Shown piece by piece: positions 1 to 64,000 of a stretch of 64,000 nt of DNA. Origin of the DNA: an uncultured Rhodothermales bacterium (GTDB lineage Bacteria > Bacteroidota > Rhodothermia > Rhodothermales > VXPQ01). Under the pieces are notes generated by a model. It was given only the letters and a program-made list of their open reading frames with translations. It had not been told where the DNA came from and made no database searches. The stretch spans positions 349 through 64,348 of the forward strand of contig CAZART010000010.1 in the NCBI GenBank assembly GCA_964487555.1. Reading direction: 5' to 3'. The translations under genes were made by a program, and so were the position numbers. Positions within the stretch are counted from its first letter, which is position 1; every line of letters starts with the position of its first letter.

Positions 1-641
1 CGGCCGTCGACGACCCCGAGATCGAGACGCGCATCGCCCAGTACGAAATGGCCTTCAAGATGCAGATGAGCATCCCTGAGCTGGTCGATTTCGCCGACGA
101 ACCGCAGCACGTCAAAGATCTCTACGGAACGGAGGGCGCCGACGGCACCTTCGCCGCCAATTGCCTCCTCGCGCGCCGCATGGCCGAGCGCGGCGTGCGC
201 TTCATCCAGCTCTACCACCGCGGATGGGACCACCACGGATCCATCAAAGAAGGCCTCGGCAACGCCGCCCGCCTCGTCGATCGCGCCTCCGCCGCGCTCG
301 TCCTAGATTTGAAGCAGCGCGGCATGCTCGACGACACCCTCGTCATCTGGGGCGGCGAATTCGGCCGCACCCCGATGGCCCAGGGCACCGGCCGCGACCA
401 CCACATCAAAGGCTTCTCGATCTGGATGGCCGGCGGCGGCATCCGCGGCGGCATGACCTACGGCAAAACCGACGACTTCGGCTTCGACGTCGTCGAAAAT
501 CCGGTGCACGTCCACGACCTCCACGCGACGATCCTCCACATCATGGGCATCGACCACGAAAAACTCACCTACCGCTACCAGGGGCGCGACTTCCGGCTGA
601 CCGACGTGCACGGCCACGTCGTTCGAGACATATTGGTTTAA
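1..641 (+). CDS. DUF1501 family protein (sulfatase-like fold), C-terminal part; the 5' end lies outside the window
   Basis: Frame 3 is open from the window edge ([21 protein letters not shown]...) to TAA at 639-641. Motifs [22 protein letters not shown] and [10 protein letters not shown] are typical of DUF1501. Confidence 0.75.
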
Positions 642-707
642 AGAACGGTCCTGCTGGCTGCCTGGCTCGGCCGACGCTGCCCTGCATCGGGCCGGCGGCG
701 GATTTTC

Positions 708-1014
708 GGTACCGAGTACCGGAGTAACGAGACGCCGGAGTGCCGGAGGATCGGAGTACCGGATGCCGGAGCACCGGAGCACCGGAGCACCGGAGCACCG
801 AGAGTACGGAATACCGGAGCACGGGTGCCGGAATACCGGAGCACGGGTGCCGGCGCACCGGAGCACGGGATGCCGGAGCACGGGGTGCCGGAGCACGGGG
901 TGCCGGAGCACTGGAGTACGGGATGCCAGATGCCGGGTTACCGACGGACCGGATGCCGGATGACCGCCGGACCGGAGTACCGTGGTACCGAGTACCCGGG
1001 GTACCGGGGTAACG
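708..1014. repeat. Intergenic microsatellite-like array with core CCGGAGCAC (9 bp), partly extended to GGGGTGCCGGAGCAC (15 bp)
   Basis: More than 15 head-to-tail copies or variants are read directly. The array is bracketed by the 13-bp direct repeat GGTACCGAGTACC at 708-720 and 984-996. All six frames are stop-free across it. Confidence 0.9.
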
Positions 1015-1058
1015 CGCAGTACGTACAGGGGTGTCGGAGGGTGACCATTTACTTTACC

Positions 1059-2321
1059 ATGCAAAAACCGATCACTTTTATGAAGACGACACGGCGGGAT
1101 TTTTTGAAGACGACCGGGTCGGCCGTATTGGCCGGGCCTGCGGCAACGGCATCCGTCGTAGCCTCATATTCGGCTCCGGCCGCGGCCGGGGCACCGTCTA
1201 TCCTGACGCGCAGGGCGTCCCTGAGTGAACGCGTCATCGGCCACGGCAACTTCCGCTACCGCGTCGAGGCGGATTGGAGCGACCTTAGCCCGACCACGAC
1301 GCCCGTCAAGAACTGCCACGAGATGGTCATGGACCGCCGCGGCCGGCTCATCATGATCACGGACGAAGTGCGCAACAACGTCATCATCTTCGACAAGGCG
1401 GGCCGCCTGCTGGAGAGCTGGGGAACGGCCTATCCCGGGGGCCACGGCCTGACGCTGTGGGATGCGGGCGGCGAGGAATTCCTGCTCATCGCCGATTTCG
1501 ATCGCGGCATCGTCGATAAGACCACGCTGGACGGCCGCGTCGTCCTGTCGCTGCCGGATCCGCGGACCATCGGCGAATACGCCGAGGACGCCCCCTACAA
1601 ACCCACCGAAACCGCCGTCGGCCCCAATGGAGATGTCTACGTCGCCGACGGCTACGGCTCGCAGTACGTACTTCAGTTCTCGGCGGAGGGCGAGTTCATC
1701 CGCAAGTTCGGCGGAAAAGGCGATGCCGATGAGCAATTCTCTACCGTGCACGGCGTCGCCATCGATGATCGGCGGAGCGACAAGGACGGCACCGGCGCGG
1801 GTGGCGGCGGCGTCGAACCCGGCGGGGGCCGAGGCGGCGTCGAACCCGGACGGGGCGGAGACACGGGCCACCGCGCCGCTGGCGCCGCGGAACGCGGCAC
1901 TTACCGTATCGGCACACATGAGCCTACGCTGCTCTGCACGTCGAGGGCCCACAACAGCATCAAGCGCTTCACGCTCGACGGACAGTACCTCGAAACGATC
2001 TTTCTACCCGGCGCTTACGTCTGCCGCCCCGTCCTCGACGACGACCAGGTCTATGCCGGCGTCTGCTGGTCGCGACTCCGCTATCTGAATCAAACCCCGA
2101 ACTCGGGATTCGTGACGATTCTCGACGCCGAGAACCGCGTCGTCTCGAATCCCGGTGGCACGGAGCCGACGTATCGGAATGACGGTGAGCTCGAGCTCAT
2201 GGTGCAATCCGATCCCGTCTTCAAGCACTGTCACGACGTGTGCGTTGATGACGAGAAGAATCTCTACGTCTGCCAGTGGAACGCCGGCGGGACGTATCCC
2301 ATCAAGCTTCACCGCGTGTGA
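1059..2321 (+). CDS. Tat-signal NHL-repeat / six-bladed beta-propeller protein (peptidyl-alpha-hydroxyglycine lyase-like)
   Basis: The ATG at 1059 is followed by MQKPITFMKTTRRDFLKTTGSAVLAGPAATA, a twin-arginine signal. NHL-like blades are present (YVADGYGSQYVLQF, HGVAIDD, NSIKRFTLDG, CHDVCVDDEKNLYVC). The longer ORF from 825 only reads through the upstream repeat. Confidence 0.7.
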   Translation: MQKPITFMKTTRRDFLKTTGSAVLAGPAATASVVASYSAPAAAGAPSILTRRASLSERVIGHGNFRYRVEADWSDLSPTTTPVKNCHEMVMDRRGRLIMITDEVRNNVIIFDKAGRLLESWGTAYPGGHGLTLWDAGGEEFLLIADFDRGIVDKTTLDGRVVLSLPDPRTIGEYAEDAPYKPTETAVGPNGDVYVADGYGSQYVLQFSAEGEFIRKFGGKGDADEQFSTVHGVAIDDRRSDKDGTGAGGGGVEPGGGRGGVEPGRGGDTGHRAAGAAERGTYRIGTHEPTLLCTSRAHNSIKRFTLDGQYLETIFLPGAYVCRPVLDDDQVYAGVCWSRLRYLNQTPNSGFVTILDAENRVVSNPGGTEPTYRNDGELELMVQSDPVFKHCHDVCVDDEKNLYVCQWNAGGTYPIKLHRV

Positions 2322-2390
2322 GGATGCATTGTAGTATGAGGTGATTTGTAAACAGTGGCAATCAACGACGATAGGAAAGCGTGGCCGGCG

Positions 2391-3890
2391 ATGAAGCGAA
2401 CGTGGTGGATCATAGCGGGCGTGGTCGTGGCGGCGGTCGTTGCCGTGCTCATTCTGGGCATCGAGCGGGGCCGCGCACCGTCATTCGTGCTGTTCTTCGG
2501 CCGTTTCCATCCGACCATCGTTCACTTTCCGATCGCGTTCTTGATTCTAGGCGTGCTCGTCGACGCACTGGCGCCGCGCTTTCCCTCTGCAGCGAAGGTC
2601 CGTCCCGCCGTGCCCGTAATCCTCCTGCTCGGCGCCCTTAGCGCGTTCGCCTCGGTGATTCTCGGTTACCTTCTTTCGCTCGGCGGCGGATACGACGAGA
2701 CGCTCCTCTCGGTGCACATGTGGCTGGGCCTCGCCGTCATGACACTGGCCTTCGCGCTCGCTCTCGTGGCATTCAGCCGTCCGCAGCCCGGCCGTCTCTT
2801 TGGGGGATCCATGCTCGTCATGGGCGTTCTGGTGGTCGTCGCCGGTCATCTGGGAGGAAGCCTGGCGCGCGGAAGCGGATATCTGACGTACTACCTTCCG
2901 TCACCCGTGAAGCAGCTCGTGGGGCTCGACGCCGGTCCGGCCGAGGGGCTGATCCAAAACGTCGACTCGGCGATGGTTTTTGCAGATCTCGTCCAGCCGA
3001 TCCTCGATCGCCGCTGCGTGAAGTGCCATGGTCCGTCCAAATCGAAAGGCGACCTCCGGCTCGATTCTCGGGAAGGCGTCGAAGCGGGCAGTCGCGATGG
3101 AGTCGTCGTGGTGGCCGGCAACCCGGCGCAGAGCGAGGTCGTCCGCCGCATTTCCCTTGCGCCATTCGACGAAGACGCGATGCCGCCTGAGGGCGAGCCG
3201 CCCCTTGACGTGGGCGAAACAGAGGTCATCCGCTGGTGGATAGCAAACGGCGCCTCCTTCGACGCGCGCATCGCTGAAATCCCCGAGGCGCCGACGGCCG
3301 TCGAAACCTATCTGCGCCGCGTGGCGGCGCCTCGCGCACCGATCCGATCGGGCATATACGCGCTGGACGTCCCCTCCGCCGATACCGCGGCCGTCGCGGC
3401 GCTTCGGCAAGATGGACTCGTCATCACGCGCATAGACCCCGAAGCCCCGTTCCTTGCCGTAACCGCGGCCGGCTTTCGGGACCGCTTCTCGGATGCTGAG
3501 CTGGAAAAACTCCGCCCTATCTTCCCGCAGATCGCCCATCTCGATGCGGGTCATACGGCGATTACGTCGGCGGGTGTATGGCTCGTTGCTGCGATGCCGC
3601 ATCTCGTCCGCCTTCACCTCGAGGACACGGATATCGACGACGACGCCCTGGCGCATCTCGACGAGCTGGAATATCTGGAGTACCTCAACCTCTACAATAC
3701 CCGCGTCACGGACGAAGGTCTCGTTCATCTTCGCGAGCTCCCGGCGCTGCGATCGGTCTATCTCTGGCAGACGCACGTCACGGACGACGGCGCCGCTACC
3801 CTTCGGCATGCGCATCCGGCCGCGCATGTAAATACGGGAGCCCGGCTCGTTGCGACAGGGACGGATTCCACGTCCACACCCGCCCCATGA
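2391..3890 (+). CDS. Membrane protein with N-terminal multi-TM (DUF2231-like) region, Planctomycete-type cytochrome c motif (PSCyt1-like) and C-terminal leucine-rich repeats
   Basis: MKRTWWIIAGVVVAAVVAVLIL plus about 5 further hydrophobic helices. CVKCHGPSKSKGDLRLDS is a CxxCH haem site. The C-terminus carries LRR-like LxxLxLxxTxV repeats (LEYLNLYNTRVTDEGL, LRSVYLWQTHVTDDG). A GTG at 2355 is an alternative start. Confidence 0.65.
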   Translation: MKRTWWIIAGVVVAAVVAVLILGIERGRAPSFVLFFGRFHPTIVHFPIAFLILGVLVDALAPRFPSAAKVRPAVPVILLLGALSAFASVILGYLLSLGGGYDETLLSVHMWLGLAVMTLAFALALVAFSRPQPGRLFGGSMLVMGVLVVVAGHLGGSLARGSGYLTYYLPSPVKQLVGLDAGPAEGLIQNVDSAMVFADLVQPILDRRCVKCHGPSKSKGDLRLDSREGVEAGSRDGVVVVAGNPAQSEVVRRISLAPFDEDAMPPEGEPPLDVGETEVIRWWIANGASFDARIAEIPEAPTAVETYLRRVAAPRAPIRSGIYALDVPSADTAAVAALRQDGLVITRIDPEAPFLAVTAAGFRDRFSDAELEKLRPIFPQIAHLDAGHTAITSAGVWLVAAMPHLVRLHLEDTDIDDDALAHLDELEYLEYLNLYNTRVTDEGLVHLRELPALRSVYLWQTHVTDDGAATLRHAHPAAHVNTGARLVATGTDSTSTPAP

Positions 3891-6076
3891 GAATTATCCT
3901 CCCTGTCGGACCCTCCGGCCGCCGCGCACTTCCCGCGTGTCCTTCGATCCGCCCGACGTTCCCCACGTGTCCCGCAGTCCGCCACACGTTTCCGGCGTGT
4001 CCCGCAATCCGCCACACGTATCCCGCGTGTCCCGCAATCCGACGCACGTATCCGGCGTGTCCCGCAATCCGACGCACGTATCCGGCGTGTCCCGCAATCC
4101 GACGCACCTTTCCCGCGCGTCCCGCTATTCGCCGCGCCTTTCTCTCCGCTCCCGAGATACGCCGTTCAATTCTCACCGGTCTACCGGCGCGCATCCTCCT
4201 GATCCTCTTGCTCGCCGGGCTGGGCGCGCAGGGCTGCAGTCCGGCCGAATCACGCGAGGATGCGGTTCCCGCGGAAGAACGGCCCGCCTTCACGCTCGTT
4301 GCGGAAACCGGGGCGGACACGTCGTTCACCTACACGGTGGACGTGCGCGACTCCCTGGTGGTCTTCGGCCGCGGCCGCGACGTTGTGGTCGTGAACGTTG
4401 CCGTTCCCTCGCACCCGCGCGTGCTCGCGTTCGTGACGTTGACGGACGCCGTACGCGACGTCGTTCTTCGCGGCTCGTATGCTTACGCGGCCGCCGATGC
4501 CGGCGGTCTCCACATCATCGACCTGTCGGATCCTGCCGCTCCGGCATTGAACGGCCGGATGCTCTTCGGCGATCGCGCATACGGCGTTGACGCGGCCGAC
4601 GGCCGCGCCTATGTGGCCGCTCGCTCAGAGGGGCTTCGGGTTCTTGATGTGTCGGATCCTCAGATGCCCCTCGAAATCGGCCATATCCTCACGCCCGATG
4701 AAGCGGTAGACGTCGTCGTCCGTGGCGACGTCGCGTACGTTGCCGCCTGGTACGCGAGCATGCGCGTGATCGACGTCGGCGATCCCGCGGCGCCGGAAGA
4801 AGTAAGCTTCGCGGCCTATGACAGCTACGACAACGGCGCTGCATGGTCCGTTCACGTGGATGGCGACGTGGGTGTGCAGGCGGTGCCCGACATGGGCCTC
4901 CGCACCGTGGACGTCTCCGATCCTCGTGACGTGAAACTCTATAAGGTCTATCGCGGCCTCTTCGCCCCGATCGGCGCGTTTGTCAGCGGGCGCACGGCAT
5001 ACGTGGCCGACCAGGATGCGGGATTCCGTGTGCTGGACCTCGCCGATCCCAGGATGCCCGTCGAGATCGGCGCGCTCGATCTGCCCGGCTCGGCCATGTC
5101 CTCTGCTCTGTCCGGCACGATCGCTTACGTCGCCTCGCGAGAGGGCGGCCTCCGGATCGTCGACGTATCGCGTCCCTACGCCCCCCGGGAGATCGCGCAC
5201 GTAGATGCCTCAGACGACGTCGCCGACGTCACTTTGATCGGGGACACGCTCGTTGCAGCCGGGCGCCAAAACGGCGTGTTGCTGCACCGCGAGACGGCGA
5301 ATCTCGAAGGGGCCGGATTCATAGCCGGGCCCTCAACCCGCGTAGCGTCATACGGAAACGTACTTCTCGTCGGCGGTCCGAACCGAATCGGCATCTACGA
5401 CCGCTCCGACGTCGCTACGCCCTTGAGCGTGGCATCGGTGCAGGGAACCGTCCACGGCCTGGCCGCCAATGACGATGTCTTGATTGCCGCGACCGAGCGC
5501 TTCGGGATTCGAATTTGGGCGACGAATACCCTCCGCGAAATGGGGGCCTTCGAACCCGATCGGGCGCTCCTCACCACCTCCAATCGAACGCAAATGCTGC
5601 GAACCCCCGTCGCGGCGTGGGACGTGCTGCTCGACGGCCGCCGCGTCATCGCCGCCTTCGATGACGGCATTCGTCTGCTCGACGTCTCGACGCCGTCACG
5701 CCCGACCGTCATCGGTATGCTGGCCACGCCACAGCGCGTTTACCGACTTGCGCTGCGCGGATCGGAGCTTTTCGCCGCCTGCGACGACGGCCTTCGCGTC
5801 ATAGACGTCTCCGATCCGGCCCAGCCGACCGAGCTCTCCTTCCTGAAAACGCCATCCTTCGCCACGGCCATCGCCTTCGACAACGATCATCTTTACGTGG
5901 GTGATCTCAGCGGCATCGTCACCGTCGTCACGACCACCCTCCCGCTCACGCCCCTCGCTGAAGTGAAGGTGGCAGACCGAATCCTGGGTCTTACTACATG
6001 GAACGGAGGCCTCGCTGTCGCCGCCGGTCCGCAAGGAGTTCGCGTCGTGGCCGACCTCCTTCCAAGCGACGACTAG
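3887..6076 (+). CDS. LVIVD-repeat beta-propeller protein with lipoprotein-like hydrophobic segment; the start is uncertain
   Basis: There are more than 10 repeats of the type YAYAAADAGGLHIIDLSDPAAP / AYVAARSEGLRVLDVSDPQMP (LVIVD family). The ATG at 3887 overlaps the upstream TGA (ATGA). The segment RILLILLLAGLGAQGC at about 4190-4240 has no canonical start codon between it and the repeats. Confidence 0.6.
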   Translation: MRIILPVGPSGRRALPACPSIRPTFPTCPAVRHTFPACPAIRHTYPACPAIRRTYPACPAIRRTYPACPAIRRTFPARPAIRRAFLSAPEIRRSILTGLPARILLILLLAGLGAQGCSPAESREDAVPAEERPAFTLVAETGADTSFTYTVDVRDSLVVFGRGRDVVVVNVAVPSHPRVLAFVTLTDAVRDVVLRGSYAYAAADAGGLHIIDLSDPAAPALNGRMLFGDRAYGVDAADGRAYVAARSEGLRVLDVSDPQMPLEIGHILTPDEAVDVVVRGDVAYVAAWYASMRVIDVGDPAAPEEVSFAAYDSYDNGAAWSVHVDGDVGVQAVPDMGLRTVDVSDPRDVKLYKVYRGLFAPIGAFVSGRTAYVADQDAGFRVLDLADPRMPVEIGALDLPGSAMSSALSGTIAYVASREGGLRIVDVSRPYAPREIAHVDASDDVADVTLIGDTLVAAGRQNGVLLHRETANLEGAGFIAGPSTRVASYGNVLLVGGPNRIGIYDRSDVATPLSVASVQGTVHGLAANDDVLIAATERFGIRIWATNTLREMGAFEPDRALLTTSNRTQMLRTPVAAWDVLLDGRRVIAAFDDGIRLLDVSTPSRPTVIGMLATPQRVYRLALRGSELFAACDDGLRVIDVSDPAQPTELSFLKTPSFATAIAFDNDHLYVGDLSGIVTVVTTTLPLTPLAEVKVADRILGLTTWNGGLAVAAGPQGVRVVADLLPSDD
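3901..4170 (+). repeat. Nine phased 30-bp tandem units (consensus TCCGGCGTGTCCCGCAATCCGACGCACGTA)
   Basis: Units start at 3901, 3931, ... 4141. The central three (4021-4110) are nearly identical and the outer ones are degenerate. The array is in frame with the ATG at 3887 and translates as (P)ACPAIRRTY decapeptides. Confidence 0.9.
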
Positions 6077-6108
6077 TTGGTGTACAAAGTCACTTTTGGT
6101 GCGCCAAG

Positions 6109-7761
6109 TCACTCTCGTCGTCGCATTCGTTCGATCACTCCGCGCGTCGCATCGATCCGCTCCATCAATGCTTCCCGATAACGCCACGCCTGGTGCTCGA
6201 CGTTTTCATGACGGTGGTTGAGGACGTGTTCGAGGTCGGATAGATAGACATCCGACTGATGCAGCAGACCGTCGAGGGCGGCGTCGTCGTGAAATCCGCC
6301 GCCATCGACCGTCACGTAGATGGGTGTGGTGTGCGCCACCTGCAGAGAACCGGCCGCGGCGCGCGCCGCAATCCACATACCCTTTTCGACCGTCACATCC
6401 CACGTTGCCGAAAGTCGCCGGCTCGACTGGCCGGCACCGTCGGCCACGGCGCGGCCGACCACTTCACCGTAAACGACGACCTCCATAGACGAGAGGGGCG
6501 TCTGCGAGGAATGGCCGAAGGCGGTGGCTTCCACGGTCAGCCGTTCGCCGGCGGCGAGCTCGAGGTGCGAGCCAGGCTTGCGCCCATTCACCTCCAGAAA
6601 CAGAATGGGGCCGCTGGTGGCAAAGGTCCGGCCTGCCCGAACGGCAGCCATCCAGGAATCGTACGTCAGCTCGCCCTCGACGTAGGCGTAGAACCGGGCG
6701 TTTCCAATTTGCGCGTTCCGATGGACGGGAATCCCGCCCGAGCCGTCGTGCGGTTTGCCGCACCAGGGAAAATCCGATCCCGCCGTGACGGTGACCGGAA
6801 AACCGAGATTCAGAAGATCGTAGAAATGATCCGTGATGAGAGGCCCGCCCGGCACGCAGAACTGGACGACCTCCAGCACGTCGACTTTGCCGCGAAGCCC
6901 GTCGAGAGTGAGACCGCGGTGGCCGTGGAAGCTCTCCGCCTGATGGGCGTAGCCGCCTACTCCACCGGCCGCGCGAAGGCTGTCAAAGACGAGATCATAC
7001 AGATAATACCGGTTCGGAAACCGCACAAACGTCGATGCGCCGAGCCCGATCACGTGACCGAGCTCCGGCGTCCGCGGATCTTCCTGACCCGAGACGAGCA
7101 TGTAGCCGCCGTCGTGATAAACACCGTCCGAGCCGAATGCATACTGCGAGTAATACTTCTCCCAGAAGTCGCCCATCCGCAGCAGATTGCCCACCCTTAC
7201 GTCTTCCGCCTGTGTCCAGGCGAGCAAGAGCGGGTTCTCCCGCGGCGAACGGCGGACGTGGATGTGATCGTCGGCCGAGTACCATCCCAGGGCCGCCGTG
7301 TCGATCCACCGCTCCATCCGGTATTCCCGCTCGGCCTCGCCTGATATGTGAATCGTGTCGCGCACCGCTTCGAACTCATTCCCCTTTGAGATCGCAAGAA
7401 CATAGCGGCCGGGCTCGACATCGAGCTCGAAAAAGCCGTCCACGTAGAACGCACTGTCGGGCTGATATCCGTATCCGTCCGCATGATCCCACATTCCATA
7501 CATGACGCCGATTGCCTGCTCGGGCAGCGCGGTCGGACGGCCGTCGAGCGTCGACATCTTCACCCGAACGGGCGTGCGTTCCCCGGTCGCCGCATCGAGG
7601 ATTGCCACGCGAAGCGAAGACCTCGCACCAGCATCCTCCGTCGTCGCCTCTTCCCGGTTCGTGAGGACCACGACCCATGCGCCGACGAGTAGAGAGAGAA
7701 CGCCGAATATCATTCCGGCCTTGAATCGCTTGAGCGCATTCATAGAGAGAGGGAATATCAC
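6109..7761 (-). CDS. Secreted or membrane-anchored metallohydrolase, PHP/CehA-McbA-like
   Basis: A 550-aa ORF with N-terminal anchor GMIFGVLSLLVGAWVVVL, metal-binding-like WYSADDHIHVRRS, and a later GYAHQAESFHGHRG. The family assignment is from motif memory only. Confidence 0.5.
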   Translation of the reverse strand: MIFPLSMNALKRFKAGMIFGVLSLLVGAWVVVLTNREEATTEDAGARSSLRVAILDAATGERTPVRVKMSTLDGRPTALPEQAIGVMYGMWDHADGYGYQPDSAFYVDGFFELDVEPGRYVLAISKGNEFEAVRDTIHISGEAEREYRMERWIDTAALGWYSADDHIHVRRSPRENPLLLAWTQAEDVRVGNLLRMGDFWEKYYSQYAFGSDGVYHDGGYMLVSGQEDPRTPELGHVIGLGASTFVRFPNRYYLYDLVFDSLRAAGGVGGYAHQAESFHGHRGLTLDGLRGKVDVLEVVQFCVPGGPLITDHFYDLLNLGFPVTVTAGSDFPWCGKPHDGSGGIPVHRNAQIGNARFYAYVEGELTYDSWMAAVRAGRTFATSGPILFLEVNGRKPGSHLELAAGERLTVEATAFGHSSQTPLSSMEVVVYGEVVGRAVADGAGQSSRRLSATWDVTVEKGMWIAARAAAGSLQVAHTTPIYVTVDGGGFHDDAALDGLLHQSDVYLSDLEHVLNHRHENVEHQAWRYREALMERIDATRGVIERMRRRE

Positions 7762-7957
7762 GCCGTGGTACGGTTCGACGCCGACCCGCTTACCGTCGAT
7801 CGGTTCAATGTAACATACCTCCGCCGCCTCGTCCTAAACGCTCGAAAAGCCACTCCGCTGGAGCGCTGATCTGATGGATGCATACCTTCCGGCTTGCCTT
7901 CAACGATCAGCGGCCTTTAATCGTATATCGTCGATCTACGATCAGGCGGTACCCGCC

Positions 7958-7981
7958 AAAAAAGAGGCCTCAACCGGCCTC
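7958..7981 (-). terminator. Intrinsic terminator downstream of fbaB
   Basis: Minus-strand GAGGCC-GGUUGA-GGCCUC (a perfect 6-bp GC-rich stem) is followed by U6. A degenerate copy lies at about 8014-8040. Confidence 0.6.
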
Positions 7982-8073
7982 CCACTCCATCATGCCAGAT
8001 CGAATCCATCGTCAAAAAAGTCGGCCTGTCAACCGGCCTCCCCACTCCATCACGCCAGATCGATCCCCTCGTC
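7958..8073. repeat. Tandem duplication (56 + 60 bp) spanning the stop codon and terminator of fbaB
   Basis: Copy B (8014-8073) contains the last 7 codons plus the TGA of fbaB. Copy A (7958-8013) is a diverged duplicate (…CCCACTCCATCATGCCAGATCGAATCCATCGTC versus …CCCCACTCCATCACGCCAGATCGATCCCCTCGTC). Confidence 0.85.
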
Positions 8074-9129
8074 CAGGTACACGTCCTGGATGGCGTGGAT
8101 GATCTCTACACCCTCCTTCATCGGGCGCTGAAAAGCCTTTCGGCCGGCAATGAGCCCGAGGCCGCCGGCGCGTTTGTTGATGACGGCGGCGCGAACGGCA
8201 TCCTGAATATCCCCCGCGCCCGTGGACGCCCCTCCCGAATTTACGAGCCCGCAACGAGCCGCGTAGCCGTTGACGACCTGGTACCGGGTCATGTCGATGG
8301 GATGGTCACTCATCAGCTCCGTATACATCCGCTCGTCGATTTTCCCGTAGTCGGGTCCCAGCGCCTTGAAGCCGCCGTTCACCGTCGGCAGCTTCTGCTT
8401 GATCAGATCCGCCTCGATGGTCGCGCCAAGATGGTTCGCCTGGCCGGTGAGGTCCGCGGCAAGCTCGTAATTGGCGCCGTTCGCGCCGTCGCCATCATGC
8501 GTGCGTAGCGCGCCCTCGCGCAGATAGCAGAAGAGGATCGTCGCCATCCCGAATTCGTGCGCCGCGGAGAACGCCGCGCTAACGTGCTGTAGCTGATCCC
8601 CGGATCCGGGCGAGCCGAAAAACACCGTTGCGGCGACGCCCACGCATCCCATATTCCAGGCATCCTTCACGCGTGCGAATACGGTGTTGTCATTGCGGAG
8701 CGGATAGGTTAGCTGTTCGTCGTGATTGAACTTGAGGATGAGCGGAATGCGGTGGGCATACCGGCGCGCCACGGAGCCCACAACGCCGAACGTCGTAACG
8801 ACGCCGCTGCAGCCCGACGCGACGGACAGTTCGATCGCCGTCCGCGGATCGAAATAGCGTGGATTCGGCACGAACGCACTGCCGGCTCCGAACGCAATGC
8901 CGTGATCAAACGGAAACAGCGAGAGATAGCCCGTTCCACCCAGTCGGCCGTGACGAAAAATCGCCGCCAGGCTGCTCAACACCCGCGGCGCCCGGTCCGA
9001 AGGTCCGAAGATCCGCTCGACCACGTCGCCGCCGGGACGATGCACGTTCTCGCGCGCGATCCCAGTACATCGATGCCGGAGGAGATCCTCCGCCTCCTCG
9101 CCGAGCAGTTCTTCGACGGTATTTGTCAT
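8050..9129 (-). CDS. fbaB: Class I fructose-bisphosphate aldolase (FbaB/DhnA type)
   Basis: Collinear with E. coli FbaB as I remember it: MTNTVEELLGEEAEDLLRHRC, GTGYLSLFPFDHG, RYAHRIPLILKFNHDE, LTGQANHLGATIEADLIKQK, VINKRAGGLGLIAGRKAFQ, AIQDVYLD. The start is chosen at M45 of the ORF. Confidence 0.9.
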   Translation of the reverse strand: MTNTVEELLGEEAEDLLRHRCTGIARENVHRPGGDVVERIFGPSDRAPRVLSSLAAIFRHGRLGGTGYLSLFPFDHGIAFGAGSAFVPNPRYFDPRTAIELSVASGCSGVVTTFGVVGSVARRYAHRIPLILKFNHDEQLTYPLRNDNTVFARVKDAWNMGCVGVAATVFFGSPGSGDQLQHVSAAFSAAHEFGMATILFCYLREGALRTHDGDGANGANYELAADLTGQANHLGATIEADLIKQKLPTVNGGFKALGPDYGKIDERMYTELMSDHPIDMTRYQVVNGYAARCGLVNSGGASTGAGDIQDAVRAAVINKRAGGLGLIAGRKAFQRPMKEGVEIIHAIQDVYLDEGIDLA

Positions 9130-9351
9130 TCCAGGCATAGATTCGGTGGGGCGCTCTTTCCTTTCATGTTGAGGCGTCGTACGTGGCCGCGCCGGCCACC
9201 AATCCGGCCTCGCCCGCATCGAAGTTACGAAGACGCGCCGACTATCCCTCAAGTTGATCAAGCCGGGTCCACGCCCTTACCAGCCCATTTGTCCCGCCCA
9301 AATGCTACCTTCTGAATTCAAGCCGTTCCTCGCGTAAGCCACGCCGCCGTT

Positions 9352-10377
9352 ATGAGGCCTTTAGCCGCCGTTTTCCTGCTGGCAGCATCCTTTGCCGCCC
9401 AGCCGCTCCTGACCCAGCCGAACGTCGCGATGGGACAGTCTACTTCGTGGATCACCTACGACGCGGAAGACGGCGCCGGCCAGGGCAAGCACGTCGTCTT
9501 CATCACCGGCGACGAGGAGTACAGGTCTGAAGAGGGCATGCCGATGCTCGCGAAGATCCTCGCAGAGCGTCACGGTTTCAAAGCGACCGTGCTGTTCGCG
9601 ATCCATCCGGAGACCGGAGAGATCGACCCGGAAGTGGTGACGAACATCCCCGGACTTCACCTGCTCGAGGAAGCCGACCTCATGGTGATGTTCATCCGCT
9701 GGCGCGAGCTACCGGACGAGCAAATGAAACACATCATCGATTACACGAATTCCGGCAAGCCGATCGTCGGCCTACGCACGGCTACGCATCCGTTCGCGTA
9801 CGAGAAGAACAAGGAGAGTCCGTACGCGAAGTGGCATTGGAACGGCCAGGATCCGGCCGGCGGATACGGGCAGGAGGTCTTCGGTGAAACGTGGGCGTAT
9901 CACCACGGAGAGCACGGCGACGAAAGCACGCGCGGCCTCATCAACGGTCTCCTGCAGGATCGGGCCATACTGAACGGCGTCGGGGATATCTGGGGTCCGA
10001 CGGACGTCTACGGAATCCGCGCACTGCCGGAGAACAGCGAGGTCCTCGTGTACGGGCAGGTGCTTCGCGGGATGGAGCCCGACTCGCCGCCCAACTACGA
10101 GAAATCCGTCATGCCGATCGCCTGGACCCGCACCTACACGGGCGAAACCGGCAACACGTCGCGCGTCTTCCTCACGACGATGGGCGCCTCAGTCGATCTC
10201 GTCAGCGAGGACCTGCGGCGGCTGCTCGTTAACGCCGTTTACTGGAGCCTTGAGATGGAGAAGGCGATCCCCGAACGAGCGGACGTGACCTACGTGGGCA
10301 AATTTGATCCGACTTATTTCGGATTCGGGGAGCACCGAAAGGGACTGAAACCCGCCGATCTCGCTCTCGACCGTTGA
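9352..10377 (+). CDS. Secreted ThuA-like (class I glutamine-amidotransferase-like fold) protein
   Basis: Signal peptide MRPLAAVFLLAASFAAQPLL, then HVVFITGDEEYRSEEGMPMLAKIL ... ADLMVMFIRWRELP, which resembles ThuA/trehalose-utilisation-like proteins. Confidence 0.5.
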   Translation: MRPLAAVFLLAASFAAQPLLTQPNVAMGQSTSWITYDAEDGAGQGKHVVFITGDEEYRSEEGMPMLAKILAERHGFKATVLFAIHPETGEIDPEVVTNIPGLHLLEEADLMVMFIRWRELPDEQMKHIIDYTNSGKPIVGLRTATHPFAYEKNKESPYAKWHWNGQDPAGGYGQEVFGETWAYHHGEHGDESTRGLINGLLQDRAILNGVGDIWGPTDVYGIRALPENSEVLVYGQVLRGMEPDSPPNYEKSVMPIAWTRTYTGETGNTSRVFLTTMGASVDLVSEDLRRLLVNAVYWSLEMEKAIPERADVTYVGKFDPTYFGFGEHRKGLKPADLALDR

Positions 10378-10428
10378 GGCGCGTCGAGATCCCACGGAAC
10401 GTTCGGACGCGTCCCGTCTCCGCCGTCG

Positions 10429-10983
10429 TCAAGATCCGCGCTCGGTGCTCGCTCCGAACTTGTCAATGATCCGCCGAATCGTGTTCATGTTGCGCATCGT
10501 ACTCGAGCCTCCGCCGAGCGCGCGGTTGAAATCAGCGGTCGAAATGGACGAGTCGCTCAGCCGGCCTTTCCGATGCCAGTAGACCTCACGCTCTCGGATC
10601 TCGAAGCGGTCCTCGGTTGTCTCGAGACCGCGAAGTCCCTGGGCCTCACTCGAACCCGGCGCGTCCCGCATAAAAATCACGTAAAGACCCCATCCGGCGT
10701 CGTGAGCGCCTGCGAACACGTGCCGCTCGGCGATATCGCGAAGCTCCTCCATCGAGCGGACAAACGTGTGCACCTCATATCCGAGCCGCTCGCGCAGGTG
10801 AGCTTCTACGTCGCTCGCGACGTCTTCCTCATCGGCGTCTGCTTCGAATACCACATTCCCACTCGCGATAAACGTGGCAACGTTGGCGTATTCGAGCTCC
10901 TTGAAAAGCTCCGCGAGGCGATCCATTTTGATGCGCCGATTTCCGAGATTGATGCCGCGAAGAAAGGCGATATACCGTGTCAT
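10429..10983 (-). CDS. DUF1697 domain protein
   Basis: MTRYIAFLRGINLGNRRIKMDRLAELFKELEYANVATFIASGNVVF is the characteristic DUF1697 N-terminus. The start is at M22 of the ORF. Confidence 0.75.
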   Translation of the reverse strand: MTRYIAFLRGINLGNRRIKMDRLAELFKELEYANVATFIASGNVVFEADADEEDVASDVEAHLRERLGYEVHTFVRSMEELRDIAERHVFAGAHDAGWGLYVIFMRDAPGSSEAQGLRGLETTEDRFEIREREVYWHRKGRLSDSSISTADFNRALGGGSSTMRNMNTIRRIIDKFGASTERGS

Positions 10984-11214
10984 GGCCGCACCCGCATGAT
11001 CCCCACGTCGTTCGGCCCGTTCGGAGCGTCGACGCCGAGAGGCCACGTCCCCATCAGGTCATCGGCAACGACCGGCGCAATGTCCGGACGCTGAGCACAA
11101 GATGCCGCCACAACGACAAACAGAAGGAGTGTAGGGCAGGTGCGACGCAACATGCTGTGTGGAAAGCTTGCCTGGACGGATCCTTCACGGTTTATTGTAG
11201 CCCCGCGCGACCTG

Positions 11215-11254
11215 TATGGAAGCGCTCGCAAAATATATGGAAGCGCTCGCAAAA
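11215..11254 (+). promoter_or_regulatory. Operator-like direct repeat, 2 x TATGGAAGCGCTCGCAAAA with 21-bp spacing
   Basis: Identical 19-mers at 11215-11233 and 11236-11254, each with the AGCGCT palindromic core. The second ends 32 nt upstream of the ATG at 11286. Confidence 0.35.
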
Positions 11255-11285
11255 GAATAATGTTTACAAACCGGCCAGGAAAGCA

Positions 11286-11972
11286 ATGTCTCGGCTAATT
11301 CTCCTGTTCGCGCTGCTGTGCGGCGTCAGCCATCAAGCCTCCCGAGCGCAGTCGTCGCTCCATCCCAACACGAGCGGTCCGGAATGGTCCGACCTCTTCG
11401 CTCCCAATCTGGCCGGCGCCGTCCGGCCCGACGGCGTATGGTCCATGGACGACGGCGTGCTCACCGCGACGGAGGACGAAGTCCTCTGGACGGGCAAGGT
11501 GTACGACAGTTTCATCATCGACCTGGAGTTCCGCAACGCCGATGCGACGAACAGCGGCGTCTTCGTCTACGTCAGCGACCTCATAAATTGGGTGCCGAAC
11601 TCCGTTGAGATCCAAATTGCCGACGACTACGCCGAGCAGTGGGCCGGTGCGCCGAAAACGTGGCAGGCGGGAGCCGTCTTCGGGCACGTCGCTCCTGCTG
11701 AGAGCGCCGTCAAACGCCCGGGAGAGTGGAATCGCATGACGATCATGTGCCGTGACGAGCACATTTCAGTCCTCCTGAACGAGGTGCTGGTTTCCGAGAT
11801 GGACATGAGTAAATGGTGGTCGGCCGCCGTAAATCCGGACGGGTCGGAGATCCCGGAGTGGCTCAGCATCTCTAAGGCGGACCTGCCGACGTACGGACAC
11901 ATCGGTCTTCAGGGCAAGCACGGTGATGCGCCGATCTGGTTCAGAAATCTTCGCATCAAGGAGCTGCATTAG
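11286..11972 (+). CDS. Secreted DUF1080 (3-keto-disaccharide hydrolase-like, concanavalin fold) protein
   Basis: Signal peptide MSRLILLFALLCGVSHQASRAQS. Supporting motifs are FIIDLEFR...NSGVF, EIQIADDY, GAVFGHVAP, EWNRMTIMC and GHIGLQGKHGDAPIWFRNLRIKEL. Confidence 0.75.
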   Translation: MSRLILLFALLCGVSHQASRAQSSLHPNTSGPEWSDLFAPNLAGAVRPDGVWSMDDGVLTATEDEVLWTGKVYDSFIIDLEFRNADATNSGVFVYVSDLINWVPNSVEIQIADDYAEQWAGAPKTWQAGAVFGHVAPAESAVKRPGEWNRMTIMCRDEHISVLLNEVLVSEMDMSKWWSAAVNPDGSEIPEWLSISKADLPTYGHIGLQGKHGDAPIWFRNLRIKELH

Positions 11973-13018
11973 GCGATCGCCGACGGTCGGAGAACGGCCT
12001 TTACGAAGTCACACTCGTGCATTTTTTCGAAGCAGTCCTCCCACTCGTCGAGCGCAGCCACTCGATTTACGATGGGACCGACATCGAGCTGCCCCGAGGC
12101 GAGCAGTTTCAAGACGCGCTCCCAGATCGGCCAGTTGTGCGAAAAGCTTCCCTGGATCGTGACGGCCTTCTGAACGATCGGATCGATGCTGAAATCGAGC
12201 GGCCGACGGCCCCATCCTACCTTCGAGATGTGCCCACCGGGTCGCACTACCTCGATGGCCTGCTTCAAGGTGGGGGAAACGCCCGCCGCGTCCACCACGA
12301 CGTCGAAACCGAGGCCTCGATATGTAGATCCGACGAGATCCGGCACTTCCGTCGACAGCGCAGGAGAGAGGCCAAGCTCCCGCGCGACGTCGAAGCGGCG
12401 AGCGTCGCTCGTTAGACCCGAAACGACGACGCGGCCCGCCCCGCTTATCCGCGCCATCGCCCCGCACAGCAGCCCGATCGGCCCGGGACCGATAACGAGA
12501 ACGTCGTCTCCGGGCTTCACAGCGGAATGGGCGCAAACCGCACTGTAGGCGACGCAGCACGGTTCCGTCAAGGCGGCCGATTCGAAGGGCAACCCCGCCG
12601 GCACGTGATGCAGGCAGCGCTCCGGCACCCGAACGAACGACGTCATGGCCCCGTCGACGCCATATCCGAATCCCAGCCGAGATGGATCGAGATGATAATT
12701 CCCTGCACGGGATAACGGCGACGTCGGGTCGATAACCGCGGCTGTTTCACTAACGACGCGATCCCCCTCACTAAACTCACGGACGCGTGGTCCTGCCTGC
12801 GCCACGATACCGCCGAATTCGTGGCCGAGGACGCAGGGGTAATTCACGGGCCAGCTGTGCGAACCCTGCCATTGGTGTACGTCACTGCCGCAGATCCCCA
12901 CCGCCCGCACGGCCAACAGGACGTCCTCCTCGCCGATGCCGGGGACCGGTACTTCGCGCAGCTCTACGCTCCCGGGTTGACTCCCGTAATTCACAACGGC
13001 AGGCATTGTCTGAGCCAT
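11969..13018 (-). CDS. Zn-dependent medium-chain alcohol/polyol dehydrogenase
   Basis: GICGSDVH, CVLGHEFGG, the GPGPIGLL Rossmann motif, and the overall sorbitol/threonine-dehydrogenase-like layout. The start could be M13 or M17 of the ORF. Confidence 0.85.
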   Translation of the reverse strand: MAQTMPAVVNYGSQPGSVELREVPVPGIGEEDVLLAVRAVGICGSDVHQWQGSHSWPVNYPCVLGHEFGGIVAQAGPRVREFSEGDRVVSETAAVIDPTSPLSRAGNYHLDPSRLGFGYGVDGAMTSFVRVPERCLHHVPAGLPFESAALTEPCCVAYSAVCAHSAVKPGDDVLVIGPGPIGLLCGAMARISGAGRVVVSGLTSDARRFDVARELGLSPALSTEVPDLVGSTYRGLGFDVVVDAAGVSPTLKQAIEVVRPGGHISKVGWGRRPLDFSIDPIVQKAVTIQGSFSHNWPIWERVLKLLASGQLDVGPIVNRVAALDEWEDCFEKMHECDFVKAVLRPSAIA

Positions 13019-13099
13019 TGGGGTGTAAACGAATGAATGGTACGGGATCGACACATGGATATGCCGTTCGGACGACGCCGATGAGGCCTACCGGCGCAT

Positions 13100-14320
13100 T
13101 TAGATGCCTGAAGCGATCAGCAGCTCGATGTCCCTGTGAGGCATGCCGAACATAGCGGCCAGGCTCTTCTTCGTCAGGTGGCGGCGGTATACATACGTGC
13201 CGTTGCGAAGTCCGACATTACGCCACAAGGCTTCGTTGATCGAACCGACCTCGCCGATCTGGACGAGGTACGGCACGAGCACGTTCGTCAGTGCGTACGT
13301 GGCAGTCCGGGCTGCATTCGACGGCATGTTCGGCACGCAGTAATGGATCACGCCGTGCTTCCGAAAGATGGGATCCGAATGGGTCGTCGGCCGGCTTGTC
13401 TCAATGCAGCCACCCTGATCGATCACCGCATCCACGATGACCGTCCCGGCCCGCATCGATTTGACCAGATCTTCGGTGACGAGCACGGGCGAGCGGGCGC
13501 CTTCGGCCATCATGGCGCCGATAACGACGTCGGCCGTCAGCACCGCCCGTCGGAGATACTGAGGCGAGGCCATGGCCGTCGTAATCCGTCGATCGAGGAA
13601 GTGTTCCAGACTCCGCAGCGCGGTGAGGTCGGAATCAAGCACGATGACGTGGGCACCGTAGCCGAGTGCGGTTCGTGCGGCCCACTCCCCTACGACGCCC
13701 GCTCCCAGGATCACGACCGTCGAGGGGGGCACGCCCGAGATGCCGCCCAACATCACGCCCTTCCCGCCTTCGCTGCTTTCGAGATAGCGCGCAGCAATCT
13801 GTACCGACATCGAGCCCATGATCTCGTGCATCATGCGAACGATCGGCAGCGATCCGTCCGGATCACGAATGAATTCGAATCCGATGCTGGTGATCTTCAG
13901 CTCCATCAGGCGCTTCAGAAACTCCGGCGTCGTATGCCCGAGGTGGAGGGCTGAGATCAAAATTTGCTTCTCCTGCAAATAATCCATCTCATCGCCGCTC
14001 GGGGGCCCCACCTTCACGATCATCTCGACTTTGCTGTAGAGTTCGGCGGGAGATTCAACGATCTCGCCGCCATACTCCGCGTATTCGACGTCGGAAAAAT
14101 GCGCCTGTGCGCCTGCCTGCTTCTGCACGAACACTTCGTGTCCGTTCGCAACGAGCGCGGCCACCCCACTTGGGGCCAGCGCGACGCGGCGTTCTTCGTT
14201 CGAGATCTCGGCAGGCACACCGATTCGGAGCGAGGTATGCTTCTCGCCCAGGACCGCCGGTTTTTCCATGGTCATCAGACCCGGATCGATGCTCAGGCCC
14301 TGGAGCGACGGAATTTCCAT
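13100..14320 (-). CDS. ald: Alanine dehydrogenase family protein (AlaDH/PNT)
   Basis: RIGVPAEISNEERRVALAP, VVILGAGVVGEWAAR, VIGAMMAEGARSPVLVT and HYCVPNMPS. The N-terminal extension makes the start uncertain (alternatives at 14275 and 14269). Confidence 0.8.
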   Translation of the reverse strand: MEIPSLQGLSIDPGLMTMEKPAVLGEKHTSLRIGVPAEISNEERRVALAPSGVAALVANGHEVFVQKQAGAQAHFSDVEYAEYGGEIVESPAELYSKVEMIVKVGPPSGDEMDYLQEKQILISALHLGHTTPEFLKRLMELKITSIGFEFIRDPDGSLPIVRMMHEIMGSMSVQIAARYLESSEGGKGVMLGGISGVPPSTVVILGAGVVGEWAARTALGYGAHVIVLDSDLTALRSLEHFLDRRITTAMASPQYLRRAVLTADVVIGAMMAEGARSPVLVTEDLVKSMRAGTVIVDAVIDQGGCIETSRPTTHSDPIFRKHGVIHYCVPNMPSNAARTATYALTNVLVPYLVQIGEVGSINEALWRNVGLRNGTYVYRRHLTKKSLAAMFGMPHRDIELLIASGI

Positions 14321-14508
14321 GCCGCGTTACGATTTGCTATAAGAATGGATATGGGGTCTAAAATATACGCGTTACTTCGCTGTCAGTCCGCACGTTCCAT
14401 TTAATGCATAGACGAACTGACATTGCTATCTAATGCGTATCTACGTATTGATCTTTTCCCATGGCTTGGGCATGGCAAACACCTCGTCGTCGCCGCAACC
14501 CCACGGCA

Positions 14509-15294
14509 TCACGTCCTGCACCGTTGCCATTCATACAGAATGATCCCAGCCGCGATCGCCACGTTGAGCGATTCAGTGGCTTCCCCCGTCGAGCTTCCGG
14601 GAATGGCGACGCGCTCGTCGATAACGGCCGAAACCGGCGTGGAAATACCGTGCCCCTCGCTTCCGAGAACAAGAACCGACCTCGGATACGGATTCCAGGC
14701 CCGCACATCCGTCCCCTTCAAATCGGCCCCATAGATGCGAAATCCCTTCTGCCGCAGCATTCCAAGCATACCGGCCAGATCGTCGACGTGGGTATGCGCA
14801 AGGTCCCAAATCGCCCCCATGGTTGCTCTGACGACTTTCGGATGGTAGAGATCGACCGTGCCCGGCGCCGTCACGACAGCATCCACGCCGAACCACGCCG
14901 CCGTCCGAAGGAGGGTGCCGGCATTGCCCGGATCCTGAAGGCCGTCAAGCACGAGAATGCGCGTTGCCGACGTAAGGGTGTCGACCGAGACAGTCCGGAT
15001 CGCCACCACCCCGAGCACGCCCTGCGTCGTTTCGACGGCAGAAATGGCATCGAGCTCCTCATCCGGTACGATGTGTACCGGCGCACTGGTCCTCGCCATC
15101 AGCCGCTGAATCTCGGCATCGTTCACCACGGAGTCGGCAATCAGGAGGTCCAGCAGCGGCACCTCGGCATCCAGGGCGGAACCCACCGAGCGGCGACCCT
15201 CTATCAGCGTCTGCCCGAGGCGCTCTCGATACTTTTTCTGAATGAGCGACGCCACTTCTTTGCGTCGTCTATGGGTGAGTGGTTCCGACATCAA
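14509..15294 (-). CDS. TrmH/SpoU family RNA 2'-O-methyltransferase
   Basis: LDGLQDPGNAGTLLRTA, LVLGSEGHGIS and ESLNVAIAAGIILYE are the SpoU methylase motifs. Confidence 0.85.
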   Translation of the reverse strand: MMSEPLTHRRRKEVASLIQKKYRERLGQTLIEGRRSVGSALDAEVPLLDLLIADSVVNDAEIQRLMARTSAPVHIVPDEELDAISAVETTQGVLGVVAIRTVSVDTLTSATRILVLDGLQDPGNAGTLLRTAAWFGVDAVVTAPGTVDLYHPKVVRATMGAIWDLAHTHVDDLAGMLGMLRQKGFRIYGADLKGTDVRAWNPYPRSVLVLGSEGHGISTPVSAVIDERVAIPGSSTGEATESLNVAIAAGIILYEWQRCRT

Positions 15295-15393
15295 GATGAT
15301 GAAAGATTCATGGGGAGTGGCGAAATAGAAACTCTACTTTTCATCTCCAGTACTTTCCGCCTGCGCACGCAACGCGACGCACCCACCTTGAGT

Positions 15394-15434
15394 CGCGCAC
15401 GATAAAATCCGCGCACGATAAAAGCGCACACGAG
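15394..15434 (+). promoter_or_regulatory. Direct repeat CGCGCACGATAAAA x2 (16-bp spacing) plus a partial third copy
   Basis: Copies at 15394-15407 and 15410-15423, then GCGCACACGAG. It lies in the trmH/gdh divergent intergenic region, about 150 nt upstream of the gdh ATG. Confidence 0.3.
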
Positions 15435-15579
15435 AACCATAGCGATCTATTCCCGTCAGCTTGCGTACGCATTTCGGAAAAGCGCTTTCCAGAGGTTGTC
15501 TACCCCGTCGCCGAGCGGAACGAAGAGCATACACGCTGCCGAATATGAACCGAGAACTCAGAATCCGGAACGAATAACC

Positions 15580-16887
15580 ATGCCCTACAAGCGCAGCGTA
15601 TACGAACGGGCCGTCTACCAGGAGCCCGCGCCCATTCCCGATCGCGAGAATCCGTTCCGTTCGATGATGGAACGCTTCGATATCGCGGCGGAAATCCTCG
15701 AGCTCGATCCTGGATTCTACGAATATCTCCTCTCCCCCGCGCGGGTCTTCGTCACGGCGGTTCCGGTGATCATGGACACCGGACGCATCAAAGTGTTCGA
15801 GGGAATCCGGGTTATTCACAACGAGATCCTCGGGCCGAGCAAAGGGGGAATCCGCTATGCGCCCGACGTTCGCCTCGATGAGATAAAGGCACTTGCGGCC
15901 TGGATGACCTGGAAATGTGCCGTCGTCAGCGTGCCGTTCGGCGGCGCGAAGGGCGGCGTCGTTTGTAATCCGCGCGAGATGAGCCCCGGTGAGCTCGAGC
16001 GCCTCACGCGCCGCTACACCGCCAACATGATCGACGTGTTCGGACCCGATCGCGATATCCCCGCGCCGGATATGAATACCAACGAGCAAATCATGGCGTG
16101 GATTCTCGATACGTACTCGATGCACGCGAAGCGGACGGAGAATGCCGTCGTGACGGGCAAACCTATTATGCTGGGCGGATCGTACGGACGCAAAGAGGCC
16201 ACCGGCCGCGGCGTGATGACCGTTACCCTCGCCGCGATGGACCGGATCGGGCTGCGCCCGGCGGACTGCACCGTGGCCGTGCAGGGCTTCGGCAACGTGG
16301 GCTCGATCGCGGCGCGTCTTCTGCAGGAACAGGGCTGCAAGATCGTAGCCGTGAGCGACATCACGAGCGGCTACTACAATGAGAACGGGCTCGACGTCCA
16401 GTCGATGATCGAGTACGCCTCGGCGAACAGGAATTCACTCGAAGGCTTTCACGATGCCGAGAAGATCTCTAACGAGGAATTGCTTACGCTGGACGCCGAC
16501 GTCCTCGTACCGGCCGCTAAAGAAGACCAGATCAACAAGCGAATCGCCCGCGACGTAAAAGCGAAAATCATCGCCGAAGGGGCCAACGGCCCCACGACCC
16601 CCGATGCCGATGATATCCTCAACGAAAAAGGAGTGATCGTAATTCCGGATATTCTGGCGAACGCCGGCGGCGTTACGGTTTCTTATTTTGAGTGGGTTCA
16701 GAATCGTCAGGGCTACTTCTGGACGCTTGACCGGGTCAACCGTCGTCTCGACCGAATCATGCGCACCGCATTCGAGAATGTTTTTGAGGCCAGCAAGAAA
16801 TACAACGTTTCTATGCGAATCGGGGCGTACGTGCTCGCGATCGACAAGGTCGCCAGCGCGCTGCGAATGCGCGGTATCTATGCTTGA
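15580..16887 (+). CDS. gdh: Glutamate dehydrogenase (Glu/Leu/Phe/Val dehydrogenase family)
   Basis: GPSKGGIRY, the PFGGAKGGV catalytic Lys motif, the VQGFGNVG dinucleotide fold, and [16 protein letters not shown]. Confidence 0.92.
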
Positions 16888-17491
16888 TGGCGCACTCCGG
16901 TGCGCTCTGGTACTACTCGGCTTCCTCATGTCGACAGGCGCTTCGCCGGCACGCGCCCAGGACACGAACCTTTCCATCTATCAGGGACTCGCCCTGGAAT
17001 GTCTGGGCGAGCTTCCGTCCGACGTCGACACCCTTGCACTCGAAGCTTCGGCGCAGATGCCTTATCTCCGATCGGCACTCGTAGAAAGGTGGAAATCGAA
17101 CGGTCACGAAGTGTACTTCGTAGATGATTCTCCCCTGCACGCCGCAAATCTTCCTCGTCTGGCATTTAGCGTTGAGGATGCGAGCGTAGTATATGCGCCT
17201 GCCGGTCGCCGGCGTCTCGATCGGATCCTCCGACTGGGCCTTCAGTACTCTCTCACCGATCGGGACGGTCGTATCATCCTCGACGAACACTGCGCCAAAG
17301 ACGCCGCCGATACCATCGACAGAACGGCCGTCGCGCACGTTGAAGACCGGGCTTATGCGGAGACGCAGGGCGATCCGCCGAGAGCAGGGTGGGTGCGCCG
17401 CATCGTCGAACCGGTCGTGATTATGACGGCGACGGCCATCGGCGTGTATCTTTTCTTCACGCTCCGAAGTCAGAGCGCCGACGACGGATGA
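16880..17491 (+). CDS. Hypothetical exported protein with C-terminal TM helix
   Basis: Signal peptide [28 protein letters not shown] and C-terminal [21 protein letters not shown]. It overlaps the gdh stop by 8 nt and is coupled to the next gene by an ATGA overlap. Confidence 0.55.
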
Positions 17492-19209
17492 TCCGACGTG
17501 CCCATGCCCTTGCCATCATGTTGATCCTGGCCGCCGCCGGATGCGCGACCCCGATCCCTCCTTCGGGCGGTCCTCGGGACGAAACGCCACCGGAGCTCGT
17601 GGAAGCGACCCCCGCACAGGGCGCGGTAAATGTCGACGCCGATTTCGTCCGTCTCACGTTTTCCGAGTACGTCGACCAGGCCTCCTTCACGCAGGCCTTC
17701 TCGATCTCACCCTCGTCCGATCGTCCGGTGGAATTTGATTGGAGCGGCCGAAGCGTGGTCATCCGCTTTCCTGATCCCCTGCGGGAGAACACCACATACG
17801 TGCTCACGATCGACTCGAACCTTCGCGACCTGCACAGTGTGACCTTGACATCGCCGATCGTCTACGCCTTTTCGACGGGCCCTACGATTAGCGCCGGAAG
17901 GCTGACGGGTCGCGTCGTCGCATCATCCGACGGCGCACCGATGGCCGGCGTAGATGTTCTCGCGTATGCGCTTCCGGACAGTACGGCTCCCGGCGTACTC
18001 GGCGAGCGGCCGTCCTACCGCACACAAACCGACAGCGAAGGGATCTTCACGTTCGATTACCTGACGGAGCAGTTCTACTTCGTTCCGGCTCTTCGCGACG
18101 ACAACCGCAACCTGCGTCCTGATCCTCAGGAGCGGTACGCCGCGCCACCGGCCGCGGCGTTCTTCGCCGACAGCACGGCTGAAATCGCCGCCTCTTCGTG
18201 GGTCCTTGCAGCCATCGATACGACCGGGCCCACGCCTGTGCGCGCGCAGTCACAGGCCCAGTCGCGCCATCTCCTTCGCTTCTCCGAACCGGTACGTTTG
18301 GTGGATCGCGATCCGACGGCGTGGACCCTTGCCGACTCGTCGACCGGTGAGCGGTTCGCAATACACGATCTCTATCTCCTGCAGGCCGAACCCCGGCAGG
18401 TGCACCTGATCACGGACGAGCTTGAAAACCGGAGCTACCGCATTGTACCTTCCGCCGTCGCCGATACGAGTGGAAACGTGGTCGATCCCGAGCCGGTCTA
18501 TCTCACGCCGGCGCAGGAAAACGACACGTTGCGCACACGCTTCGTCGACTTTTTGCCGGCTGATCCTCCGAGCGAGGACGTAACCCCGATCGCACGCGAG
18601 CTTGAGCCCGGCATTCGTTTCAACCGACCGATCAGCGAAGAGCTGCTCGGCGCTGCCGTCTCGGTCACCGATTCGGCGGGCGTCGACCGAGGATTCATTG
18701 CCGTTACGGCGAACGGCACCGACTACGAAATTGTGACTGATCCCCGGTTGCAGCACGGCGAACGAATATCCATAGACGTCGACGCGCGACAACTTTCCGG
18801 TCCCGATACCACGTATGCCAGGTCCTACAGGCGTATTCCGATAGAGGAAACCGGCGAAATTGCCGGAGTGACCCGCGCGATGGTTGCGACGGACGACACG
18901 AGCTTCACCGGGACCGTCGAATCATCCCAAATCGTCGTGCAGGTGTATCCGCTCGAGGTCACTGCCGCCGTACCGACCTACACGGCGAACGCCGATTCGG
19001 CCGGTTCATTCGTATTCTCCGAACTCCCCGCCGGCTCCTACCGGATTCGCGCATTCGCAGACGTCGACAACAGCGGCACGTGGGATCCCGGCCTATTGCT
19101 ACCGTACCGTCCGGCGGAGGGCATAGCGTGGCACACCGAACCGGTACGTGTTCGGAGCCGGTGGGAAACCACTTTGCCCGATACGCTTCGCATTCCCGTT
19201 CCGCGGTGA
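17488..19209 (+). CDS. Lipoprotein with Ig-like (SbsA_Ig-type) domain and C-terminal carboxypeptidase-regulatory-like fold
   Basis: Lipobox LILAAAGCATP, then PPELVEATPAQGAVNVDADFVRLTFSEYV, typical of Ig-like domains in Bacteroidota lipoproteins. The C-terminus has SAGSFVFSELPAGSYRIRAFADVDNSG. Confidence 0.55.
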   Translation: MIRRAHALAIMLILAAAGCATPIPPSGGPRDETPPELVEATPAQGAVNVDADFVRLTFSEYVDQASFTQAFSISPSSDRPVEFDWSGRSVVIRFPDPLRENTTYVLTIDSNLRDLHSVTLTSPIVYAFSTGPTISAGRLTGRVVASSDGAPMAGVDVLAYALPDSTAPGVLGERPSYRTQTDSEGIFTFDYLTEQFYFVPALRDDNRNLRPDPQERYAAPPAAAFFADSTAEIAASSWVLAAIDTTGPTPVRAQSQAQSRHLLRFSEPVRLVDRDPTAWTLADSSTGERFAIHDLYLLQAEPRQVHLITDELENRSYRIVPSAVADTSGNVVDPEPVYLTPAQENDTLRTRFVDFLPADPPSEDVTPIARELEPGIRFNRPISEELLGAAVSVTDSAGVDRGFIAVTANGTDYEIVTDPRLQHGERISIDVDARQLSGPDTTYARSYRRIPIEETGEIAGVTRAMVATDDTSFTGTVESSQIVVQVYPLEVTAAVPTYTANADSAGSFVFSELPAGSYRIRAFADVDNSGTWDPGLLLPYRPAEGIAWHTEPVRVRSRWETTLPDTLRIPVPR

Positions 19210-19236
19210 ACCCTGATTGAACCACGTCCACACGTC

Positions 19237-20829
19237 ATGACACGAATGGAGCCCGTCCTGACCGCCGAAGCCATGCGCGAGGCCGATCGATTCACGATCG
19301 AGGATTTCGGCATATCCGGCCGCACCCTCATGGAAACGGCCGGCCGGGATGCGGCCTTGAGCATAGAACGCCGGTTTGGGCCCGCGGCCCGCCTTCGCGT
19401 GGCCGTGTACTGCGGCAAAGGTAACAACGGCGGAGACGGATTCGTGCTCGCTCGCTACCTCCATCAGCACGGCGGCCATGTTCGCGTGATAACACTTGGC
19501 GCCGAGGGCGAGATGAGCGAGGACGCCGCCGCGAACTATCGGCTCCTCAAAAAACTCGAGGCTCACAACGATGACGGGCGCCTGCGAATCCATCCGCTCA
19601 CCGGTCTCGGCGATGTCCCGCCCGCGGACGTGCACGTCGACGCCCTGCTGGGCACCGGAATCACCAGCCGGCTTCGCGAACCGATCCTCAGTCTCGTGCA
19701 GCGGCTAAGCGCGCAGCGCGGCGCCAGGATTGCCATCGACGTTCCAACCGGACTGCACACCGATCTGGGCACCGTTCTCGGCGCCGCCTTTAAGGCGGAC
19801 CTCACGATCACCATGGGCACGCTAAAAGCCGGCCTCTGCTTGAATCATGGCCCCGAATATGCCGGCGAAATTGAAATCGTCGATATCGGCATTCCGCCGC
19901 ACCGGCTCGCGGCACCGGCCATCTCCGGCCGCAAAGGATGCGCCATGCGAACTACGGATGCTGCCATACGCCTCCTTCTTCCTTCACGGCCGCCTGATGC
20001 GCACAAGTATTCGGTCGGATATGCCCTGACCATCGCCGGCGCGGCGGGCATGACCGGTGCACCCGTCATGGCATCCTCCGCCGCAGCGCGGGCCGGTGCC
20101 GGATACGTCTCGTGCGCGTGCGACGAGCGGATCGAACATGTTCTCGGCATCAAGATGACGGAGATCACGACCATCGCACTCCCGTCCACCGATGCAGGCA
20201 TCGATCCCGACGGCGCTATGGAGGCTCTCGCCGGAAGACTCGAAAAGGCCGACGCCGCACTGATCGGCTGCGGCCTGGGCAAAGCCGAATCCACGAGTGA
20301 ATTCATCCGCCGTTTTCTGAGGCAGGTCGACGTGCCGTTGGTGATCGATGCCGACGGCATCAACGCGCTGGCCGGCCACACGGACGTCCTGTCGCGTCAC
20401 TCCCGCGGCCGCTGGATTCTCACACCGCACATGGGCGAATTCAACCGCCTCGCCGGTACGGCCCTGGACCAGGTCGAGATCGAACCCGAAGACCGCATCG
20501 CCCTTGCCCAACACTTCGCGGGCGAATGGAACTGCGTGCTGGTCCTGAAAGGCATGCCCAGCGTCGTCGCCACACCCGACGGCCGGGCGTGGATTCCATC
20601 CACCGGCAACACAGGCCTTGCCTCCGCCGGAACCGGCGACGTACTGGCCGGCATCTGTACCGGCCTCCTCGCACAGGGCCTATCTCCCCAGAACGCTGCC
20701 ATTGCGGGGCTGTACATCGGCGGTGCCGCCGCCGACCGGTATGCCGCCCACCGGGACGTTCGTACGCTCCAGGCGACGGATCTCCTCGATGAATTGCCGT
20801 TCGTTTTCAAAGAGCTTTTTTCGATTTGA
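19237..20829 (+). CDS. nnr: Bifunctional NAD(P)H-hydrate repair enzyme (epimerase + ADP-dependent dehydratase)
   Basis: The YjeF-N part has YCGKGNNGGDGFV and DALLGTG. The YjeF-C part has KYSVGYALTIAGA, IDADGINAL, LTPHMGEF and AGTGDVLAG. Confidence 0.9.
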   Translation: MTRMEPVLTAEAMREADRFTIEDFGISGRTLMETAGRDAALSIERRFGPAARLRVAVYCGKGNNGGDGFVLARYLHQHGGHVRVITLGAEGEMSEDAAANYRLLKKLEAHNDDGRLRIHPLTGLGDVPPADVHVDALLGTGITSRLREPILSLVQRLSAQRGARIAIDVPTGLHTDLGTVLGAAFKADLTITMGTLKAGLCLNHGPEYAGEIEIVDIGIPPHRLAAPAISGRKGCAMRTTDAAIRLLLPSRPPDAHKYSVGYALTIAGAAGMTGAPVMASSAAARAGAGYVSCACDERIEHVLGIKMTEITTIALPSTDAGIDPDGAMEALAGRLEKADAALIGCGLGKAESTSEFIRRFLRQVDVPLVIDADGINALAGHTDVLSRHSRGRWILTPHMGEFNRLAGTALDQVEIEPEDRIALAQHFAGEWNCVLVLKGMPSVVATPDGRAWIPSTGNTGLASAGTGDVLAGICTGLLAQGLSPQNAAIAGLYIGGAAADRYAAHRDVRTLQATDLLDELPFVFKELFSI

Positions 20830-21227
20830 TGAATAACCGCACCGAATCATCTCGACCGCGCGCGCTCCGCCTTCTCGTGGCCGCAGCCTGGACGTTTTTC
20901 ATCCTCGTCCTCTGCAGCATTCCCGGCAGAGAGCTGCCGGAGATACGCGTCGTCAGCGCCGACAAGATCGGCCACTTTACGATGTTTGCCGTCTTCGGAT
21001 GGTTGTGGATGTACTCGCTGCGGATGGAGGTTCGTACACGCTTCCGATGGGTCGTGGCAGCCGGTCTCGCCTATGCCGTCTTGATGGAAATATACCAGGG
21101 CATCGTACCCATCGGCCGCGAATCCGAACTCTGGGACGCGCTGGCCAACTCAGCCGGTCTGCTCACCGGTGCGTCCATCTGGAGATTCCGCCGACGCAAA
21201 CCCCGCTCCGCAGAAACGACGGCGTGA
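20829..21227 (+). CDS. VanZ-like membrane protein
   Basis: A small protein with 4 TM helices, DKIGHFTMFAVFGW and ...EIYQGIVPIGRESELWDALANSAG. The start overlaps the nnr stop. Confidence 0.6.
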   Translation: MNNRTESSRPRALRLLVAAAWTFFILVLCSIPGRELPEIRVVSADKIGHFTMFAVFGWLWMYSLRMEVRTRFRWVVAAGLAYAVLMEIYQGIVPIGRESELWDALANSAGLLTGASIWRFRRRKPRSAETTA

Positions 21228-21414
21228 TCGGATTTCCGGTGCACCTTGCCGCGGCAGCGCACGCTCGGCCCACAAATCGCGGCGCGCCGGCCGGATAAAT
21301 TCACGGAACCGATGGGCGAACGTCGGGTACCCGGAACTTCTTCAATGTTTCGGCTAACGAGTTGTCGTATATTTGCCGAGTAGAATTCCAGAACTCGCAC
21401 ACTGATCGAAGACC

Positions 21415-22077
21415 ATGGCACTACGTAAACTCGAAAAATTCGATCTTCGCAAGAAGTATCCGATCTTCGTGGAGATAGGCCTCATCGCCACCCTCGCCCT
21501 TTTGATCGTTGCGTTCCGCGTGGATTGGAGCCCGGGCAGCGACTTTGAGATTGTCATGCCGGAGCAGGAGCAGATCGATATGGAGGAGGTCAAGCAGACG
21601 ACGCAGATAGAGCAGCCGCCTCCGCCGCCGAAGCCCCCCGTCCCCATCGAGGTTCCCAATGATGAGATCCTCGAAGATGACGATCTTGATCTCGATGCTT
21701 CGCTCGACATGGATGAGCCGATCGCCGACACGCCTCCGCCGCCTCCTCCTGCCGAAGAGGAGAAAGAGGAAGAGCCCGAGATCTTCGTGATCGTCGAGCA
21801 GATGCCCGAGCTGATCGGCGGCCTCAGTGCGATCCAGAAGAAGATTAAATACCCGGAGATCGCAAAGAAGGCCGGCGTGGAAGGCCGCGTGATCGTCCAG
21901 TTTGTCGTGGATGAAGAGGGCAGCGTCGTCGATCCTCAGGTCGTGCGCGGAATCGGCGCCGGATGCGACGAGGAAGCGATTCGAGCCGTCCAACAAGCCA
22001 AGTTCAAGCCGGGTCAGCAGCGCGGTAAAGCGGTCAAGGTCAAGATGTCGCTGCCGATCACCTTCAAGCTCAAATAG
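21415..22077 (+). CDS. tonB: Energy transducer TonB
   Basis: N-terminal anchor, Pro-rich linker (QPPPPPKPPVP, PPPPPP), and C-terminal TonB domain PELIGGLSAIQKKIKYPEIAKKAGVEGRVIVQFVVDEEGSV...KFKPGQQRGKAVKVKMSLPITF. Confidence 0.85.
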   Translation: MALRKLEKFDLRKKYPIFVEIGLIATLALLIVAFRVDWSPGSDFEIVMPEQEQIDMEEVKQTTQIEQPPPPPKPPVPIEVPNDEILEDDDLDLDASLDMDEPIADTPPPPPPAEEEKEEEPEIFVIVEQMPELIGGLSAIQKKIKYPEIAKKAGVEGRVIVQFVVDEEGSVVDPQVVRGIGAGCDEEAIRAVQQAKFKPGQQRGKAVKVKMSLPITFKLK

Positions 22078-22122
22078 CCGGCATCTTCACGACAGTCGGT
22101 ATCGGCCAGTAAAGGATTCAGG

Positions 22123-22160
22123 GGGGATGAGAGATCAGTGCTCTCATCCCCTTATTTGTT
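22123..22160 (+). terminator. Intrinsic terminator after tonB
   Basis: GGGGAUGAGAG-AUCAGUG-CUCUCAUCCCC (a perfect 11-bp stem) followed by UUAUUUGUU. Confidence 0.7.
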
Positions 22161-22236
22161 CTGTGCCCCTCGTTCTGTGACGCTCGTTCGGCGCCCCTCG
22201 TTCTGCGCCCATCGTTGTACCCCTCGTTCTGCCCTC
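22158..22236. repeat. Six tandem copies of a 14-bp unit (GTTCTGYGCCCCTC)
   Basis: GTTCTGTGCCCCTC, GTTCTGTGACGCTC, GTTCGGCGCCCCTC, GTTCTGCGCCCATC, GTTGTACCCCTC and GTTCTGCCCTC are read head to tail between tonB and rpiA. Confidence 0.85.
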
Positions 22237-22314
22237 AGGCGCGCCTTCAAGAGCCGACGACAGCCGAGCCTCAAACGGGACCTCGCGACGATAAAATAGA
22301 AAACCGTCCGGACG

Positions 22315-23019
22315 TCATACCATTAAACCGTCCCGATAGTCACTTACGTTACCGTCATCGCGCCCGACGAGGACTCGCGTGGCCATTCCAATAAAAAGGC
22401 CATGATCGAGAACTCCCGGTATAAGCTTGATCGACCGGTCGAGTCCACCGGGATCATCGATGCCGTCGAACCGGCAATCCAGAATCCAGAAACCTTGATC
22501 GGTGACGATAGGCCCATCCTTGCGATCGCCGAGACGCAGCTCCGGATCTCCTCCCAGTCGACGCAGCGCTCGTTCAACCGGCCGGCAGGCCATCGGCAGG
22601 ATCTCGACCGGCACAGGGAATTTGGTGCCCAGCCGCTCGACGATCTTGGACGCATCCACCAAAATGACCAATTCCGTCGCGAGCGACTCCACGATCTTCT
22701 CCCGCGTCTGTGCGGCGCCACGACCCTTGATCAGGTTGAATTGAGGATCGACTTCGTCGGCGCCGTCGAGGGCGATATCCAGAGCGTCGATCTCATCCAG
22801 GCTTACGAGTGGTATTCCCTGCTGCCTCGCCAGCATTTCGGCAGCGATGGACGTCGGCGTGCCGACGATGTCCAGACTCTCATCTCGGACGCGACGGCCA
22901 AGCTCTTTAAGGGCATGCGCCGTGGTCGAGCCTGTGCCGAGACCGACGCGCATTCCGTCTTCAACGAACGAAGCCGCCTTTACGCCGGCGGCTTTCTTGG
23001 CGGCATCACCGTTTGGCAT
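22315..23019 (-). CDS. rpiA: Ribose-5-phosphate isomerase A
   Basis: VGLGTGSTTAHALKELG, DGADEVDPQFNLIKGRGAAQTREKIV and ILVDASK. Confidence 0.9.
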   Translation of the reverse strand: MPNGDAAKKAAGVKAASFVEDGMRVGLGTGSTTAHALKELGRRVRDESLDIVGTPTSIAAEMLARQQGIPLVSLDEIDALDIALDGADEVDPQFNLIKGRGAAQTREKIVESLATELVILVDASKIVERLGTKFPVPVEILPMACRPVERALRRLGGDPELRLGDRKDGPIVTDQGFWILDCRFDGIDDPGGLDRSIKLIPGVLDHGLFIGMATRVLVGRDDGNVSDYRDGLMV

Positions 23020-23138
23020 TCGTACCTAAATCGAAACCCAAATGAATCGTCTGCGTGGTATTCTCTCCATTGCGGATTCTCAGCTCGAGCAGGTCACCTT
23101 CCATCCGCTCGCACCTGCCCACAAACGACGTAGTTGCT

Positions 23139-23297
23139 ATGTCCAAAGTCACCATCCTTCGCGAGTTCTGGAATTTCCTCCGCGTCCGCAAGAAATTCTG
23201 GCTGGCTCCAATCGTCGTCGTACTCGTACTTTTGAGTCTGCTGATCGTCTTGACGCAAGGCTCGGCTCTGGCCCCCTTCGTTTACGCCCTTTTCTAG
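23139..23297 (+). CDS. DUF5989 family small membrane protein (52 aa)
   Basis: MSKVTILREFWNFLRVRKKFWLAPIVVVLVLLSLLIVLTQGSALAPFVYALF matches the DUF5989 pattern (…EFW.F…RKK.WL.P…GS…APF.Y..F) as I remember it. Confidence 0.6.
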   Translation: MSKVTILREFWNFLRVRKKFWLAPIVVVLVLLSLLIVLTQGSALAPFVYALF

Positions 23298-23390
23298 CAA
23301 ACATCCACCCCAAGACGCAGAGCCCTATTCGACGGGAGATGAATGGCAGGAGGTCGGAGACGGAAGAACGTTCCCCTCCCCCTTCCCCTT

Positions 23391-23882
23391 TTACGCTTCC
23401 GTCATTCTTTTCTCAAGCCGTAGGCGCCAATCCTTATACGTCTTATTAAAATCCGCTTTTACGACGCGGAAGCCTTCCCTCAGGCCGAGAATCGTCATCC
23501 CGGCATGGCGATTCGGGAAGGTGTCAAACGCAAATCGTACGTAGCCTCGCTCCCGCGCCCGGCTCATCATGGCATAGAGCATCTTGCTCGCCAGCCCCTG
23601 CCGGCGGTAATCCGGAAGCACGCCTCCTTTTGCGCTGTAGTACACGAATCGGTTCTCGCGATAGCCGATCTTGAAGCCGACCGGTACGTCATCGACGGTA
23701 ACGAGCAGGATCATGAGGTCCTCTCGATCGAACGTGTTGATAATGCGTTCTTCGTCAAAAATGGCCACGTTGAGACACTTGATCACCTCGAGTGAAGAAC
23801 GCTGGGCCTCCACGACCGTGGCATGCTCTGCAATCAAGGCCGCTTTGTCGGCCAGCGAACTGTATGACGCACTTCGAGGCAT
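23391..23882 (-). CDS. GNAT family N-acetyltransferase
   Basis: 163 aa with GVLPDYRRQGLASKMLYAMMSRARERGY, the acetyl-CoA binding motif A. Confidence 0.7.
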   Translation of the reverse strand: MPRSASYSSLADKAALIAEHATVVEAQRSSLEVIKCLNVAIFDEERIINTFDREDLMILLVTVDDVPVGFKIGYRENRFVYYSAKGGVLPDYRRQGLASKMLYAMMSRARERGYVRFAFDTFPNRHAGMTILGLREGFRVVKADFNKTYKDWRLRLEKRMTEA

Positions 23883-23951
23883 CCGATTAGAAAACTGGAA
23901 TCCAATTCGACGCTGAGAACATCGGCTCGTTCATTCGCAAGACCGCATCGG

Positions 23952-26090
23952 TCAAAATGGAAGTCCGTCATCCGCAAACGGCTCGGCATCGCCCGACCCC
24001 GCTCCGCCTTCCGCCGCTTTGCCGCCGTCGATAAGCGCGTGATCGTTCGACGCATCGGACAGCTCTGAGGCGCCGTCGCCGCTTGATCCTTCGGGGAGAA
24101 GTCGCGGCGCGTCTTCCTCCACAAGACGCATTTCTTCCAGCAGCTTCGCCGGCACGTCCGCGATAAATCGGCTTGGATCGGTCAGATACTGCCCCTGATA
24201 CCGACGATACTGCAAAATAGGATAGGAGATGAAGAGATTCTCCTCTGCCCTCGTCACCGCTACGTAGAGCAGCCTCAGCTCCTCGTCCAGGGCATCTTGA
24301 TTCTTCAACGAATACATCGAAGGCAGCACGCCGTCGAGCGCGTGTATGATGAACACGGTGTGGAATTCGAGCCCCTTCGCCGAATGGATCGTCGACAGAA
24401 CCAGCGGCGCCTCGTCGTCGTCCGCCGGGTCGGCATCCAGCGCCGTGAGCTCGATGGGATCAAGCGCCATCGACGACAGAAAGTCGCCTCGATCCGTGTA
24501 ATTGGCCGTAAGCGCGACGAAATGCTCCAGATCTTGTAGACGCTTGGGGTAATCCTCGTAGTACTTGCGCTTCAAGATGGGCTCGTAATACGTGATCAAC
24601 GCCTCCACTTCCTCCATCAACGTCATTGACCCGCCTCGCATCCGGCGAAGCAGATCGAAAAGCTTCGTAATCTCGTCGACGTATCGCGGCGAGAACGGAC
24701 GGTCTTGCACGACAAATGGATCATCCTCCGCCGACGTAATCCACTCCACGAGATCCTGCGCCGTCTTCGGACCGATACCGTCGAGCAGCTGCAGGATGCG
24801 GTTCCACGACACGGCATCCATCGGATTTTCAGCCACCTTAAGATGCGCGGCTACATCTTTGATGTGCGCCGCCTCGCTCAGCTTCAATCCGCCATACTTC
24901 ACGAAGGGTATGTTGTGGCGATTGAGTTCGGTCTCGAGATCGTACGAGTTGAAGCTGCTCCGGAAGAGCACGGCCATGCGGTTCAACGCTACCCCGTATT
25001 CCCGCAGATGCAGCACCATCTGACTGACAAACCGGCTTTCATCACGGGTGTCGGGCGCGGGAACGACGGCCGGCCGCTCGCCTTCCGTCATGTCGCTGAA
25101 CAGCTGCTTCTCGTATTTTCGGCTCGCTTTCTCTATCAGATGATTCGCGAGATCCAGGATCGGCTGGGTGGACCGGTAGTTTTTCTCGAGCTTCAGCAGC
25201 GTAGTGCCTGGGAAGTCCTTCGGGAAGTCGAAGATATTCCGAAAATCCGCCCCACGAAACCGGTAGATGCTCTGTGCGTCGTCTCCGACCACCATGACGT
25301 TGCCGTGAACGCTCGAAAAATGTTTCACGAGATCTGACTGCAGCCGGTTCGTGTCCTGGTACTCATCGACCAGCACGTAGCGGCATCCCGCGCTCACCTG
25401 ATTACGAACGGATTCGTCCCGGGACATGAGCTCCGCGGTGTGCAGGAGGATATCGTCGTAATCCATGAGGCCACACTGCCGCTTGTATTCCGCGAAGCTC
25501 CGCCGCAGCTCCTGAAGCGGTTCGAGGAATTCGATAAACTGCGGATACTTGGCTTCCAGGATCTCCTCGAGGGACTGGCCGCGGTTCGTGCCTGCCGAAA
25601 ACATGGAATACAACGTCTTCTTGCGCGGAAAGCGCTTGTCCAGACTGTTGAAGCCTTTGGAAGTCCGAAGCACGTCGAGGACGTCGGCCGAATCCGCGGC
25701 ATCCAGGATATTGAAGTTGTTCGGAAACCCGATTCGTCGTGCATGGCGGCGAAGAACGCCCAAACAAAACGAATGGAATGTGCCGCCGGAGACCCGGTTG
25801 CAGCGTCCGTCCAGCAGCATCGAGGCGCGGACGAGCATTTCGCGCGCGGCCCGGCGCGTGAACGTGAGGAGGACGATCTGCTCGGGATCGACGTTCTTCT
25901 CCACCAGGTAGGAGACGCGGTATACGAGCGTACGCGTCTTACCGGTGCCGGCGCCGGCGATCACGAGGACGGGACCGCCCGACGCGGTTGCCGCGGAAAA
26001 CTGCTGCTCGTTGAGTTCGGCGGCATAGTCAATAGACAGCCGCTCCCCGGCTGAGGACTGGTCCGACTTCAGTACAAATCGGCGGGCCAC
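23952..26090 (-). CDS. UvrD/PcrA/Rep family ATP-dependent DNA helicase
   Basis: LNEQQFSAA, Walker A VIAGAGTGKTRTL, VLVDEYQDTN, VVGDDAQSIYRFRGA, YRST, TIHSAKGLEF and LLYVAVTRAEE. Confidence 0.9.
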   Translation of the reverse strand: MARRFVLKSDQSSAGERLSIDYAAELNEQQFSAATASGGPVLVIAGAGTGKTRTLVYRVSYLVEKNVDPEQIVLLTFTRRAAREMLVRASMLLDGRCNRVSGGTFHSFCLGVLRRHARRIGFPNNFNILDAADSADVLDVLRTSKGFNSLDKRFPRKKTLYSMFSAGTNRGQSLEEILEAKYPQFIEFLEPLQELRRSFAEYKRQCGLMDYDDILLHTAELMSRDESVRNQVSAGCRYVLVDEYQDTNRLQSDLVKHFSSVHGNVMVVGDDAQSIYRFRGADFRNIFDFPKDFPGTTLLKLEKNYRSTQPILDLANHLIEKASRKYEKQLFSDMTEGERPAVVPAPDTRDESRFVSQMVLHLREYGVALNRMAVLFRSSFNSYDLETELNRHNIPFVKYGGLKLSEAAHIKDVAAHLKVAENPMDAVSWNRILQLLDGIGPKTAQDLVEWITSAEDDPFVVQDRPFSPRYVDEITKLFDLLRRMRGGSMTLMEEVEALITYYEPILKRKYYEDYPKRLQDLEHFVALTANYTDRGDFLSSMALDPIELTALDADPADDDEAPLVLSTIHSAKGLEFHTVFIIHALDGVLPSMYSLKNQDALDEELRLLYVAVTRAEENLFISYPILQYRRYQGQYLTDPSRFIADVPAKLLEEMRLVEEDAPRLLPEGSSGDGASELSDASNDHALIDGGKAAEGGAGSGDAEPFADDGLPF

Positions 26091-26436
26091 AGGAATGATC
26101 GGTGTTGGTGAGGGATGAAACGAGGAGCGCCGGTGACACCGGACATACTACGCAAATGTCGGATCCGAAGAAACGGCGCAGAACGGCTCATTCCAACACC
26201 TTGTTTTACCAAAAGATGCGGAGCGCATGAAACCCGCGACCGCTTTGCGGATACGAAAGCGCGGGCGGTGCTCGTAAGTGGTTTGCAACCTCGATTCTTC
26301 ATAGATTAGGCGCGCAGTTTTCCGGGCTTTCGAGCAAGGTTCACACCCACCGTTACGGACTGGGATCGCAGCGTCGGACCGTCCGTTTTCCGATCTCCAC
26401 CGGTTTCGTTCGGCACCTAATCCAGGCAGATAGTCC

Positions 26437-27312
26437 ATGGGAAAAGTTATCTCGGTTGCCAACCAAAAGGGTGGCGTAGGAAAGACGACAACGTCGATCA
26501 ATCTCGCTGCTTCGCTGGCTGCGACGGAGCATCCCACGCTTTTGATCGACGTTGATCCGCAAGCCAACTGCACGTCCGGCATTGGCATCGAGCATAGGTC
26601 GCCGCGGCACTCCACGTACGAGGTGCTCATCGGAGACATGCAGGTTGAGGATGCGGTGCAGAAAACCGAGATGGACTTTCTCGACGTGGTGCCAAGCCAC
26701 ATCAATCTCGTCGGTGCCGAGATCGAGATGGTCGACGTGATGGAGAGAGAGCAGATCCTAAAGAATGCGCTCACGCGCATCCGCCGGAAGTACGATTTTG
26801 TCGTGGTCGACTGCCCACCCTCTCTGGGCCTGCTCACCGTGAATGCCCTTACGGCATCCGATTCGGTTCTCATTCCGGTACAAGCCGAGTACTTCGCCCT
26901 CGAAGGCCTCGGCCAACTTCTCAACACCATCAAGATCGTCCGCCAGCACCTGAATCCCGAGCTCGAGATCGAAGGCGTCCTGCTGACGATGTTCGACACG
27001 CGGCTTCGCCTTTCCAACCAGGTTGCCGACGAGGTCAGACGATACTTCGGTGACAAGGTCTTCAAGACCATCGTTCAGCGCAACGTCCGACTATCCGAGG
27101 CCCCGAGCTTCGGCAAGCCCGTGCTGCTGTATGACGCCACCTGTATCGGTGCGCGAAATTACATCGCCCTCGCCCGAGAGGTCATTCACAGTAGCCGCTC
27201 CTTTCTTGACGGCAGCCGCAGCGAGACCCACGAGCCGGTATCCGAGTCGGACTTACACGGCGACGGAACGTACTCTCCTTCATCGACGGCGGCTAACGGC
27301 TACGCGAGATAA
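26437..27312 (+). CDS. parA: Chromosome partitioning ATPase ParA/Soj
   Basis: [28 protein letters not shown] (deviant Walker A), VVDCPPSLG and [13 protein letters not shown]. It has an extended C-terminal tail of about 40 aa. Confidence 0.92.
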
Positions 27313-27330
27313 CGTGCGAGGATCTGAATT

Positions 27331-28263
27331 ATGTCTACTAAGAAAGCAGCTCTCGGTCGCGGCTTGAGCGCAATCCTTCCTTCTCAGGAGGAAAGAGACC
27401 AGCAAGACAGCGAACGATCCCAACGCATCGACCGAATTCGCCTCGCCGGGCGTGTTGCCGACGTCGACGTGAACAACGTGCGTCCCAACCCCTATCAGCC
27501 GCGCAAGAACTTCGACGAGAAGTCTCTCGACGAACTCGCCGCATCCATTCTCCAACTTGGCGTCATCCAGCCGATCACCGTTCGGGCCACGGAAGAAGGA
27601 TTCGAAATCATCTCTGGTGAACGGCGCCTTCGGGCGGCCCGCCGCGCGGGATTGAAGCGCATACCGGCCTACGTGCGCGAGGCGGATAGTGAGGCTATGT
27701 TGGAGATGGCCATCGTCGAAAATATTCAGCGCGAAGAACTCAACCCCATCGAGGTCGCGCTCGGCTATCAGCGTCTGATTGATGAATGCGAGCTTACCCA
27801 GGAGCAGGTGGCTCAAAAAGTCGGCAAAAACCGGGCGACCGTCGCCAACTTCCTTCGGCTTCTAAAGCTGCCGCCTCGAATTCAGGCGAGTCTCCGCGAC
27901 GGACGGGTATCGGTCGGGCACGCCCGCGCCCTTGTCAGCGTGGAAGACGCCGGTTTCCAGCTTGAGCTCATCACGGCGATCGAGAACGAAGATCTTTCCG
28001 TGCGGCAAGTCGAGGAGCGCGTGAGGTCGTGGAGGGAAGCGGACGAGGAAGTGGAAGGGTCGCGGGAATCGACGAAGATGTCGGAGCCGCCTGCGCCGGC
28101 GCCGGCGGACAGGGATTCCCTCCAGGTCCGGGAGTACACCTCGCAGCTGCGATCCTTGCTGAGCACGCAGGTAAAAATTCGCCACTCGAGTGGAGGCGGG
28201 AAGATCGAAATCGAATATTATTCCGGCGACGATTTGGAACGGCTCATGGAGCTTCTCCTCTGA
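27331..28263 (+). CDS. parB: ParB/Spo0J partition protein
   Basis: NPYQPRKNFDEKSLDELAASILQLGVIQPITV, GERRLRAA, IVENIQREELNPIE, and the HTH LTQEQVAQKVGKNRATVANFLRLL. Confidence 0.92.
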   Translation: MSTKKAALGRGLSAILPSQEERDQQDSERSQRIDRIRLAGRVADVDVNNVRPNPYQPRKNFDEKSLDELAASILQLGVIQPITVRATEEGFEIISGERRLRAARRAGLKRIPAYVREADSEAMLEMAIVENIQREELNPIEVALGYQRLIDECELTQEQVAQKVGKNRATVANFLRLLKLPPRIQASLRDGRVSVGHARALVSVEDAGFQLELITAIENEDLSVRQVEERVRSWREADEEVEGSRESTKMSEPPAPAPADRDSLQVREYTSQLRSLLSTQVKIRHSSGGGKIEIEYYSGDDLERLMELLL

Positions 28264-28334
28264 CATTGCCGCAATTCTGCACGCTTCTCCGCGAATCTTC
28301 TCACACGTTCGGTGCGCCCCCCAATTCACCGACG

Positions 28335-28964
28335 ATGTCCATCGTTCATCCCCGCACAAAAATACGTTCGTGCGGCCTTGCCGGGCCCGTTGTCGCCGCC
28401 CTTCTCTGTCTTACCGCCATCGCGGCGGTGCCCGCTTCCGCACAAGACAACGGCGCAGCAGCCCCTTCAAATCTCCCCGAAGACCATTCACCTCACGGCG
28501 CTCTCTGGCGGGCGGCAGCCGTACCCGGTTGGGGCCAGTACTATAACCGTCAGTACTTCAAGATTCCTGTCGTATGGATTGGAATCGGCGGGCTCGCAGC
28601 GTCGGCAATCGCCGTCAATCAACATTATCTTTTGTATCGACACGCCTTTCACTTTGTGACGCGTCGTGAGGACGGCATCCCGCTCTTCCCGGAGTATGAG
28701 CGTGATTTCGAAGAGGTCCTACGAATAAATAAAATTCCCCGTGAGGGCGCCGAACAATTCGCCGGGCACTTCCGCCAGAAACGTGACGATCTCAGACGCA
28801 ACCGTGACCTTTTGTACATTGGCGTCGGCTTATTCCATGGGCTAGCCATTCTTGATGCGTATGTGAATGCGCATCTGCTGGAATTCGACGTCGGCGAAGA
28901 CCTCACGTTGTCTGTTTATCCGATTCCGGCCGGTTTTTCGGCCTCGCTTCGGCTGGGCCGATGA
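28335..28964 (+). CDS. DUF5683 domain membrane protein
   Basis: Signal/TM segment plus WRAAAVPGWGQYYNRQYFKIPVVWIGIGG. The position directly after parB is typical for DUF5683 in Bacteroidota. Confidence 0.7.
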   Translation: MSIVHPRTKIRSCGLAGPVVAALLCLTAIAAVPASAQDNGAAAPSNLPEDHSPHGALWRAAAVPGWGQYYNRQYFKIPVVWIGIGGLAASAIAVNQHYLLYRHAFHFVTRREDGIPLFPEYERDFEEVLRINKIPREGAEQFAGHFRQKRDDLRRNRDLLYIGVGLFHGLAILDAYVNAHLLEFDVGEDLTLSVYPIPAGFSASLRLGR

Positions 28965-29159
28965 CGACCGGCGCAGCGCCGCCGCCCGAGTATTGCCACC
29001 CGAATCTTTGGCGACGACGGGTCGTAGGAGGGGGTCGTTTGGCGGAACAGCCTGGGCAGGCCTTCCGCCTTCTTTGTGGATGTTGAATTGCAGCGATTTT
29101 CGTATCCATCCTCCGCGGCTTGCCAACCGTCTACGGTCGATCAATGCAATCGAGACGAC

Positions 29160-30302
29160 ATGGCTAAAATTGTATACGCACTTAGTGGGCAGGGCCGCGG
29201 ACATACATCCCGAGCCATGGCCGTTTCGGACGAGCTCCGAGCGCAGGGGCACGAGATTGTCTACTGCTGCGGCGGGACCGCCCGCGACATTCTCGATGCT
29301 GCGGGCGAGCCGGTTGTAGCCGTGCCTCCGCTACGACAGGTGCTCGAGGGCAACCAGGTCCGGTTCGTCGACACGATTCGCAGCAACTGGAATTCGATTA
29401 CGCGCCTCAACGAGATCGTTGACGACCTCGCCGATGCGTTCGCGGATTTTCGCCCCGATCTCGTGATCACCGATTTTGAGGCGTTTTCGCACCGTGCGGC
29501 GGATCGACTCAACGTCCCCGTCCTCTCGTTCAATCATCAACAGATTATCACCGAGACCCGCTACGATCTACCGATCAAGTACCGCATCGACGCGGCAATC
29601 TCGTCCGTCGTCGTCCGTCTGATCGCGCCGTCGCATCCGCGGCACCTTCTCATCACTTCATTTTTCTTTCCACCGCTGAAGGACCCTCTGCGAACGACCC
29701 TCATCGCACCGATCATCCGACCCGGTATAGAATCCATTGCGCCGCAGTCGGGCGACCACGTTCTCGTCTATTATAACAGCACGGACGGCGCCGAGCACGT
29801 GCTTCAGACGCTTGGCGACGTCGAGGCATCCTTCATCGTATACAATTTTACCAAGCCTGCAAATGCAGAGCGTTATCACAACGTGCAGTTCAAGGAGCCG
29901 TGCATCGACGAATTCCTCAAGGACCTTGCGTCGAGCCGTTCGGTGATATCAACCGCCGGTTTCACCTTGATCAGCGAGGCCCTCTACCTGGGCAAGCCCC
30001 TCCTCGTCGTGCCCAACAGAGGCATTTTCGAGCAGACCTTGAATGCCTTATTTCTTCAGAGAAACGGTCTGGGTGCGGCGGTATTCGATCAGCCGCTCAC
30101 CCCCGACGACGTTATCACCTTTCTGAGCCACCATAAATCCTATGAAGCCAGACTGTTAGACCGCGCTACGAGCGGGAACAAAGACGCGATCGCCTGTATC
30201 GAAAGCGTGCTCTCTTCGATTACGCCTCACCCCCACCCGAGGCCCACACTTTCGTACGAAGCCGTCGCAGGTTCTCCCATCGGACGCTCCCTCAGAAGCT
30301 AG
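29160..30302 (+). CDS. GT-B glycosyltransferase (MGT / MJ1255-like family)
   Basis: MAKIVYALSGQGRGHTSRAMAVSDELRAQGHEI, and C-terminal ISTAGFTLISEALYLGKPLLVVP. Confidence 0.6.
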   Translation: MAKIVYALSGQGRGHTSRAMAVSDELRAQGHEIVYCCGGTARDILDAAGEPVVAVPPLRQVLEGNQVRFVDTIRSNWNSITRLNEIVDDLADAFADFRPDLVITDFEAFSHRAADRLNVPVLSFNHQQIITETRYDLPIKYRIDAAISSVVVRLIAPSHPRHLLITSFFFPPLKDPLRTTLIAPIIRPGIESIAPQSGDHVLVYYNSTDGAEHVLQTLGDVEASFIVYNFTKPANAERYHNVQFKEPCIDEFLKDLASSRSVISTAGFTLISEALYLGKPLLVVPNRGIFEQTLNALFLQRNGLGAAVFDQPLTPDDVITFLSHHKSYEARLLDRATSGNKDAIACIESVLSSITPHPHPRPTLSYEAVAGSPIGRSLRS

Positions 30303-30427
30303 AGCGACTGTGTGTGTGGGAATTGTGTATTTTGGCCGCTAAGTTGATGCAACGAAGGAACGTAGCGGTACACCAGCGTATCAGCGACTTTCCTCATGTG
30401 CTTCCTCCAGTTTTTCATGAATCGAAC

Positions 30428-31723
30428 ATGACCTTGCCTGACTTTCATCGGAAGAACGACAGCACTCATCCGGCACAGGAGGCACAGACCGTTCGAGAGG
30501 AGCCGTCGCTCTTCGAAAAGTGTCATCGCTTCTTTGATCAAACGGGCGACTATGCGCTGGTGAAGGCCGCGGATCTCTATCCGTACTTCCGGCCCATCGA
30601 GCGCAACGAAGGCTCACGCGCTATCATGAACGGCCGTGAGATCATCATGGCGGGGTCGAACAACTATCTAGGTCTCACCTCCGATCCGCGCGTTCAGGAG
30701 GCCGCCGCCCGCGCCATCAAGCAGTATGGTACGGGCTGCACAGGCAGCCGATTTTTGAACGGAACCCTCGATCTTCACATCGAGCTGGAGGAGCGCCTTG
30801 CGCGGTTCATGGGCCGCGAGGCCACTGTACTCTTCTCGACGGGCTACATGACCAACGAAGGCGTGATTCAGGCCGTCGCCTCCAAGAACGACTATATCTT
30901 CTCCGATAAGGACAATCACGCTTGCATTGTTGCCGGCACGCAGGTGAGCCTCGCCGAAACGCTTCGTTATCGGCACAATGATCTCGATCATCTGCGGCGG
31001 CTGCTCGAGAAGGTGCAAACCGAAGATCCCGAAGCTGGCAAGCTAATCGTTACCGACGGCGTCTTCTCGATGAGCGGCGTCATTGCCAAGGTGCCCGAAC
31101 TGGCGGCGCTCGCCGATGAATTCGGGGCCGCACTGATGCTCGACGACGCGCACGCGTGCGGCGTGATCGGCCCCGGAGGGCGAGGTTCTGCCGCTTTCTT
31201 CGGTCTCCAGGATTCCGTCCATCTCACCACAGGGACGTTCTCGAAGAGCTTTGCCTCCCTCGGAGGCTTCTGCGTCGGCAGCGAAGACGTCATCGAGTTC
31301 ATTCGCCACCGCAGCTCCACGCACGTCTTCAGTGCCTCCATGCCGCCCGCGAACGTGGCAACGGTCCTCAAATGCCTCGATATCCTGGAAACCGAACCTG
31401 AACGGCTCGATCGCCTCTGGGAAATTTCGGATTACATGCGAGCCGGCTTCCGCGATGCCGGATTCAACGTATGGTCGAGCCAGTCGCCCATTATTCCGGT
31501 AGTGATCGGCGACATGATGACCTGCTTTGAGTTCTGGCGCGACCTCCTCGATGAAGGCGTCTTCGTCAACGCCGTCGTTCCGCCTGCCGTGCCGCAGGGC
31601 CAATCGCTGATGCGAACGTCGTATATGGCCACGCATACCGACGAGGAACTCGACTTTATCCTCGAGGCATTCCGGCGCGTCGGCAGAAAGCATGGCGTCG
31701 TCACCAGTAATGGCGCCGCATAG
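30428..31723 (+). CDS. PLP-dependent alpha-oxoamine synthase (serine palmitoyltransferase / KBL / AONS family)
   Basis: AGSNNYLGL, GTGCTGSRFLNGT, DDAHACGVIG, and GTFSKSFASLGGF, which carries the PLP lysine. The substrate cannot be decided from sequence by eye. Confidence 0.8.
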   Translation: MTLPDFHRKNDSTHPAQEAQTVREEPSLFEKCHRFFDQTGDYALVKAADLYPYFRPIERNEGSRAIMNGREIIMAGSNNYLGLTSDPRVQEAAARAIKQYGTGCTGSRFLNGTLDLHIELEERLARFMGREATVLFSTGYMTNEGVIQAVASKNDYIFSDKDNHACIVAGTQVSLAETLRYRHNDLDHLRRLLEKVQTEDPEAGKLIVTDGVFSMSGVIAKVPELAALADEFGAALMLDDAHACGVIGPGGRGSAAFFGLQDSVHLTTGTFSKSFASLGGFCVGSEDVIEFIRHRSSTHVFSASMPPANVATVLKCLDILETEPERLDRLWEISDYMRAGFRDAGFNVWSSQSPIIPVVIGDMMTCFEFWRDLLDEGVFVNAVVPPAVPQGQSLMRTSYMATHTDEELDFILEAFRRVGRKHGVVTSNGAA

Positions 31724-31845
31724 GCTGAAACAGTACGTCGCCATGCTGGGCCCGTCCACGCCTCCGAAACGTTGTGTGCGCGGCGCGGTGTGAACCGGTG
31801 CATGCTTATCTTGGCACCTGATTCTGCCGTTCATCCTCCGTCCCC

Positions 31846-32985
31846 ATGCCCGCATCCGTCGCCGTCCGACCTGTCTACTCACTTCGCGAGCGAAAGCGTT
31901 TCGTAGACTTCCAGTACGAGCTCTATCAAACGAATCCCCATTGGATTCCTCCGCTCCGCCGGGACGTTCACAAGTCGCTGAATCCTCGCAAGAACGCCTT
32001 CTTCGATCATGGAAAAATGCAGCTATTCCTGGCGGAAGACGAATCCGGACGGGTACTCGGCCGCATCGCAGCCATCACGAACGGCATGCACCTGCGGAAA
32101 TACGATGACGCCAACGGGTTCTTCGGTTTTTTCGAGACGATCGACGACTTTGGCGTAGCGTCATCCCTTCTCGACGCTGCGCGGGCATGGCTGCAGTCGG
32201 CCGGAATGAAGGGGGTTCGCGGACCAGCCAATCCGACCTTGAACGACACGTCCGGACTGCTCGTCGGCGGATTCGATCGAGAGCCATCGGTGCTCATGCC
32301 GTACAATCCCGCGTATTACGAGCAACTCCTTATTCGCTACGGCTTCAAACGGGCCATGACCATGTGGGCGTACTATATCCACAAGAAATACGTTAAGCTC
32401 GACAAGCTGCGCAGAGGCGCAGAAATCGTTCGCCGGAGGAATCCGGGCCTTGCGCTCCGAAACATCGACATGAGCCGGTTCGACAAGGAAGCCGAAACGA
32501 TCCTTCGTATTTACAATGACGCGTGGTCGCGTAACTGGGGGCATGTCCCCATGACGGAGGCTGAATTCAGCCAGCTCGCCGGCGAGATGAAGCAAATCAT
32601 CGATCCGAAGATCGTGTATGTTCTCGAAGATGACGGCCGCCCGGTTGCCTTCTCTATCTCGATTCCGAATATCAACCAGCTCTTGAAACACATTTCGAAC
32701 GGACGACTGTTGCCGCTCGGTCTGCCGAAAATGCTGGCGTACGCGAAATTCGGCGGCCTGTACGAATGTCGAACACCGCTGATGGGCGTGCTCCGCGAAT
32801 ACCAGGGGCGTGGACTGGACGCCATTCTAAATCTCGCGATCATCGACGAAGGCCCGAAGAACGGCTACGATGCGAGTGAGATGAGCTGGGTGCTTGACTC
32901 GAACAAGGTGCTCCGCAACGCCCTCGAATCCTTCGGCGCCGTGATCGACAAGGAGTACGCCATGCTAGAGATGCGCTTCACGTAA
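31846..32985 (+). CDS. Uncharacterised GNAT-like acyltransferase
   Basis: A 379-aa ORF with NPHWIPPLRRD near the N-terminus and the GNAT motif-A-like VLREYQGRGLDAILN near the C-terminus. Confidence 0.45.
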   Translation: MPASVAVRPVYSLRERKRFVDFQYELYQTNPHWIPPLRRDVHKSLNPRKNAFFDHGKMQLFLAEDESGRVLGRIAAITNGMHLRKYDDANGFFGFFETIDDFGVASSLLDAARAWLQSAGMKGVRGPANPTLNDTSGLLVGGFDREPSVLMPYNPAYYEQLLIRYGFKRAMTMWAYYIHKKYVKLDKLRRGAEIVRRRNPGLALRNIDMSRFDKEAETILRIYNDAWSRNWGHVPMTEAEFSQLAGEMKQIIDPKIVYVLEDDGRPVAFSISIPNINQLLKHISNGRLLPLGLPKMLAYAKFGGLYECRTPLMGVLREYQGRGLDAILNLAIIDEGPKNGYDASEMSWVLDSNKVLRNALESFGAVIDKEYAMLEMRFT

Positions 32986-32991
32986 TTTGCC

Positions 32992-33855
32992 GTGTCTTTC
33001 TCTTCCTCCTCGAAGTCTCGCATCGGACGTGTTGCCGAATTTCCGGTCCATGGATGGGCCGGAATCGTCCTCGCGATCATCTCATGGATTCTGAATTGGA
33101 CGCTTGACGGCCCGCGGACACACGTATTTTTCTTTCCCCTCTGGTTCGGTTACACCCTTGCCGTCGACAGCCTCGTCTACGTGCGACGAGGATCCTCCAT
33201 CCTCACCCGCTCCCGGGGTCGTTTCGCCCTCCTGTTCGTCATCTCCGCGCCTGCCTGGTGGTTGTTCGAGCTGTTTAATCGGCATACGCAAAACTGGCAT
33301 TACCACGGCGCCGAACTTTTTACCTACCTCGAGTACGCCGCCCTGGCTTCCATCGCCTTTTCGACCGTGATGCCGGCCGTGTTCGAGACGGCCGAGCTCG
33401 TCCGCTCGCATTCTCGCATCGACCGCTTGAGCCGGGGTCCGCGCATCATCGGCTCGCGTCGTGTCACGTGGGCCATCTTCATCACCGGGTGGCTGCTTCT
33501 AATCGGCATCGTGCTTCTCCCGCACGCACTGTATCCCTTCATTTGGGCCACCGTTTTTTGCCTCGTCGAGCCGACGAATGTCTGGCTGGGCCGTCCTTCC
33601 CTGTTCGACGGGCTTGGTCAAGGAGACTGGCGACCTACCGCGTCTCTGGCAATCGGCGCTCTCATCTGCGGGTTTTTCTGGGAGCTCTGGAATGTCTGGT
33701 CGTTCCCTAAGTGGACCTACCATACACCGGGCGTTGACTTCTGGTATATCTTCGAGATGCCTCTACTCGGATACATAGGCTATCTGCCTTTCGGACTGGA
33801 ACTTTTTGCACTGGGCCATCTCGCCCGAGGCCGCAAGCTCGGCGTGAATCTTTGA
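32992..33855 (+). CDS. Hypothetical polytopic membrane protein
   Basis: About 7 hydrophobic helices and a Trp-rich sequence (FWELWNVWSFPKWTYH). It has a GTG start 6 nt after the previous stop. I recognise no family. Confidence 0.45.
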   Translation: MSFSSSSKSRIGRVAEFPVHGWAGIVLAIISWILNWTLDGPRTHVFFFPLWFGYTLAVDSLVYVRRGSSILTRSRGRFALLFVISAPAWWLFELFNRHTQNWHYHGAELFTYLEYAALASIAFSTVMPAVFETAELVRSHSRIDRLSRGPRIIGSRRVTWAIFITGWLLLIGIVLLPHALYPFIWATVFCLVEPTNVWLGRPSLFDGLGQGDWRPTASLAIGALICGFFWELWNVWSFPKWTYHTPGVDFWYIFEMPLLGYIGYLPFGLELFALGHLARGRKLGVNL

Positions 33856-34008
33856 CGACCGGACGGTCGTCACGAGCGGCTGATCACTCGTCCGCGAAGC
33901 AGATCAGGTGCATTCCTACGCTGTGCGCTCCAGCCTCGCGGTGATAATCGCCGGCCGCTTGTTACGATCTTCTGCACGTTCGCACAAGCCTGCATAGCAG
34001 CGCGTTGT

Positions 34009-34905
34009 ATGAGCATGATGAAGACGATCGAGCTTGGCAACACCGGAATCCGACTGAGTGCTATCGGGCTGGGTGCGATGCACCTTTCATTAGAGGGACG
34101 TCCCGCGAGACCGGAAGCACTGGCCGTAATTCACCGCGCGCTCGACGTCGGCATCACGTTCATCGACACAGCCGACGCCTACTGCCGCGACGAGGCCGAT
34201 AAACATCACAACGAATGTCTTGTTCGGGATGCTCTGGCCACCTACGAAGGCGATGCGGCCGGTATTTATGTGGCAACGAAGGGCGGGCTCATGCGATACG
34301 GGGGCGAATGGCCACGAAACGGAAGTCCCGACCACCTTCGCGCCACCATTCGGGAGAGTGTCGACGCGCTCGGCGGTGCGCCGATCTTTCTGTGGCAGCA
34401 TCATGCACCCGATCCCGACGTGCCTGTCGACGAGTCGCTTCAGCCGGTCCGCGAGGCCGTCGACGAGGGGCTGATCCAGTACGTCGGCGTGTCTAATTAC
34501 TCCGTCGGTCACCTAGACAAAGCGCGAGAGATCGTTGAGATTACATCGGTGCAGAATCAGTACAGCCTCTGGCATCGGAGCCCGGAACGCGACGGAACCC
34601 TCCAGTACTGCGAGCAGCACGGTCTTACATTTCTCCCATGGAGACCGCTGGGCGGAAAAGATCGGGCGAAGCGAATGGCGAGCTATGCGGCGCTGAATGC
34701 CGTGGCAGGGGCGCACCACCTTTCGCCGCAGTGTATCGCGCTGGCGTGGTTGCGGCACAAGTCCCCCACCATACTGCCTATTCCCGGCGCCAGCCGCTCC
34801 GAAACGATTGAGGATTCCGTGCGTGCCGCCGGCGTCGATTTGACCGACGACGAAGCCGACCGCATCGAAAAGGAGGCCGAGGGCGTACGATCCGGCGCCC
34901 GCTGA
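34009..34905 (+). CDS. Aldo/keto reductase
   Basis: LGAMHLS, FIDTADAY, GVSNYSV and LPIPGASR are the AKR signatures. Confidence 0.85.
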   Translation: MSMMKTIELGNTGIRLSAIGLGAMHLSLEGRPARPEALAVIHRALDVGITFIDTADAYCRDEADKHHNECLVRDALATYEGDAAGIYVATKGGLMRYGGEWPRNGSPDHLRATIRESVDALGGAPIFLWQHHAPDPDVPVDESLQPVREAVDEGLIQYVGVSNYSVGHLDKAREIVEITSVQNQYSLWHRSPERDGTLQYCEQHGLTFLPWRPLGGKDRAKRMASYAALNAVAGAHHLSPQCIALAWLRHKSPTILPIPGASRSETIEDSVRAAGVDLTDDEADRIEKEAEGVRSGAR

Positions 34906-34913
34906 GACGTTCC

Positions 34914-36239
34914 ATGCCCGACCTTGCCGAAACCCACGTCGTTACCTGCTTTCTGCGTGCCGGCACTAACGTACTGCTTCTGCTCAGGAGCCACGACGTA
35001 GGTACCTACGCAGGAAAATGGGGCGCCGTGGCCGGTCACGTAGAGGGCGACCCCGACAGATCAGCGTTTCGCGAGATACGTGAGGAAACGGGCTTTGAGG
35101 CACCCGATCTTATTCGGCGTGGCGAGCCGTTCGAAGTACGTGACGCGCGTCTAGGAAAGCGCTGGATCGTGCATCCGTATCTCTTCGACGTCCCAAACCG
35201 CGTACCCAAACTGAACCGGGAATCCTCGAAGTACGAATGGGCGCCCCCCACGGAAATCCTACGGCGCGACACCGTGCCCGAGCTGTGGACCTCCTATCGG
35301 CATGTCGGCCCGACGCCGACTTCTATCCGCCAGGACACCTTTCACGGCTCGGCTTACCTCTCGATGCGAGCTGTTGAGGCCCTTCGTGACCGAGCGGCGG
35401 AGCTCGCACTCGCAGCGACAGGCGGTGTCGCAGGCGACGCAATGAGCTCGGATGCCGGCAATCAACGGCCGCCCGGCGACTCGGCCCGAAGCGCATCCTG
35501 GCAGGAGCTATGCGCACTTGCCGAATCGCTGCTTGCGAGTCGCCCGTCGATGACGGCCGTACACCACCGCGTAAACCGCGTGATGTATGCTGCCGCCCAA
35601 CACGCAACGCCGAGATCTGTCGAAGCAGCGGCGGCCGAGATATTGGCTCGTGCCATGCGGACCGACGAGCAAGCGGCCGCGACGGCGGCCCGATTAGTCG
35701 AGGGCAAGCGCGTGCTTACGCTCTCCCGGTCCGGGACCGTTGTGGCGGCTCTGGAGGCGGCGCACGCCGATGTTATCATCGCACACTCGTTGCCGGGCGG
35801 TGAAGGCCGTGCGATGGCAGAACGCCTCGCCGCTAACGGCGTACGCGTGGCCATGTGCTCCGACGCCGGCATAGCGGCCGCGTGCGATCATGCTGACGTA
35901 GTGCTGGTCGGAGCCGACACCGTCCTCGCCGACGGCTCGGTCGTGAACAAAGTCGGAACCCGCCCGGCCGCCCTCGCCGCTCGCGCCCGGCAGATTCCCT
36001 TCTACGTAGCCGCCGCAATCGATAAAATATCGCCGAAAAAGAACGTTGACCTGGAGCAGGCACGTCGAGACACGCTCTATGACGGGGATGCATCCATCGA
36101 AGTGATCCATCCCCTCTTCGAAACGACTCCGCCGGAGCTGATTACGGCGATTATCACCGAGGAGGGAACGATCGCCCCCTCCGACGTCGCGGATTTGGCC
36201 GATGAACTTCGACGGCTCGAGTCGTGGCATTGTGGATGA
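34914..36239 (+). CDS. Fusion protein: N-terminal NUDIX hydrolase + C-terminal eIF-2B alpha/beta/delta-like (ribose-1,5-bisphosphate / MTR-1-P isomerase family) domain
   Basis: NUDIX box GKWGAVAGHVEGDPDRSAFREIREETGF. The C-terminal half has VLTLSRSGTV, VIIAHSLPGGEG, VLVGADTVLADGSVVNKVGT and IPFYVAAAIDKI. Confidence 0.7.
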   Translation: MPDLAETHVVTCFLRAGTNVLLLLRSHDVGTYAGKWGAVAGHVEGDPDRSAFREIREETGFEAPDLIRRGEPFEVRDARLGKRWIVHPYLFDVPNRVPKLNRESSKYEWAPPTEILRRDTVPELWTSYRHVGPTPTSIRQDTFHGSAYLSMRAVEALRDRAAELALAATGGVAGDAMSSDAGNQRPPGDSARSASWQELCALAESLLASRPSMTAVHHRVNRVMYAAAQHATPRSVEAAAAEILARAMRTDEQAAATAARLVEGKRVLTLSRSGTVVAALEAAHADVIIAHSLPGGEGRAMAERLAANGVRVAMCSDAGIAAACDHADVVLVGADTVLADGSVVNKVGTRPAALAARARQIPFYVAAAIDKISPKKNVDLEQARRDTLYDGDASIEVIHPLFETTPPELITAIITEEGTIAPSDVADLADELRRLESWHCG

Positions 36240-36263
36240 TCCGGCGCGCCCGTCCACGCCGCG

Positions 36264-36917
36264 CTAGAGCCCCAGCTTGTTCAGTATGTATTCGATCCGG
36301 CTTCTAAATCCGAGACCGTATCCATAGCGCTCGGCGGTGCCGCGTCCGAAATGGGTGACGTAGTCGTCGATGGGGAAGTCTTCGAGCCTGTACCCCTCCT
36401 CGGCGGCCGCGCGGAAATTTTCGAGTGCGGGCAGGCCGTGATGAATAAAGGAGGGGAGTTTGAGGTAGATCTCCCGCTTGACCAGCATATAGGCGCTTAC
36501 CAGGACAGGTATACCCGTCGGCGCAGCAAACCCGCGCCTATTGACGTAGGCAATCTTACCCACTCCATAGACGTTATCCTCGGCGCCGAGCATCGCCATT
36601 CGCTCGAGAAATCCCCCGCGTACGGTTTCGGTGTCGCTGTCAAAAACGTAGACGAAACGACGATCAAGCTCGCGGAGAGCCAGATCCATAGCCGGTCCGT
36701 GGTAGCGATTCTCCGACAGAAGTTTCGTTCGAATGGATGGCCCGAGCTCGCGCTGGAGCGTGCGGATGACGTCGGGGGAGCCGTCCGAAGACCCGTTGTC
36801 GACAATCAGAAGAGGGACGTTCGGATATTCGCGATTGAAGCTCCGGACGGCCGTTTCCAGCAAGTCCGGCGTCTGGAAGTTGACGACGGCAGCGGAAACG
36901 CGTTGCTCGATTGACAT
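36264..36917 (-). CDS. Family 2 glycosyltransferase
   Basis: VSAAVVNFQTPDLLETAVRSF and PLLIVDNGSSDGS, then the DxD-like FDSD. Confidence 0.8.
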   Translation of the reverse strand: MSIEQRVSAAVVNFQTPDLLETAVRSFNREYPNVPLLIVDNGSSDGSPDVIRTLQRELGPSIRTKLLSENRYHGPAMDLALRELDRRFVYVFDSDTETVRGGFLERMAMLGAEDNVYGVGKIAYVNRRGFAAPTGIPVLVSAYMLVKREIYLKLPSFIHHGLPALENFRAAAEEGYRLEDFPIDDYVTHFGRGTAERYGYGLGFRSRIEYILNKLGL

Positions 36918-36975
36918 TCGAGAGTAAGGAGGAGGGCCTGAGGTGCGCGCGGCAGGATCGGTGCGGGCATAAACT

Positions 36976-36995
36976 AAAAAACGCCGACCGCGGCG
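36976..36995 (-). terminator. Intrinsic terminator closing the non-coding unit
   Basis: Minus-strand CGCCG-CGGU-CGGCG followed immediately by U6 (plus-strand A6 at 36976-36981). It lies 59 nt upstream of the GT2 start. Confidence 0.45.
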
Positions 36996-37224
36996 AGGCA
37001 GTCAGCGCTTTTTAATTCCCTCAACGCGACGGCCTCCCTTGAGTCAGGTCCTGCCGAAGCAGCATCCTTTCCCAGGTGGGAGGCAAACTCTCATGCCGGT
37101 ATGGAGGCCGGCTGGTAGCTACGCGCACGGTGCCCGGTTTCCCGGTCACGGTACGTCTAAACCGCATGGGCAGACGGTTCAGGAGCTACGGACTTTCGAT
37201 GTCCCGTGCATGCGTTTTCACACA

Positions 37225-37620
37225 CGCTCTCCACGGCAAGCCGATTCGTACAGCAACCTGCTTCACCGTGCGTCGGCTCTCCGCATCGGCGTTTCCGCCG
37301 AAGCCTCATCGAGCTCTTGCACTCCACAGGTGGCCGCCGTTCGCTTATCTGCTTCACCGAGCGGCGCTCTCCACAGCAGCGATTGCATGCTTGCTTCACC
37401 GAGCGGCGGTGCTCCGCGTTGCATCTTTCGATGCGCTGCTTCGACACATGCCGCTCTCCACAAGCTGCGCCGGATCGCTCGCCTCAACAAGCATCGCGCT
37501 CGGCAGTCTCTCTTTCGAGTCGCTGCGTCAACACGCTCTGCTCTCGGCGGTGCGATCCCATCGCACGCTGCATCAACAAACGTCGCTCTCCACAGACAGC
37601 TTATTCCGCTGCCGCTTCAA
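37225..37620 (-). repeat. About nine degenerate 43-50-nt modules; minus-sense consensus (C)UGUGGAGAGCG-N4-8-GUUGAAGCAGCG
   Basis: The plus-strand CGCTCTCCAC core or close variants start at 37225, 37275, 37319, 37365, 37409, 37452, about 37503, 37534 and 37584. Confidence 0.8.
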
Positions 37621-37956
37621 CGAGACGTGCGGAGCCGATGCATGCGCAGTATCTTGACGAAGAAGCAGGCCCGAAGGCCGGGTACCTCGTCTTTTTCTGG
37701 CACACAGCCGAAGCTGGAGCCAGTGATAGCTGTGCGTGTCGATGGACTAGCTGCCGATGCTGCGGCCGAAGCCGCTCATCTGCACAGTTGTCACATCGCC
37801 GGCATCCGGCGCGGATATCGTAGCAGGCGAACCTGTACGACCTTCCGGTCGAATACCACATCGTCCCGCATGGTCTTTCGACCAGTGCACGGGCGTCCTC
37901 ATGCAGCCCAGAGTTTTCAGTCGCGTCAAGGAACAGTGCCGTCAGGCACTGAGCCC

Positions 37957-37985
37957 ATTATACCTTTAGACGGCACCCACGTCAA
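37957..37985 (-). promoter_or_regulatory. Sigma-70-type consensus promoter TTGACG-17 nt-TATAAT
   Basis: In the minus sense the -35 TTGACG is at 37985-37980 and the -10 TATAAT at 37962-37957, with an exact 17-nt spacer. The predicted start is near 37950. Confidence 0.5.
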
Positions 37986-38002
37986 GCAGTGACCCCTTCA
38001 AA

Positions 38003-38347
38003 TAGTCCACAATTCGCTAACAGGATATCCACATTGCGTTCGAAGAACCGTTCATAACCAGTGAGGGGACGTACACGGATCTGACGCTAACCCGGACAGG
38101 ATTGACGACTTGCCCTGTGTGGAAATAGACGAGAACGGAGAAGAAGAGAGGGGGCTTAGGACCAAAAAGCCCGGCTTGCCCAAAAGCCGAGCTTCTTGTT
38201 GCCCACCGATGACGCGACTGATGCGATCCCCGCAGGGGTGCTCTAGGCGACATGAGGTAACAGAAAGATAGGAGGTGTATCCCCTTCACGCAAGGGCAAT
38301 AACGGTATTTTATCCACAATGTGACTTTCCCCCACGTTTTATCCCTA
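38003..38347. promoter_or_regulatory. Cluster of DnaA-box-like 9-mers
   Basis: TTATCCACA is perfect at 38310-38318. ATATCCACA (38025-38033) has 1 mismatch. TAGTCCACA (38003-38011), TGTGGAAAT (38118-38126, opposite orientation) and TTATCCCTA (38339-38347) each have 2 mismatches. Confidence 0.3.
38164..38191 (-). terminator. Intrinsic terminator downstream of the rhomboid gene
   Basis: Minus-strand CUCGGCUU-UUGGGC-AAGCCGGG (an 8-bp stem with one G-U pair), then C and U5. Confidence 0.55.
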
Positions 38348-38379
38348 TCGCAATAACGGATCTAAAGGCAGGAACGGCC

Positions 38380-39000
38380 TCAAAATCCCATCTGGCCGAG
38401 GAAGATCGCCAGCGCTCGGGGCTCCAGCAGAACCGTCAACACGAGCCCGCCCAGCGCGCCGCCAATATGCGCCTCATGCGCAATGCCTCCGGTCATACCT
38501 CCCTCCTGCCCCTTTTTCATGGCGTAGATCGAAAGCACCACATAGGCAACCGCAAATACGATCGCCGGAATCGGGATAGGCAGGAAAAAGATGTAGAGCT
38601 TGTGAAAGGGGTAGAAAAGACAGTACCCAAATACCACCCCGCTAACCGCCCCCGAAGCTCCAACGGCCGCATAACTGGCGGTCTTGCGGTGGAGAAGCAG
38701 AGACAGGCCGTGCGCGGCTAGCTCCGCTCCGAAATAGAGCAATAAAAACTTAGCCGGGCCAAGCAGACGCTCTAACTCAGGACCGAAAAAGAAGAGCGTC
38801 AGCATGTTGAATGCAAGGTGCGCCACGCCCGCGTGTACGAAACCGGCCGTGATCAGCCGCTGATACTCTCCATGCTCGAGAATTCGACGGGGCTTAAACG
38901 CGAGCCTGTCAACCAGTGAATGATCGAAGTAAAGGGCATAGGCGCTCACCAGCACGTTGACGAGCAGCAGGAGAATCGTGACAGGTGTTTCGGCAAACAT
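38380..39000 (-). CDS. Rhomboid family intramembrane serine protease
   Basis: HAGVAHLAFNMLTLFFFG, the catalytic Ser in GASGAVSGVVFG and His in AHIGGALGGL. The start is at M21 of the ORF. Confidence 0.85.
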   Translation of the reverse strand: MFAETPVTILLLLVNVLVSAYALYFDHSLVDRLAFKPRRILEHGEYQRLITAGFVHAGVAHLAFNMLTLFFFGPELERLLGPAKFLLLYFGAELAAHGLSLLLHRKTASYAAVGASGAVSGVVFGYCLFYPFHKLYIFFLPIPIPAIVFAVAYVVLSIYAMKKGQEGGMTGGIAHEAHIGGALGGLVLTVLLEPRALAIFLGQMGF

Positions 39001-39078
39001 TCTGCTGACGGAGATAGGGATGGACGTTCTAGCAGTCACACGAGCGGATGCAAGCCACACCCGCCCCCGCGAATCCGC

Positions 39079-39786
39079 TTATGCGGCGACTTCCGCGAAA
39101 TGATTCAGTATCGAACGCCACATGAGCGCCCCATCGCTTCTGCCAAGCACCGGCTCGGCGCAGCGATCCGGATGCGGCATCATCCCCAAGACGTTCCTTC
39201 CCTCATTTACGACGCCGGCGATATTTCGAGAGGAACCGTTTGGATTCGCATCCTTCGTGACCCGCCCCTCACGATCGCAATATCGAAAAACAACCTGGTC
39301 GTTCTGCTCGAGGCGATCGAGAACCTCGTCCGCAGCATAGTAATTTCCTTCGCCATGGGAAATCGGTATCTGAACCACCTGCCCATCCGTCATCGTTCGG
39401 GTGTACGGCGTATCGGCGTTCTCCACCTTTAAGTCCGTCTGCTTGCAGGCGAAGCGAAGCGACGCATTCCGCATCAGTGCACCGGGGAGCAACCCGGCCT
39501 CGCACAGAATCTGAAAACCATTGCAGATTCCGAACACCAACCCTCCTTTATTTGCGAACCGAACCACGTCCTGCATAATCGGCGAAAATCGGGCAATGGC
39601 ACCCGAGCGCAGATAGTCGCCATAAGAAAAGCCGCCAGGTATAACTACGACGTCGACATTCCCTAAACTTTCTTCTTTGTGCCAGATGAACCGGGCCTCC
39701 TGGTCAATAATATGTTTCGCAACGTGGTAGGCGTCGTGGTCGCAATTCGATCCCGGAAAATTGATGATGCCGAACGTGATGGGCAT
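39079..39786 (-). CDS. purQ: Phosphoribosylformylglycinamidine synthase, glutaminase subunit
   Basis: [21 protein letters not shown], the catalytic Cys in [17 protein letters not shown], and GMMPHPDR. Confidence 0.92.
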
Positions 39787-39964
39787 GCCTCTAATTCGTC
39801 AGTAACTGGAACACGGATAACGGCAGTCTGATAACTTCCCCGGGATGTAGGGGATCCGACCGCCGTGCTTCTTGCCGCATCCTTATCATTTGCCTTCCTT
39901 GTCAAAAAGCGGCCGCCGGCCGCCGCGGACCATCGAACAACCTTTAACGAGATATATCGAGGCC

Positions 39965-40936
39965 ATGAAATACCGTCGCTTCGGGAGAACGAATTGGAAC
40001 GTCAGCGAGGTCGGCTATGGAATGTGGGGCATGGCGGGATGGAAAGGCTCGGACGACGAGCAGTCGCTCGAGTCGCTGCAGAAAGCCGTAGACCTCGGCT
40101 GCAATTTCTTCGACACCGCTCTCGCCTATGGTGAAGGGCACAGCGAGCAGCTATTAGGCGAACTGGTTCGCGCGAATCCCGACAAGACCCTCTATTCGGC
40201 CAGCAAAATTCCACCTAAGAACCGCAAGTGGCCGAGTCAACGGCAGTTTACGCTGGACGAGGTCTTCCCACCCGATTATGTAGAAAGGAGCGTCCAAGAA
40301 AGTCTGAAGAACACCGGCCTGGCACAGATCGATCTCATGCAGTTCCACGTGTGGGAAGATGCCTGGGCCGACGACGACCGGTGGTTTGCTAAAATGGACG
40401 ATCTCCGCCGCCAGGGTTTCATCCGCGCCATCGGCATTTCGATCAACCGGTGGGAGCCGTGGAATGGAATCCAAACCGTAAAAAGCGGCCTGGTAGACGC
40501 CGTTCAGGTAATCTACAACATCTTCGATCAGAATCCGGAAGACGCGCTCTTCCCCGCCTGCGACGAAATGGACGTCGCGGTCATCGCCCGCGTTCCTTTC
40601 GATGAGGGCACCTTGACGGGCAACCTGACCAAAGACATGAAATGGCCCGAGGGAGACTGGCGCAACACCTATTTCGTTCAGGAAAACCTCATACCGAGTG
40701 TGGAACGGGCGGACGAACTGAAGAAAATCGTCCCAGACGGCATGCATCTGCCCGAAATGGCGCTCCGATTCATTTTGTCGAACGAGACGGTCTCGACGAC
40801 GATCCCCGGCATGCGGAAACTCCATCATGTCCGTGCCAACATGGCCGCAAGCGACAAGGGCCCGCTTGATGGGGATCTCCTTGCAACGCTCCGCGAGCAC
40901 CGATGGGAACGCAAGCCGACGGAGTGGTCTCAGTAA
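39965..40936 (+). CDS. Aldo/keto reductase
   Basis: MKYRRFGRTNWNVSEVGYGMWGM, FFDTALAYGEGHSEQ, AIGISINRW and TIPGMRK. Confidence 0.85.
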   Translation: MKYRRFGRTNWNVSEVGYGMWGMAGWKGSDDEQSLESLQKAVDLGCNFFDTALAYGEGHSEQLLGELVRANPDKTLYSASKIPPKNRKWPSQRQFTLDEVFPPDYVERSVQESLKNTGLAQIDLMQFHVWEDAWADDDRWFAKMDDLRRQGFIRAIGISINRWEPWNGIQTVKSGLVDAVQVIYNIFDQNPEDALFPACDEMDVAVIARVPFDEGTLTGNLTKDMKWPEGDWRNTYFVQENLIPSVERADELKKIVPDGMHLPEMALRFILSNETVSTTIPGMRKLHHVRANMAASDKGPLDGDLLATLREHRWERKPTEWSQ

Positions 40937-40967
40937 ATCCGTTCTTCAAAGCTGCTCGACGCACGAA

Positions 40968-41846
40968 ATGATTCCCAAGGAGCTCTTCCGAAAAATCCGG
41001 CGCATCGAAATCCGAACGAAGGGACTCGTTAATAATGTGTTCGGAGGTGAGTATCATTCCGCCTTCAAAGGGCGCGGCATTGAGTTTTCGGAGGTGCGAC
41101 CCTATCAGGTCGGTGACGACATTCGCACGATCGACTGGAATGTATCGGCACGAACCGGTGATGCCTACGTAAAGATCTTCGAAGAGGAACGGGAGCAAAC
41201 GCTCCTGTTAGTTGTGGATGTCTCAGGATCCGAAGAATTCGGCTCGACCACCAAGTTCAAACGCGAGATTGCGGCCGAAATCAGCGCGGTGATTGCGTTT
41301 AGCGCCATCCAGAACAACGACAAAGTCGGCCTCGTCCTCGTCTCCGATCGTATAGAGCTCTTTGTTCCACCGAAAAAGGGCCGCAAACACGTTCTCCGTC
41401 TGCTACGCGACCTGTTTGCGCATGAGCCGAAATCGAAGGGGACAGACCTTTCCGTCGCGCTGAGCCACGTACTTCACGTCCTTAACCGTCGGTCCATCGT
41501 TCTCGTTATCAGCGATTTTTTCGATAGCGGATACGTGAAGCCCCTGCGCGTCGTCGCGCGCCGGCACGATACCATTGCCGTTCATCTCGTCGATCCCCGT
41601 GAAGAGGAACTGCCCGCCATGGGACTGGTTGACCTGACCGACGCCGAGACCGGCAAAACCATTGTCGTCGACACGGACGACCGCCGCACGCGCCGCACCT
41701 TCGCGATGCACGCCGGGGCTCGTCAAGCAGAGATTGCAGGCCTTTTTCGGAGCATTCGGATGGACTACGTGCCTATCCGTACCGATGAGAGCTACGTTGA
41801 ACCGCTCATCCGATTTTTCCGCCACCGAAACAAACTGTCTCGATGA
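40968..41846 (+). CDS. DUF58 domain protein (first gene of the Bat-type operon)
   Basis: GEYHSAFKGRGIEFSEVRPYQVGDDIRTIDWNVSARTG is the DUF58 signature, followed by a vWA-like fold (LLLVVDVSGSEEFG). Confidence 0.85.
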   Translation: MIPKELFRKIRRIEIRTKGLVNNVFGGEYHSAFKGRGIEFSEVRPYQVGDDIRTIDWNVSARTGDAYVKIFEEEREQTLLLVVDVSGSEEFGSTTKFKREIAAEISAVIAFSAIQNNDKVGLVLVSDRIELFVPPKKGRKHVLRLLRDLFAHEPKSKGTDLSVALSHVLHVLNRRSIVLVISDFFDSGYVKPLRVVARRHDTIAVHLVDPREEELPAMGLVDLTDAETGKTIVVDTDDRRTRRTFAMHAGARQAEIAGLFRSIRMDYVPIRTDESYVEPLIRFFRHRNKLSR

Positions 41847-42820
41847 CGAACGGACTTCTTCGGACAGGGCGAACCCTTGCCGCCCTCGGGGCTGTCGTGT
41901 GTTTTCTCACGGCAGCTTCTCCGCTACACGCACAGGAACTTCAACTTCACGTCTCCGAAGACAGCGTCACCGTCGGACAGCGGTTCTACCTCTCGATCAC
42001 GGCCGAGCACGATTTTGCGGCCGATCCGCAATTTCCGGAGCCGACCGATTCGCTCGTATTCGGGGACGTGGAGGTGCTCCGCCGTCACGCCCGAAATAGT
42101 TTCCCGCGGGGTGGTGTGCGAATCGACAGCGTCGTGTACGAAGTCACGACGTTCGCGCTGGACACGGCCGTCGTGACTCCCATTCCGGTCATGTTCACAG
42201 CCGGTGAGGACACATTTTCCGTCCGAACCTCCGAACGATGGGTGCGCGTCGTTTCGCTTGTCCCGTCAGACGCCCAGGACGTTCGAGATCTTGCTCCGCT
42301 CGTCGAATTTCCGCGGCCGATGTGGCTCTATCTTGCCGGAGCGGCGGCGCTCGTCTTGCTAGTCGCCCTGATAGCTTTTTACGTAATGCGGCGCCGACGC
42401 CGAATGCCCATCGAAGCGGATTTGCCGGCGCAGCCTGTGGAGGCCGCAGACGTTGAAGCCATGAAGCGTCTTCGAGCGCTCGAAGGAATCGATCTGGAGA
42501 ATGCCGAAGCCGCTCAACCCTACTATACGGAGCTCTCCGATACGCTACGACACTATCTCGCCCGCCGTCTTCGCGTAAATTCGATGGAATCGACTACGCG
42601 TGAGCTCATTCGTGAATTGTCGCAGCGTGACGTACCCCGGACAAATACGAGAACGCAACTCCAGGACGTTTTATCTCTCGCTGATTATGTGAAGTTCGCC
42701 GACGCGGTGCCGACGCCGGAGCGCGGACATGAAGCCTTGCGAACGGCGCGAAATATCGTTGAATCGGTGGAAGAAGAACTCCGACCACCGGAACAGATTC
42801 CCTCGACCACGGCAGCTTGA
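41843..42820 (+). CDS. Bat-operon membrane protein (DUF4381-like)
   Basis: Signal peptide, central TM PMWLYLAGAAALVLLVALIAFYVMRRRRR, and a helical C-terminal part. It is linked to DUF58 by an ATGA overlap. The family call rests on position and topology. Confidence 0.5.
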   Translation: MTNGLLRTGRTLAALGAVVCFLTAASPLHAQELQLHVSEDSVTVGQRFYLSITAEHDFAADPQFPEPTDSLVFGDVEVLRRHARNSFPRGGVRIDSVVYEVTTFALDTAVVTPIPVMFTAGEDTFSVRTSERWVRVVSLVPSDAQDVRDLAPLVEFPRPMWLYLAGAAALVLLVALIAFYVMRRRRRMPIEADLPAQPVEAADVEAMKRLRALEGIDLENAEAAQPYYTELSDTLRHYLARRLRVNSMESTTRELIRELSQRDVPRTNTRTQLQDVLSLADYVKFADAVPTPERGHEALRTARNIVESVEEELRPPEQIPSTTAA

Positions 42821-42848
42821 TTGGCAACCCCTATCCGTTCGCCGTCCT

Positions 42849-43610
42849 ATGAAGACGTTTTTCAGTGACGAACTGGTCAAGCGACTTTCGCGGGCCCGCC
42901 ATGTTGCCGTGCTGACCGGAGCGGGCATCAGTGCTGAGAGCGGCATACCTACGTTTCGTGACGAAAACGGTCTCTGGGAGCGGTTCAAGCCCGAGGAGCT
43001 TGCCAACGTACGAGCGTTTCTTCGAAATCCGGAGCTCGTCCAGAAGTGGTACGAGCATCGCCGCAGCGTGGCACATGAAAAGGAGCCGAATGCAGGGCAT
43101 CTGGCCCTCGCCGCCATGGAGACCGTCATCGCCGATTTCACGCTGGTGACGCAGAACGTCGACGATCTTCACCGCCGCGCGGGGAGTCGTCACGTCGTTG
43201 AGCTACACGGCAACATCACGCGAAGCTATTGCATTGACTGCCTTCAGCCGGCGGACGGAGAAGTCATGCGCCCGACCGCGGAAGGCAAGCGAGCGCTCTG
43301 TCGAAGCTGTGGTGGCCTGATTCGCCCGGACGTGGTATGGTTTGGCGAAATGCTTCCCGAGGGGGCGCTGGAGACCGCCTACGCCGCGGCGGAGGATGCG
43401 GAAGTCTTTCTCAGCGTGGGCACGAGTGCGGTCGTGTATCCTGCTGCCGGAATCCCGCTTCAGGCAAGGGCTCGAGGCGCTTATGTTGCCGAGATCAACG
43501 TCGAGCCCAGTGCCATTGCGGGCGAGCTGGACGAAGTCGTGCTGGGCCGCGCCGGTGACGTATTACCCGCCCTCGTGGATGCCGTCAAACGCAACAAATA
43601 TAGGCAGTAA
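42849..43610 (+). CDS. cobB: Sir2 family NAD-dependent protein deacylase
   Basis: VLTGAGISAESGIPTFRD, TQNVDDLH, Zn ribbon CIDC...CRSCGG, and VGTSAVVYPAAG. Confidence 0.88.
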   Translation: MKTFFSDELVKRLSRARHVAVLTGAGISAESGIPTFRDENGLWERFKPEELANVRAFLRNPELVQKWYEHRRSVAHEKEPNAGHLALAAMETVIADFTLVTQNVDDLHRRAGSRHVVELHGNITRSYCIDCLQPADGEVMRPTAEGKRALCRSCGGLIRPDVVWFGEMLPEGALETAYAAAEDAEVFLSVGTSAVVYPAAGIPLQARARGAYVAEINVEPSAIAGELDEVVLGRAGDVLPALVDAVKRNKYRQ

Positions 43611-43679
43611 GGGTAAATTGACACCCGCCTGAACATCCCAGAGATGCCGCCGCCCGCCGGCCGCATCTCCCCATTTTCC

Positions 43680-44666
43680 ATGGAATTCGCACAACCATAC
43701 TGGCTGTATCTCCTCGCGCTCGTGCCGTTGTTGGCCGCGCTCGAGTGGTCGCATGGCCGTCGGCGAAAGGCCGGGCTGCGCTACAGTTCGATTCGTGCGG
43801 CCGAGTCCGCGCCGAAAAGTCTATGGACGCGCATCCGAGCCCTACCGACCGTCTTACGCTACGGAGCGCTCGTGTTGGGTATCCTGGCCCTGGCACGGCC
43901 GCAGGAACGTAATGTGGTTGAAGAGCGGTTCGCAGAGGGCGTCGACATCATGCTGGTGCTCGACACGTCCACCTCCATGCGCGCGCAGGATTTCAGCCCC
44001 AACCGCTTTGAAGCCGCCCGCGACGTAGCGGCCGATTTCATTCGCGGACGGACGTCCGACCGGGTAGGCCTCGTCGTCTTCGCGGCAAAGGCCTACACGC
44101 AGGCGCCCCTGACGCTCGACTACAATTTCTTGCTTCGAATGCTCGAAGAAGTCGAAGTGGGCGTAATTGAAGACGGAACGGCCATTGGAACGGCGATTGC
44201 GATGGCCGTCAATCGGCTGAAGGAGAGCGCGGCAAAGAGCAAGGTGCTCATTCTGCTGACCGATGGTCAGAACAATCGCGGCGAAATCGATCCGGTAACC
44301 GCGTCCGACGTCGCCGAGACTATGGACGTGCGCATCTATTCGATCGGCGTTGGCGCTTATGGAGAAGCGCCGTTTCTTTTCGACGATCCGTTCGGTGGGC
44401 AGCGGCGAAGAATGGTCCCCGTCGAAATTGACGAAGAGATGCTGATGAGCGTGGCCGAGAATACAGGTGGCCGGTACTTCCGCGCTACCAACAAGCAGGC
44501 GCTTCGTGACGTGTACGAGGAGATCGGCGAACTCGAAAAGACGAAAATCGAAGAACGTGTCTATACGGACTACAACGAGCGGTATGCAATCTTTCTGCTT
44601 CCGGCATTCGGATTGCTCCTGCTTGAACTGCTCCTGTCAAACACGCGATTGAGACGTTTGCCCTAA
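43680..44666 (+). CDS. batA: vWA domain protein BatA
   Basis: N-terminal TM YWLYLLALVPLLAAL, MIDAS motif LVLDTSTSM, LLTDGQNN, and a C-terminal TM. Confidence 0.85.
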   Translation: MEFAQPYWLYLLALVPLLAALEWSHGRRRKAGLRYSSIRAAESAPKSLWTRIRALPTVLRYGALVLGILALARPQERNVVEERFAEGVDIMLVLDTSTSMRAQDFSPNRFEAARDVAADFIRGRTSDRVGLVVFAAKAYTQAPLTLDYNFLLRMLEEVEVGVIEDGTAIGTAIAMAVNRLKESAAKSKVLILLTDGQNNRGEIDPVTASDVAETMDVRIYSIGVGAYGEAPFLFDDPFGGQRRRMVPVEIDEEMLMSVAENTGGRYFRATNKQALRDVYEEIGELEKTKIEERVYTDYNERYAIFLLPAFGLLLLELLLSNTRLRRLP

Positions 44667-45701
44667 ATGGAATGGCTGCATCCCACATATCTCTGGGCGT
44701 TGGTCGGCGTGCCTTCCGCGGTCGCCCTTTTCCTTTGGGCGGCCTGGCGCCGGCGCGACGCGCTCCGGCGTTTCGGAGACGAATCCGTCGTATCGAAGCT
44801 GGTTGCTGCGGTCAGCGCGCGGCGGCGGCGCTGGAAGGCGGCAGCCATCGTCGGCAGCGTGTTGCTGCTCGCCGTGGCGCTCGCCGGGCCCCGCTATGGC
44901 ACAAAATTACGCGAAGTAAAGCGCGAAGGCGTCGATCTAATGATCGCACTCGACGTCTCTTCGTCCATGCTTGCCGAGGATGTCGCACCGAATCGTCTCT
45001 CCCGGGCCAAGAACGAGATTAAGAAACTGCTCGGCGAGTTGAAGGGAGACCGTGTGGGATTGGTGATTTTTGCGGGGGACGCGTTCGTTCAGTGTCCCCT
45101 CACGACGGACTACTCGGCGCTGCGACTCTTCCTGGACGTGGCCGAGCCAGGCATGATACCCACGCCGGGCACCGACTTTAGCGCCGCGCTGCGACAGGCG
45201 ACCGATGCCTTCAAGTCCCCTGCCGATCCGTCGGATAACCCGACCCGCGCCCTCCTCTTTGTCTCGGACGGCGAAAATCATGTGGCAAACGTGCGGGAGA
45301 TGGCCGAAGACGCGCGCAGCGAGGGGATCGTGCTCTACGCAGCCGGTGTCGGTGAAACAACGGGGTCGCCCATTCCGATCTACAACAATGGGCGACGCAT
45401 CGGCTACAAGAAGGACAGTCAAGGAAAAATCGTCCACACACGATTGGAAGAGCAGGCGCTCCGAACCTTCGCGACCGATGCCGGCTATTTCCGAATCGCT
45501 CGGACCTCGAGCTCACTGCCGAATATGATCGCGGCGCTAGATAGGCTCGAGAAGCGAGAACTCGCCCGTGAGGAGTTCGAAGAGTACGAGGAGCGATTCC
45601 AGTGGCCCCTCGCGCTCGCATTGTTTCTCCTCGGTCTTGAACGAATCGTCAGTGATCGCCGTAAGCCTTCCGTTCAGCCTGAAGCCGCCTCACCATCATG
45701 A
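44667..45701 (+). CDS. batB: vWA domain protein BatB
   Basis: TYLWALVGVPSAVALFLW, MIDAS motif IALDVSSSM, FVSDGENH, and a C-terminal TM. It starts directly after the batA stop. Confidence 0.85.
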   Translation: MEWLHPTYLWALVGVPSAVALFLWAAWRRRDALRRFGDESVVSKLVAAVSARRRRWKAAAIVGSVLLLAVALAGPRYGTKLREVKREGVDLMIALDVSSSMLAEDVAPNRLSRAKNEIKKLLGELKGDRVGLVIFAGDAFVQCPLTTDYSALRLFLDVAEPGMIPTPGTDFSAALRQATDAFKSPADPSDNPTRALLFVSDGENHVANVREMAEDARSEGIVLYAAGVGETTGSPIPIYNNGRRIGYKKDSQGKIVHTRLEEQALRTFATDAGYFRIARTSSSLPNMIAALDRLEKRELAREEFEEYEERFQWPLALALFLLGLERIVSDRRKPSVQPEAASPS

Positions 45702-46468
45702 CCTTACGCATTCTTGCATTTCTACTGTTGTTGCCGTGGACGGCGGATGACGGCGACGAGGAAGGTCGCCGCGGTAACGAGTTCTACGCGCAGCAACAAT
45801 TTGCCCTCGCGATCGAGTCGTATGATCGCGGCCTTGCCGCCCTCTCCGGCGAGGCGCCGCGACTGCTGCGGTATGGATTGCTGAACAATCTCGGAGCTGC
45901 GCTTCTCAAGTCCGGAGACGCCGAGGCCGCCGGCGAAGCTTTCGCGCGTGCACTGAACGAGGCTCCGTCATCCGGCGACGTGGCGCGAACGTCTTACAAT
46001 GCGGGAAACGCGTCGTTCGCGGCACAAGATCTCGAGACGGCGCTCAAGCACTACCGCGAAAGTCTTCTGACCGATCCGACGAATGAAGACGCGAAGTTCA
46101 ACTACGAGTTCGTGAAGCGCCGGCTTCAGCAGCAGCAGCAGCAGGAGCAACAGCAGCAGGGCGATCAGCAGAATGAGGATCAACAGGATCAGCAGAACGG
46201 TGATCAGGAGCAAGAAGGCGGAGAGCAGAATCAGGACCAGCAGCAGGATGAGCAGCAGGACGGCGGCTCTCAACAGGAGCAGCAAGAATCTCCGTCAGAA
46301 CAGGAGGACGCGCAAGCGGAGCAGTCCCGACAACAGCCCTCACCCAATGATCTGAGTGAAGAACAGGCGCAGCAGATCCTTCAGGCTCTCCAGAATGAGG
46401 AGGAGCAGCTCCTGAGACAGGTCCAGCGCCCAAAATCGCGACCGCGTCAAGTCGAAAAAGATTGGTAG
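45698..46468 (+). CDS. batC: TPR protein BatC with long Gln/Glu/Asp-rich tail
   Basis: TPR-like NEFYAQQQFALAIESYDRGL, NLGAALLKSGDAEAA and ALKHYRESLLTDPTNEDAKFNYEF, then about 90 aa of Q/E/D low complexity. It overlaps batB by ATGA. Confidence 0.75.
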   Translation: MTLRILAFLLLLPWTADDGDEEGRRGNEFYAQQQFALAIESYDRGLAALSGEAPRLLRYGLLNNLGAALLKSGDAEAAGEAFARALNEAPSSGDVARTSYNAGNASFAAQDLETALKHYRESLLTDPTNEDAKFNYEFVKRRLQQQQQQEQQQQGDQQNEDQQDQQNGDQEQEGGEQNQDQQQDEQQDGGSQQEQQESPSEQEDAQAEQSRQQPSPNDLSEEQAQQILQALQNEEEQLLRQVQRPKSRPRQVEKDW

Positions 46469-46471
46469 CGG

Positions 46472-48349
46472 ATGAGAATGACTTCTCACATCGTCACGAG
46501 CGCCCTTGCGGCATGCCTCCTTTTGGCGGGGACGGCACAGGCGCAGCAGGTGGAAGTCGTTGCCACCGTAAGTACAACCACGATCGGGCTGGACGAACAG
46601 CTCCTATACAGTATCGAGGTCAAAGGGGCCTCGATGTCTTCCGTCTCGACACCGGAGCCACCGTCCACGCAGAATCTCTCTCTCGTTCAGCGAACGCCGA
46701 GCACGCAACGGAACATGACCATCATCAACGGAAATCTCCAACAAAGCATAGGCTTTCGGTGGGGATTCCGTCCCATTCAGGAGGGTGAGGCGGTGATCGA
46801 TGCCGCTCAGGTCACCGTGGACGGCAAGAACTATTCGACAGAAACCATCCGCATTCGAGTCGTACCGCAGGCGCAGCGGCCATCTCGCCCGCAAGCGGGT
46901 GGGCGCCCGCAGGCACCGTTCCGTTTCCCGCCTTCTCAAGGACAGGGCGATGCGGATGACGATCGAGCGATCGAGAAGAAAGATCTTTTCATTCGCGCCA
47001 TTCCCAGCGCCCGCGAGGCCCTTCAGAATGAGCAGGTGACCATCGAATACCAGCTTTTCTTCCGCGACGGCATTCAGCTTCGGCATAGCCGGCTTGCCGG
47101 TTCGTGGGATGCGGGAGGATTCTGGCGCGAGGAATTTGAGGTTGATACGCGGCCGATTCCGAAGAGCGTCGTCGAGAACGGACTTCTCTATCACATGATC
47201 GTACTGAAACGGGTTGCCGTCTTCCCGACTCGCCCCGGCCGCCTGTCGATCGATCCACTCAAGATCGAAACGGAAGCCTATTTTCCGTTCGGCTCCTCTG
47301 ATCCGTTCGAGCGGTTTTTCTCGCTGCGAAATCAGTTCGAAACGGTTGAGCTTGTCTCGGACCCCGTCCACATCGACGTACGTCCGCTGCCTTCCGGCGC
47401 ACCCCCCTCGTTCAGCGGCGCCGTCGGTAATTTCGATATGCGAGCGACCCTCGACCGTTCGGAGGTGGAAATCGGTGAGCCGATTGAAGTCGAAATTACG
47501 ATTTCCGGCACCGGAAATCTCGCTACGCTCGACCTACCTCCGTTCCGGCCACCCGGCATCTTTGAGCGTTACGACCCGGACATCGTCACGAACATCAAGC
47601 GAGATGGTCGGCGGATTGCCGGCAGTAAGACGTTTACTTACGTTCTTGTGCCGCGCTCGAACGGCGATTTCACGATGCCATCGGTTGAATTTGCCTATTT
47701 CGACCCGGCCATGAACCGCTATCAGACCCGCCGTGCCGAACTCGGCGAGGTGCGGGCTGTGGGAACGGCCGCTCCATTGGCGGCGGGGAGCACCGTCGAG
47801 GGCCTTCCCGTCGACGACATCGCGGGCATCATCACAGTGGCATCGTGGGAATCGACCGGCGAGACCCCGTTGCACATGAGCGTGTGGCCGTATCTTGTCC
47901 TGTTCCTCCCGCCACTCGGTCTCGCGGGCCTCTATCTATACGAGCGTCGAGCGCACCGTCTGGCGCACGATACGGAATTCGCGCGCGGCCGGATCGCGCA
48001 TCCGCTGGCAAGAAAGCACTTGAAGAAGGCCGACGCGCTGTTGAAGCAAAACGAGCCCCGGCTGTTTTATGAGGAAATTGAGCGGGCCGTCATGGGATTC
48101 GTCGGAAATCGTCTGAACGTGGCCGAACTCGGGCTAACGCGGGCGGAGCTTGACGCGCGGCTGACACACGTCGGCGTGGCGGAGCCCGTTCGCGATTCAC
48201 TCAAGCAGCTCCTTTCCGAATGCGACCAGGCGCAGTACGCTCCCGTACCACCCAGTCGAAAGACGATGGAAAGCGCCGAAGAACGTGCCTCCCGATTAAT
48301 CGTCGCGATCGACCATGCCGCCGGCCGGAAGGCCGCGGTTCAGGCGTAG
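46472..48349 (+). CDS. batD: BatD (oxygen-tolerance family) protein
   Basis: Signal peptide, repeated BatD-type beta domains (VEVVATVSTTTIGLDEQLLYSIEV, VTIEYQLFF, IEVEITISGTGNL), and a late TM (VWPYLVLFLPPLGLAGLYLY). Confidence 0.8.
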   Translation: MRMTSHIVTSALAACLLLAGTAQAQQVEVVATVSTTTIGLDEQLLYSIEVKGASMSSVSTPEPPSTQNLSLVQRTPSTQRNMTIINGNLQQSIGFRWGFRPIQEGEAVIDAAQVTVDGKNYSTETIRIRVVPQAQRPSRPQAGGRPQAPFRFPPSQGQGDADDDRAIEKKDLFIRAIPSAREALQNEQVTIEYQLFFRDGIQLRHSRLAGSWDAGGFWREEFEVDTRPIPKSVVENGLLYHMIVLKRVAVFPTRPGRLSIDPLKIETEAYFPFGSSDPFERFFSLRNQFETVELVSDPVHIDVRPLPSGAPPSFSGAVGNFDMRATLDRSEVEIGEPIEVEITISGTGNLATLDLPPFRPPGIFERYDPDIVTNIKRDGRRIAGSKTFTYVLVPRSNGDFTMPSVEFAYFDPAMNRYQTRRAELGEVRAVGTAAPLAAGSTVEGLPVDDIAGIITVASWESTGETPLHMSVWPYLVLFLPPLGLAGLYLYERRAHRLAHDTEFARGRIAHPLARKHLKKADALLKQNEPRLFYEEIERAVMGFVGNRLNVAELGLTRAELDARLTHVGVAEPVRDSLKQLLSECDQAQYAPVPPSRKTMESAEERASRLIVAIDHAAGRKAAVQA

Positions 48350-48357
48350 CCCGAACG

Positions 48358-49128
48358 ATGTACGCTCGTCCCTTCATCCTTGCGCTGCTGACCGGTCTGA
48401 TCGCAGTCTCGTCTCCGACGGCCGCGTCGTGCCAGGCCCTGGAGCGGGCCATCCGCCATTTCGACGAAGGCAACCTGCGCTATCGGCAGGGCGAATTCCG
48501 CGGCGCCCTGACCAGCTACGAAAAGGCCATCGACGAAGGATTCGTGAGCGGCGCCCTTTATTTCAACATGGGGAACGCCTACTACCGGCTCGACGAGATG
48601 GGACAGGCCATCCGCTACTTTGAGAAAGCAGCCGAAATCATGCCGCGAAGCGCCGAACTGGAACACAATCTCCAACTTGTCCGATCGCAAGCGGTCGACC
48701 AATTTTCTCGTCTTCCGAATCCCTTCTGGAAATCCGGGTGGCGCTTTGTCGTGGGGGTGTTTGGACCGACCGGATTGTTTGCCGTCGGGCTGATCTTCTA
48801 TTTCACCGCGATCGCCGTCCTTGCGCTTCGCATTCGCAGCGGCCAGACGCCGTGGCGCCGCCGGATTCTCTCCGTATCGGTGGCCCTGGCCATCGTTTTC
48901 GTAGGTGCCGGCTTCAGCGCATCGGTCGAACATCAGTCGGCGAGCCGGGCCGTCGTACTCATCGATGAAGTTACACTCCTCGAAGCGCCCGAAGGAGCGC
49001 GCTCCGATCTGGACATCCATGAAGGCCTCGTTGTCGATGTCGTACGGAGTCGAGACGAATGGATGGAAGTGCGCCTCCCGAATGGAGCGAAAGGGTGGGT
49101 TCGCAGCGAAGTTCTCGGACTCATATAG
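48358..49128 (+). CDS. batE: BatE-like TPR + SH3b protein
   Basis: TPR motifs (YEKAIDEGFVSGALYFNMGNAYYRLDEMGQAIRYFEKAAEI), two TM helices, and a C-terminal SH3b-like WMEVRLPNGAKGWVRSEVL. Confidence 0.7.
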   Translation: MYARPFILALLTGLIAVSSPTAASCQALERAIRHFDEGNLRYRQGEFRGALTSYEKAIDEGFVSGALYFNMGNAYYRLDEMGQAIRYFEKAAEIMPRSAELEHNLQLVRSQAVDQFSRLPNPFWKSGWRFVVGVFGPTGLFAVGLIFYFTAIAVLALRIRSGQTPWRRRILSVSVALAIVFVGAGFSASVEHQSASRAVVLIDEVTLLEAPEGARSDLDIHEGLVVDVVRSRDEWMEVRLPNGAKGWVRSEVLGLI

Positions 49129-49785
49129 ATGATGGAACCGGTTATTCTCCATAGAGCGGCGCAGAGGGGTTGGATCGAGTTGATTTGCGGTTCGATGTTT
49201 AGCGGCAAGACCGAGGAACTGATCCGCCGCCTGCGCCGTGCTCGAATTGCCCGTCAGCGCGTCGATATTTTCAAACCGGCGATAGAAACACGGTACAGCC
49301 GGCATGAGGTCGTTTCGCACGATGACACGGCAATCCATTCTACGGCGGTCGAAACGGCGCAGGAGATCCTCGTCCTGGTTGGTGACGCCAATGTCATCGG
49401 TATCGACGAGGCCCAGTTTTTCGATCAAGACCTGGTTCGTGTCGCCGACAAACTGGCACGGACAGGAAAACGCGTGATCATCGCGGGGTTGGACCAGGAT
49501 TATCTCGGACGTCCTTTCGAGCCGGTGCCGTCTTTGATGGCCATCGCGGAGCACGTGACGAAGCTGCATGCGGTCTGCGTCGTCTGCGGCGCGCCCGCCA
49601 ACCATTCGCAGCGGATCTCGACCAGCCAGGAACGTGTGATGCTGGGTGCGATCGAAGCGTACGAGCCGAGGTGTCGTCAGTGCTTTGAGCCGCACGCTAT
49701 TTCAAAGTCGGCGCAAACGGAGATGGAATTGGAGGAAGGGGAAGGAAAGGGGGAGAAGGAAGGAGAACGGATCAAAGATAGATGA
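49129..49785 (+). CDS. tdk: Thymidine kinase
   Basis: P-loop [23 protein letters not shown], Zn site CVVCG...CRQC, and an acidic or Lys-rich C-terminal tail. Confidence 0.9.
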
Positions 49786-49996
49786 CCGAGCACCGCTTTC
49801 GGATCCTTTACAACGTCATCTCACGGCTTGTCTGCGCGGGTTCGGGATCTTGCGAATGAGGCCGTAGTCTGCTATGTTGAGCCGTCGCGTCCACCGGCGG
49901 ATGGCCCGCTTTTCAACCGCCCGAATCTCGTACGATCGAGGACATTCGGCGGCGCACGTTGGCCGCCCTACTCTGCTTGTCGTATTGCGTTTGCCG

Positions 49997-51916
49997 ATGG
50001 CCACTCAAAGGTATCTCGTCACTGCTCGGAAATACCGCCCTCAATTATTTGAGGAGCTCGTCGCGCAGGAACACGTCACGGAGACGCTGAAGAACGCCAT
50101 CCGTCTCGACCGTCTTGCCCACGCCTATCTGTTTAGCGGCCCGCGAGGCGTTGGGAAAACGACAGCCGCGCGAATACTGGCGAAGGCGATCAACTGCACG
50201 ACGCCTCTGGAAGAACGCAAAGGAAGCGCCGAACCCTGCCGCCGGTGCGATTCGTGCCGCACGTTCGAAGAAGCACGCAGCCTCAACATTATCGAGATCG
50301 ACGCGGCCTCGAACAATAAGGTCGACGACATCCGCGATCTCAGAGAGACCGTACGGATTCCCCCTTTAGGCGGGCGCAAGAAGGTGTACATCGTGGACGA
50401 AGTCCACATGCTTTCTACGGCGGCCTTCAACGCGCTGCTAAAGACGCTCGAAGAACCGCCGCCGCACGTCCTTTTCATCTTCGCGACGACGGAGCCTCAC
50501 AAGGTGCTGGCAACCATCCTGTCGCGGTGTCAGCGGTTTGATTTCCGCCGGATCGCCGTTCCGGAAATCGTTTCACGCCTGCGCGAGATCTGCGGCGAGG
50601 AAGGCATAACGGCGGATGAAGCCTCCTTGATGCTCATAGCACGGAAGGGTGACGGTGCCTTGCGCGATGCGCTGTCCGTCTTCGACCAGGCCGTCTCGCT
50701 TTGCGGCAGCGATCTGCAGTACGCCGAGCTGGCGCAGGCACTCGGCGTCGTCGACATCGACCTCTATTTTGAAAGTACGAACCTAGTCACCGAGCGCAGT
50801 GCGGCCGGCATGCTTCGCCTGGTCGATCGAATCGTCCGATCCGGGTACGATATTCAGGAATTCCTCAGCGGCCTCGCCGAGCATCTCCGCAATCTGCTCG
50901 TGGCCCGCGCGATGTCCGACACGTCTCTGATCGAGGCGGCGGAGGCGACGCGCGAGCGCTACGCCCTGGCGGCAGCGACATTTTCGGAGACGGACTTGCT
51001 ACGCCTCCTAACGCTGGTCTCCGGCGCCGAAGAATCGATAAAGAATAGTCCGCAGCCGCGACTGCGGCTCGAGACGGCCCTCTTGAAAATGGCCGCGATC
51101 ACGCTCGCCGCCGATCTCCGCCAGGCCATCGACAAGATCGATCGTCTCGAAAAGATGGCGCGTGAGGGCACGCTACCGGCCGACCTCGGCAACGGATCCG
51201 CATCCGGCGATGGTGGCCCCGGGGAGGGCGGGAACGGACCTAAATCGAGCGATGCCGGTGCGGCTCCGTCCGGCACGCCGTCTCCGCCAAAGTCGGCTCG
51301 ACACGAAAATCACGCGGAATCCCGCCTACAACCGCCGACACCCGGCGACGAGACCCCCTCCTCCCCGCCACAAACGCCACACGGCTCCGAGGCGCCGCCC
51401 TCCTCCTCTTCTGATCGTCGCTCTCCCGCCCGGGATATCTTCGGCAAGCCCGCCATAGAGCGAAAGAATCCGCCGCCGTCTACGAACTCGGCGTCGAGCT
51501 CGGCGACCGACGAGGTCGATGTCGCCGTTGCGGAGGCACCAAATGTCGCTCCCCTGACGCAGATTTGGGACGATCTCGTGGCCCAGGTCACCGAAGATCG
51601 CATCCACGTCGGCTCACTTCTCAAGCACAGCAGGCCGCAGGACCTGTGCGACGGCGTCGCCATGATCGGCGTGCCGGACGACTTTCACCATCGTTTGCTC
51701 AGCCATCAGCAAGAATATCTGATCGAGCAAATCAAGCCGCTGCTCTCGGTGTCGATTCGATCGATGCGCTTCAGCATCCGTGACGATCTCGATGCGCCCG
51801 GCGCGGACGAAACCGCCTCAGATTTCGATCCGTACGAGTACATGCAGCGAAAACGGCAGGAGAACCCTGTAATCCGTGCCCTTTTTGATCAGTTCGGCGG
51901 TGAGCTGGTGTGGTAG
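49997..51916 (+). CDS. dnaX: DNA polymerase III subunit gamma/tau
   Basis: ARKYRPQLFEELVAQEHV, GPRGVGKTT, Zn module CRRCDSC, IVDEVHMLS and SRCQRF. A Pro/Ser-rich linker precedes the C-terminal domain. Confidence 0.92.
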   Translation: MATQRYLVTARKYRPQLFEELVAQEHVTETLKNAIRLDRLAHAYLFSGPRGVGKTTAARILAKAINCTTPLEERKGSAEPCRRCDSCRTFEEARSLNIIEIDAASNNKVDDIRDLRETVRIPPLGGRKKVYIVDEVHMLSTAAFNALLKTLEEPPPHVLFIFATTEPHKVLATILSRCQRFDFRRIAVPEIVSRLREICGEEGITADEASLMLIARKGDGALRDALSVFDQAVSLCGSDLQYAELAQALGVVDIDLYFESTNLVTERSAAGMLRLVDRIVRSGYDIQEFLSGLAEHLRNLLVARAMSDTSLIEAAEATRERYALAAATFSETDLLRLLTLVSGAEESIKNSPQPRLRLETALLKMAAITLAADLRQAIDKIDRLEKMAREGTLPADLGNGSASGDGGPGEGGNGPKSSDAGAAPSGTPSPPKSARHENHAESRLQPPTPGDETPSSPPQTPHGSEAPPSSSSDRRSPARDIFGKPAIERKNPPPSTNSASSSATDEVDVAVAEAPNVAPLTQIWDDLVAQVTEDRIHVGSLLKHSRPQDLCDGVAMIGVPDDFHHRLLSHQQEYLIEQIKPLLSVSIRSMRFSIRDDLDAPGADETASDFDPYEYMQRKRQENPVIRALFDQFGGELVW

Positions 51917-52030
51917 TACAGGCGGCGGGACGGTCGCAGGCGATTACGCATTCACGATGCCGGCGACCCGCACACTTGGCGTCCCGGCCGCATCCAACTG
52001 TCCATTCAGAATTCAACTCGGTAGACGCAC

Positions 52031-52369
52031 ATGGCGAACGGACCCAATATGGCCGACATGTTCGGCAAGATCATGGAGATGCAGCAGAAGATGAATGAGG
52101 TGCAGGAAAATCTGGCCTCCAAGTCCGTGACGGCCGAAGCAGGCGGTGGGATGGTCAAAGTGACGGCCAATGGTGCCCAGCGCATCACTGCCATCAAAAT
52201 CGATCCTGACGCCGTCGATCCTGAGGACCTCGAGTTACTCGAGGATCTCGTCATCGCCGGCGTGAACAAAGCCCTCGAAGAGGCGCAGGAGATCGCACGA
52301 AAGGAGATGCAGGGTGCCGCGGGGGGCATGTTGCCGCCGGGAATGGATCTGTCTTCGCTCGGGCTTTAG
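52031..52369 (+). CDS. ybaB: YbaB/EbfC family nucleoid-associated protein
   Basis: 112 aa with MQQKMNEVQENLASKSVTAEAGGGMVKVTANGAQRITAIKIDP. It lies in the conserved position between dnaX and recR. Confidence 0.88.
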   Translation: MANGPNMADMFGKIMEMQQKMNEVQENLASKSVTAEAGGGMVKVTANGAQRITAIKIDPDAVDPEDLELLEDLVIAGVNKALEEAQEIARKEMQGAAGGMLPPGMDLSSLGL

Positions 52370-52401
52370 AAAGCCCCGTGAGTACTCGCTGAATCACACC
52401 C

Positions 52402-53121
52402 ATGCATTATTCCTCGGAAAGCGTCGACGCGTTAGTCGAGCAGTTCATGAAACTGCCGAGCATCGGCCGCAAGACCGCGCAGCGCCTCGCCTCGTACGTC
52501 TTGAAGATGTCGCGTTCAGAGGTCGTCGAAATCGCAAAGGCCCTGGTCGACGTGAAAGATCGGGTAAAGAATTGCTCGATCTGCTTTAACGTAACCGACA
52601 ACGACCCCTGCCCCATCTGCGCCTCGCACCGCCGGGATCATTCCATCATCTGCGTGGTCGAGGATGCGAACGACGTCATGGCGCTCGAACGCACGAACGA
52701 ATACCGCGGTGTCTACCATGTGCTCGGCGGAGTGATCTCACCGCTCGACGGGATCGGGCCGGAGGACCTCCACATCCGTTCCCTGGTAAGTCGGATCGAT
52801 CCGGAATTCCGCAAGATGTCGTCGGACACGAACGGCACCGGCGCAGCGCCAAGCGAAGGCGGCGCCGACGAGGAGACGAACGGATCTGCCGTTTCAGAAG
52901 CGGCCGCCGAATACACGCATGGGATCGAGGTCAGCGAAGTGATTCTGGCGCTGAATCCGAATGTGGAAGGCGACACGACGGCCTACTACATCTCTCAACT
53001 TCTCAAGCCGCATGGCATCCGCATCACGCGCATTGCTCGCGGACTACCCATCGGGGGCGACCTCGAATATGCCGACGAGGCCACCCTGTCCCGCGCCATG
53101 GAAGGTAGAAGCGTCCTCTGA
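52402..53121 (+). CDS. recR: Recombination protein RecR (with an insertion of about 40 aa)
   Basis: Hh[14 protein letters not shown], Zn finger [16 protein letters not shown], Toprim [14 protein letters not shown] and [18 protein letters not shown], and C-terminal [14 protein letters not shown]. Confidence 0.9.
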
Positions 53122-54782
53122 TGCTCGGCCGTCGCGGCAGCGTTGTACTCGCCTTCGTCGTACTCTTCATCCTCGCGGCGTACGTCGTATATCCGAGCCT
53201 TCGCACGTTCCTGATCGGACTCACGGTCGAGAACTACGCCGTAATATTTTCCTCCTGGACGTCTTCGAACGTTCGCGCTCTGGTTAATTCCGTGATGATC
53301 TCCGTCTTCACGGTCCTCGGCGCCGGCGTCCTGGGCACCGCCTTCGCCTATTTCTTCCATCGCTTCCTCTTTCCGCTTCGGGGCGTACTTATGGCGGTGG
53401 CGGCACTTCCACTTGCGCTGCCTCCACTCGTGGGCGTACTCGCGTTCCTGTTTCTCTACGGCGAGAGTGGAATATTCCCTCGGGGCATCCAGCACATATT
53501 CAGCCTTGCCGACGTACCGTTTTCCTTCGAAGGCCTCTGGGCGGTGTGGCTCGTGCACGTCTACACGATGTACGTCTACTTTTACCTGTTCGTAATGTCC
53601 GCCCTAGGCGGCATCGACAAGAGTCTACTCGAAGCCTCCGCGGGACTGGGCGCGTCTCCCGTAACTACCTTTCGAAGAGTGATCCTTCCGCAGCTTCGCC
53701 CCGCCCTCATCGGTGCTTCGCTGCTCGTTTTCATGATCTCGATGGCGTCGTTCACGGCACCTCTTCTCTTTGCCGGAACGGAGAATTTCTTGACGCTTCA
53801 GATCTACAATTACAAAACCAACGGCAATGTGGAGCTCTCGGCCGCGGTCTCGACCGTTCTGACGCTGATCTGCCTCGCTTTTCTTTTCATGCTGGAGTTC
53901 GGCCATCGTGAACGCGGCGGCGGCGCCGCGAAAGGAGTCGCCGCTGCTGCCAGTCCTGTTTCGGGCGGAGGGGCACGCGTCCTCGCCGTTTCGACCGCTG
54001 TGCTTATCCTGCTCTTTCTGCTTCTCCCTATCGCTACCGTCATTCTGATCTCGTTTGCCCGAGAAGGCGGCTGGACGTATCAGATCCTCCCGACGGCGTA
54101 TACGCTCGAAAACTACACCCTCCTCTTTCGCGACCCCGACGTCCTCGAACCTATCGTCAATAGTCTCCGAATGGCCGGGCTGGCCACGGCGGCGAATTTG
54201 ATGTTCGGCGTTGCCGCCGCCCTTTACATTACGAAGGGGCGGGTACCGGGACGGGGTCTTGCGCGGGTGCTGTCGGTGCTTCCGTTTGCCATTCCGGGCA
54301 CGGTGGTCGCCGTCAATCTCATCGTCACGTTCAATACGCCGACCGCGCTGGCGTTCGACGCCGTCCTCATCGGCAGCTTCTGGATCCTCCCGCTGGCGTA
54401 CTTCATCCGCAATATTCCGCTGATCGTCCGCTCCACGACGGCGGCCCTCGAACGGTACGACGACCGGCTCACGGAAGCATCGTCGGATCTTGGCGCGCGC
54501 TACGCCACCACGTTCCGACGAGTGATTCTGCCCGCCATTGCCCCGGGAATTGCGGCGGGCACGCTGCTGACCTTTGTCGCGGCCCTCGGGGAATTCGTCT
54601 CATCCATCATGCTGTACGTGTACAGCAACCGCCCCATAAGCGTGGAAATACTCGCTCAGCTCCGCCTCTACGATTTTGGCGCTGCGGCGGCCTACAGCGT
54701 ATTCCTGATGATTCTGATTGCCCTCTCCACCGTCCTCGTCCGCGCCGTTGGCCGCGGACGATTGGACGCTGCCGCATTCTGA
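53121..54782 (+). CDS. Two-module ABC transporter permease (Fe3+/thiamine/sulfate-type, FbpB-like)
   Basis: About 12 TM helices with two EAA loops (LEASAGLGASPVTTFRRVILPQLRP and TEASSDLGARYATTFRRVILPAIAP). Its ATG shares one nucleotide with the recR TGA. Confidence 0.75.
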   Translation: MLGRRGSVVLAFVVLFILAAYVVYPSLRTFLIGLTVENYAVIFSSWTSSNVRALVNSVMISVFTVLGAGVLGTAFAYFFHRFLFPLRGVLMAVAALPLALPPLVGVLAFLFLYGESGIFPRGIQHIFSLADVPFSFEGLWAVWLVHVYTMYVYFYLFVMSALGGIDKSLLEASAGLGASPVTTFRRVILPQLRPALIGASLLVFMISMASFTAPLLFAGTENFLTLQIYNYKTNGNVELSAAVSTVLTLICLAFLFMLEFGHRERGGGAAKGVAAAASPVSGGGARVLAVSTAVLILLFLLLPIATVILISFAREGGWTYQILPTAYTLENYTLLFRDPDVLEPIVNSLRMAGLATAANLMFGVAAALYITKGRVPGRGLARVLSVLPFAIPGTVVAVNLIVTFNTPTALAFDAVLIGSFWILPLAYFIRNIPLIVRSTTAALERYDDRLTEASSDLGARYATTFRRVILPAIAPGIAAGTLLTFVAALGEFVSSIMLYVYSNRPISVEILAQLRLYDFGAAAAYSVFLMILIALSTVLVRAVGRGRLDAAAF

Positions 54783-54934
54783 CGTCTGCCGGCCGCACGA
54801 GCATTTCATCTTATTTTGTCGCTCCGATCCCCTACTTTTGACGAGGTAAACCGTGCCGGAACCGATCGCACGTGAAAAGGCGCTCCTGCGAACGGCAATC
54901 CCCGTACAATGGCCGTGAAGCTCGATAGATTTAC

Positions 54935-56128
54935 ATGAGAATAACCGTCATCGGCGCCGGAGCCGTGGGATCGGCCGTTGCGCACGAACTGCACGAGCGG
55001 CCTGAGATCACGCAGATTCAGATCTGCGACGCTCGTGCGAGATCGCTGCAGCAGCTGCACCATGACGTCAAAAGTTCAAAGCTTCGATCCTTCCAGGTCG
55101 ATGTACGCGACGTAAATGTGCTCGAACCCATCCTTCGCGGCAGCGACTGCGTCATCGGCTGCGCTGCGCCGGAGGTCAATCCGATCCTCGCAGAGACGTG
55201 CCTTGAGCTTGGGATGCATTTCTGCGATCTCGGAGGCAATGAAGAAATTGTTCGGAAAGAACTCGAGCTCGACGAGCGAGCGCGACAGAAGTCGGTATGG
55301 ATCGTACCGAACTGCGGCCTTGCCCCGGGCCTGGTAAATATCCTCTGTCTACGAGGCGTAGATGAGTTCGACGAGGTGGAAGAAGCGCACCTTCGCGTGG
55401 GGGATGTGCCGCTTCAGCCCGATCCGCCATTCAATTTCCGGATTTCCTGGTCGGCGGAGAAAATCCTCGACGACTATACCCATCCGGTCCAGGTCATCGA
55501 AGACGGCAACGTAAAGGAGTTGGAGCCCTTATCACTCGAAGAGCCTATCTGCTTTCCGCCCCCGTTCGAACGGATGGAGTCATTCTGCACGGCCGGTGGA
55601 CTATCCACGCTCACGGCGCAGCTGGAAGGCAAGGTCAAACAGCTGGATCACAAGACGATCCGCTGGCCGGGGCACGCCAATCAGATGCGCTTCCTATTGG
55701 GTCTGGGCTTTGGCGAGAAGCGCAGTATCGACGTGCGAACGCACCTCACGTATCGCGACGTTTTGATTCGCCGTATGCGGCAGCGGCTTGGCGGCTCCCA
55801 CGAAGACGCCGTCCTCCTGCGCGTACTGCTGAAGGGCAAAATAGAGAACGAGAAAAAGACGCTCGTCTACGAGATGATCGAAAGCTATGATGCCATCCGA
55901 GATATGACGGCTATCCAGCGGTGCACGAGCGTACCGACGGCCACCGTAGCCCAGCTCATCGCTGCGCGCGAGGTACCTGGCGGCGGCGCTTCGCCCCCCG
56001 AGAACGTGGTCCCCAAGGAGCGATATTTCAATATCCTAGCATCGCGCGGCCTCCACGTGTCGACCATGTGGTTCGACGGTTACGTCGACGTAAGAAATCC
56101 GGAGGAAGTCCAGGCTCATCGCTCGTAG
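54935..56128 (+). CDS. Saccharopine dehydrogenase family NAD(P)-binding protein
   Basis: MRITVIGAGAVGSAVAHEL, then a saccharopine-dehydrogenase-like C-terminal domain (PNCGLAPGL, RWPGH). Confidence 0.7.
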   Translation: MRITVIGAGAVGSAVAHELHERPEITQIQICDARARSLQQLHHDVKSSKLRSFQVDVRDVNVLEPILRGSDCVIGCAAPEVNPILAETCLELGMHFCDLGGNEEIVRKELELDERARQKSVWIVPNCGLAPGLVNILCLRGVDEFDEVEEAHLRVGDVPLQPDPPFNFRISWSAEKILDDYTHPVQVIEDGNVKELEPLSLEEPICFPPPFERMESFCTAGGLSTLTAQLEGKVKQLDHKTIRWPGHANQMRFLLGLGFGEKRSIDVRTHLTYRDVLIRRMRQRLGGSHEDAVLLRVLLKGKIENEKKTLVYEMIESYDAIRDMTAIQRCTSVPTATVAQLIAAREVPGGGASPPENVVPKERYFNILASRGLHVSTMWFDGYVDVRNPEEVQAHRS

Positions 56129-56263
56129 GCGTGTATCATCCCTCGTAGGCGTGCATCTTTCCCCGTAGGCGCGCATCATCCCCCGTAGGCGCGCATCATC
56201 CCCCGTAGGCGTGCATCATCCCCCGCAGGCGTGCATCATCCCCCGTAGGCGCGAATCGTTGCG
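56124..56263. repeat. Seven tandem 20-bp units (CGTAGGCGYGCATCATCCCC) spanning the stops of two convergent genes
   Basis: Units start at 56124, 56144, ... 56244. The TAG of the plus-strand gene (56126-56128) lies in unit 1. The TGA (56236-56238) and last 5 codons (RAYGG) of the minus-strand SDR gene lie in units 6-7. Confidence 0.9.
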
Positions 56264-56910
56264 CCGTTGAGGGCCGCACCCGTGCGTGTTACGAGGGATA
56301 GGCAGATCTCTACGATGTCGTCGGCGGAGACGCCTTCGCCGACGCCGTCATGAAGAATCGTCGACGGCGCGATCGCGTGGGCCGTGATGCCACTGCCCTC
56401 AAGCTCGGCGGAGACCGACTCGACGAGCCGAACGACGCCGGCCTTGGCGACTGAATAGCCCACCTGCTCGGCCGCTCCACGGTCGGCGCCTTGCGCCGAG
56501 GCAATCCCGATGAGCTGTCCACCTCGACCGGCCATCAGACGCGCCGCTTCGCGAAAGCACAGAAAGGCCGACGTGAGATTAAGTCGGAGCATCCGGTCGA
56601 GATCCTCGGCCGACGTCTCGAGAAACGGCTTCGCCTCCCAGCCTCCCACGGTGTGAATTAGCGCGTCAATGGATGTAAATTGCTGCCCCATCTGGTCGAA
56701 ACACGCCGTGACGAGCTGCTCGTCCGTCACGTCCGCCGGAAATGCCCATCCCTCCGCGTGTTCCGGAAACGGAATGCTGCGAGCATCTTCATCGTTCAGA
56801 ACGACGGCTGCAATGGTCGCACCCTCCTCGGCAAATCGTGTCACGATGCGGCGACCGAGGCGGCCGGCCGCTCCGGTGATCACGACGACTTTATTCGACA
56901 GGCTGGCCAT
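56236..56910 (-). CDS. Short-chain dehydrogenase/reductase (SDR)
   Basis: VVITGAAGRLG (TGxxxGxG), HTVGG, and the catalytic YSVAKAG (YxxxK). Confidence 0.85.
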   Translation of the reverse strand: MASLSNKVVVITGAAGRLGRRIVTRFAEEGATIAAVVLNDEDARSIPFPEHAEGWAFPADVTDEQLVTACFDQMGQQFTSIDALIHTVGGWEAKPFLETSAEDLDRMLRLNLTSAFLCFREAARLMAGRGGQLIGIASAQGADRGAAEQVGYSVAKAGVVRLVESVSAELEGSGITAHAIAPSTILHDGVGEGVSADDIVEICLSLVTRTGAALNGATIRAYGG

Positions 56911-57460
56911 GATTGAAATCGCTGGTTAGTGTATCTGATGCCTGGGCATTCGTGCTGCGTGCGGACGTGTGATCGTGTACGATCCGCCAACCTTCCGGCC
57001 GGTTCTGGAATACCAATGTAAATAATCCGCCTACATTGGCGTGGGGCGCGGACCGCTCAAGAGCCCATCGTCCGAAAACAAGTGCATGATCCGAGGAGAG
57101 GAGAGTAATGTCCAGCTCGTCAAACGACAATGTCCCCATCATACCTTTGTCCGCAAAGGAATCCTGATAGCGCTGCAGGGTTCGATTCCAGCCGTACCAC
57201 ACGTCTCCGCCGGTTGCAAACCGGAGCGAATCCGTCTGCGCATACCCTTCCATGAACGCTCGAATACGGCCTTGATTCCACGCTTCGACCTGCTTGTTCA
57301 GGACCATCCGAATCGCCTCCGCGGCCGAGACGGCGTCCGCATTTCCATCTGCGCGGGCGGCACGACCTTCCTCTTCGGCTCCTCCACACCCGGCGACAAC
57401 GAAATGTGCAAGGATCAGACCAAAGAAGATGCTACGGCACGTTGATTGCTGTCTAGTCAT
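56891..57460 (-). CDS. Lipoprotein with NTF2-like (DUF4440/SnoaL-like) fold
   Basis: Lipobox FVVAGCGG. The size and the pattern ...QVEAWNQGRIRAFMEGYAQTDSLRFATGGDV...HALVFGRWAL...FTLVFQNRPEGWRIVHDH are suggestive of DUF4440. The start is at M28 of the ORF. Confidence 0.45.
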   Translation of the reverse strand: MTRQQSTCRSIFFGLILAHFVVAGCGGAEEEGRAARADGNADAVSAAEAIRMVLNKQVEAWNQGRIRAFMEGYAQTDSLRFATGGDVWYGWNRTLQRYQDSFADKGMMGTLSFDELDITLLSSDHALVFGRWALERSAPHANVGGLFTLVFQNRPEGWRIVHDHTSARSTNAQASDTLTSDFNHGQPVE

Positions 57461-58015
57461 TCGCGGTGTATCGTGTGTATGATGGACCGGAGCGCTGAAG
57501 AGGCGACCTCGACAGTATAAAATCCGCAGCCGCCAGAACAAAGCAAAAGGCCTCCGGTACTACGACGGCGCGCCCGCGGAGGAGCGATCCCACCGATCGC
57601 AAAGCTCTGATTTACAGGTTCTTACCGCCTGTTCACAGACCTTTCTCGCCTTTTACGGAGGACGATTTTCCGCCTTGAACACGTGTAGGAAACAAGTTAC
57701 TTTTGACTCGGTTGCCAAAGGCTGCTGAGCTGATCCTGAATCATGTCCGCAGGAGACGCGAGGAGCACGGTGCGCTCCGGGCGCTTCCATCACAAATCCT
57801 GTTCTGAGACTAAAGGAGAGATCGCGTATAGGCACTTCTTGCTACTGCATTCTCATGCAACGGGGATAGCGTCTACGGCCGAGCCTTCGTTTTTCGGCTT
57901 CCGCCGCCGTCCCCAGCGATCGTAATCTATCTCGAAGTCAGAACAGGACCAGGTGCTTCCCGAACCGGCAGCCATAGAAAGTCGCGGCCGTACGCCACGG
58001 CGTGATCGCCATCCG

Positions 58016-61000
58016 ATGCGGACGCTGGCAGCGCTTGCCGGTGGTGCGCTTGCCGCAGCCGTCGTGCTCGTTAGCGTAACAGCGAGCGGCCGCCCGACGG
58101 AACGCCATCCGGGCCTGTCGACGTGGTATTCTCTGTCGGATACCGACTCGGTGGCCGTCGACGCGATGCTCGCCGATCCCGCGGGCGTCGATCCCGCGTT
58201 CGTGGACTCCGAGGTCGTGGACTCCGCAGTCGCGGACTCCGTGGCCGGCGAATCCATAGTCCCGGACCCCGTGGCCGGCGAATCCGTAGTCGGGGACTCC
58301 GTGGCCGGCGATTCGATCCTGAGGAATGCGATCGGGGTCGACTCTGTCCTGACCGACTCGATGCTCGTGCTTGGCGACACGCTCGAATCGGACACGACCG
58401 ACACACTGCAGACGCCACGCGCCGATTTTTACCTCCCTTCTCGCCGGCGAGATGCGTGGACCGCCTCTCCGGTGCAGCGAAAGCAGCGGCCGTTTTATCC
58501 GCGGCTGGGCAGCTATTGGAGGCATGAAGTAGAGCTCGATTCCACCGCGCGCGAATTTACCGTCCGCGAATATGTGGGGGAAACGCCGGTCCGGTATCCG
58601 CTTACCCTCGACTATGAGGGCTACCGGCGGGTACGGCTAGACGACGATCTGGAGCAGAGTTGGGTCGAGCTCATCGAAACGCGCCGGCGCCAGCGGCAGA
58701 GCCGTTCACGCGGCGGCCTCGGCTTCAATATCGTCGTGCCCGGCGGCCAGCAGAGCGCCTTCACGACCATCTTCGGAAAGCCGGAAGTCGATCTTCGTGT
58801 GAACGGACAAGCCGACATCAAGGCCGGCTTCGACTACCGTAAGAGCGATCAGCAGATCAGTTTCACGGGTAAGTCCGCCCAGCTGGATCCCGACTTCAAG
58901 CAGGATCTTCGTCTCGGCATCACGGGATCGATCGGCGATAAGCTGCAGGTGGACGTCAATTGGGACACGAACAACCAGTTCGATTACGAGAACCAGCTTC
59001 GATTGCAGTACCGCGGATATGACGACGAAATCATCCAGAGCATCGAGGCCGGAAACGTCAACCTCAGCACGCCCTCGCGGCTGATCCGCGGCGGTCAGAG
59101 CCTTTTCGGCATCAAGAGCGAGCTCCAGATGGGCGGGCTGCACCTGACGACCGTTGCGAGCCAGCAGGAAGGCCAGTCGAACACTCTCGATATCTCGGGT
59201 GGATCAGAGACAACCCCGATCGAACTAAAGCCGACGGACTACGACGACAGTCGACATTTTTTCCTCGCCTTCTATTTCCGCAACCGCTGGGAGGACGCGC
59301 TGTCTGAGCCGCCGAACCGCCGCATTACCAACGGTTTCGAACGCATCACGGACCTGGAGGTATGGAAGAGGCAGCCCACAAGCGCTGAAGATGAGAATGT
59401 GCGCCAGATCGTCGCCATGGTGGACCTCGGCGAGGCGCCCGAGATCATCGAATTGGCCGATCAGTACACCGACGACGACCTGCGCGCACTTCCAGACGAA
59501 GACAATGACCGCTACGATCCGACGATCGTCGAGCAACAGCTAAGGAGAGGCAGTGTTAACCCGGAGAGCTATCTCTCTTCGGCAGGCCTTGGAGGCGACG
59601 ACTTCGAGCGCGGAAAGTTCAAGAAACTTTCCCGCGGTCGCGATTACGACCTCGACGACGTGCTGGGCTACATCTCGCTCAACGAACGCATCCAGGAGGG
59701 CGAAGCGCTCGCCGTCTCGTTCCGGTACGTCGCCAACGGTCAACTTCACGAGGTCGGCGACCTTTCCACCGAAACCGGCGGATCAACGGGTGGTCAGAAC
59801 GAGGATCGCCTCGTCATGAAGCTAATCAAGCCCGTTCGGCTTCGCCAGCCTGCCGAAAACTTCAACCCGGCGGCCTGGTACCTCGAGCTGCGTAATATCT
59901 ATCGCCTCCCAAGCCGCGGGCTCAATCCGAACGATTTTGAGCTGCAGATCGAACACCAACCTCCCGGCAAGCCGGGTTCGAAGACCATTTCGGAAGTCGG
60001 CGGTCGGCAGACGCTGCTTCAGATCCTCGGCCTGGACCGCCTCAACGTAGACGGCGCACTACAGCCTGACGACAGATTCGATTATCTAACCAATTTTACG
60101 ATCGACCCCGGGGACGGTACGCTTATTTTCCCCTACCTGCAGCCGTTCGGCGACCGCATTGCAGAGGTGATTGACGAACAGGAAATCGCAGAAGGGGAAA
60201 AGGAGCGCCGCAAGAATACCTACGTCTTCCGTAGCCTTTATACGGAGAAAAAAGACAATGCCAGGCTCGAGAAAAAGTACGAAGACATCTACCGAATCCG
60301 AGGCGAGTTCAAAGGGGCCGTCCAGGAATTCTATGACCTGAAAGCTTTCGCCGGACTTATTGAAGGGTCCGTCCGCGTGACCTCGGGTGGAAGCCGCCTC
60401 ACGGAAGGGCAGGACTTTGTCGTAGACTATCAGGGCGGCACGGTGACGATTACGAATCCGGCCTACCTCTCGGCCGGCCGCGACATCGAGATTTCGTACG
60501 AGCAGAATTCTTTCTTTAACTTGCAGAAGAAGACGCTGTTGGGCGCCCGTGCAGATTATATCTTCGGGCCGAGCCTCGCAATCGGCGGCACCATCTTCAA
60601 TCTCAATCAGAAGTCCCCAATCGACAAGTTCAGAATCGGCGAGGAGCCGATTTCGAATACCATCTGGGGCGTCGACGGCGCCCTGGACGTGGAGCCTCAC
60701 TGGCTCACACGCGCTATCGACGCGCTCCCGTTCATTCAGACCAAGGCTCCAAGCTCTATACAGATCACGGGCGAATTCGCCCAGCTTCGCCCCGGCGTGA
60801 GCGAAACCGTCGCGTTTGAACGATCGCGGCGTGACCTCGACAGGCGGTACAACCGTGATTTCAAATCGGACGAGCTTCGCGGTATCTCCTATCTGGATGA
60901 TTTCGAAGGCTTTGAGAATACGTTTTCACTGAAACAGCCCGGAGCGTGGCGACTCGCCGCCGCGCCCGATTCCATCGGACGTGTTCCACCTGCCCTCAAC

Positions 61001-64000
61001 ACGGAAGATGCGGACTCGCTCCGTACTACCTGGCGTGGAACACTCGGCTGGTATTCGCTGAACAGGAACGTCCTCAGCGAATTAGGTCAGGAATTTCCAT
61101 TGTCCGTCGCACCCGTCGAGATCAATCACGTCTTCCCCGACCGCGACACGCGGGGAGAAGTAGATCGCACCATCCAGACCCTCGACCTCTTCTACGATCC
61201 GGCACAGCGCGGGCCCTATAACTACACGACGGATCTCCGGGACTTTTTGAACAATCCGCGAGACACCTGGGGCGGCATTACCCAGCGAATCCCGGAGGGC
61301 TACACCGACTTCGGGCTGAAAAATATTGAATTTATAGAGTTCGTCTTTCGGCCGTTTGTCGAGAACGAGCAACTGGACGCCGCGCGTTCGGCGAAACTTT
61401 ACGTCGACATCGGATCCATCTCTGAAGACGTGATCCCCAACGGCCAGCTGAATACGGAGGATGGGCTCAGGATGACGAGCGTCAGCGCAAGTGATCTCGA
61501 CCGATGGAGTCGCCTCCCAACGGGCATAGATAATAGCGCCGTCGATATCGACGACGACGCCAACCGCACGGAAGACGTCGGATTGGACGGCCTCGTCTCC
61601 TATGACGTGACGAGCTACGAGCCACTCATGGTGGAGCAAAACCATTTTCGCCACTTTCTCAATGCGCTCGATGCGAACGATCCGGATCCACGCTATGCGG
61701 CTGAGCGGGCAAAGGCGGAGTTGGATCCGTCCGGTGACGACTACTATTACTACGGCAGCGAATTTTTTGACGATGAGACGTACTACCCCGGTGGAGCGTC
61801 GATTCAGGACCGGTTCACACGCTTCTTCGCAGGCACCGAGATCAATTCGTTCGAAGGGCAGAACAAGCTGGCACCTAACATCCACGGAAAGCGGGGAAAT
61901 TCGCGCCTTCCGGATTCGGAAGACCTGAACTTTAACTCGAACGTCGACACGGAAAACAGCTATTTCCAATACGAAGTCCCCCTTTCTAAAGCCGTCCTCG
62001 ACTCTATGGCCGCGCCGGAACGGGTCGACGACTTCGTGATCACCGAGATCACGAGCGCAGACGGCGCGAAGACGGGCTGGTACCAGGTCCGCATTCCCGT
62101 CCGCGACTACACACGCAGTGTCGGGGACATTCAAGACTTCACCCTCATCGAATCTATCCGGATGTGGACCACCGGCAATGAGGTGCCCGTCACGCTTCGC
62201 TTCGCTTCCCTCGAGCTCGTTGGCGCGCAGTGGAAGAAATCTGAGGCCCTCACGTTAGAGCGCGAGCTACCCGCCGACACGCTGCTTAATGAGACGCGCC
62301 TTTCGGTCTCCAGCGTCAATAACGAGGAAAACAGTGACACGTACCGAACGCCCGTCGGTACGATCATCAGTCAGAATCGGCTCGCAACCGGAAGCACGCA
62401 GGCTGCGCGTGAGCAGGCGATGGAGCTGCGCGTGGAGAATCTCATGCCGGGCAAGCAGCGCGCCATATTCAAAACGTACAGCCAGGGAGTCGATCTCCTC
62501 AAATACTCGAACCTGCGCATGTTTTCTCATATGCACGGCCAGACGGCCGACGGGCAGGAGATCGAAACGAGCGACAAGGTCGCACTCTTCCTCCGCCTCG
62601 GTGCTAACGAGACGAACGACTACTATGAATACGAGATGCCGCTCACGCCGAGCTCCGTAACTTCCGGTGACCCGGATGCACTCTGGCAGACGGCGCAGAC
62701 CGTAGGCGGTGAAGTGCTCGACTTGAACTCCGTCAACCTCGAGCTCGGCGCCCTGAATCAGCTGAAGGTGACGCGGGACGAACGCGCGTTTCCGGTCGAT
62801 TCCGTGTTCTGGACGGATGCCAACGATGTACCTCTCAGTCCGACGCTCGACGAATTCGCGCCGCCGGGAACGCGGCTCGCTATCAAGGGCTCGCCCTCTC
62901 TGGGCCGCATCAACACGATCGTGATCGGCGTCCGGAATGTCGCCGACTCGACCCAAGGAAACATGAAGAACAACCGACCGGCGGACATTCTAGAGAATGT
63001 CATCGTGTGGGTGAATGAGATGCGCGTCTCCGGGTATGATGAGACCAACGGCTGGGCTTCCATGGCCAACGCGGACATCAAGCTTGCCGATCTCGGCTCT
63101 ATCAAGGCGAGCTTTCAGGCACAAACCGACGGTTTTGGCGGTCTTGAAAGCACGCTCGGAGAACGTGAACAGAATAACCTCCGCAACTGGAGCGTCACCA
63201 GCGACGTCAATCTCGACAAATTCATTCCTGAACGGTTCGGATGGACGATTCCCGTCTCCATGCAGATCCAGTCGAATACGTCGACGCCGCGCTTTGCACC
63301 AAACCGCGGCGACATCCGCCTCGAGGAGCTGATCGCCCAGATCGACGAAGACGAAACGTTCACCGAAGCCGAAAGAGAGACCAGGAAGCAGGAAGCGGTG
63401 GAGGCCGCACAAACGGCTACGCGTACGCAGTCGTTTAACACGCGTATCCAAAAGTCAGGATCGGATTCCCGATTGCTTCGAAACACGGTGGATGGCCTCT
63501 CCTTCAACTACTCCCTTTCGAACAGCGACGCCAGTAATCCCTCGCAGCAGAAGAACGACAGCTGGCGCTGGACGACGACGCTGAATTACCGCCTCAACAT
63601 CCGCAAACCGCGCACGGTGAAGCCGTTCTGGTTCCTCGATTTCATTCCCGTGATCGGTGCGCTCGGGGACTTGCAGTTCAACTATACGCCTCAATCAGTC
63701 ACCGCCTCAGCGACCGCCGCCCGCAACTTCTCGGAATCGAAAGACCGCCCGCGGCTTGTTTCGGGGCAGGTTCAGGCGGAGTTGCCCAGCAACGTAGAGT
63801 TTCCAATTCGCCAACAGCATGCCCTGTCGCACCGTCGCAATTTCGCGATGCAGTACAATCCGTTCCAATTCCTGAACCTGTCGTACGACGCCAATACGAA
63901 CCAGAGCTTGAACGCTCTCGGGGTCGATACCTTGTTCAGCGTGATCGTCCAGGACGGTGATCTGAACGAAACGATCTACCCAAATACGTCGCGAATCCAG
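58016..64000 (+). CDS. sprA: T9SS translocon / gliding-motility protein SprA, N-terminal 1995 codons (the 3' end is outside the window)
   Basis: This ORF is absent from the supplied track because it has no stop in the window. I translated the frame by hand from ATG 58016 (MRTLAALAGGALAAAVVLVSVTASG) and spot-checked it at 58.7, 59.2, 60.0, 61.0, 62.0, 63.0 and 64.0 kb. The checked stretches include GGLGFNIVVPGG, LRLQYRGYDDEIIQSIEAGNV, FGIKSELQMGGL, GWYQVRIP and VWVNEMRVSGYDE, all SprA-like. No stops were seen. Confidence 0.85.
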   Translation, partial: MRTLAALAGGALAAAVVLVSVTASGRPTERHPGLSTWYSLSDTDSVAVDAMLADPAGVDPAFVDSEVVDSAVADSVAGESIVPDPVAGESVVGDSVAGDSILRNAIGVDSVLTDSMLVLGDTLESDTTDTLQTPRADFYLPSRRRDAWTASPVQRKQRPFYPRLGSYWRHEVELDSTAREFTVREYVGETPVRYPLTLDYEGYRRVRLDDDLEQSWVELIETRRRQRQSRSRGGLGFNIVVPGGQQSAFTTIFGKPEVDLRVNGQADIKAGFDYRKSDQQISFTGKSAQLDPDFKQDLRLGITGSIGDKLQVDVNWDTNNQFDYENQLRLQYRGYDDEIIQSIEAGNVNLSTPSRLIRGGQSLFGIKSELQMGGLHLTTVASQQEGQSNTLDISGGSETTPIELKPTDYDDSRHFFLAFYFRNRWEDALSEPPNRRITNGFERITDLEVWKRQPTSAEDENVRQIVAMVDLGEAPEIIELADQYTDDDLRALPDEDNDRYDPTIVEQQLRRGSVNPESYLSSAGLGGDDFERGKFKKLSRGRDYDLDDVLGYISLNERIQEGEALAVSFRYVANGQLHEVGDLSTETGGSTGGQNEDRLVMKLIKPVRLRQPAENFNPAAWYLELRNIYRLPSRGLNPNDFELQIEHQPPGKPGSKTISEVGGRQTLLQILGLDRLNVDGALQPDDRFDYLTNFTIDPGDGTLIFPYLQPFGDRIAEVIDEQEIAEGEKERRKNTYVFRSLYTEKKDNARLEKKYEDIYRIRGEFKGAVQEFYDLKAFAGLIEGSVRVTSGGSRLTEGQDFVVDYQGGTVTITNPAYLSAGRDIEISYEQNSFFNLQKKTLLGARADYIFGPSLAIGGTIFNLNQKSPIDKFRIGEEPISNTIWGVDGALDVEPHWLTRAIDALPFIQTKAPSSIQITGEFAQLRPGVSETVAFERSRRDLDRRYNRDFKSDELRGISYLDDFEGFENTFSLKQPGAWRLAAAPDSIGRVPPALNTEDADSLRTTWRGTLGWYSLNRNVLSELGQEFPLSVAPVEINHVFPDRDTRGEVDRTIQTLDLFYDPAQRGPYNYTTDLRDFLNNPRDTWGGITQRIPEGYTDFGLKNIEFIEFVFRPFVENEQLDAARSAKLYVDIGSISEDVIPNGQLNTEDGLRMTSVSASDLDRWSRLPTGIDNSAVDIDDDANRTEDVGLDGLVSYDVTSYEPLMVEQNHFRHFLNALDANDPDPRYAAERAKAELDPSGDDYYYYGSEFFDDETYYPGGASIQDRFTRFFAGTEINSFEGQNKLAPNIHGKRGNSRLPDSEDLNFNSNVDTENSYFQYEVPLSKAVLDSMAAPERVDDFVITEITSADGAKTGWYQVRIPVRDYTRSVGDIQDFTLIESIRMWTTGNEVPVTLRFASLELVGAQWKKSEALTLERELPADTLLNETRLSVSSVNNEENSDTYRTPVGTIISQNRLATGSTQAAREQAMELRVENLMPGKQRAIFKTYSQGVDLLKYSNLRMFSHMHGQTADGQEIETSDKVALFLRLGANETNDYYEYEMPLTPSSVTSGDPDALWQTAQTVGGEVLDLNSVNLELGALNQLKVTRDERAFPVDSVFWTDANDVPLSPTLDEFAPPGTRLAIKGSPSLGRINTIVIGVRNVADSTQGNMKNNRPADILENVIVWVNEMRVSGYDETNGWASMANADIKLADLGSIKASFQAQTDGFGGLESTLGEREQNNLRNWSVTSDVNLDKFIPERFGWTIPVSMQIQSNTSTPRFAPNRGDIRLEELIAQIDEDETFTEAERETRKQEAVEAAQTATRTQSFNTRIQKSGSDSRLLRNTVDGLSFNYSLSNSDASNPSQQKNDSWRWTTTLNYRLNIRKPRTVKPFWFLDFIPVIGALGDLQFNYTPQSVTASATAARNFSESKDRPRLVSGQVQAELPSNVEFPIRQQHALSHRRNFAMQYNPFQFLNLSYDANTNQSLNALGVDTLFSVIVQDGDLNETIYPNTSRIQ

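Follow-up and report, generated by a model that had tools for sequence, protein, structure and literature searches.

The window, by which we mean the whole stretch of 64,000 nucleotides that was analyzed, comes from an uncultured Rhodothermales bacterium and carries on its forward strand a gene in which a Nudix domain and a domain of the eIF-2B family are encoded in one open reading frame. The features referred to in this work are listed below, numbered from the first letter of the window.

34009..34905, + strand: aldo/keto reductase gene upstream of the fusion gene (PF00248, 189.8 bits).
34914..36239, + strand: whole ORF of the Nudix/eIF-2B-domain fusion protein, P0001; 441 aa plus stop, ATG start.
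34914..35312, + strand: Nudix domain, residues 1-133, a compact MutT-like alpha/beta/alpha fold (PF00293, Foldseek).
35022..35096, + strand: Nudix box region GAVAGHVEGDPDRSAFREIREETGF, residues 37-61; E54, E57 and E58 kept, E44 nearly invariant, R53 variable.
35265..35312, + strand: conserved inter-domain linker, residues 118-133, RRDTVPxLWTSYxxVxP (family alignment, two-domain model).
35316..36236, + strand: eIF-2B-family domain, residues 135-441, a helical N-lobe and a Rossmann-like C-lobe (PF01008, Foldseek).
35421..35489, + strand: lineage-specific loop, residues 170-192, predicted to be disordered (gap columns, pLDDT about 50).
35718..35738, + strand: invariant motif TLSRSGT, residues 269-275; S271 is at the catalytic Cys position and S273 is the equivalent of Ser137.
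35910..35951, + strand: G333-A-D335 ... N345-K346, in which the equivalents of Asp204, Asn214 and Lys215 are retained.

The first-pass annotation of this DNA described a fusion of a Nudix hydrolase with an eIF-2B-like domain, and the Pfam search agrees with it. PF00293 (NUDIX) matches residues 10-127 of the uninterrupted frame with 48.8 bits (E 9.3e-13, cut-off 21.1), and PF01008 (IF-2B) matches residues 196-422 with 161.7 bits (E 2.9e-47, cut-off 22.4). The motifs quoted in that annotation, VLVGADTVLADGSVVNKVGT and the eIF-2B motif IPFYVAAAIDK, are both found in the translation.

More than 120 homologues of this architecture were retrieved at full length from the database, and the best 120 were aligned for the conservation counts reported here. 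Both domains are present in all 120, with identities of 47-67% and a query coverage of 95-100%, which is at least 98% for nearly all of them. The linker is among the most conserved stretches of the family alignment, and its residues R118, P122, L124 and W125 are invariant. Modeled in full by AlphaFold2, the protein is compact (pLDDT 92.5, pTM 0.90), with the two domains in a fixed orientation and disorder limited to the loop of residues 170-192; these approximately 23 residues are missing from most family members and partly present in the closest relatives, P0002-P0004. Since the homologues have both domains at full length, the linker is conserved and the two-domain model is confident, the fusion is genuine, and the frameshift or assembly join that had been raised as a possible objection is excluded. 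It had also been supposed that no member with this fusion has been characterized; this holds for biochemistry, as no biochemically characterized member of the family was found in the literature searched, and it does not hold for the architecture, which is already annotated as HVO_1934 (PMC8576121).

The Nudix domain

The catalytic helix of the Nudix box, REIREETGF, is intact, and the metal-binding glutamates are essentially invariant in the aligned members (E54 in 120/120, E57 in 118/120 and E58 in 120/120). The integrity of this triad argues that the Nudix domain is catalytic. The box had been called complete, a description that fits the helix and fails for the segment upstream of it, in which E-x8-RE replaces the canonical G-x5-E-x7-RE and so adds one residue. 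The canonical pattern GX5EX7REUXEEXGU is matched by 1 of the 120 family members and the pattern E-x8-xEUxEExGU by 96, while the R53 position is occupied by R in 46 members, E in 34 and Q in 15.

The non-canonical spacing and the variable R53 are points against an active Nudix site, and they lend themselves to another reading of the protein, according to which both domains are non-catalytic sensors and the Nudix fold binds a nucleotide, for example ADP-ribose as in NrtR, so that the fusion would be a pure regulator or scaffold. The presence of the NrtR Nudix domain among the fold matches and the lack of a phenotype when a haloarchaeal member is deleted (see below) are consistent with such a role. 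Nevertheless, the near-invariance of the glutamate triad speaks for metal binding at a working site, the ADP-ribose-binding domain of NrtR appears at rank 37 only among the Foldseek matches, and Pfam detects no DNA-binding or other output domain, nor any extra domain in the longer family members of up to 661 aa. We regard a sensor without catalysis as distinctly improbable.

The model of the isolated Nudix domain has a pLDDT of 95, and Foldseek matched it to Nudix structures with a probability of 1.00, the top matches being NudI, M. mazei MutT, BdRppH, ORF135/NudG, YmfB and Ap4A hydrolases. Judging from this predicted structure, the domain looks like the compact NTP/ApnA/RNA pyrophosphohydrolases and not specifically like ADP-ribose pyrophosphatases, so the fold matches give no backing to the earlier proposal of a Nudix step that releases a ribose phosphate. 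The family also has invariant residues of its own in this domain, namely R25, S26, Y32, W36, D77 and W109, and because they are many, the substrate of the compact MutT-type enzymes cannot be transferred to the fusion.

The eIF-2B-like domain and its pocket

In the Foldseek search with the model of the IF-2B domain, R15P isomerases were matched with TM values (normalized to the target) of 0.78-0.80 and E of about 1e-21, and E values of the same order were obtained for aIF2B and eIF2B chains. The best superposition is with PH0440 (1vb5), at a TM of 0.85 and an rmsd of 2.2 A. For the mapping of individual residues, the family profile was aligned to the PDB chains of PH0208 (residues 8-309) and Tk-R15PI, and the roles of the pocket residues were taken from the PH0208 crystal structures (PMC5789824). 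The correspondence is as follows, with the residue found in the fusion family and its frequency in the alignment.

PH0208 Cys135 (Tk-R15PI Cys133), catalytic: position 271, Ser, 120/120.
PH0208 Asp204 (Asp202/Asp204), second catalytic residue: position 335, Asp, 120/120.
PH0208 Asn214 and Lys215, sugar and phosphate ligands: positions 345 and 346, Asn and Lys, 120/120 each.
PH0208 Ser137, 5-phosphate ligand: position 273, Ser, 120/120.
PH0208 Lys240, 5-phosphate ligand: position 371, Lys, 120/120.
PH0208 Arg65, 1-phosphate ligand: position 210, Arg, 116/120.
PH0208 Arg22, 1-phosphate ligand: position 144, His, 118/120.
PH0208 Gln166, 1-phosphate ligand: position 297, Glu, 120/120.

The set of 1-phosphate ligands (Arg22, Arg65, Gln166 and Lys215) is incomplete in the fusion, in which His144 and Glu297 have been swapped in and R210 and K346 are retained. 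D370, next to the conserved Lys371, is found in 120/120 members. In the profile-to-PDB alignment, the family profile scores the chain of the PH0208 C135S mutant above the wild type; this mutant binds R15P and is inactive (PMC5789824). A sugar/5-phosphate site that is kept, a catalytic Cys that is lost and a 1-phosphate site that is altered make up the pattern of eIF2B-alpha (PMC5789824), whose ancestral catalytic pocket binds sugar phosphates as allosteric ligands (PMC8187479).

Among the cluster representatives nearest to the C-terminal domain, about 20 apparently complete stand-alone proteins of 280-320 aa bear the same D..HG / TLSRSGT / EG / GAD signature. Their existence indicates that the domain without the catalytic Cys is a subfamily of its own, which occurs both free and fused. 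The strict invariance of TLSRSGT is equally compatible with catalysis and with binding.

The first-pass annotation read this domain as an isomerase acting on a phosphoribose, a reading that our analysis does not support. The fusion protein stays below the cut-off of every NCBIfam isomerase model: TIGR00511 (R15P isomerase) gives 104 bits where 314.1 are required, and TIGR00512 (MtnA) gives 56.4 bits where 279 are required. Identity as an R15P isomerase is opposed by the first of these scores, by the replacement of the catalytic Cys by Ser271 in every aligned member, a change that inactivates the Pyrococcus enzyme, and by the altered 1-phosphate ligands; identity as MtnA is opposed by the second score and by the presence of a separate MtnA elsewhere in the genome. 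Given that the catalytic Cys of the isomerases is missing, the likely role of the domain is to bind a phosphosugar or nucleotide without converting it.

The genome itself (5.66 Mb, 89% complete) was searched for the pathways that had been suggested as a context. It contains only two IF-2B genes, the fusion and, on a different contig, a genuine MtnA with a score of 429 bits; of the methionine-salvage genes that had been proposed for checking, MtnA is present as a gene separate from the fusion. No AMP phosphorylase exceeds the cut-off in this genome (best score 218 bits, against 535), and the search for RuBisCO, where form III or II-III had been proposed, returned a weak RuBisCO-like match only (71.7 bits) and none of form II/III grade. 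With these results and with MtnA as the second IF-2B gene, the archaeal pentose-bisphosphate pathway was discarded for this organism.

The main rival to a binding role preserves the two-step channel of the earlier proposal. In it, the Nudix domain would free a phosphoribose, which would be ribose-5-phosphate if the substrate is ADP-ribose and ribose-1,5-bisphosphate if it is PRPP, and the eIF-2B-like domain would isomerize this product with a base other than Cys, for example Glu297, His144 or Asp370. The pocket does retain sugar and 5-phosphate ligands, Asp335 and Arg210, and has gained the invariant acid/base residues His144, Glu297 and Asp370; the rigid and conserved linker suggests that the domains are coupled; some Nudix enzymes turn PRPP into ribose-1,5-bisphosphate in vitro, according to the account of Fisher et al. 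2002 given in PMC13573052; and the fusion gene is directly upstream of prs in seven loci of the Salinibacteraceae. To be set against this are the invariant Ser at the position of the catalytic Cys, the wide margins by which every isomerase HMM cut-off is missed, and a genome that has no downstream user of RuBP, since it offers a RuBisCO-like protein only and no AMP phosphorylase. Moreover, pathway genes are not conserved beside the fusion gene across lineages, and the adjacency to prs is restricted to one of them. On balance we think a two-step channel rather unlikely.

The gained residues His144, Glu297 and Asp370, being invariant or nearly so, could also build another catalytic or metal site, which is a point against a C-terminal domain that only binds. 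It is conceivable, if unlikely, that the domain without Cys is a new type of enzyme, in which these three residues, possibly with a metal, act together with Asp335 to transform a phosphopentose released by the Nudix domain, for instance ribose-1,5-bisphosphate from PRPP or ribose-5-phosphate from ADP-ribose. If so, the fusion would represent a channelled two-step route of salvage or detoxification typical of halophiles and linked to PRPP metabolism, as the adjacency to prs hints.

Genomic context, distribution and origin

The ATG of the fusion gene lies 8 nt past the stop codon of the aldo/keto reductase gene, as had been noted, and the two genes are probably co-transcribed here. The reductase is not a conserved partner, however: it was found within 8 kb of the fusion gene in 0/80 related reference-genome loci. 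In fact, no neighbor is common to the different lineages when 80 reference-genome loci and the window are compared. Haloarchaeal loci are often near genes for a luciferase-like monooxygenase, CofE, a 2-hydroxyacid dehydrogenase or MoxR/DUF58/transglutaminase proteins, and in gammaproteobacterial MAGs an Fe-ADH gene and a gene for a GGDEF-EAL protein lie nearby. The PRPP synthetase gene, prs, is directly downstream in the seven Salinibacteraceae loci, all of a single lineage, and it is on a different contig from the fusion gene in the genome studied here. The neighborhood was therefore rejected as a clue to the pathway, because the neighbors differ by lineage and are read as lineage synteny. 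Scans for promoters and terminators in the surroundings of the gene gave no signal above the chance level. The GC content is 0.65-0.69 inside the gene and 0.57-0.61 in the flanks, a difference too weak to indicate transfer when taken alone.

In a scan in which each prokaryotic species was represented by one genome, relatives of the fusion protein were detected in at least 479 genomes, the carriers being Halobacteria, Salinibacter/Salinivenus, Acidobacteriota, Gammaproteobacteria and Trueperaceae. The best 80 of these at least 479 genomes comprise 53 Halobacteria and 27 bacteria, the latter belonging to Salinibacter/Salinivenus, other Rhodothermales, Acidobacteriota, Gammaproteobacteria MAGs and one Trueperaceae MAG. 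Within the order to which the window belongs, the gene is present in 15 of 151 sampled genomes, including 9 of the 13 from one family, and it is present in none of the 13 other genomes sampled from the window's own family. The Halobacteria are united in a single clade (support 98) of an unrooted maximum-likelihood tree. The protein of the window is placed in a clade of mixed bacterial membership (support 96), next to two metagenomic proteins to which it is 67% and 59% identical. Its closest relatives are P0002 (67% identical) and P0003 (59%). Two metagenome scans contained no relatives closer than about 50%; among their matches were single Nudix proteins that share 40-47% identity with the N-terminal domain of the fusion and have uninformative neighbors. 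The patchy occurrence of the gene and its position in a mixed bacterial clade indicate that it was horizontally acquired by this Rhodothermales genome.

This distribution bears on the oldest interpretation of the family, which is that of an archaeal-type translation initiation factor 2B subunit ('aIF2Bsu' or 'aIF2B-alpha' in the H. volcanii papers) acting on aIF2. Several bacterial phyla have members of the family, the Rhodothermales genome analyzed here being among the carriers, and neither aIF2 nor eIF2 is known from bacteria. The occurrence in organisms that have no aIF2 argues for a metabolic or regulatory family. What supports the translation factor is the historic annotation as an eIF-2B subunit and the behavior of the PH0440-type protein, the closest fold match, which binds aIF2-alpha in vitro according to Dev et al. 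2009 as summarized in PMC8576121 and PMC3828320. The evidence from haloarchaea points the other way: strains deleted for HVO_1934, or for both HVO_1934 and HVO_2706, had no phenotype in the conditions tried, which were 12 for the single mutants (PMC3828320), and HVO_1934 has one or two interactions only in the aIF network (PMC8576121). A role in translation initiation is in our judgment very improbable, and for the bacterial members it is close to refuted.

A proposed binding module joined to a probable Nudix enzyme, and comparison with known proteins

The explanation that we favor, and which we hold to be moderately probable, is that of an active Nudix pyrophosphohydrolase joined to a non-isomerizing eIF2B-like module that binds a 5-phospho-pentose or a nucleotide, oligomerizes, and controls or positions the Nudix site. 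Its foundations, the two folds, the substitutions in the pocket and their conservation, are what the analysis shows; from them we infer the binding of a ligand, the allostery and the class of substrate. The Nudix domain would be the catalytic part and would cleave a nucleoside-diphosphate-type or pyrophosphate-bearing substrate, the candidates being ADP-ribose, PRPP, ApnA and NTPs. The eIF-2B-like domain would provide a pocket without isomerase activity for the 5-phospho-pentose or nucleotide, may also oligomerize the protein, and could position or allosterically control the Nudix site through the rigid conserved linker, in the way that eIF2B-alpha senses sugar phosphates with its ancestral catalytic pocket. 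The gene in the window would then be a horizontally acquired, stand-alone gene of the housekeeping type, placed outside any pentose-bisphosphate pathway.

As a finding, the gene is ordinary, since it is one more copy of a widespread family that is already annotated. The family merits study at the bench, since it is conserved across several halophilic lineages of bacteria and in most Halobacteria that were sampled, and the haloarchaeal literature still lists it as a possible translation factor. In some automatic annotations its members are named 'ribose-1,5-bisphosphate isomerase' or 'MtnA', and the invariant change from Cys to Ser cautions against the use of either name.

Compared with known proteins, the fusion is nearest to the HVO_1934-type family, with which it shares the order of the two domains and a similar size, an N-terminal Nudix domain and a C-terminal IF-2B domain without Cys being found in one polypeptide of approximately 400-470 aa. 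The assignment is based on architecture, on the tree, in which the protein falls within the family, and on similarity to haloarchaeal members other than HVO_1934; the protein of the window is 44-54% identical to the haloarchaeal members over 95-100% of its length. Unlike them, the copy described here is bacterial, lies outside the clade of Halobacteria and has the disordered loop of residues 170-192.

The closest folds to the N-terminal domain are those of the compact MutT-type Nudix hydrolases (NudI, NudG/ORF135, BdRppH and the Ap4A hydrolases), with TM values of 0.63-0.81 and the same Glu triad, whereas identity to them is 16-29% and the box spacing of the fusion family is one residue longer. 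With the R15P isomerases (TK0185, PH0208 and Htur_0571; EC 5.3.1.29), the C-terminal domain has in common the fold and the equivalents of Asp204, Asn214, Lys215, Ser137, Lys240 and Arg65; it differs in having Ser for Cys135, His for Arg22 and Glu for Gln166, and in the attached Nudix domain. The characterized R15P isomerase of haloarchaea (VNG_1853G, Htur_0571) is a separate paralogue that stands alone and shares 48% identity with TK0185 (PMC9700705), and the fusion gene, in contrast to the gene of that enzyme, is not in an operon with R1P kinase or nucleoside phosphorylase (PMC9700705).

PH0440 (1vb5), an archaeal 'aIF2B' paralogue without the Cys, is the top single-sequence PDB match of the fusion protein and, like the fusion, carries Ser in place of the Cys (THSFS) and Glu in place of Gln166. 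It is nevertheless a stand-alone protein without a Nudix domain, its sequence identity to the fusion is only about 26%, and it has Tyr-Lys where the fusion family has an invariant Asp-Lys. Finally, eIF2B-alpha differs from the fusion in belonging to a decameric GEF that acts on eIF2, in having no Nudix domain and in having Glu for the Asp of GAD; it likewise has no catalytic Cys, and its ancestral pocket binds 5'/6'-phosphosugars for allosteric control (PMC8187479), which makes it our working analogy for the C-terminal domain of the fusion.

The IF-2B half of the fusion gene and its stand-alone relatives

The IF-2B domain of the fusion protein carries a Gly/Ser/Asp/Pro-rich loop of about 23 residues (residues 170-192, window 35421-35489), which is inserted between helices 1 and 2 of the domain and is predicted to be disordered. 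This loop is missing in most family members and is partly shared with the closest metagenomic relatives. Within the IF-2B half of the gene (window 35100-36300), the GC content rises to 0.65-0.69, compared to 0.57-0.61 in the flanks, a difference compatible with a foreign origin or with the Ala-rich composition.

The signature of the Cys-less eIF-2B domain (D..HG, T[LH]S[RY]S, EG, GAD) is also present in apparently stand-alone proteins of 280-320 aa, among them P0126, P0131, P0166, P0229, P0241, and P0257. These proteins suggest that a free-living subfamily was the source of the fused domain; this subfamily is possibly of the type of HVO_2706, the gene deleted together with the family member HVO_1934 in a Haloferax volcanii double mutant. 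The N-terminal domain of the fusion, in turn, has 40-47% identity to stand-alone Nudix proteins of 140-155 aa, encoded in non-saline metagenomes (L110:5001-5423, L119:4809-5276, and about 10 more loci), and the gene neighbors at these metagenome loci gave no functional clue.

Genes upstream of the fusion and elsewhere in the genome

The aldo/keto reductase (AKR) and fusion genes are preceded, in the same direction and after a 153-nt gap, by a gene cluster, and two further genes are located about 50 kb from each other on contig C2 of the same genome:

Window 29076-33855 (+), genes for a GT-B glycosyltransferase, an aminotransferase of class I/II that resembles alpha-oxoamine synthases, a GNAT-like protein, and a protein of 287 aa with no Pfam match
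C2:80171-84043, locus of the bona fide MtnA gene, whose neighbors are a TonB-like gene and an EboA-family "metabolite traffic" gene, the latter in divergent orientation
C2:31523-32200, RuBisCO-like protein (71.7 bits to RuBisCO_large)

Neighborhoods in haloarchaea and in Salinibacter/Salinivenus

Near the haloarchaeal fusion genes, we often found a luciferase-like (F420-type) oxidoreductase (28 loci) and CofE, the F420-0:gamma-glutamyl ligase (8 loci), and a D-2-hydroxyacid dehydrogenase lies directly downstream in 12 loci (examples of these neighbors are L018:10043-10978, L014:4285-5265, and L020:4634-5461). Among the loci compared, the bacterial fusions have none of the three in common with the haloarchaeal ones.

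At seven Salinibacter/Salinivenus loci (L016:9413-10555, L028, L066, L069, L070, L073, and L078), the gene directly downstream of the NUDIX/IF-2B gene, on the same strand, is prs (ribose-phosphate pyrophosphokinase), followed by the gene for ribosomal protein L25/TL5. In the genome to which the window belongs, prs is instead found on a different contig, C135.

Follow-up and report, generated by a model that had tools for sequence, protein, structure and literature searches.

Very few classes of large, ornate bacterial RNA with unknown function have so far come to light, and each of them has opened new RNA biology or new structural principles. To our knowledge, modular arrays of up to nine kink-turns (k-turns) had been seen only in designed nano-objects. 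Among the closest described systems, GOLLD, ROOL and OLE form RNA-only homo-oligomers (PMC12286853), and measurements on k-turns of the RAGATH-18/Kt-7 type show that Mg2+ by itself folds them (Kd 33 uM), the conformation being N3 (PMC8191799). The P12 arm of euryarchaeal RNase P has been proposed to fold back onto the body of the large RNA (Lai et al. 2017, PMC5499556), and synthetic k-turn objects use k-turns as rigid corners (Huang and Lilley 2016, PMC5058347).

The window analyzed here, a 64,000-nucleotide (64-kb) stretch from an uncultured Rhodothermales bacterium, probably carries on its minus strand the gene for an undescribed, independently transcribed and highly structured non-coding RNA, in which k-turn arms are arranged around a conserved core (Table 1). 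A sigma-70-type promoter and an intrinsic terminator are predicted for it, and both are conserved. The promoter, TTGACG-17-TATAAT, scores 11/12 and is the sole sigma-70-like site found by a promoter scan within 36200-39200; its hexamers and 17-nt spacing are kept in all eight loci covering the region (the window, L081, L082 with TATACT, L084, L087, L089, L091 and L093), and the spacer sequence varies. The exact promoter seen at 37985-37957 in the earlier, sequence-only reading is thus unique in 3 kb and kept across homologues. Transcription would start near 37950, the transcript ends being deduced from the sequence. The upstream motif, TGTGGATA followed by TGTGGAC, is kept in the window, L081, L082, L084, L087 and L089 and partially in L091 and L093, within a diverging spacer, and is possibly a regulator site or UP-like element. 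The terminator stem, AGCGCUGACUGC / GCGGUCGGCGUU at 37009-36980, precedes a U-run to 36976 and covaries, with GACUGC/GCGGUC in the window becoming GGCUGC/GCAGCC in L084; the terminator hairpin and U-run described previously are present, but the stem, at 12 bp, is bigger than had been recognized. The stand-alone minus-strand unit that had been proposed is supported by these conserved signals, by covariation and folding energy, and by the non-coding nature of the opposite ORF. A DNA-inversion switch, suggested by an inverted repeat flanking the promoter, was also considered and is unlikely: the orientation does not differ among the 7/7 loci, the repeat is broken up, one of its arms falls within the invariant core of the RNA, and there is no adjoining recombinase gene.

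Table 1. Features of the locus in minus-strand order, with window coordinates
Feature	Position	Strand	Description
Companion small RNA	38163..38258	-	~96 nt; segment 1, internal hairpin, segment 2, own terminator ~38194-38163
Small-RNA promoter-like site	38265..38293	-	TTGCGT (38293-88), 17 nt, TATCTT (38270-65)
Small-RNA segment 1	38257-38241	-	CCUCAUGUCGCCUAGAG; complementary to 37913-37897
Small-RNA segment 2	38221-38210	-	UCAGUCGCGUCA; complementary to 37928-37917
Upstream motif	38003..38034	-	TGTGGATA (38033-38026) and TGTGGAC (38011-38005), 20-50 nt upstream of -35
Large-RNA promoter	37957..37985	-	-35 TTGACG (37985-37980), 17-nt spacer, -10 TATAAT (37962-37957)
Large structured RNA	36976..37950	-	~975 nt; homologues of 64-88% identity and covarying consensus
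5'-terminal hairpin	37934..37951	-	CAGUGCC-UGAC-GGCACUG; in L093 CAGUGCC-UUCG-GGCAC
P1 5' strand	37920..37933	-	UUCCUUGACGCGAC; pairs with 37030-37017; 14 pairs, 98% of cells paired
5' core strand	37887..37916	-	5' strands of P2-P5: AAACUCU GGGCUGC AUGA GGAC G CCCGUGC
Variable 5' sub-domain	37632..37886	-	One GAAA-capped and four UUCG-capped hairpins
UUCG hairpins	37835-24, 37775-62, 37716-05, 37679-68, 37062-51	-	
Kink-turn array	37221..37631	-	Predicted; 9 bulged strands (NNN-GA-A-GCAG type) alternating with 9 non-bulged strands (CUGU-G-GA-GAGCG type)
Closing k-turn, bulged strand B1	37607..37631	-	C strand CGCACGUCUC, loop GUU, GA 37618-17, NC strand GCGGCAG
Module D, double k-turn	37345..37597	-	Outer N1 (GA 37590)/B7 (GA 37355); inner B2 (GA 37574)/N6 (GA 37371)
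Module A, double k-turn hairpin	37478..37549	-	N2 (GA 37545)/B4 (37485); B3 (37529)/N3 (37501); tip CUC-GAAA-GAG
Module B, double k-turn hairpin	37386..37468	-	N4 (GA 37458)/B6 (37397); B5 (37442)/N5 (37414); tip GCAUC-GAAA-GAUGC
Module C, double k-turn hairpin	37254..37331	-	N7 (GA 37324)/B9 (37264); B8 (37307)/N8 (37281); tip UCGGCG-GAAA-CGCCGA
Closing k-turn, non-bulged strand N9	37221..37243	-	UUGCCGU-G-GA(37231-30)-GAGCGUGUG
Invariant-loop hairpin	37157..37181	-	10-nt loop UCUGCCCAUG, same in all homologues
3' domain remainder	37032..37145	-	CCGG-GAAA-CCGG (37145-34); GCCGG-CCUCCAUA-CCGGC (37112-37095); P2 3' strand (37091-85)
3' domain arm	37084-37032	-	GCCUCCC...GGGAGGC with CUGC-UUCG-GCAG
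P1 3' strand	37017..37030	-	GUCGCGUUGAGGGA
Intrinsic terminator	36976..37009	-	12-bp stem, 6-nt loop, U-run
GT2 glycosyltransferase gene	36264..36917	-	Pfam PF00535; 59 nt downstream of terminator; neighbour, outside the RNA

Eleven homologous loci were recovered (64-88% identity, plus one distant 545-nt form), carried by Rhodothermaceae-like bacteria and related metagenomic lineages. The homologues are 545-985 nt long, compared with ~975 nt in the window, and the full or near-full sequences number only 10, mainly from one clade; in the distant homologue, L093, promoter, RNA and terminator are all present. A metagenome scan with an invariant 20-mer from the 37157..37181 hairpin yielded three loci, including L090, which was cut at the 20-mer match and whose full sequence was retrieved via a neighbouring protein, and L091. 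The remaining one of the three, L092, lies within a eukaryotic homeobox-like coding sequence and was rejected as due to chance. The viral contigs searched contained no match, exact-protein look-ups for the GT2 and rhomboid proteins found nothing, and a tRNA scan of the window and homologous loci detected no tRNA genes. The large RNA is better conserved than the flanking coding genes. Its consensus fold has 247 pairs, with 94.8% of cells paired, and covariation among the homologues, which the sequence-only reading had left as a check on its helices, is strong: compensatory double changes occur at 59 pairs, compared with 24.6±3.5 in shuffled alignments (0/500 shuffles reach this number) and 4-18 when the partners are slid. 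Rfam 15 covariance models gave no match at the gathering score in the whole window and only chance-level matches at E-values up to 10 within 36800-38500; there was no match to OLE, GOLLD, ROOL, HEARO, raiA, RNase P, tmRNA, 6S, group I/II introns or riboswitches in Rfam 15. The previous impression that no known RNA family fits was borne out by this search.

A plus-strand ORF of 317 aa (37039-37992) is open in the window and is matched by eight database "proteins", but it is almost certainly not a genuine gene. For the first, second and third codon positions, the share of variable columns is 59.5, 62.4 and 60.7%, showing no period-3 pattern; of the 130 internal indels, 124 have lengths that three does not divide, and the frame is broken in homologues. 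A Pfam search found no domain in the ORF, and the matching database "proteins" are themselves ORF calls made on this RNA locus, in varying frames and lengths. Because the period-3 signal is absent and nearly all indels are frame-breaking, this antisense ORF is judged not to be coding, in agreement with the earlier view that it is not credible; neither period-3 substitution nor a conserved protein was found. In practice, this is a warning that gene callers label the antisense strand of the large RNA as hypothetical proteins in several databases.

The minimum free energy of the minus strand is -465 kcal/mol (z -6.2), compared with -407 kcal/mol (z -4.0) for the plus strand. UUCG hairpins with at least four Watson-Crick pairs number five on the minus strand, none on the plus strand and 0.01±0.08 in shuffled sequences, and GNRA hairpins with at least three pairs number six, none and 0.84±0.96, respectively. 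The signal is therefore strand-specific, as had been claimed, in that the folding-energy excess favours the minus strand and the plus strand has no such tetraloop hairpins, and the UUCG hairpins are, as stated before, far above chance. Four of the five UUCG hairpins listed in the sequence-only reading stand (37775-62, 37716-05, 37679-68 and 37062-51), but GGC-UUCG-GC at 37297-37305 is not a hairpin, because its UUCG sits in the stem of the GAAA-capped helix 37301-37286. The UUCG hairpin at 37835-24 had been overlooked. At least six GNRA helices had been listed, and six are counted here; five are kept in homologues, and the sixth, CGACC-GGAA-GGUCG (37851-38), occurs in the window alone, this segment being paired differently in homologues. 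The 7-bp hairpin GUGCGAU/AUCGCAC at 37566-37550 is present in the window but is not conserved across homologues.

In P1, 37920..37933 pairs with 37030-37017, so that the molecule is closed by its own two ends. The adjoining 5' core strand is identical in 10/10 aligned sequences and has its partners at 37091-37085, 37189-37182, 37193-37190 and 37209-37203. The variable 5' sub-domain has many helices with compensatory changes and is much smaller in L093 and L087. The stem of the invariant-loop hairpin covaries (U-A to C-G in two sequences, and A-U to G-C in L093), and the 3' domain remainder is still recognizable in L093. In short, the 5'/3' core is nearly invariant across the homologues, while the kink-turn array varies from 3 to 9 k-turns.

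This array is the defining feature of the RNA and was absent from the earlier description. The central ~410 nt are predicted to form nine Kt-7/RAGATH-18-type k-turns, namely one closing k-turn and eight in four double-k-turn arms. Candidate k-turns number 26 on the minus strand, compared with two on the plus strand and 6.4±2.8 in shuffled sequences. The sequence hallmarks of a k-turn, namely a 3-nt bulge with G and A next to it on its strand and opposite A and G, a Watson-Crick C helix on the 5' side of the bulge and an NC helix past the G.A pairs, are found at nine sites; up to nine k-turns are thus assigned, by sequence rules. The GA dinucleotides in the 18 strands are kept in nearly all cells, the flanking C and NC helices covary, and partner strands are lost together (B2 with N6 in L084 and L087; B5 with N5 in L088). 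Each arm is ordered as an NC helix, a k-turn, an 11-12-bp C helix with a central mismatch, an opposite-strand k-turn and an NC helix of ~10 positions. Arms A, B and C are tipped by GAAA loops; module D instead opens into a junction bearing A and B, and encloses these and a variable hairpin with support from RNAalifold helices. In L091, the interior of module D is wholly swapped for a UUU loop. The tip helix of module B has five compensatory pairs. Module C occurs in all homologues, with compensatory changes at 15 of 22 pairs, and a covariance model of it built without L093 detects the L093 copy (61.6 bits, E 3e-10). In the closing k-turn, the C stem of B1 pairs with 37229-37221 (three compensatory pairs) and the NC stem with 37239-37233, and B1 is retained in L093 with a different sequence.

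Since the repeats of the array resemble one another, alternative pairings exist (e.g., B4/N4, N1/B2 and N6/B7), but the nested topology gives better helices than the alternative registers. A tandem register, N1(B2 N2)B3, N3(B4 N4)B5, N5(B6 N6)B7, hinted at by weak covariance-model matches, was rejected on two grounds: its C stems pair badly, in runs averaging 0.6-1.9 pairs, and with the GA losses some strands would be orphaned. Pairing N1/B2 and N6/B7 as local hairpins is possible, but fits less consistently than the nested topology. The exact topology proposed for A, B and D draws on motif co-loss in three sequences and on helix quality.

Direct repeats spaced 87 nt, together with a low-scoring hit of the Rfam model for RAGATH-18 on module C (18.8 bits, E 2.7), might suggest that the array is a remnant of a mobile element or guide RNA, that is, IS607 TnpB reRNA/RAGATH-18 copies, a REP/MITE or a CRISPR-like array. 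This origin is very improbable. The RAGATH-18 score falls well short of the 44.9-bit gathering score, with agreement confined to the k-turn; the genes on either side encode rhomboid and GT2 proteins and include no tnpB. Neither the score nor these neighbours fit RAGATH-18 membership. In addition, synteny is fixed, the helices covary, a k-turn module model finds no further copy in the 64-kb window, and Tandem Repeats Finder reports no tandem array, the repeats being too diverged and interleaved.

The outer k-turns have C:G at -1b:-1n, A:G at 3b:3n and G:U at 4b:4n, and they share more sequence than folding needs, CUGUGGAG ... GGUGAAGCAG with a G-N-U loop, across paralogous units and homologues. 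This excess could mean that the array serves above all as a platform with many sites for a k-turn-binding protein (L7Ae/YbxF-like or other), the RNA acting as an RNP scaffold or protein sponge and not as an RNA-only architecture. L7Ae binds all four tested k-turns of this type in vitro (PMC8191799), and in archaeal RNase P a double K-turn with two L7Ae copies is proposed to fold back a GNRA-tipped helix (PMC5499556); OLE RNA is reported to require a k-turn for its OapC partner (PMC9723947). We regard such a platform as rather doubtful, however, because the C:G, A:G and G:U signature of the outer k-turns is that of turns folding without protein, and because the likeness among units may merely reflect recent duplication. 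Moreover, tblastn with approximate queries found no L7Ae-like ORF in the 64-kb window, which is a small part of the genome.

The sequence-only reading had assigned the hairpin at 38191-38164 to the rhomboid transcript as its terminator; it is not simply that, but the predicted terminator of a separate small RNA, conserved in seven loci, including the distant L093. In seven loci, the promoter-like site of this small RNA keeps its hexamers and their 17-nt spacing, while the spacer sequence varies; the site is below the promoter-scan threshold. In 7/7 small-RNA loci, its two segments are complementary to a total of 26-29 nt of the core-closing strands of the large RNA, with energies of -25 to -30 and -15 to -23 kcal/mol. 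In this complementarity 97.2% of cells pair, compared with 33-41% when slid, and L093 has a matched indel; the pairing lacks two-sided compensatory substitutions because the target is invariant. When RNAduplex was run with the small RNA and the large RNA in full, the pairing was no better than that of shuffled sequences (z -1.1 to +1.0). Since long loops in GC-rich RNA give any sequence large energies, ungapped and short-segment tests were used in its place; the best single complementary stretch has p~0.02-0.12 per locus.

The large RNA could act on the small RNA as a sponge or target mimic, or vice versa, with its ornate structure secondary. The bipartite complementarity kept in seven loci fits such a role, as does the adjacency of the two RNA genes with a common upstream TGTGGATA motif. 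It is nevertheless unlikely: a sponge needs a short target only, so that ~900 nt of covarying structure and an invariant 3' domain are left unexplained, and the small-RNA target is buried in P1-P4 of the folded large RNA.

The neighbours of the large RNA are genes for rhomboid, purQ, GT2 and a NUDIX/IF-2B protein. GT2 adjoins the RNA in the window, L081, L082, L084, L089 and L091, so that a same-strand GT2 lies directly downstream in 6/6 close loci with enough flank, and no conserved promoter is visible between terminator and GT2. From such linkage the large RNA might be a very long cis leader (attenuator- or riboswitch-like) steering read-through into GT2, which had been offered before as the alternative to an independent unit. 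This alternative is now weakened, since GT2 is missing in the distant homologue L093, where promoter, RNA and terminator persist, and we consider it improbable. A GT2 orthologue of 65% identity in L001, the only close match in a GT2-based search, has no RNA upstream, so the RNA is not always found in the 5' UTR of the gene that it would regulate. Furthermore, the terminator comes after a closed 14-bp P1, with neither a conserved alternative pairing nor an antiterminator exclusive with the terminator noticed, and the array size varies threefold. We know of no leader of ~1-kb size. The recurrent location of purQ and rhomboid upstream and, in one clade, of GT2 downstream is only a weak hint of an envelope-related role.

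For the structured RNA with k-turn arms around its core, which we prefer, the following working scheme may be drawn. The key positions of the outer k-turns are exactly those of k-turns that fold in Mg2+ without protein, and, being of this type, they would make the arms rigid fold-back struts. Such struts would return their GNRA tips onto the RNA, or onto another copy of it, forming a compact particle around the core, which is taken as the functional centre; the number of arms (3 to 9 k-turns) would be an evolutionarily adjustable decoration. The 96-nt RNA, by pairing over 26-29 nt with the P1-P4 5' strands, would hold the core open, acting as an antagonist or a co-transcriptional folding helper. 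As a whole, this would be a two-RNA system without precedent, in which protein-independent double-k-turn struts self-build a compact or homo-oligomeric particle in the manner of ROOL, GOLLD and OLE, the small RNA gates core closure, and strut number is tuned by module duplication or deletion; we put it forward tentatively, and fold-back docking, oligomerization and the envelope link are conjecture. With the large RNA, a different phylum would contribute a new ornate class, and the rules of k-turn folding could be tested on a natural molecule; it would also be a case of threefold expansion of peripheral modules around an invariant core, and the complementary small RNA provides a ready hypothesis for the control or folding of a large RNA.

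Compared with known systems, the outer k-turns share C:G, a G-N-U loop, tandem G.A/A.G, A:G and G:U with RAGATH-18 (RF03064; 7EAG) and Kt-7, and the NC pairs CUGU/GCAG are common to RAGATH-18 and the outer k-turns of the window. However, RAGATH-18 is a single 71-nt hairpin that ends IS607 elements as the scaffold of the TnpB guide RNA (PMC11061315), whereas nine turns are predicted here in a chromosomal RNA of ~1 kb. The arms resemble P12 of euryarchaeal RNase P, likewise a double K-turn (Lai et al. 2017, PMC5499556), in having two k-turns per helix and a GNRA-tipped arm. In P12, the turns overlap, the NC helix of one doubling as the 3-bp C helix of its successor, and L7Ae binds them; in the window, this archaeal type is not found, and the turns lie on opposite strands of a common 11-12-bp C helix, four times, in a bacterium. 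Strand-alternating k-turns in a duplex also occur in synthetic designs, a "horse-shoe" with two k-turns and a triangle with six (Huang and Lilley 2016, PMC5058347), but these are artificial and joined via NC helices (10 bp), whereas the modules here are joined via C helices in a branched RNA. Like OLE, GOLLD, ROOL and the raiA motif, the large RNA is predicted to be a stand-alone, multi-domain RNA of 0.5-1 kb, highly conserved, rich in tetraloops and located in a fixed neighbourhood, and OLE likewise contains a functional k-turn. It differs from these four in lacking any sequence or structure match in Rfam, in its phylum, in the variable copy number of its k-turn array and in having a complementary small RNA.

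In the 1.46 kb separating the rhomboid and GT2 genes, where no ORF with a Pfam domain exists, the minus-strand promoter proposed in the sequence-only reading was found as described. The hairpin and U-run proposed as its terminator (36995-36976) were also present, but the true stem is longer (Table). A strand-specific tetraloop signal was borne out: five UUCG hairpins (at least four Watson-Crick pairs) and six GNRA hairpins (at least three pairs) occur on the minus strand, against 0.01±0.08 and 0.84±0.96 in dinucleotide shuffles, and neither type occurs on the plus strand. Individual hairpins fared unevenly: there is none at 37297-37305, where a UUCG hairpin had been listed; one at 37835-37824 had been overlooked; the GNRA hairpin at 37851-37838 counts in the window but is not conserved; and the 7-bp hairpin listed at 37566-37550 is not conserved. 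Folding energy departs further from shuffles on the minus strand (-465 kcal/mol, z -6.2) than on the plus strand (-407 kcal/mol, z -4.0). The rival of a coding gene concerns the antisense ORF 37039-37992. Variable columns in its frame (59.5, 62.4 and 60.7% at codon positions 1, 2 and 3) show no period-3 pattern, 124 of 130 internal indels in nine pairwise comparisons are not multiples of three, and the frame is broken in homologues, which upholds the non-coding claim.

No Rfam 15 family matched the window at gathering score, and matches within the interval at E up to 10 were at chance level; a RAGATH-18 match there (18.8 bits, cut-off 44.9 bits), informative despite its low score, covers only a kink-turn (k-turn) hairpin. 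Among the open-access papers searched, none describing the large RNA was found. Because spurious ORFs are often called on long non-coding regions, the antisense ORF was used as a protein query; eight database "proteins" matched, and their contigs (L081-L089) share 64-88% nucleotide identity with the interval over ~1 kb. These were rejected as a real protein family, being ORFs that differ in frame and length over the same RNA. The antisense strand at 36976-37952 contains very few stops, whichever of its three frames is read, and for this reason several databases carry hypothetical proteins (P0001-P0009) over the large RNA. Two more loci came from a metagenome scan with an invariant 20-mer: L091, and a distant one, L090, which was truncated there and was recovered at full length (L093) via a neighbouring protein.

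The gene order purQ, rhomboid, small RNA, large RNA is found in the window, L082, L091 and L093. GT2 directly follows the large RNA in the window and in L081, L082, L084, L089 and L091, as a GT2 leader would require; however, it does not in L093, where the large RNA is independent of GT2, and the one close locus from a genome scan with GT2 (L001, a Rhodothermaceae MAG, 65% identity) has another gene upstream of GT2 and no RNA. Convergent with GT2, the window encodes a fusion of NUDIX and IF-2B / ribose-1,5-bisphosphate-isomerase-like domains (34914-36239, plus strand). In the 969-nt contig L085, the 5' flank (929-969) is a tmRNA 3' end (Rfam E 6e-10) that runs straight into the 5' hairpin of the large RNA, reflecting either two abundant RNAs brought together in a chimeric cDNA or by assembly, or an ssrA gene next door; in L086 and L088, unrelated sequence abuts the large RNA near its ends.

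The RNAalifold consensus of ten aligned sequences contains 229 pairs, 56 of them with compensatory changes. After manual addition of the 5' hairpin and terminator, 94.8% of cells held standard pairs (shuffles, 91.2%; partners slid by 1-3 columns, 34-42%), a percentage that is inflated, having been scored on the alignment that yielded the structure. Two-sided changes affected 59 pairs, as against 24.6±3.5 in shuffles (0 of 500 reaching 59) and 4-18 after sliding, and the excess over the slid controls is not inflated to this degree; the helices thus covary. The RNA domains are 84-90% identical between the window and L082 (purQ, rhomboid and GT2, 73-79%) and 75-82% between the window and L091 (67-76%), so that the large RNA is more conserved than its protein-coding neighbours; the spacer separating both RNA genes lacks such conservation. 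Two hairpins have invariant loops, namely UCUGCCCAUG (37157-37181) and CCUCCAUA (37095-37112). GCCCA in the former is complementary to UGGGC at 37910-37906 in the 5' core strand, which would allow either a pseudoknot or an alternative pairing. P1 of L093 (3725-3738 with 4156-4169) has a 4x4 internal loop, UGAA/GGAC, with the potential for tandem G.A pairing; at this site the close homologues show ordinary Watson-Crick and G.U pairs.

Table. Features of the two-RNA locus, in window coordinates, and of the k-turn array
Feature	Position	Strand	Remarks
Rhomboid gene	38380-39060	minus	Pfam-confirmed
Small-RNA promoter-like TTGCGT-17-TATCTT	38293-38265	minus	hexamers conserved, 17-nt spacer variable
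Small-RNA features			conserved 5' end ACCUCAUG, internal covarying hairpin, covarying terminator
Large-RNA promoter TTGACG-17-TATAAT	37985-37957	minus	only sigma-70-like site in 36200-39200
5' hairpin	37951-37934	minus	
P1	37933-37920 with 37030-17	minus	joins both ends
Invariant strand	37916-37887	minus	forms P2-P5 with 3'-domain segments
Variable 5' sub-domain	37886-37632	minus	bears UUCG hairpins
Central k-turn array	37631-37221	minus	410 nt, new feature
B1/N9			closes array; C stem CGCACG(U)CUC/GAGCGUGUG, three compensatory pairs
Module D			N1/B7 + B2/N6; inside B1/N9, encloses A and B
Module A			N2/B4 + B3/N3; within D
Module B			N4/B6 + B5/N5; within D
Module C			N7/B9 + B8/N8; inside B1/N9
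3' domain		minus	invariant 10-nt-loop hairpin (37181-37157) and three further arms
Full terminator stem AGCGCUGACUGC/GCGGUCGGCGUU	37009-36980	minus	folding, homologue comparison, consensus
GT2 gene	36264-36917	minus	Pfam-confirmed

Alignment of the region upstream of the large-RNA promoter across loci, L093 included, revealed a conserved unit at ~38258-38163 (minus), a separate small RNA of ~96 nt in seven loci; the terminator assigned to the rhomboid transcript (38191-38164) belongs to this unit. In all seven loci, its first 17 nt form 16 of 17 pairs with large-RNA positions 37913-37897 (-25 to -30 kcal/mol), and its UCAGUCGCG segment (10-12 nt) forms 8-14 pairs with 37928-37917 (-15 to -23 kcal/mol). 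In the concatenated alignment, 97.2% of cells pair (33-41% when slid), with no two-sided substitution because the large-RNA target is invariant. Wobble keeps pairing at variable small-RNA positions, a deletion has removed the lone mismatched C from L087 and L093, and in L093 one G is missing from the target GGG along with the small-RNA C that faces it. The best single complementary stretch by itself reaches only p~0.02-0.12 per locus, and a whole-molecule duplex-energy test does not discriminate the pairing. The complementary small RNA is conserved. Because it targets the 5' strands of P1 (3' half), P2 and P3 and part of that of P4, its pairing and core closure are mutually exclusive, and it might gate or assist that closure. 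Upstream of the small RNA, CCGTTATTGC occurs twice in the window (38350-38359, 38296-38305) and three times in L093, and TGTGGATA/TGTGGAC lies upstream of both RNA promoters (38314-38321, 38026-38033, 38005-38011); these motifs may be shared regulator sites.

In the central array, nine [C strand]-NNN-GA-A-GCAG elements, which read as bulged k-turn strands (B1-B9), alternate strictly with nine CUGU-G-GA-[C' strand] elements, which read as non-bulged strands (N1-N9). A simple finder yields 26 k-turn candidates on the minus strand, as against 6.4±2.8 in shuffles (maximum 18) and two on the plus strand. The consistent pairing appears to be nested. Each module has an NC helix, a k-turn, a C helix (11-12 positions, mismatched at the centre), a second k-turn on the opposite strand and an NC helix; the last has ~10 positions and a GAAA cap in modules A, B and C, and opens in D into the junction bearing A and B. 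Partners were assigned because GA is lost in pairs (B2 and N6 in L084 and L087; B5 and N5 in L088), because in L091 a UUU loop replaces all that the C strands of N1 and B7 enclose while the arrays of L089 and L093 are reduced to the closing turn plus module C, and because alternative registers, which were rejected, give poor C stems. A module C covariance model (10 sequences) recovers the copy in L093, which was not among its training sequences (61.6 bits, E 3e-10), and over the 64-kb window it finds array-internal paralogues only. Compensatory changes affect 15 of its 22 pairs (shuffles, 7.5±1.6), in an alignment itself fitted to the model. The array is thus modular and k-turn-rich, its module number varying around an invariant core.

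In short, the locus is conserved, non-coding, structured and single-copy, and it carries transcription signals of its own. The main rival to the reading preferred here is that the large RNA works as a protein scaffold; a coding gene, a mobile-element remnant, a sponge and a GT2 leader are either less likely or excluded. In the preferred reading, the k-turns would fold without protein, bending the arms back, and the GNRA tips would dock inside one large RNA or between copies of it. The inner turns vary more (U.G at -1; 3b:3n U:G, C:C, G:G or A:G). In homologues of the module C outer turn (37264-37324), 4b:4n switches among G.U, A-U, G-C and A.C, the last in four sequences; A.C is isosteric with G.U when A is protonated. 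All four outer turns, namely the closing one and the outer turns of D, B and C, have C:G at -1b:-1n, A:G at 3b:3n and G:U at 4b:4n. This is the exact combination of RAGATH-18 and drum, whose k-turns need only Mg2+ to fold and do so better than Kt-7, RAGATH-18 adopting the N3 form in crystals (Huang et al., PMC8191799).

Follow-up and report, generated by a model that had tools for sequence, protein, structure and literature searches.

Nine kink-turn motifs in nested helices at the variable centre of a large non-coding RNA of Rhodothermales

Results

The nine modules of about 45 nt repeated in the centre of a large minus-strand RNA of Rhodothermales are the two halves of nine kink-turns (k-turns), gathered in an expansion domain of about 420 nt. 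The k-turn strands pair between modules rather than inside one, which sets the nine k-turns in nested helices with a structural period of about 87 nt, corresponding to two modules, instead of 45. We consider it likely that the array serves as an architectural domain that is made of k-turns and folds by itself, at the variable centre of a single-copy RNA that is apparently abundant and was previously undescribed. The coordinates of all features are given in Table 1, where n and b designate the non-bulged and the bulged strand of a k-turn.

Repeat Array and Host RNA

The analysis covered a window of 64,000 nucleotides (the whole stretch of DNA). Exact copies of CGCTCTCCAC were located at positions 37225, 37365, 37452 and 37584, and close variants at 37275, 37319, 37409, ~37497–37503 and ~37534–37541. 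The word CTCTCCAC was present five times in the 64-kb window, with four of the five copies inside the array. A repeat search revealed families spaced by 43–45, 87 and 130–134 nt; nothing was reported by Tandem Repeats Finder at 37200–37650 because the copies are too degenerate and diverged. The sense strand of the array is the minus strand, on which the promoter and the terminator lie. The nine modules listed by the preliminary description are real, with four exact cores and close variants for the others, and its argument that they are not coding holds, since the spacings are not multiples of three and the orthologues differ by indels of 1 and 2 nt.

The host RNA of about 940 nt is made up of a 5' core (~70 nt) that does not vary, a domain rich in hairpins, the k-turn array and, at the 3' side, a second core. 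It is closed by the helix P1, and UUCCUUGACGCGAC at the 5' side pairs with GUCGCGUUGAGGGAA at the 3' side. Its fold is far more stable than those of shuffled sequences (z = −6.2), which, with the promoter and the terminator, bears out the earlier view of a highly structured non-coding minus-strand RNA with repeated structured modules at its centre. The promoter is common to loci L001, L003, L155 and L059; locus L003/L013 is that of the cultivable Roseithermus sacchariphilus MEBiC09517. Homologues were found in 69 Rhodothermales genomes (species), with one copy in each, and in 77 metagenome contigs. Some contigs resemble transcripts, and the RNA appears abundant. The terminator is probably trimmed off the mature RNA, since in 13 JGI contigs the sequence stops at the 3' strand of P1, before the terminator is reached. 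The total length varied from ~358 to 1235 nt among the members and that of the middle domain from ~0 to ~900 nt, some members (358 nt) being nearly devoid of it. The 5' core was fixed by the search pattern used to collect homologues, so that little covariation is visible in this part. The glycosyltransferase (GT2) homologues of Rhodothermus profundi and of a Kryptoniota MAG were not accompanied by this RNA, which lies adjacent elsewhere.

The search of Rfam 15 at the gathering threshold gave no match in the whole window or in ten representative loci (large and small RNA). At E ≤ 10 no family emerged, only weak matches to RAGATH-18 and to an S4 leader, and microRNA/snoRNA noise. The RAGATH-18 (RF03064) match, at 37255–37330 (−) on the unit U78, reached 18.8 bits (E = 2.5) for a gathering threshold of 44.9; the RNA is not a member of this family, and the likeness is that of a shared k-turn hairpin. 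No tRNA or tmRNA was found by ARAGORN, and no signature sequences of RNase P, SRP, 6S or tmRNA were recognized by eye, so that these identities were rejected. Literature searches returned no described Rhodothermales non-coding RNA and no k-turn array. The host RNA is a new, order-wide class of non-coding RNA in the Rhodothermales, apparently abundant and previously undescribed. A cluster resembling DnaA boxes is situated in front of its promoter. An origin of replication, which this cluster brought to mind, was discarded: the GC skew does not switch at 38 kb, and the window, taken in its entirety, showed no enrichment of 9-mers resembling TTATCCACA.

Table 1. Position of the features of the large RNA, the k-turn array and the small RNA in the window.
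Feature	Position (strand)	Description	Basis
Promoter of the large RNA, sigma-70-type	37957..37985 (-)	TTGACG, 17-nt spacer, TATAAT	11/12 consensus positions
Large non-coding RNA	37016..37950 (-)	~935 nt, predicted start to end of closing helix P1	
Intrinsic terminator of the large RNA	36976..36995 (-)	GC stem (36995-36982) then T6	Terminator scan
K-turn array	37218..37633 (-)	Nine k-turns in nested helices	Fold and comparative pairs
K(b0,n9)	37230..37621 (-)	GUUGAA 37621-37616, GGA 37232-37230	RNAalifold consensus
Long-range k-turn pair	37353..37591 (-)	K(n1,b6) + K(b1,n6); encloses U23 and U45	
K(n1,b6)		GGA 37591-37589, GGUGAA 37358-37353	
K(b1,n6)		GUUGAU 37577-37572, GGA 37372-37370	
Unit U23	37475..37554 (-)	GAAA loop cap	R1 match 66.5 bits, E = 1.6e-12
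K-turns of U23		K(n2,b3): GA 37545-37544, bulged 37488-37483; K(b2,n3): bulged 37532-37527, GA 37501-37500	
Unit U45	37387..37467 (-)	GAAA loop cap	R1 match 88.8 bits
K-turns of U45		K(n4,b5): GGA 37459-37457, GGUGAA 37400-37395; irregular K(b4,n5): 37445-37440, 37415-37413	
Unit U78	37254..37333 (-)	GAAA loop cap	R1 match 76.2 bits
K-turns of U78		K(n7,b8): GGA 37325-37323, GGUGAA 37267-37262; K(b7,n8): GAUGAG 37310-37305, GGA 37282-37280	
Small RNA, ~96 nt	38164..38259 (-)	Upstream of the large RNA; terminator	Own -35/-10 (TTGCGT, 17-nt spacer, TATCTT)
Small-RNA blocks complementary to the large RNA		Block 1: 38258-38241; block 2: 38221-38210; block 3 (GUGGGCA): 38206-38200	
5'-core segments of the large RNA complementary to the small RNA	37897..37928 (-)	UGACGCGACUGA 37928-37917; CUCUGGGCUGCAUGAGG 37913-37897	
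Conserved hairpin loop of the large RNA, UGCCCAU	37166..37172 (-)	Complementary to (A/G)UGGGCA of the small RNA	

Kink-Turn Identity of the Repeats

The standard k-turn, as in H. marismortui Kt-7, RAGATH-18 and drum, has in common with the array a canonical (C) helix, a 3-nt bulge, tandem sheared G.A/A.G pairs and a non-canonical (NC) helix. In the array, GU-G-GA followed by GAGCG makes up the non-bulged strand, and CGCUC followed by GGU-GAA-GCAG the bulged one. A 3-nt bulge (GUU, GGU or GAU) lay beside a C helix of 3–11 bp at eight of the nine sites; at the ninth, K(b4,n5), the window has a bulge of only 1–2 nt and L059 has GAU. The tandem pairs 3' of the bulge (G1b.A1n and A2b.G2n) were in register on both strands. 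The GA dinucleotides (G1b-A2b and G2n-A1n) were invariant in 17 of the 18 strands among four orthologues while L1–L3 varied, and the GA of K(b4,n5) was lost in L157. The NC helix continued past the G.A pairs and both helices covaried. The GGA triplets correspond to k-turn positions 3n-2n-1n, of which G2n and A1n form the sheared G.A pairs.

The dominant signature of the array (−1b:−1n C:G, 3b:3n A:G, 4b:4n G:U) matched that of Kt-7 and of the RAGATH-18 and drum k-turns (the latter two in PMC8191799, Table 1), and the drum and RAGATH-18 k-turns fold in Mg2+ (PMC8191799). According to PMC8191799 and PMC4382518, a G:U at 4b:4n improves k-turn folding, and 3n = G together with the C:G and G:U pairs predicts a tightly kinked geometry (included angle of about 50 degrees) with A-minor contacts, induced by Mg2+ or protein. 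The geometry of the array k-turns is a prediction from these sequence rules. A Watson–Crick 3b:3n pair, which folds poorly in ions alone, was present in K(n2,b3), and U.G was found at −1 in three k-turns. The inner k-turns are weaker than the outer ones.

The minimum-free-energy fold contained six internal loops of the k-turn type (GGA/GGUGAA, GA/GUUGA and GAUGAG/GGA) compared to 0.01 ± 0.1 in 100 dinucleotide shuffles. This count replaced a pairwise k-turn scan without folding, which gave 41 combinations compared to 15 ± 5 in shuffled sequences and was uninformative, as an n strand can match any b strand.

Nested Structure of the Array

The k-turn K(b0,n9) is outermost and encloses the pair K(n1,b6) and K(b1,n6), which in turn encloses the units U23 and U45; the unit U78 constitutes a second branch. 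K(b0,n9), with the signature C:G, A:G, G:U, possessed an 11-bp C helix and a 10-bp NC helix, helices 1 and 2 being 97.7% and 92.5% paired. The long-range k-turn loops were seen in the fold at RNA positions 359–363/592–599 and 373–379/579–582, and compensatory changes occurred in the extended NC helices (alignment columns 374–382/628–637 and 403–414/597–607). For U45, the fold showed the loop UUGU[GGA]GAGC / GCUC[GGUGAA]GCAA. Altogether, the 134 nested pairs were 94.6% paired over the four orthologues and 19 of them showed compensatory changes, compared to 7.8 ± 2.1 in shuffled alignments (none of 500 shuffles reached the observed number) and 1–3 in slid controls; the pair counts are inflated, because the alignment of the four orthologues was fitted to this model. 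The strands being repeated, alternative pairings exist, for example the local n1-b1 and n6-b6 mini-hairpins, and they are compatible with the first 4 bp of each helix.

A local stem-loop model, with one hairpin per 45-nt module, fitted module 6 only. The GAGC-GCC-GCUC mini-hairpin and the local CUGCU/AGCAG clamp, which the preliminary description regarded as usual in each module, were found together in a single one (37349–37380). The comparative data favour long-range nested pairing across modules, of GUGGAGAGCG of one module with CGCUCGGUGAAGCAG of another. A comparison with relatives, one of the checks proposed earlier, showed that the closest ones retain the modules in collinear order, with 76–86% identity, and that the number of modules differs between species.

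The Double Kink-Turn Unit and Its Copy Number

The evolutionary unit is a double k-turn hairpin of about 81 nt, of which three are present in the window RNA; they aligned in register with 69% identity. The covariance model R1 recovered 32 units in 15 contigs (652 kb, both strands), all of them inside the large RNA and on its strand. Compensatory changes were observed in 20 of the 21 pairs across the 32 units (152 cells, compared to 49 in shuffled alignments). The GA positions were kept in 31–32 of the 32 units at the outer k-turns and in 23–28 at the inner ones. The distance from kink to kink was 11–12 nt in 28 and 30 of the 32 units. GNRA loops capped 23 of the 32, and the hairpin loops were GAAA, GGAA, GCAA or UUCG. 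From base to tip, the unit comprises an outer k-turn with the bulge on the 3' strand, two C helices placed back to back and spanning about one helical turn, an inner k-turn with the bulge on the 5' strand, an NC helix and a GNRA cap.

The copy number was one to three units per RNA. Other clades, such as those of L100 and L127, possessed different hairpin repeats, unrelated to k-turns, at the array site. Because of these replacements, and of the members nearly lacking the middle domain, the array is not essential to the core function of the large RNA. The domain probably grew by tandem duplication and by insertion of units into one another, from a single unit in some species to the three units and three enclosing k-turns seen here.

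An Adjacent Small RNA

The small RNA encoded upstream of the large one was conserved in about 100 loci. Its inverted repeats with the 5' core were complementary over 12 of 12 nt for I7 and at 82% over 17 nt for I3, with duplex energies of −25 and −29 kcal/mol. Block 3 and its partner loop co-occurred in 66 of 75 loci, and a compensatory change was found in L060, where CUGGGCAG/CUGCCCAG replace AUGGGCA/UGCCCAU. A permutation of cognate and non-cognate duplexes for block 1, affected by extraction errors, gave p ~ 0.06. A duplex fold of the whole small and large RNAs was meaningless owing to giant loops. The idea that the host RNA acts together with this small RNA, to which it is complementary at three sites, is speculative.

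Discussion

The array brings together a single motif, nested pairing, fixed spacing and conservation with a copy number that varies among species. The kinks probably form without protein, because the dominant signature was shown experimentally to fold in Mg2+ alone, and they would compact the domain into a defined three-dimensional shape. This shape would either hold the GNRA loops in place for contacts, tertiary or intermolecular, or serve as a multivalent platform. The array is possibly a docking platform of this sort, and a version in which it docks or titrates many copies of a k-turn binder (of the L7Ae/YbxF/YlxQ family or another) is, in our view, rather unlikely. In its favour, k-turns are the classic sites of the L7Ae family and almost all of them fold on binding these proteins (PMC8191799); in archaeal RNase P RNA, a double K-turn is the site of L7Ae binding (PMC5499556), the k-turn of the OLE RNA binds OapC (PMC9723947), and nine near-identical, regularly spaced sites in species-variable number fit the tuning of valency. 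Mechanistically this resembles the earlier proposal, with k-turns instead of GGA loops. However, the consensus is of the self-folding kind (3n = G, −1 = C:G, 4 = G:U), unlike the protein-dependent k-turns of box C/D RNAs or of L7Ae leaders, and other clades swap the k-turn units for unrelated hairpins. Searches with tblastn for L7Ae, YbxF, YlxQ, Hfq and E. coli CsrA gave nothing significant in the 64-kb window and in about 150 related loci, a weak negative at about 8 kb per genome. The last of these proteins is the one expected if the RNA were a sponge of the CsrB/RsmZ type, sequestering a CsrA-type protein by GGA motifs in short stem-loops, the architecture to which the preliminary description had drawn what it labelled as no more than an analogy. 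The array is rich in GGA triplets and the RNA is apparently abundant, features that recall such sponges, but this part of the earlier reading did not survive, and its remaining probability is very small: the structure largely refutes it, since the triplets are buried at 3n-2n-1n in the G.A pairs inside helices and the loops are GNRA or UUCG, not ANGGA. Nor was there any Rfam match to CsrB/CsrC/RsmX/Y/Z even at E ≤ 10, and a CsrA site has no role for the covarying helices or for NNNGAAGC, the conserved partner word.

The array could also be a tolerated expansion segment, arisen by slippage or duplication of hairpins at a permissive site, paired only against misfolding and devoid of a function of its own. 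The range of the middle domain, the unrelated repeats at the same site in L100 and L127 and the one to three units per RNA agree with this explanation, which is nevertheless improbable, as the GA dinucleotides, L1 = G and the kink spacing are conserved far beyond what the maintenance of helices requires, the array is collinear at 76–86% identity with compensatory changes, and independent arrays at one site suggest a selection for bulk or valency. The possibility that the repeats encode a repetitive protein is already refuted. It derives from the plus-strand open reading frames at 37039–37992, 37076–37657 and 37206–37823, from overlapping minus-strand ones and from the 251-aa and 299-aa frames, without Pfam domains, that gene callers place on homologous regions; yet the spacings and short indels disrupt the frame, the changes in helices are compensatory and the structured RNA is bracketed by a promoter and a terminator. 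The preferred reading remains that of a self-folding architectural domain.

Comparison with known systems underlines what is particular to this domain. Known k-turns occur one per RNA or domain, whereas the array contains nine in about 420 nt, as nested and repeated double k-turn hairpins. The helix P12 of euryarchaeal RNase P RNA likewise carries two k-turns in one arm of a large structured RNA; there, KT3 uses the NC helix of KT2 as its C helix, the two k-turns being arranged head to tail, and L7Ae binds to both (PMC5499556). In the array the C helices are back to back, the kinks are 11–12 nt apart, the bulges are on opposite strands and the host is a bacterium. Box C/D sRNAs also possess two k-turn-type motifs on opposite strands of a hairpin-like RNA, but the array is devoid of the RUGAUGA/CUGA boxes (its consensus being NNNGAAGC / GUGGAG), has A:G and not U:U at 3b:3n, presents a covarying helix and not a free guide between the kinks, and has its C helices, not its NC helices, facing each other. 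CsrB, RsmZ and RsmY are, similarly, abundant non-coding RNAs with tandem structured modules in species-variable number, but in them CsrA recognizes GGA placed in hairpin loops or linkers, whereas here GGA lies inside k-turns, the loops are GNRA and a large conserved core exists outside the array.

The host RNA may also be compared to OLE, GOLLD, ROOL and raiA, which are likewise long, highly structured and lineage-restricted RNAs of unknown biochemical function. OLE holds a functional k-turn (PMC9723947) and several large ornate non-coding RNAs form RNA-only assemblies (PMC12286853). The present RNA has no sequence or Rfam relationship with them and belongs to another phylum; its middle domain is hypervariable and made of tandem repeats, and its neighbour is the gene of a dedicated small RNA complementary to it. 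The expansion segments of rRNA and the variable arms of RNase P RNA and tmRNA provide other cases of a conserved core tolerating lineage-specific helical insertions at a fixed site, but what is inserted here is one defined tertiary motif, in tandem copies and with a constrained geometry.

In a further model, which we regard as rather unlikely, the two RNAs form a new kind of machine. The small RNA would dock by three conserved contacts, two blocks invading the closing helices P1–P3 and the third contact being that of the AUGGGCA/UGCCCAU loop. The effect of docking would be to toggle the large RNA between closed and open forms. The array, folding in Mg2+, would shape a compact RNA-only body, or a higher-order assembly comparable to those of ROOL and GOLLD, with a size or valency tunable by lineage. 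Expression may be tied to DnaA via the cluster resembling DnaA boxes that precedes the promoter.

Until now, k-turns were known either as isolated architectural elements or as sites for proteins, and the array represents a new use of this known motif. A repeated double k-turn hairpin domain, with fixed spacing, GNRA caps and nested copies, was not described in Rfam 15 or in the searchable literature. Nine k-turn variants in one molecule provide a test case for the rules relating sequence to folding, the array is an example of the growth of an RNA domain by duplication, and the double k-turn unit is a ready-made natural building block for RNA nanostructures. If the two-RNA model is true, this would be the first natural RNA with an architecture built from a tandem array of kink-turns. 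With the host RNA and its dedicated complementary small RNA, experiments on function become feasible in species that can be cultivated, among them Roseithermus sacchariphilus.

The Repeat Array and Its Kink-Turns

The CGCTCTCCAC repeat array is real. The plus-strand word was found exactly at positions 37225, 37365, 37452 and 37584, and degenerate copies occupied the remaining five modules of the preliminary description. A repeat search recovered copies at spacings of 43–45, 87 and 130–134 nt; Tandem Repeats Finder did not detect the array at the modules. Read in the RNA sense, GUGGAGAGCG and CGCUCGGUGAAGCAG are the two words that are conserved. They oppose each other in the minimum free energy fold as internal loops CUGU[GGA]GAGC / GCUC[GGUGAA]GCAG, in which a Watson–Crick canonical (C) helix leads into a 3-nt bulge; G.A and A.G pairs follow, and after them the non-canonical (NC) helix. 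The loops predicted in this way are standard kink-turns (k-turns), and the fold contained six of them, compared to 0.01 +/- 0.1 in 100 shuffles. The dominant signature (-1b:-1n C:G, 3b:3n A:G, 4b:4n G:U) is also that of the RAGATH-18 and drum k-turns (PMC8191799, Table 1). This common signature explains a below-threshold Rfam match to RAGATH-18 at 37255-37330.

Pairing of the nine non-bulged (n) with the nine bulged (b) strands takes place between modules, not within them. The outermost k-turn, K(b0,n9), is formed by strands b0 and n9. Within it, K(n1,b6) and K(b1,n6) surround two double k-turn hairpin units, U23 and U45, and a third unit, U78, makes a second branch. This nested pairing across modules accounts for a structural period of approximately 87 nt, matching families D1 and D4 of the repeat search. 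The local GAGC-GCC-GCUC mini-hairpin, previously thought to be usual in the modules, was present in only one.

Features of the locus and of related loci and contigs (L numbers) carrying the large RNA
Feature	Position or loci	Strand	Remarks
GT2 glycosyltransferase gene	36264-36917	minus	one flank of 1.46-kb gap
Rhomboid protease gene	38380-39060	minus	other flank of 1.46-kb gap
Large-RNA promoter	37985-37957	minus	near-consensus; TTGACG, 17-nt spacer, TATAAT
Large-RNA intrinsic terminator	36995-36982 plus T6	minus	predicted
Small RNA, ~96 nt	38259-38164	minus	immediately upstream of large RNA; conserved
CCGTTATTG pair	L001:3905-3975, L003, L006, L007, L010, L014, L034, L052		upstream of small-RNA promoter
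U23	K(n2,b3)+K(b2,n3)		hairpin enclosed by K(n1,b6), K(b1,n6)
U45	K(n4,b5)+K(b4,n5)		hairpin enclosed by K(n1,b6), K(b1,n6)
U78	K(n7,b8)+K(b7,n8)		second branch
JGI contigs, 1.07-1.24 kb	L081, L089, L100, L109, L113, L116, L121
JGI contigs, 1.07-1.24 kb	L127, L133, L136, L150, L153, L154

Comparative Support

A collinear array was observed in the closest relatives, L155, L157 and L059 (83%, 86% and 76% identity, respectively). In the alignment with these three loci, the nine-k-turn structure (134 pairs) was 94.6% paired, and 19 pairs showed compensatory changes compared to 7.8 +/- 2.1 in column shuffles (0/500); slid controls gave 1–3 such pairs. The compensated pairs include the long-range helices at columns 403-414/597-607 and 418-430/494-507, which discriminate the nested model from local mini-hairpins. 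The GA dinucleotides were invariant in 17 of the 18 strands and the bulge nucleotides were variable. Coding repeats were excluded by frame-breaking indels and by the compensatory changes.

The three units align mutually in register with 69% identity and are therefore duplicates. R1, a covariance model built from them, matched 32 units (E <= 0.05) in 652 kb comprising the window and the loci, all inside the large RNA and on its strand. Three units per RNA were present in the window, L059, L069, L076, L006, L089 and L146, two in L009, L153 and L117, and one in L001, L082, L007, L062 and L027. Compensatory changes affected 20 of the 21 pairs (152 cells versus 49 in shuffles), counts that are inflated by the fitting of the alignment to R1. 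The GA positions of the outer k-turns were kept in 31–32 of the 32 units, L1 was a G in 30/32, the kink-to-kink spacing was 11–12 nt in 28/32 and 30/32, and 23/32 were capped by GNRA loops; the inner k-turns were less regular than the outer ones. The array is made of nested helices broken by k-turn motifs and arose by duplication of a double-k-turn hairpin; near relatives conserve it, and its copy number differs among species.

At the same site, other clades possess non-k-turn repeats. The middle domain of four family members of 1.1–1.24 kb (L100, a whole contig, L127, L121 and L036) contains unrelated tandem repeats that seem to have expanded independently at a single site: in L100, units of approximately 50 nt that combine UUCG hairpins with purine-rich 8x8 internal loops (CAACGGAA/GGAAGAAA), and in L127, back-to-back UUCG hairpins of approximately 30 nt. 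Elsewhere in the window, tandem repeats at 709-1011, 3919-4142, 56116-56251 and 58200-58311 (periods of 8–53, 30, 20 and 30 nt, respectively) are probably within coding regions.

The Large RNA

Two minus-strand genes flank the 1.46-kb gap that holds the array region, and the promoter-to-terminator span of the large RNA is approximately 975 nt. The transcript is rich in GNRA and UUCG hairpins and its fold has a z of -6.2 versus dinucleotide shuffles. The 5' UUCCUUGACGCGAC pairs with the 3' GUCGCGUUGAGGGAA. AAACUCU/AGAGUUU forms a further long-range helix, in place of which other clades have GAGUCUC/GAGACUC. No Rfam 15 family matched the window or ten related loci, and ARAGORN returned nothing. 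Public annotations place ORFs of 251 and 299 aa opposite it (L003:3987-4742 (-) and L155:108-1007 (-)); both are devoid of any Pfam domain and are almost certainly spurious gene calls.

Protein homologues of the GT2 neighbour assign the organism to Rhodothermales, and the gene order purQ-rhomboid-gap-GT2 recurs. A search for exact matches to the conserved 5' motif detected one copy of the large RNA per genome in 69 species, every one of them either from Rhodothermales or an unclassified 'Bacteroidetes' MAG, and also detected it in 77 metagenome contigs. Measured between the 5' motif and the closing helix, its length varies from ~340 to ~1230 nt, with conserved ends and a hypervariable middle. 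Nineteen of the 77 contigs start <=25 nt from the 5' motif and 13 stop at the final pair of the closing helix. The 13 JGI contigs listed in the table begin inside the 5' hairpin and stop at that pair, without the terminator. We infer that contigs with these ends are assembled transcripts of an abundant, 3'-trimmed RNA, which would imply a high abundance in environmental RNA.

The Upstream Small RNA

The small RNA has promoter-like -35/-10 elements and a terminator of its own, and is conserved in approximately 100 loci (e.g., L001:4140-4240, L011, L059). Three of its blocks are complementary to the 5' core and the UGCCCAU loop of the large RNA. Block 1, ACCUCAUG.CGCCU.GAG, would pair with CUCU.GGCUGCAUGAGG; block 2, UCAGUCGCGUCA, would pair with UGACGCGACUGA at 12/12 positions in the window; for block 3, (A/G)UGGGCA, the complementary partner is UGCCCAU, a conserved hairpin loop (37172-37166). 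Of 75 distinct loci, 66 have both block 3 and its partner loop; both are apparently absent from the L019/L028/L046/L149 clade, and they change jointly in L060, to CUGGGCAG and CUGCCCAG, a compensatory change. Blocks 1 and 2 overlap the pairing segments of the closing helices of the large RNA itself, so that the small RNA would compete with the 3' end for one and the same 5' segment. The two RNAs may together make up a switch or an RNA in two pieces, or one may act as a sponge for the other. The 5' end of the small RNA (ACCUC..., 38258-38254 (-)) resembles the 16S anti-Shine-Dalgarno sequence, and the conserved large-RNA loop GCAUGAGG (37904-37897 (-)) has an SD-like GAGG adjoining AUG; a link to translation initiation is possible.

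In many genomes, two CCGTTATTG copies approximately 50 nt apart lie 5' of the small-RNA -35 element and resemble a transcription-factor site. A cluster of DnaA-box-like 9-mers (TTATCCACA / TGTGGATA / TGTGAAT family; window ~37995-38045 and 38310-38318) is conserved between the small-RNA terminator and the large-RNA -35 element, and was also seen upstream of the large-RNA promoter in L097, L099, L066, L052 and L034. GC skew gave no sign of a replication origin there; with no origin indicated, the large-RNA promoter may be regulated by DnaA, or another factor may bind.

Discussion

The motif itself is a textbook k-turn. Its arrangement is not a textbook one, being unlike the head-to-tail double K-turn found in archaeal RNase P and unlike both box C/D RNAs and CsrB-type sponges. 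Rfam 15 contains neither the large nor the small RNA, and no description of either turned up in literature searches. We consider both the large-RNA class and its array of k-turns to be new.

The analogy with CsrB/RsmZ drawn in the preliminary description does not hold: the loops are tetraloops, and G.A pairs bury the GGA triplets. The array could possibly serve as a multivalent platform on which a protein that binds k-turns would dock, but no such protein was found near the locus, and the sequences of protein-dependent k-turns differ (PMC8191799). A G at 3n, C:G at -1b:-1n and G:U at 4b:4n permit folding in Mg2+ without protein (PMC4382518; PMC8191799), and the fixed one-turn spacing of the kinks points to a geometric constraint. 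This signature and spacing favour a self-folding architectural domain: the array would fold by itself, compacting the large RNA and placing its GNRA loops in position.
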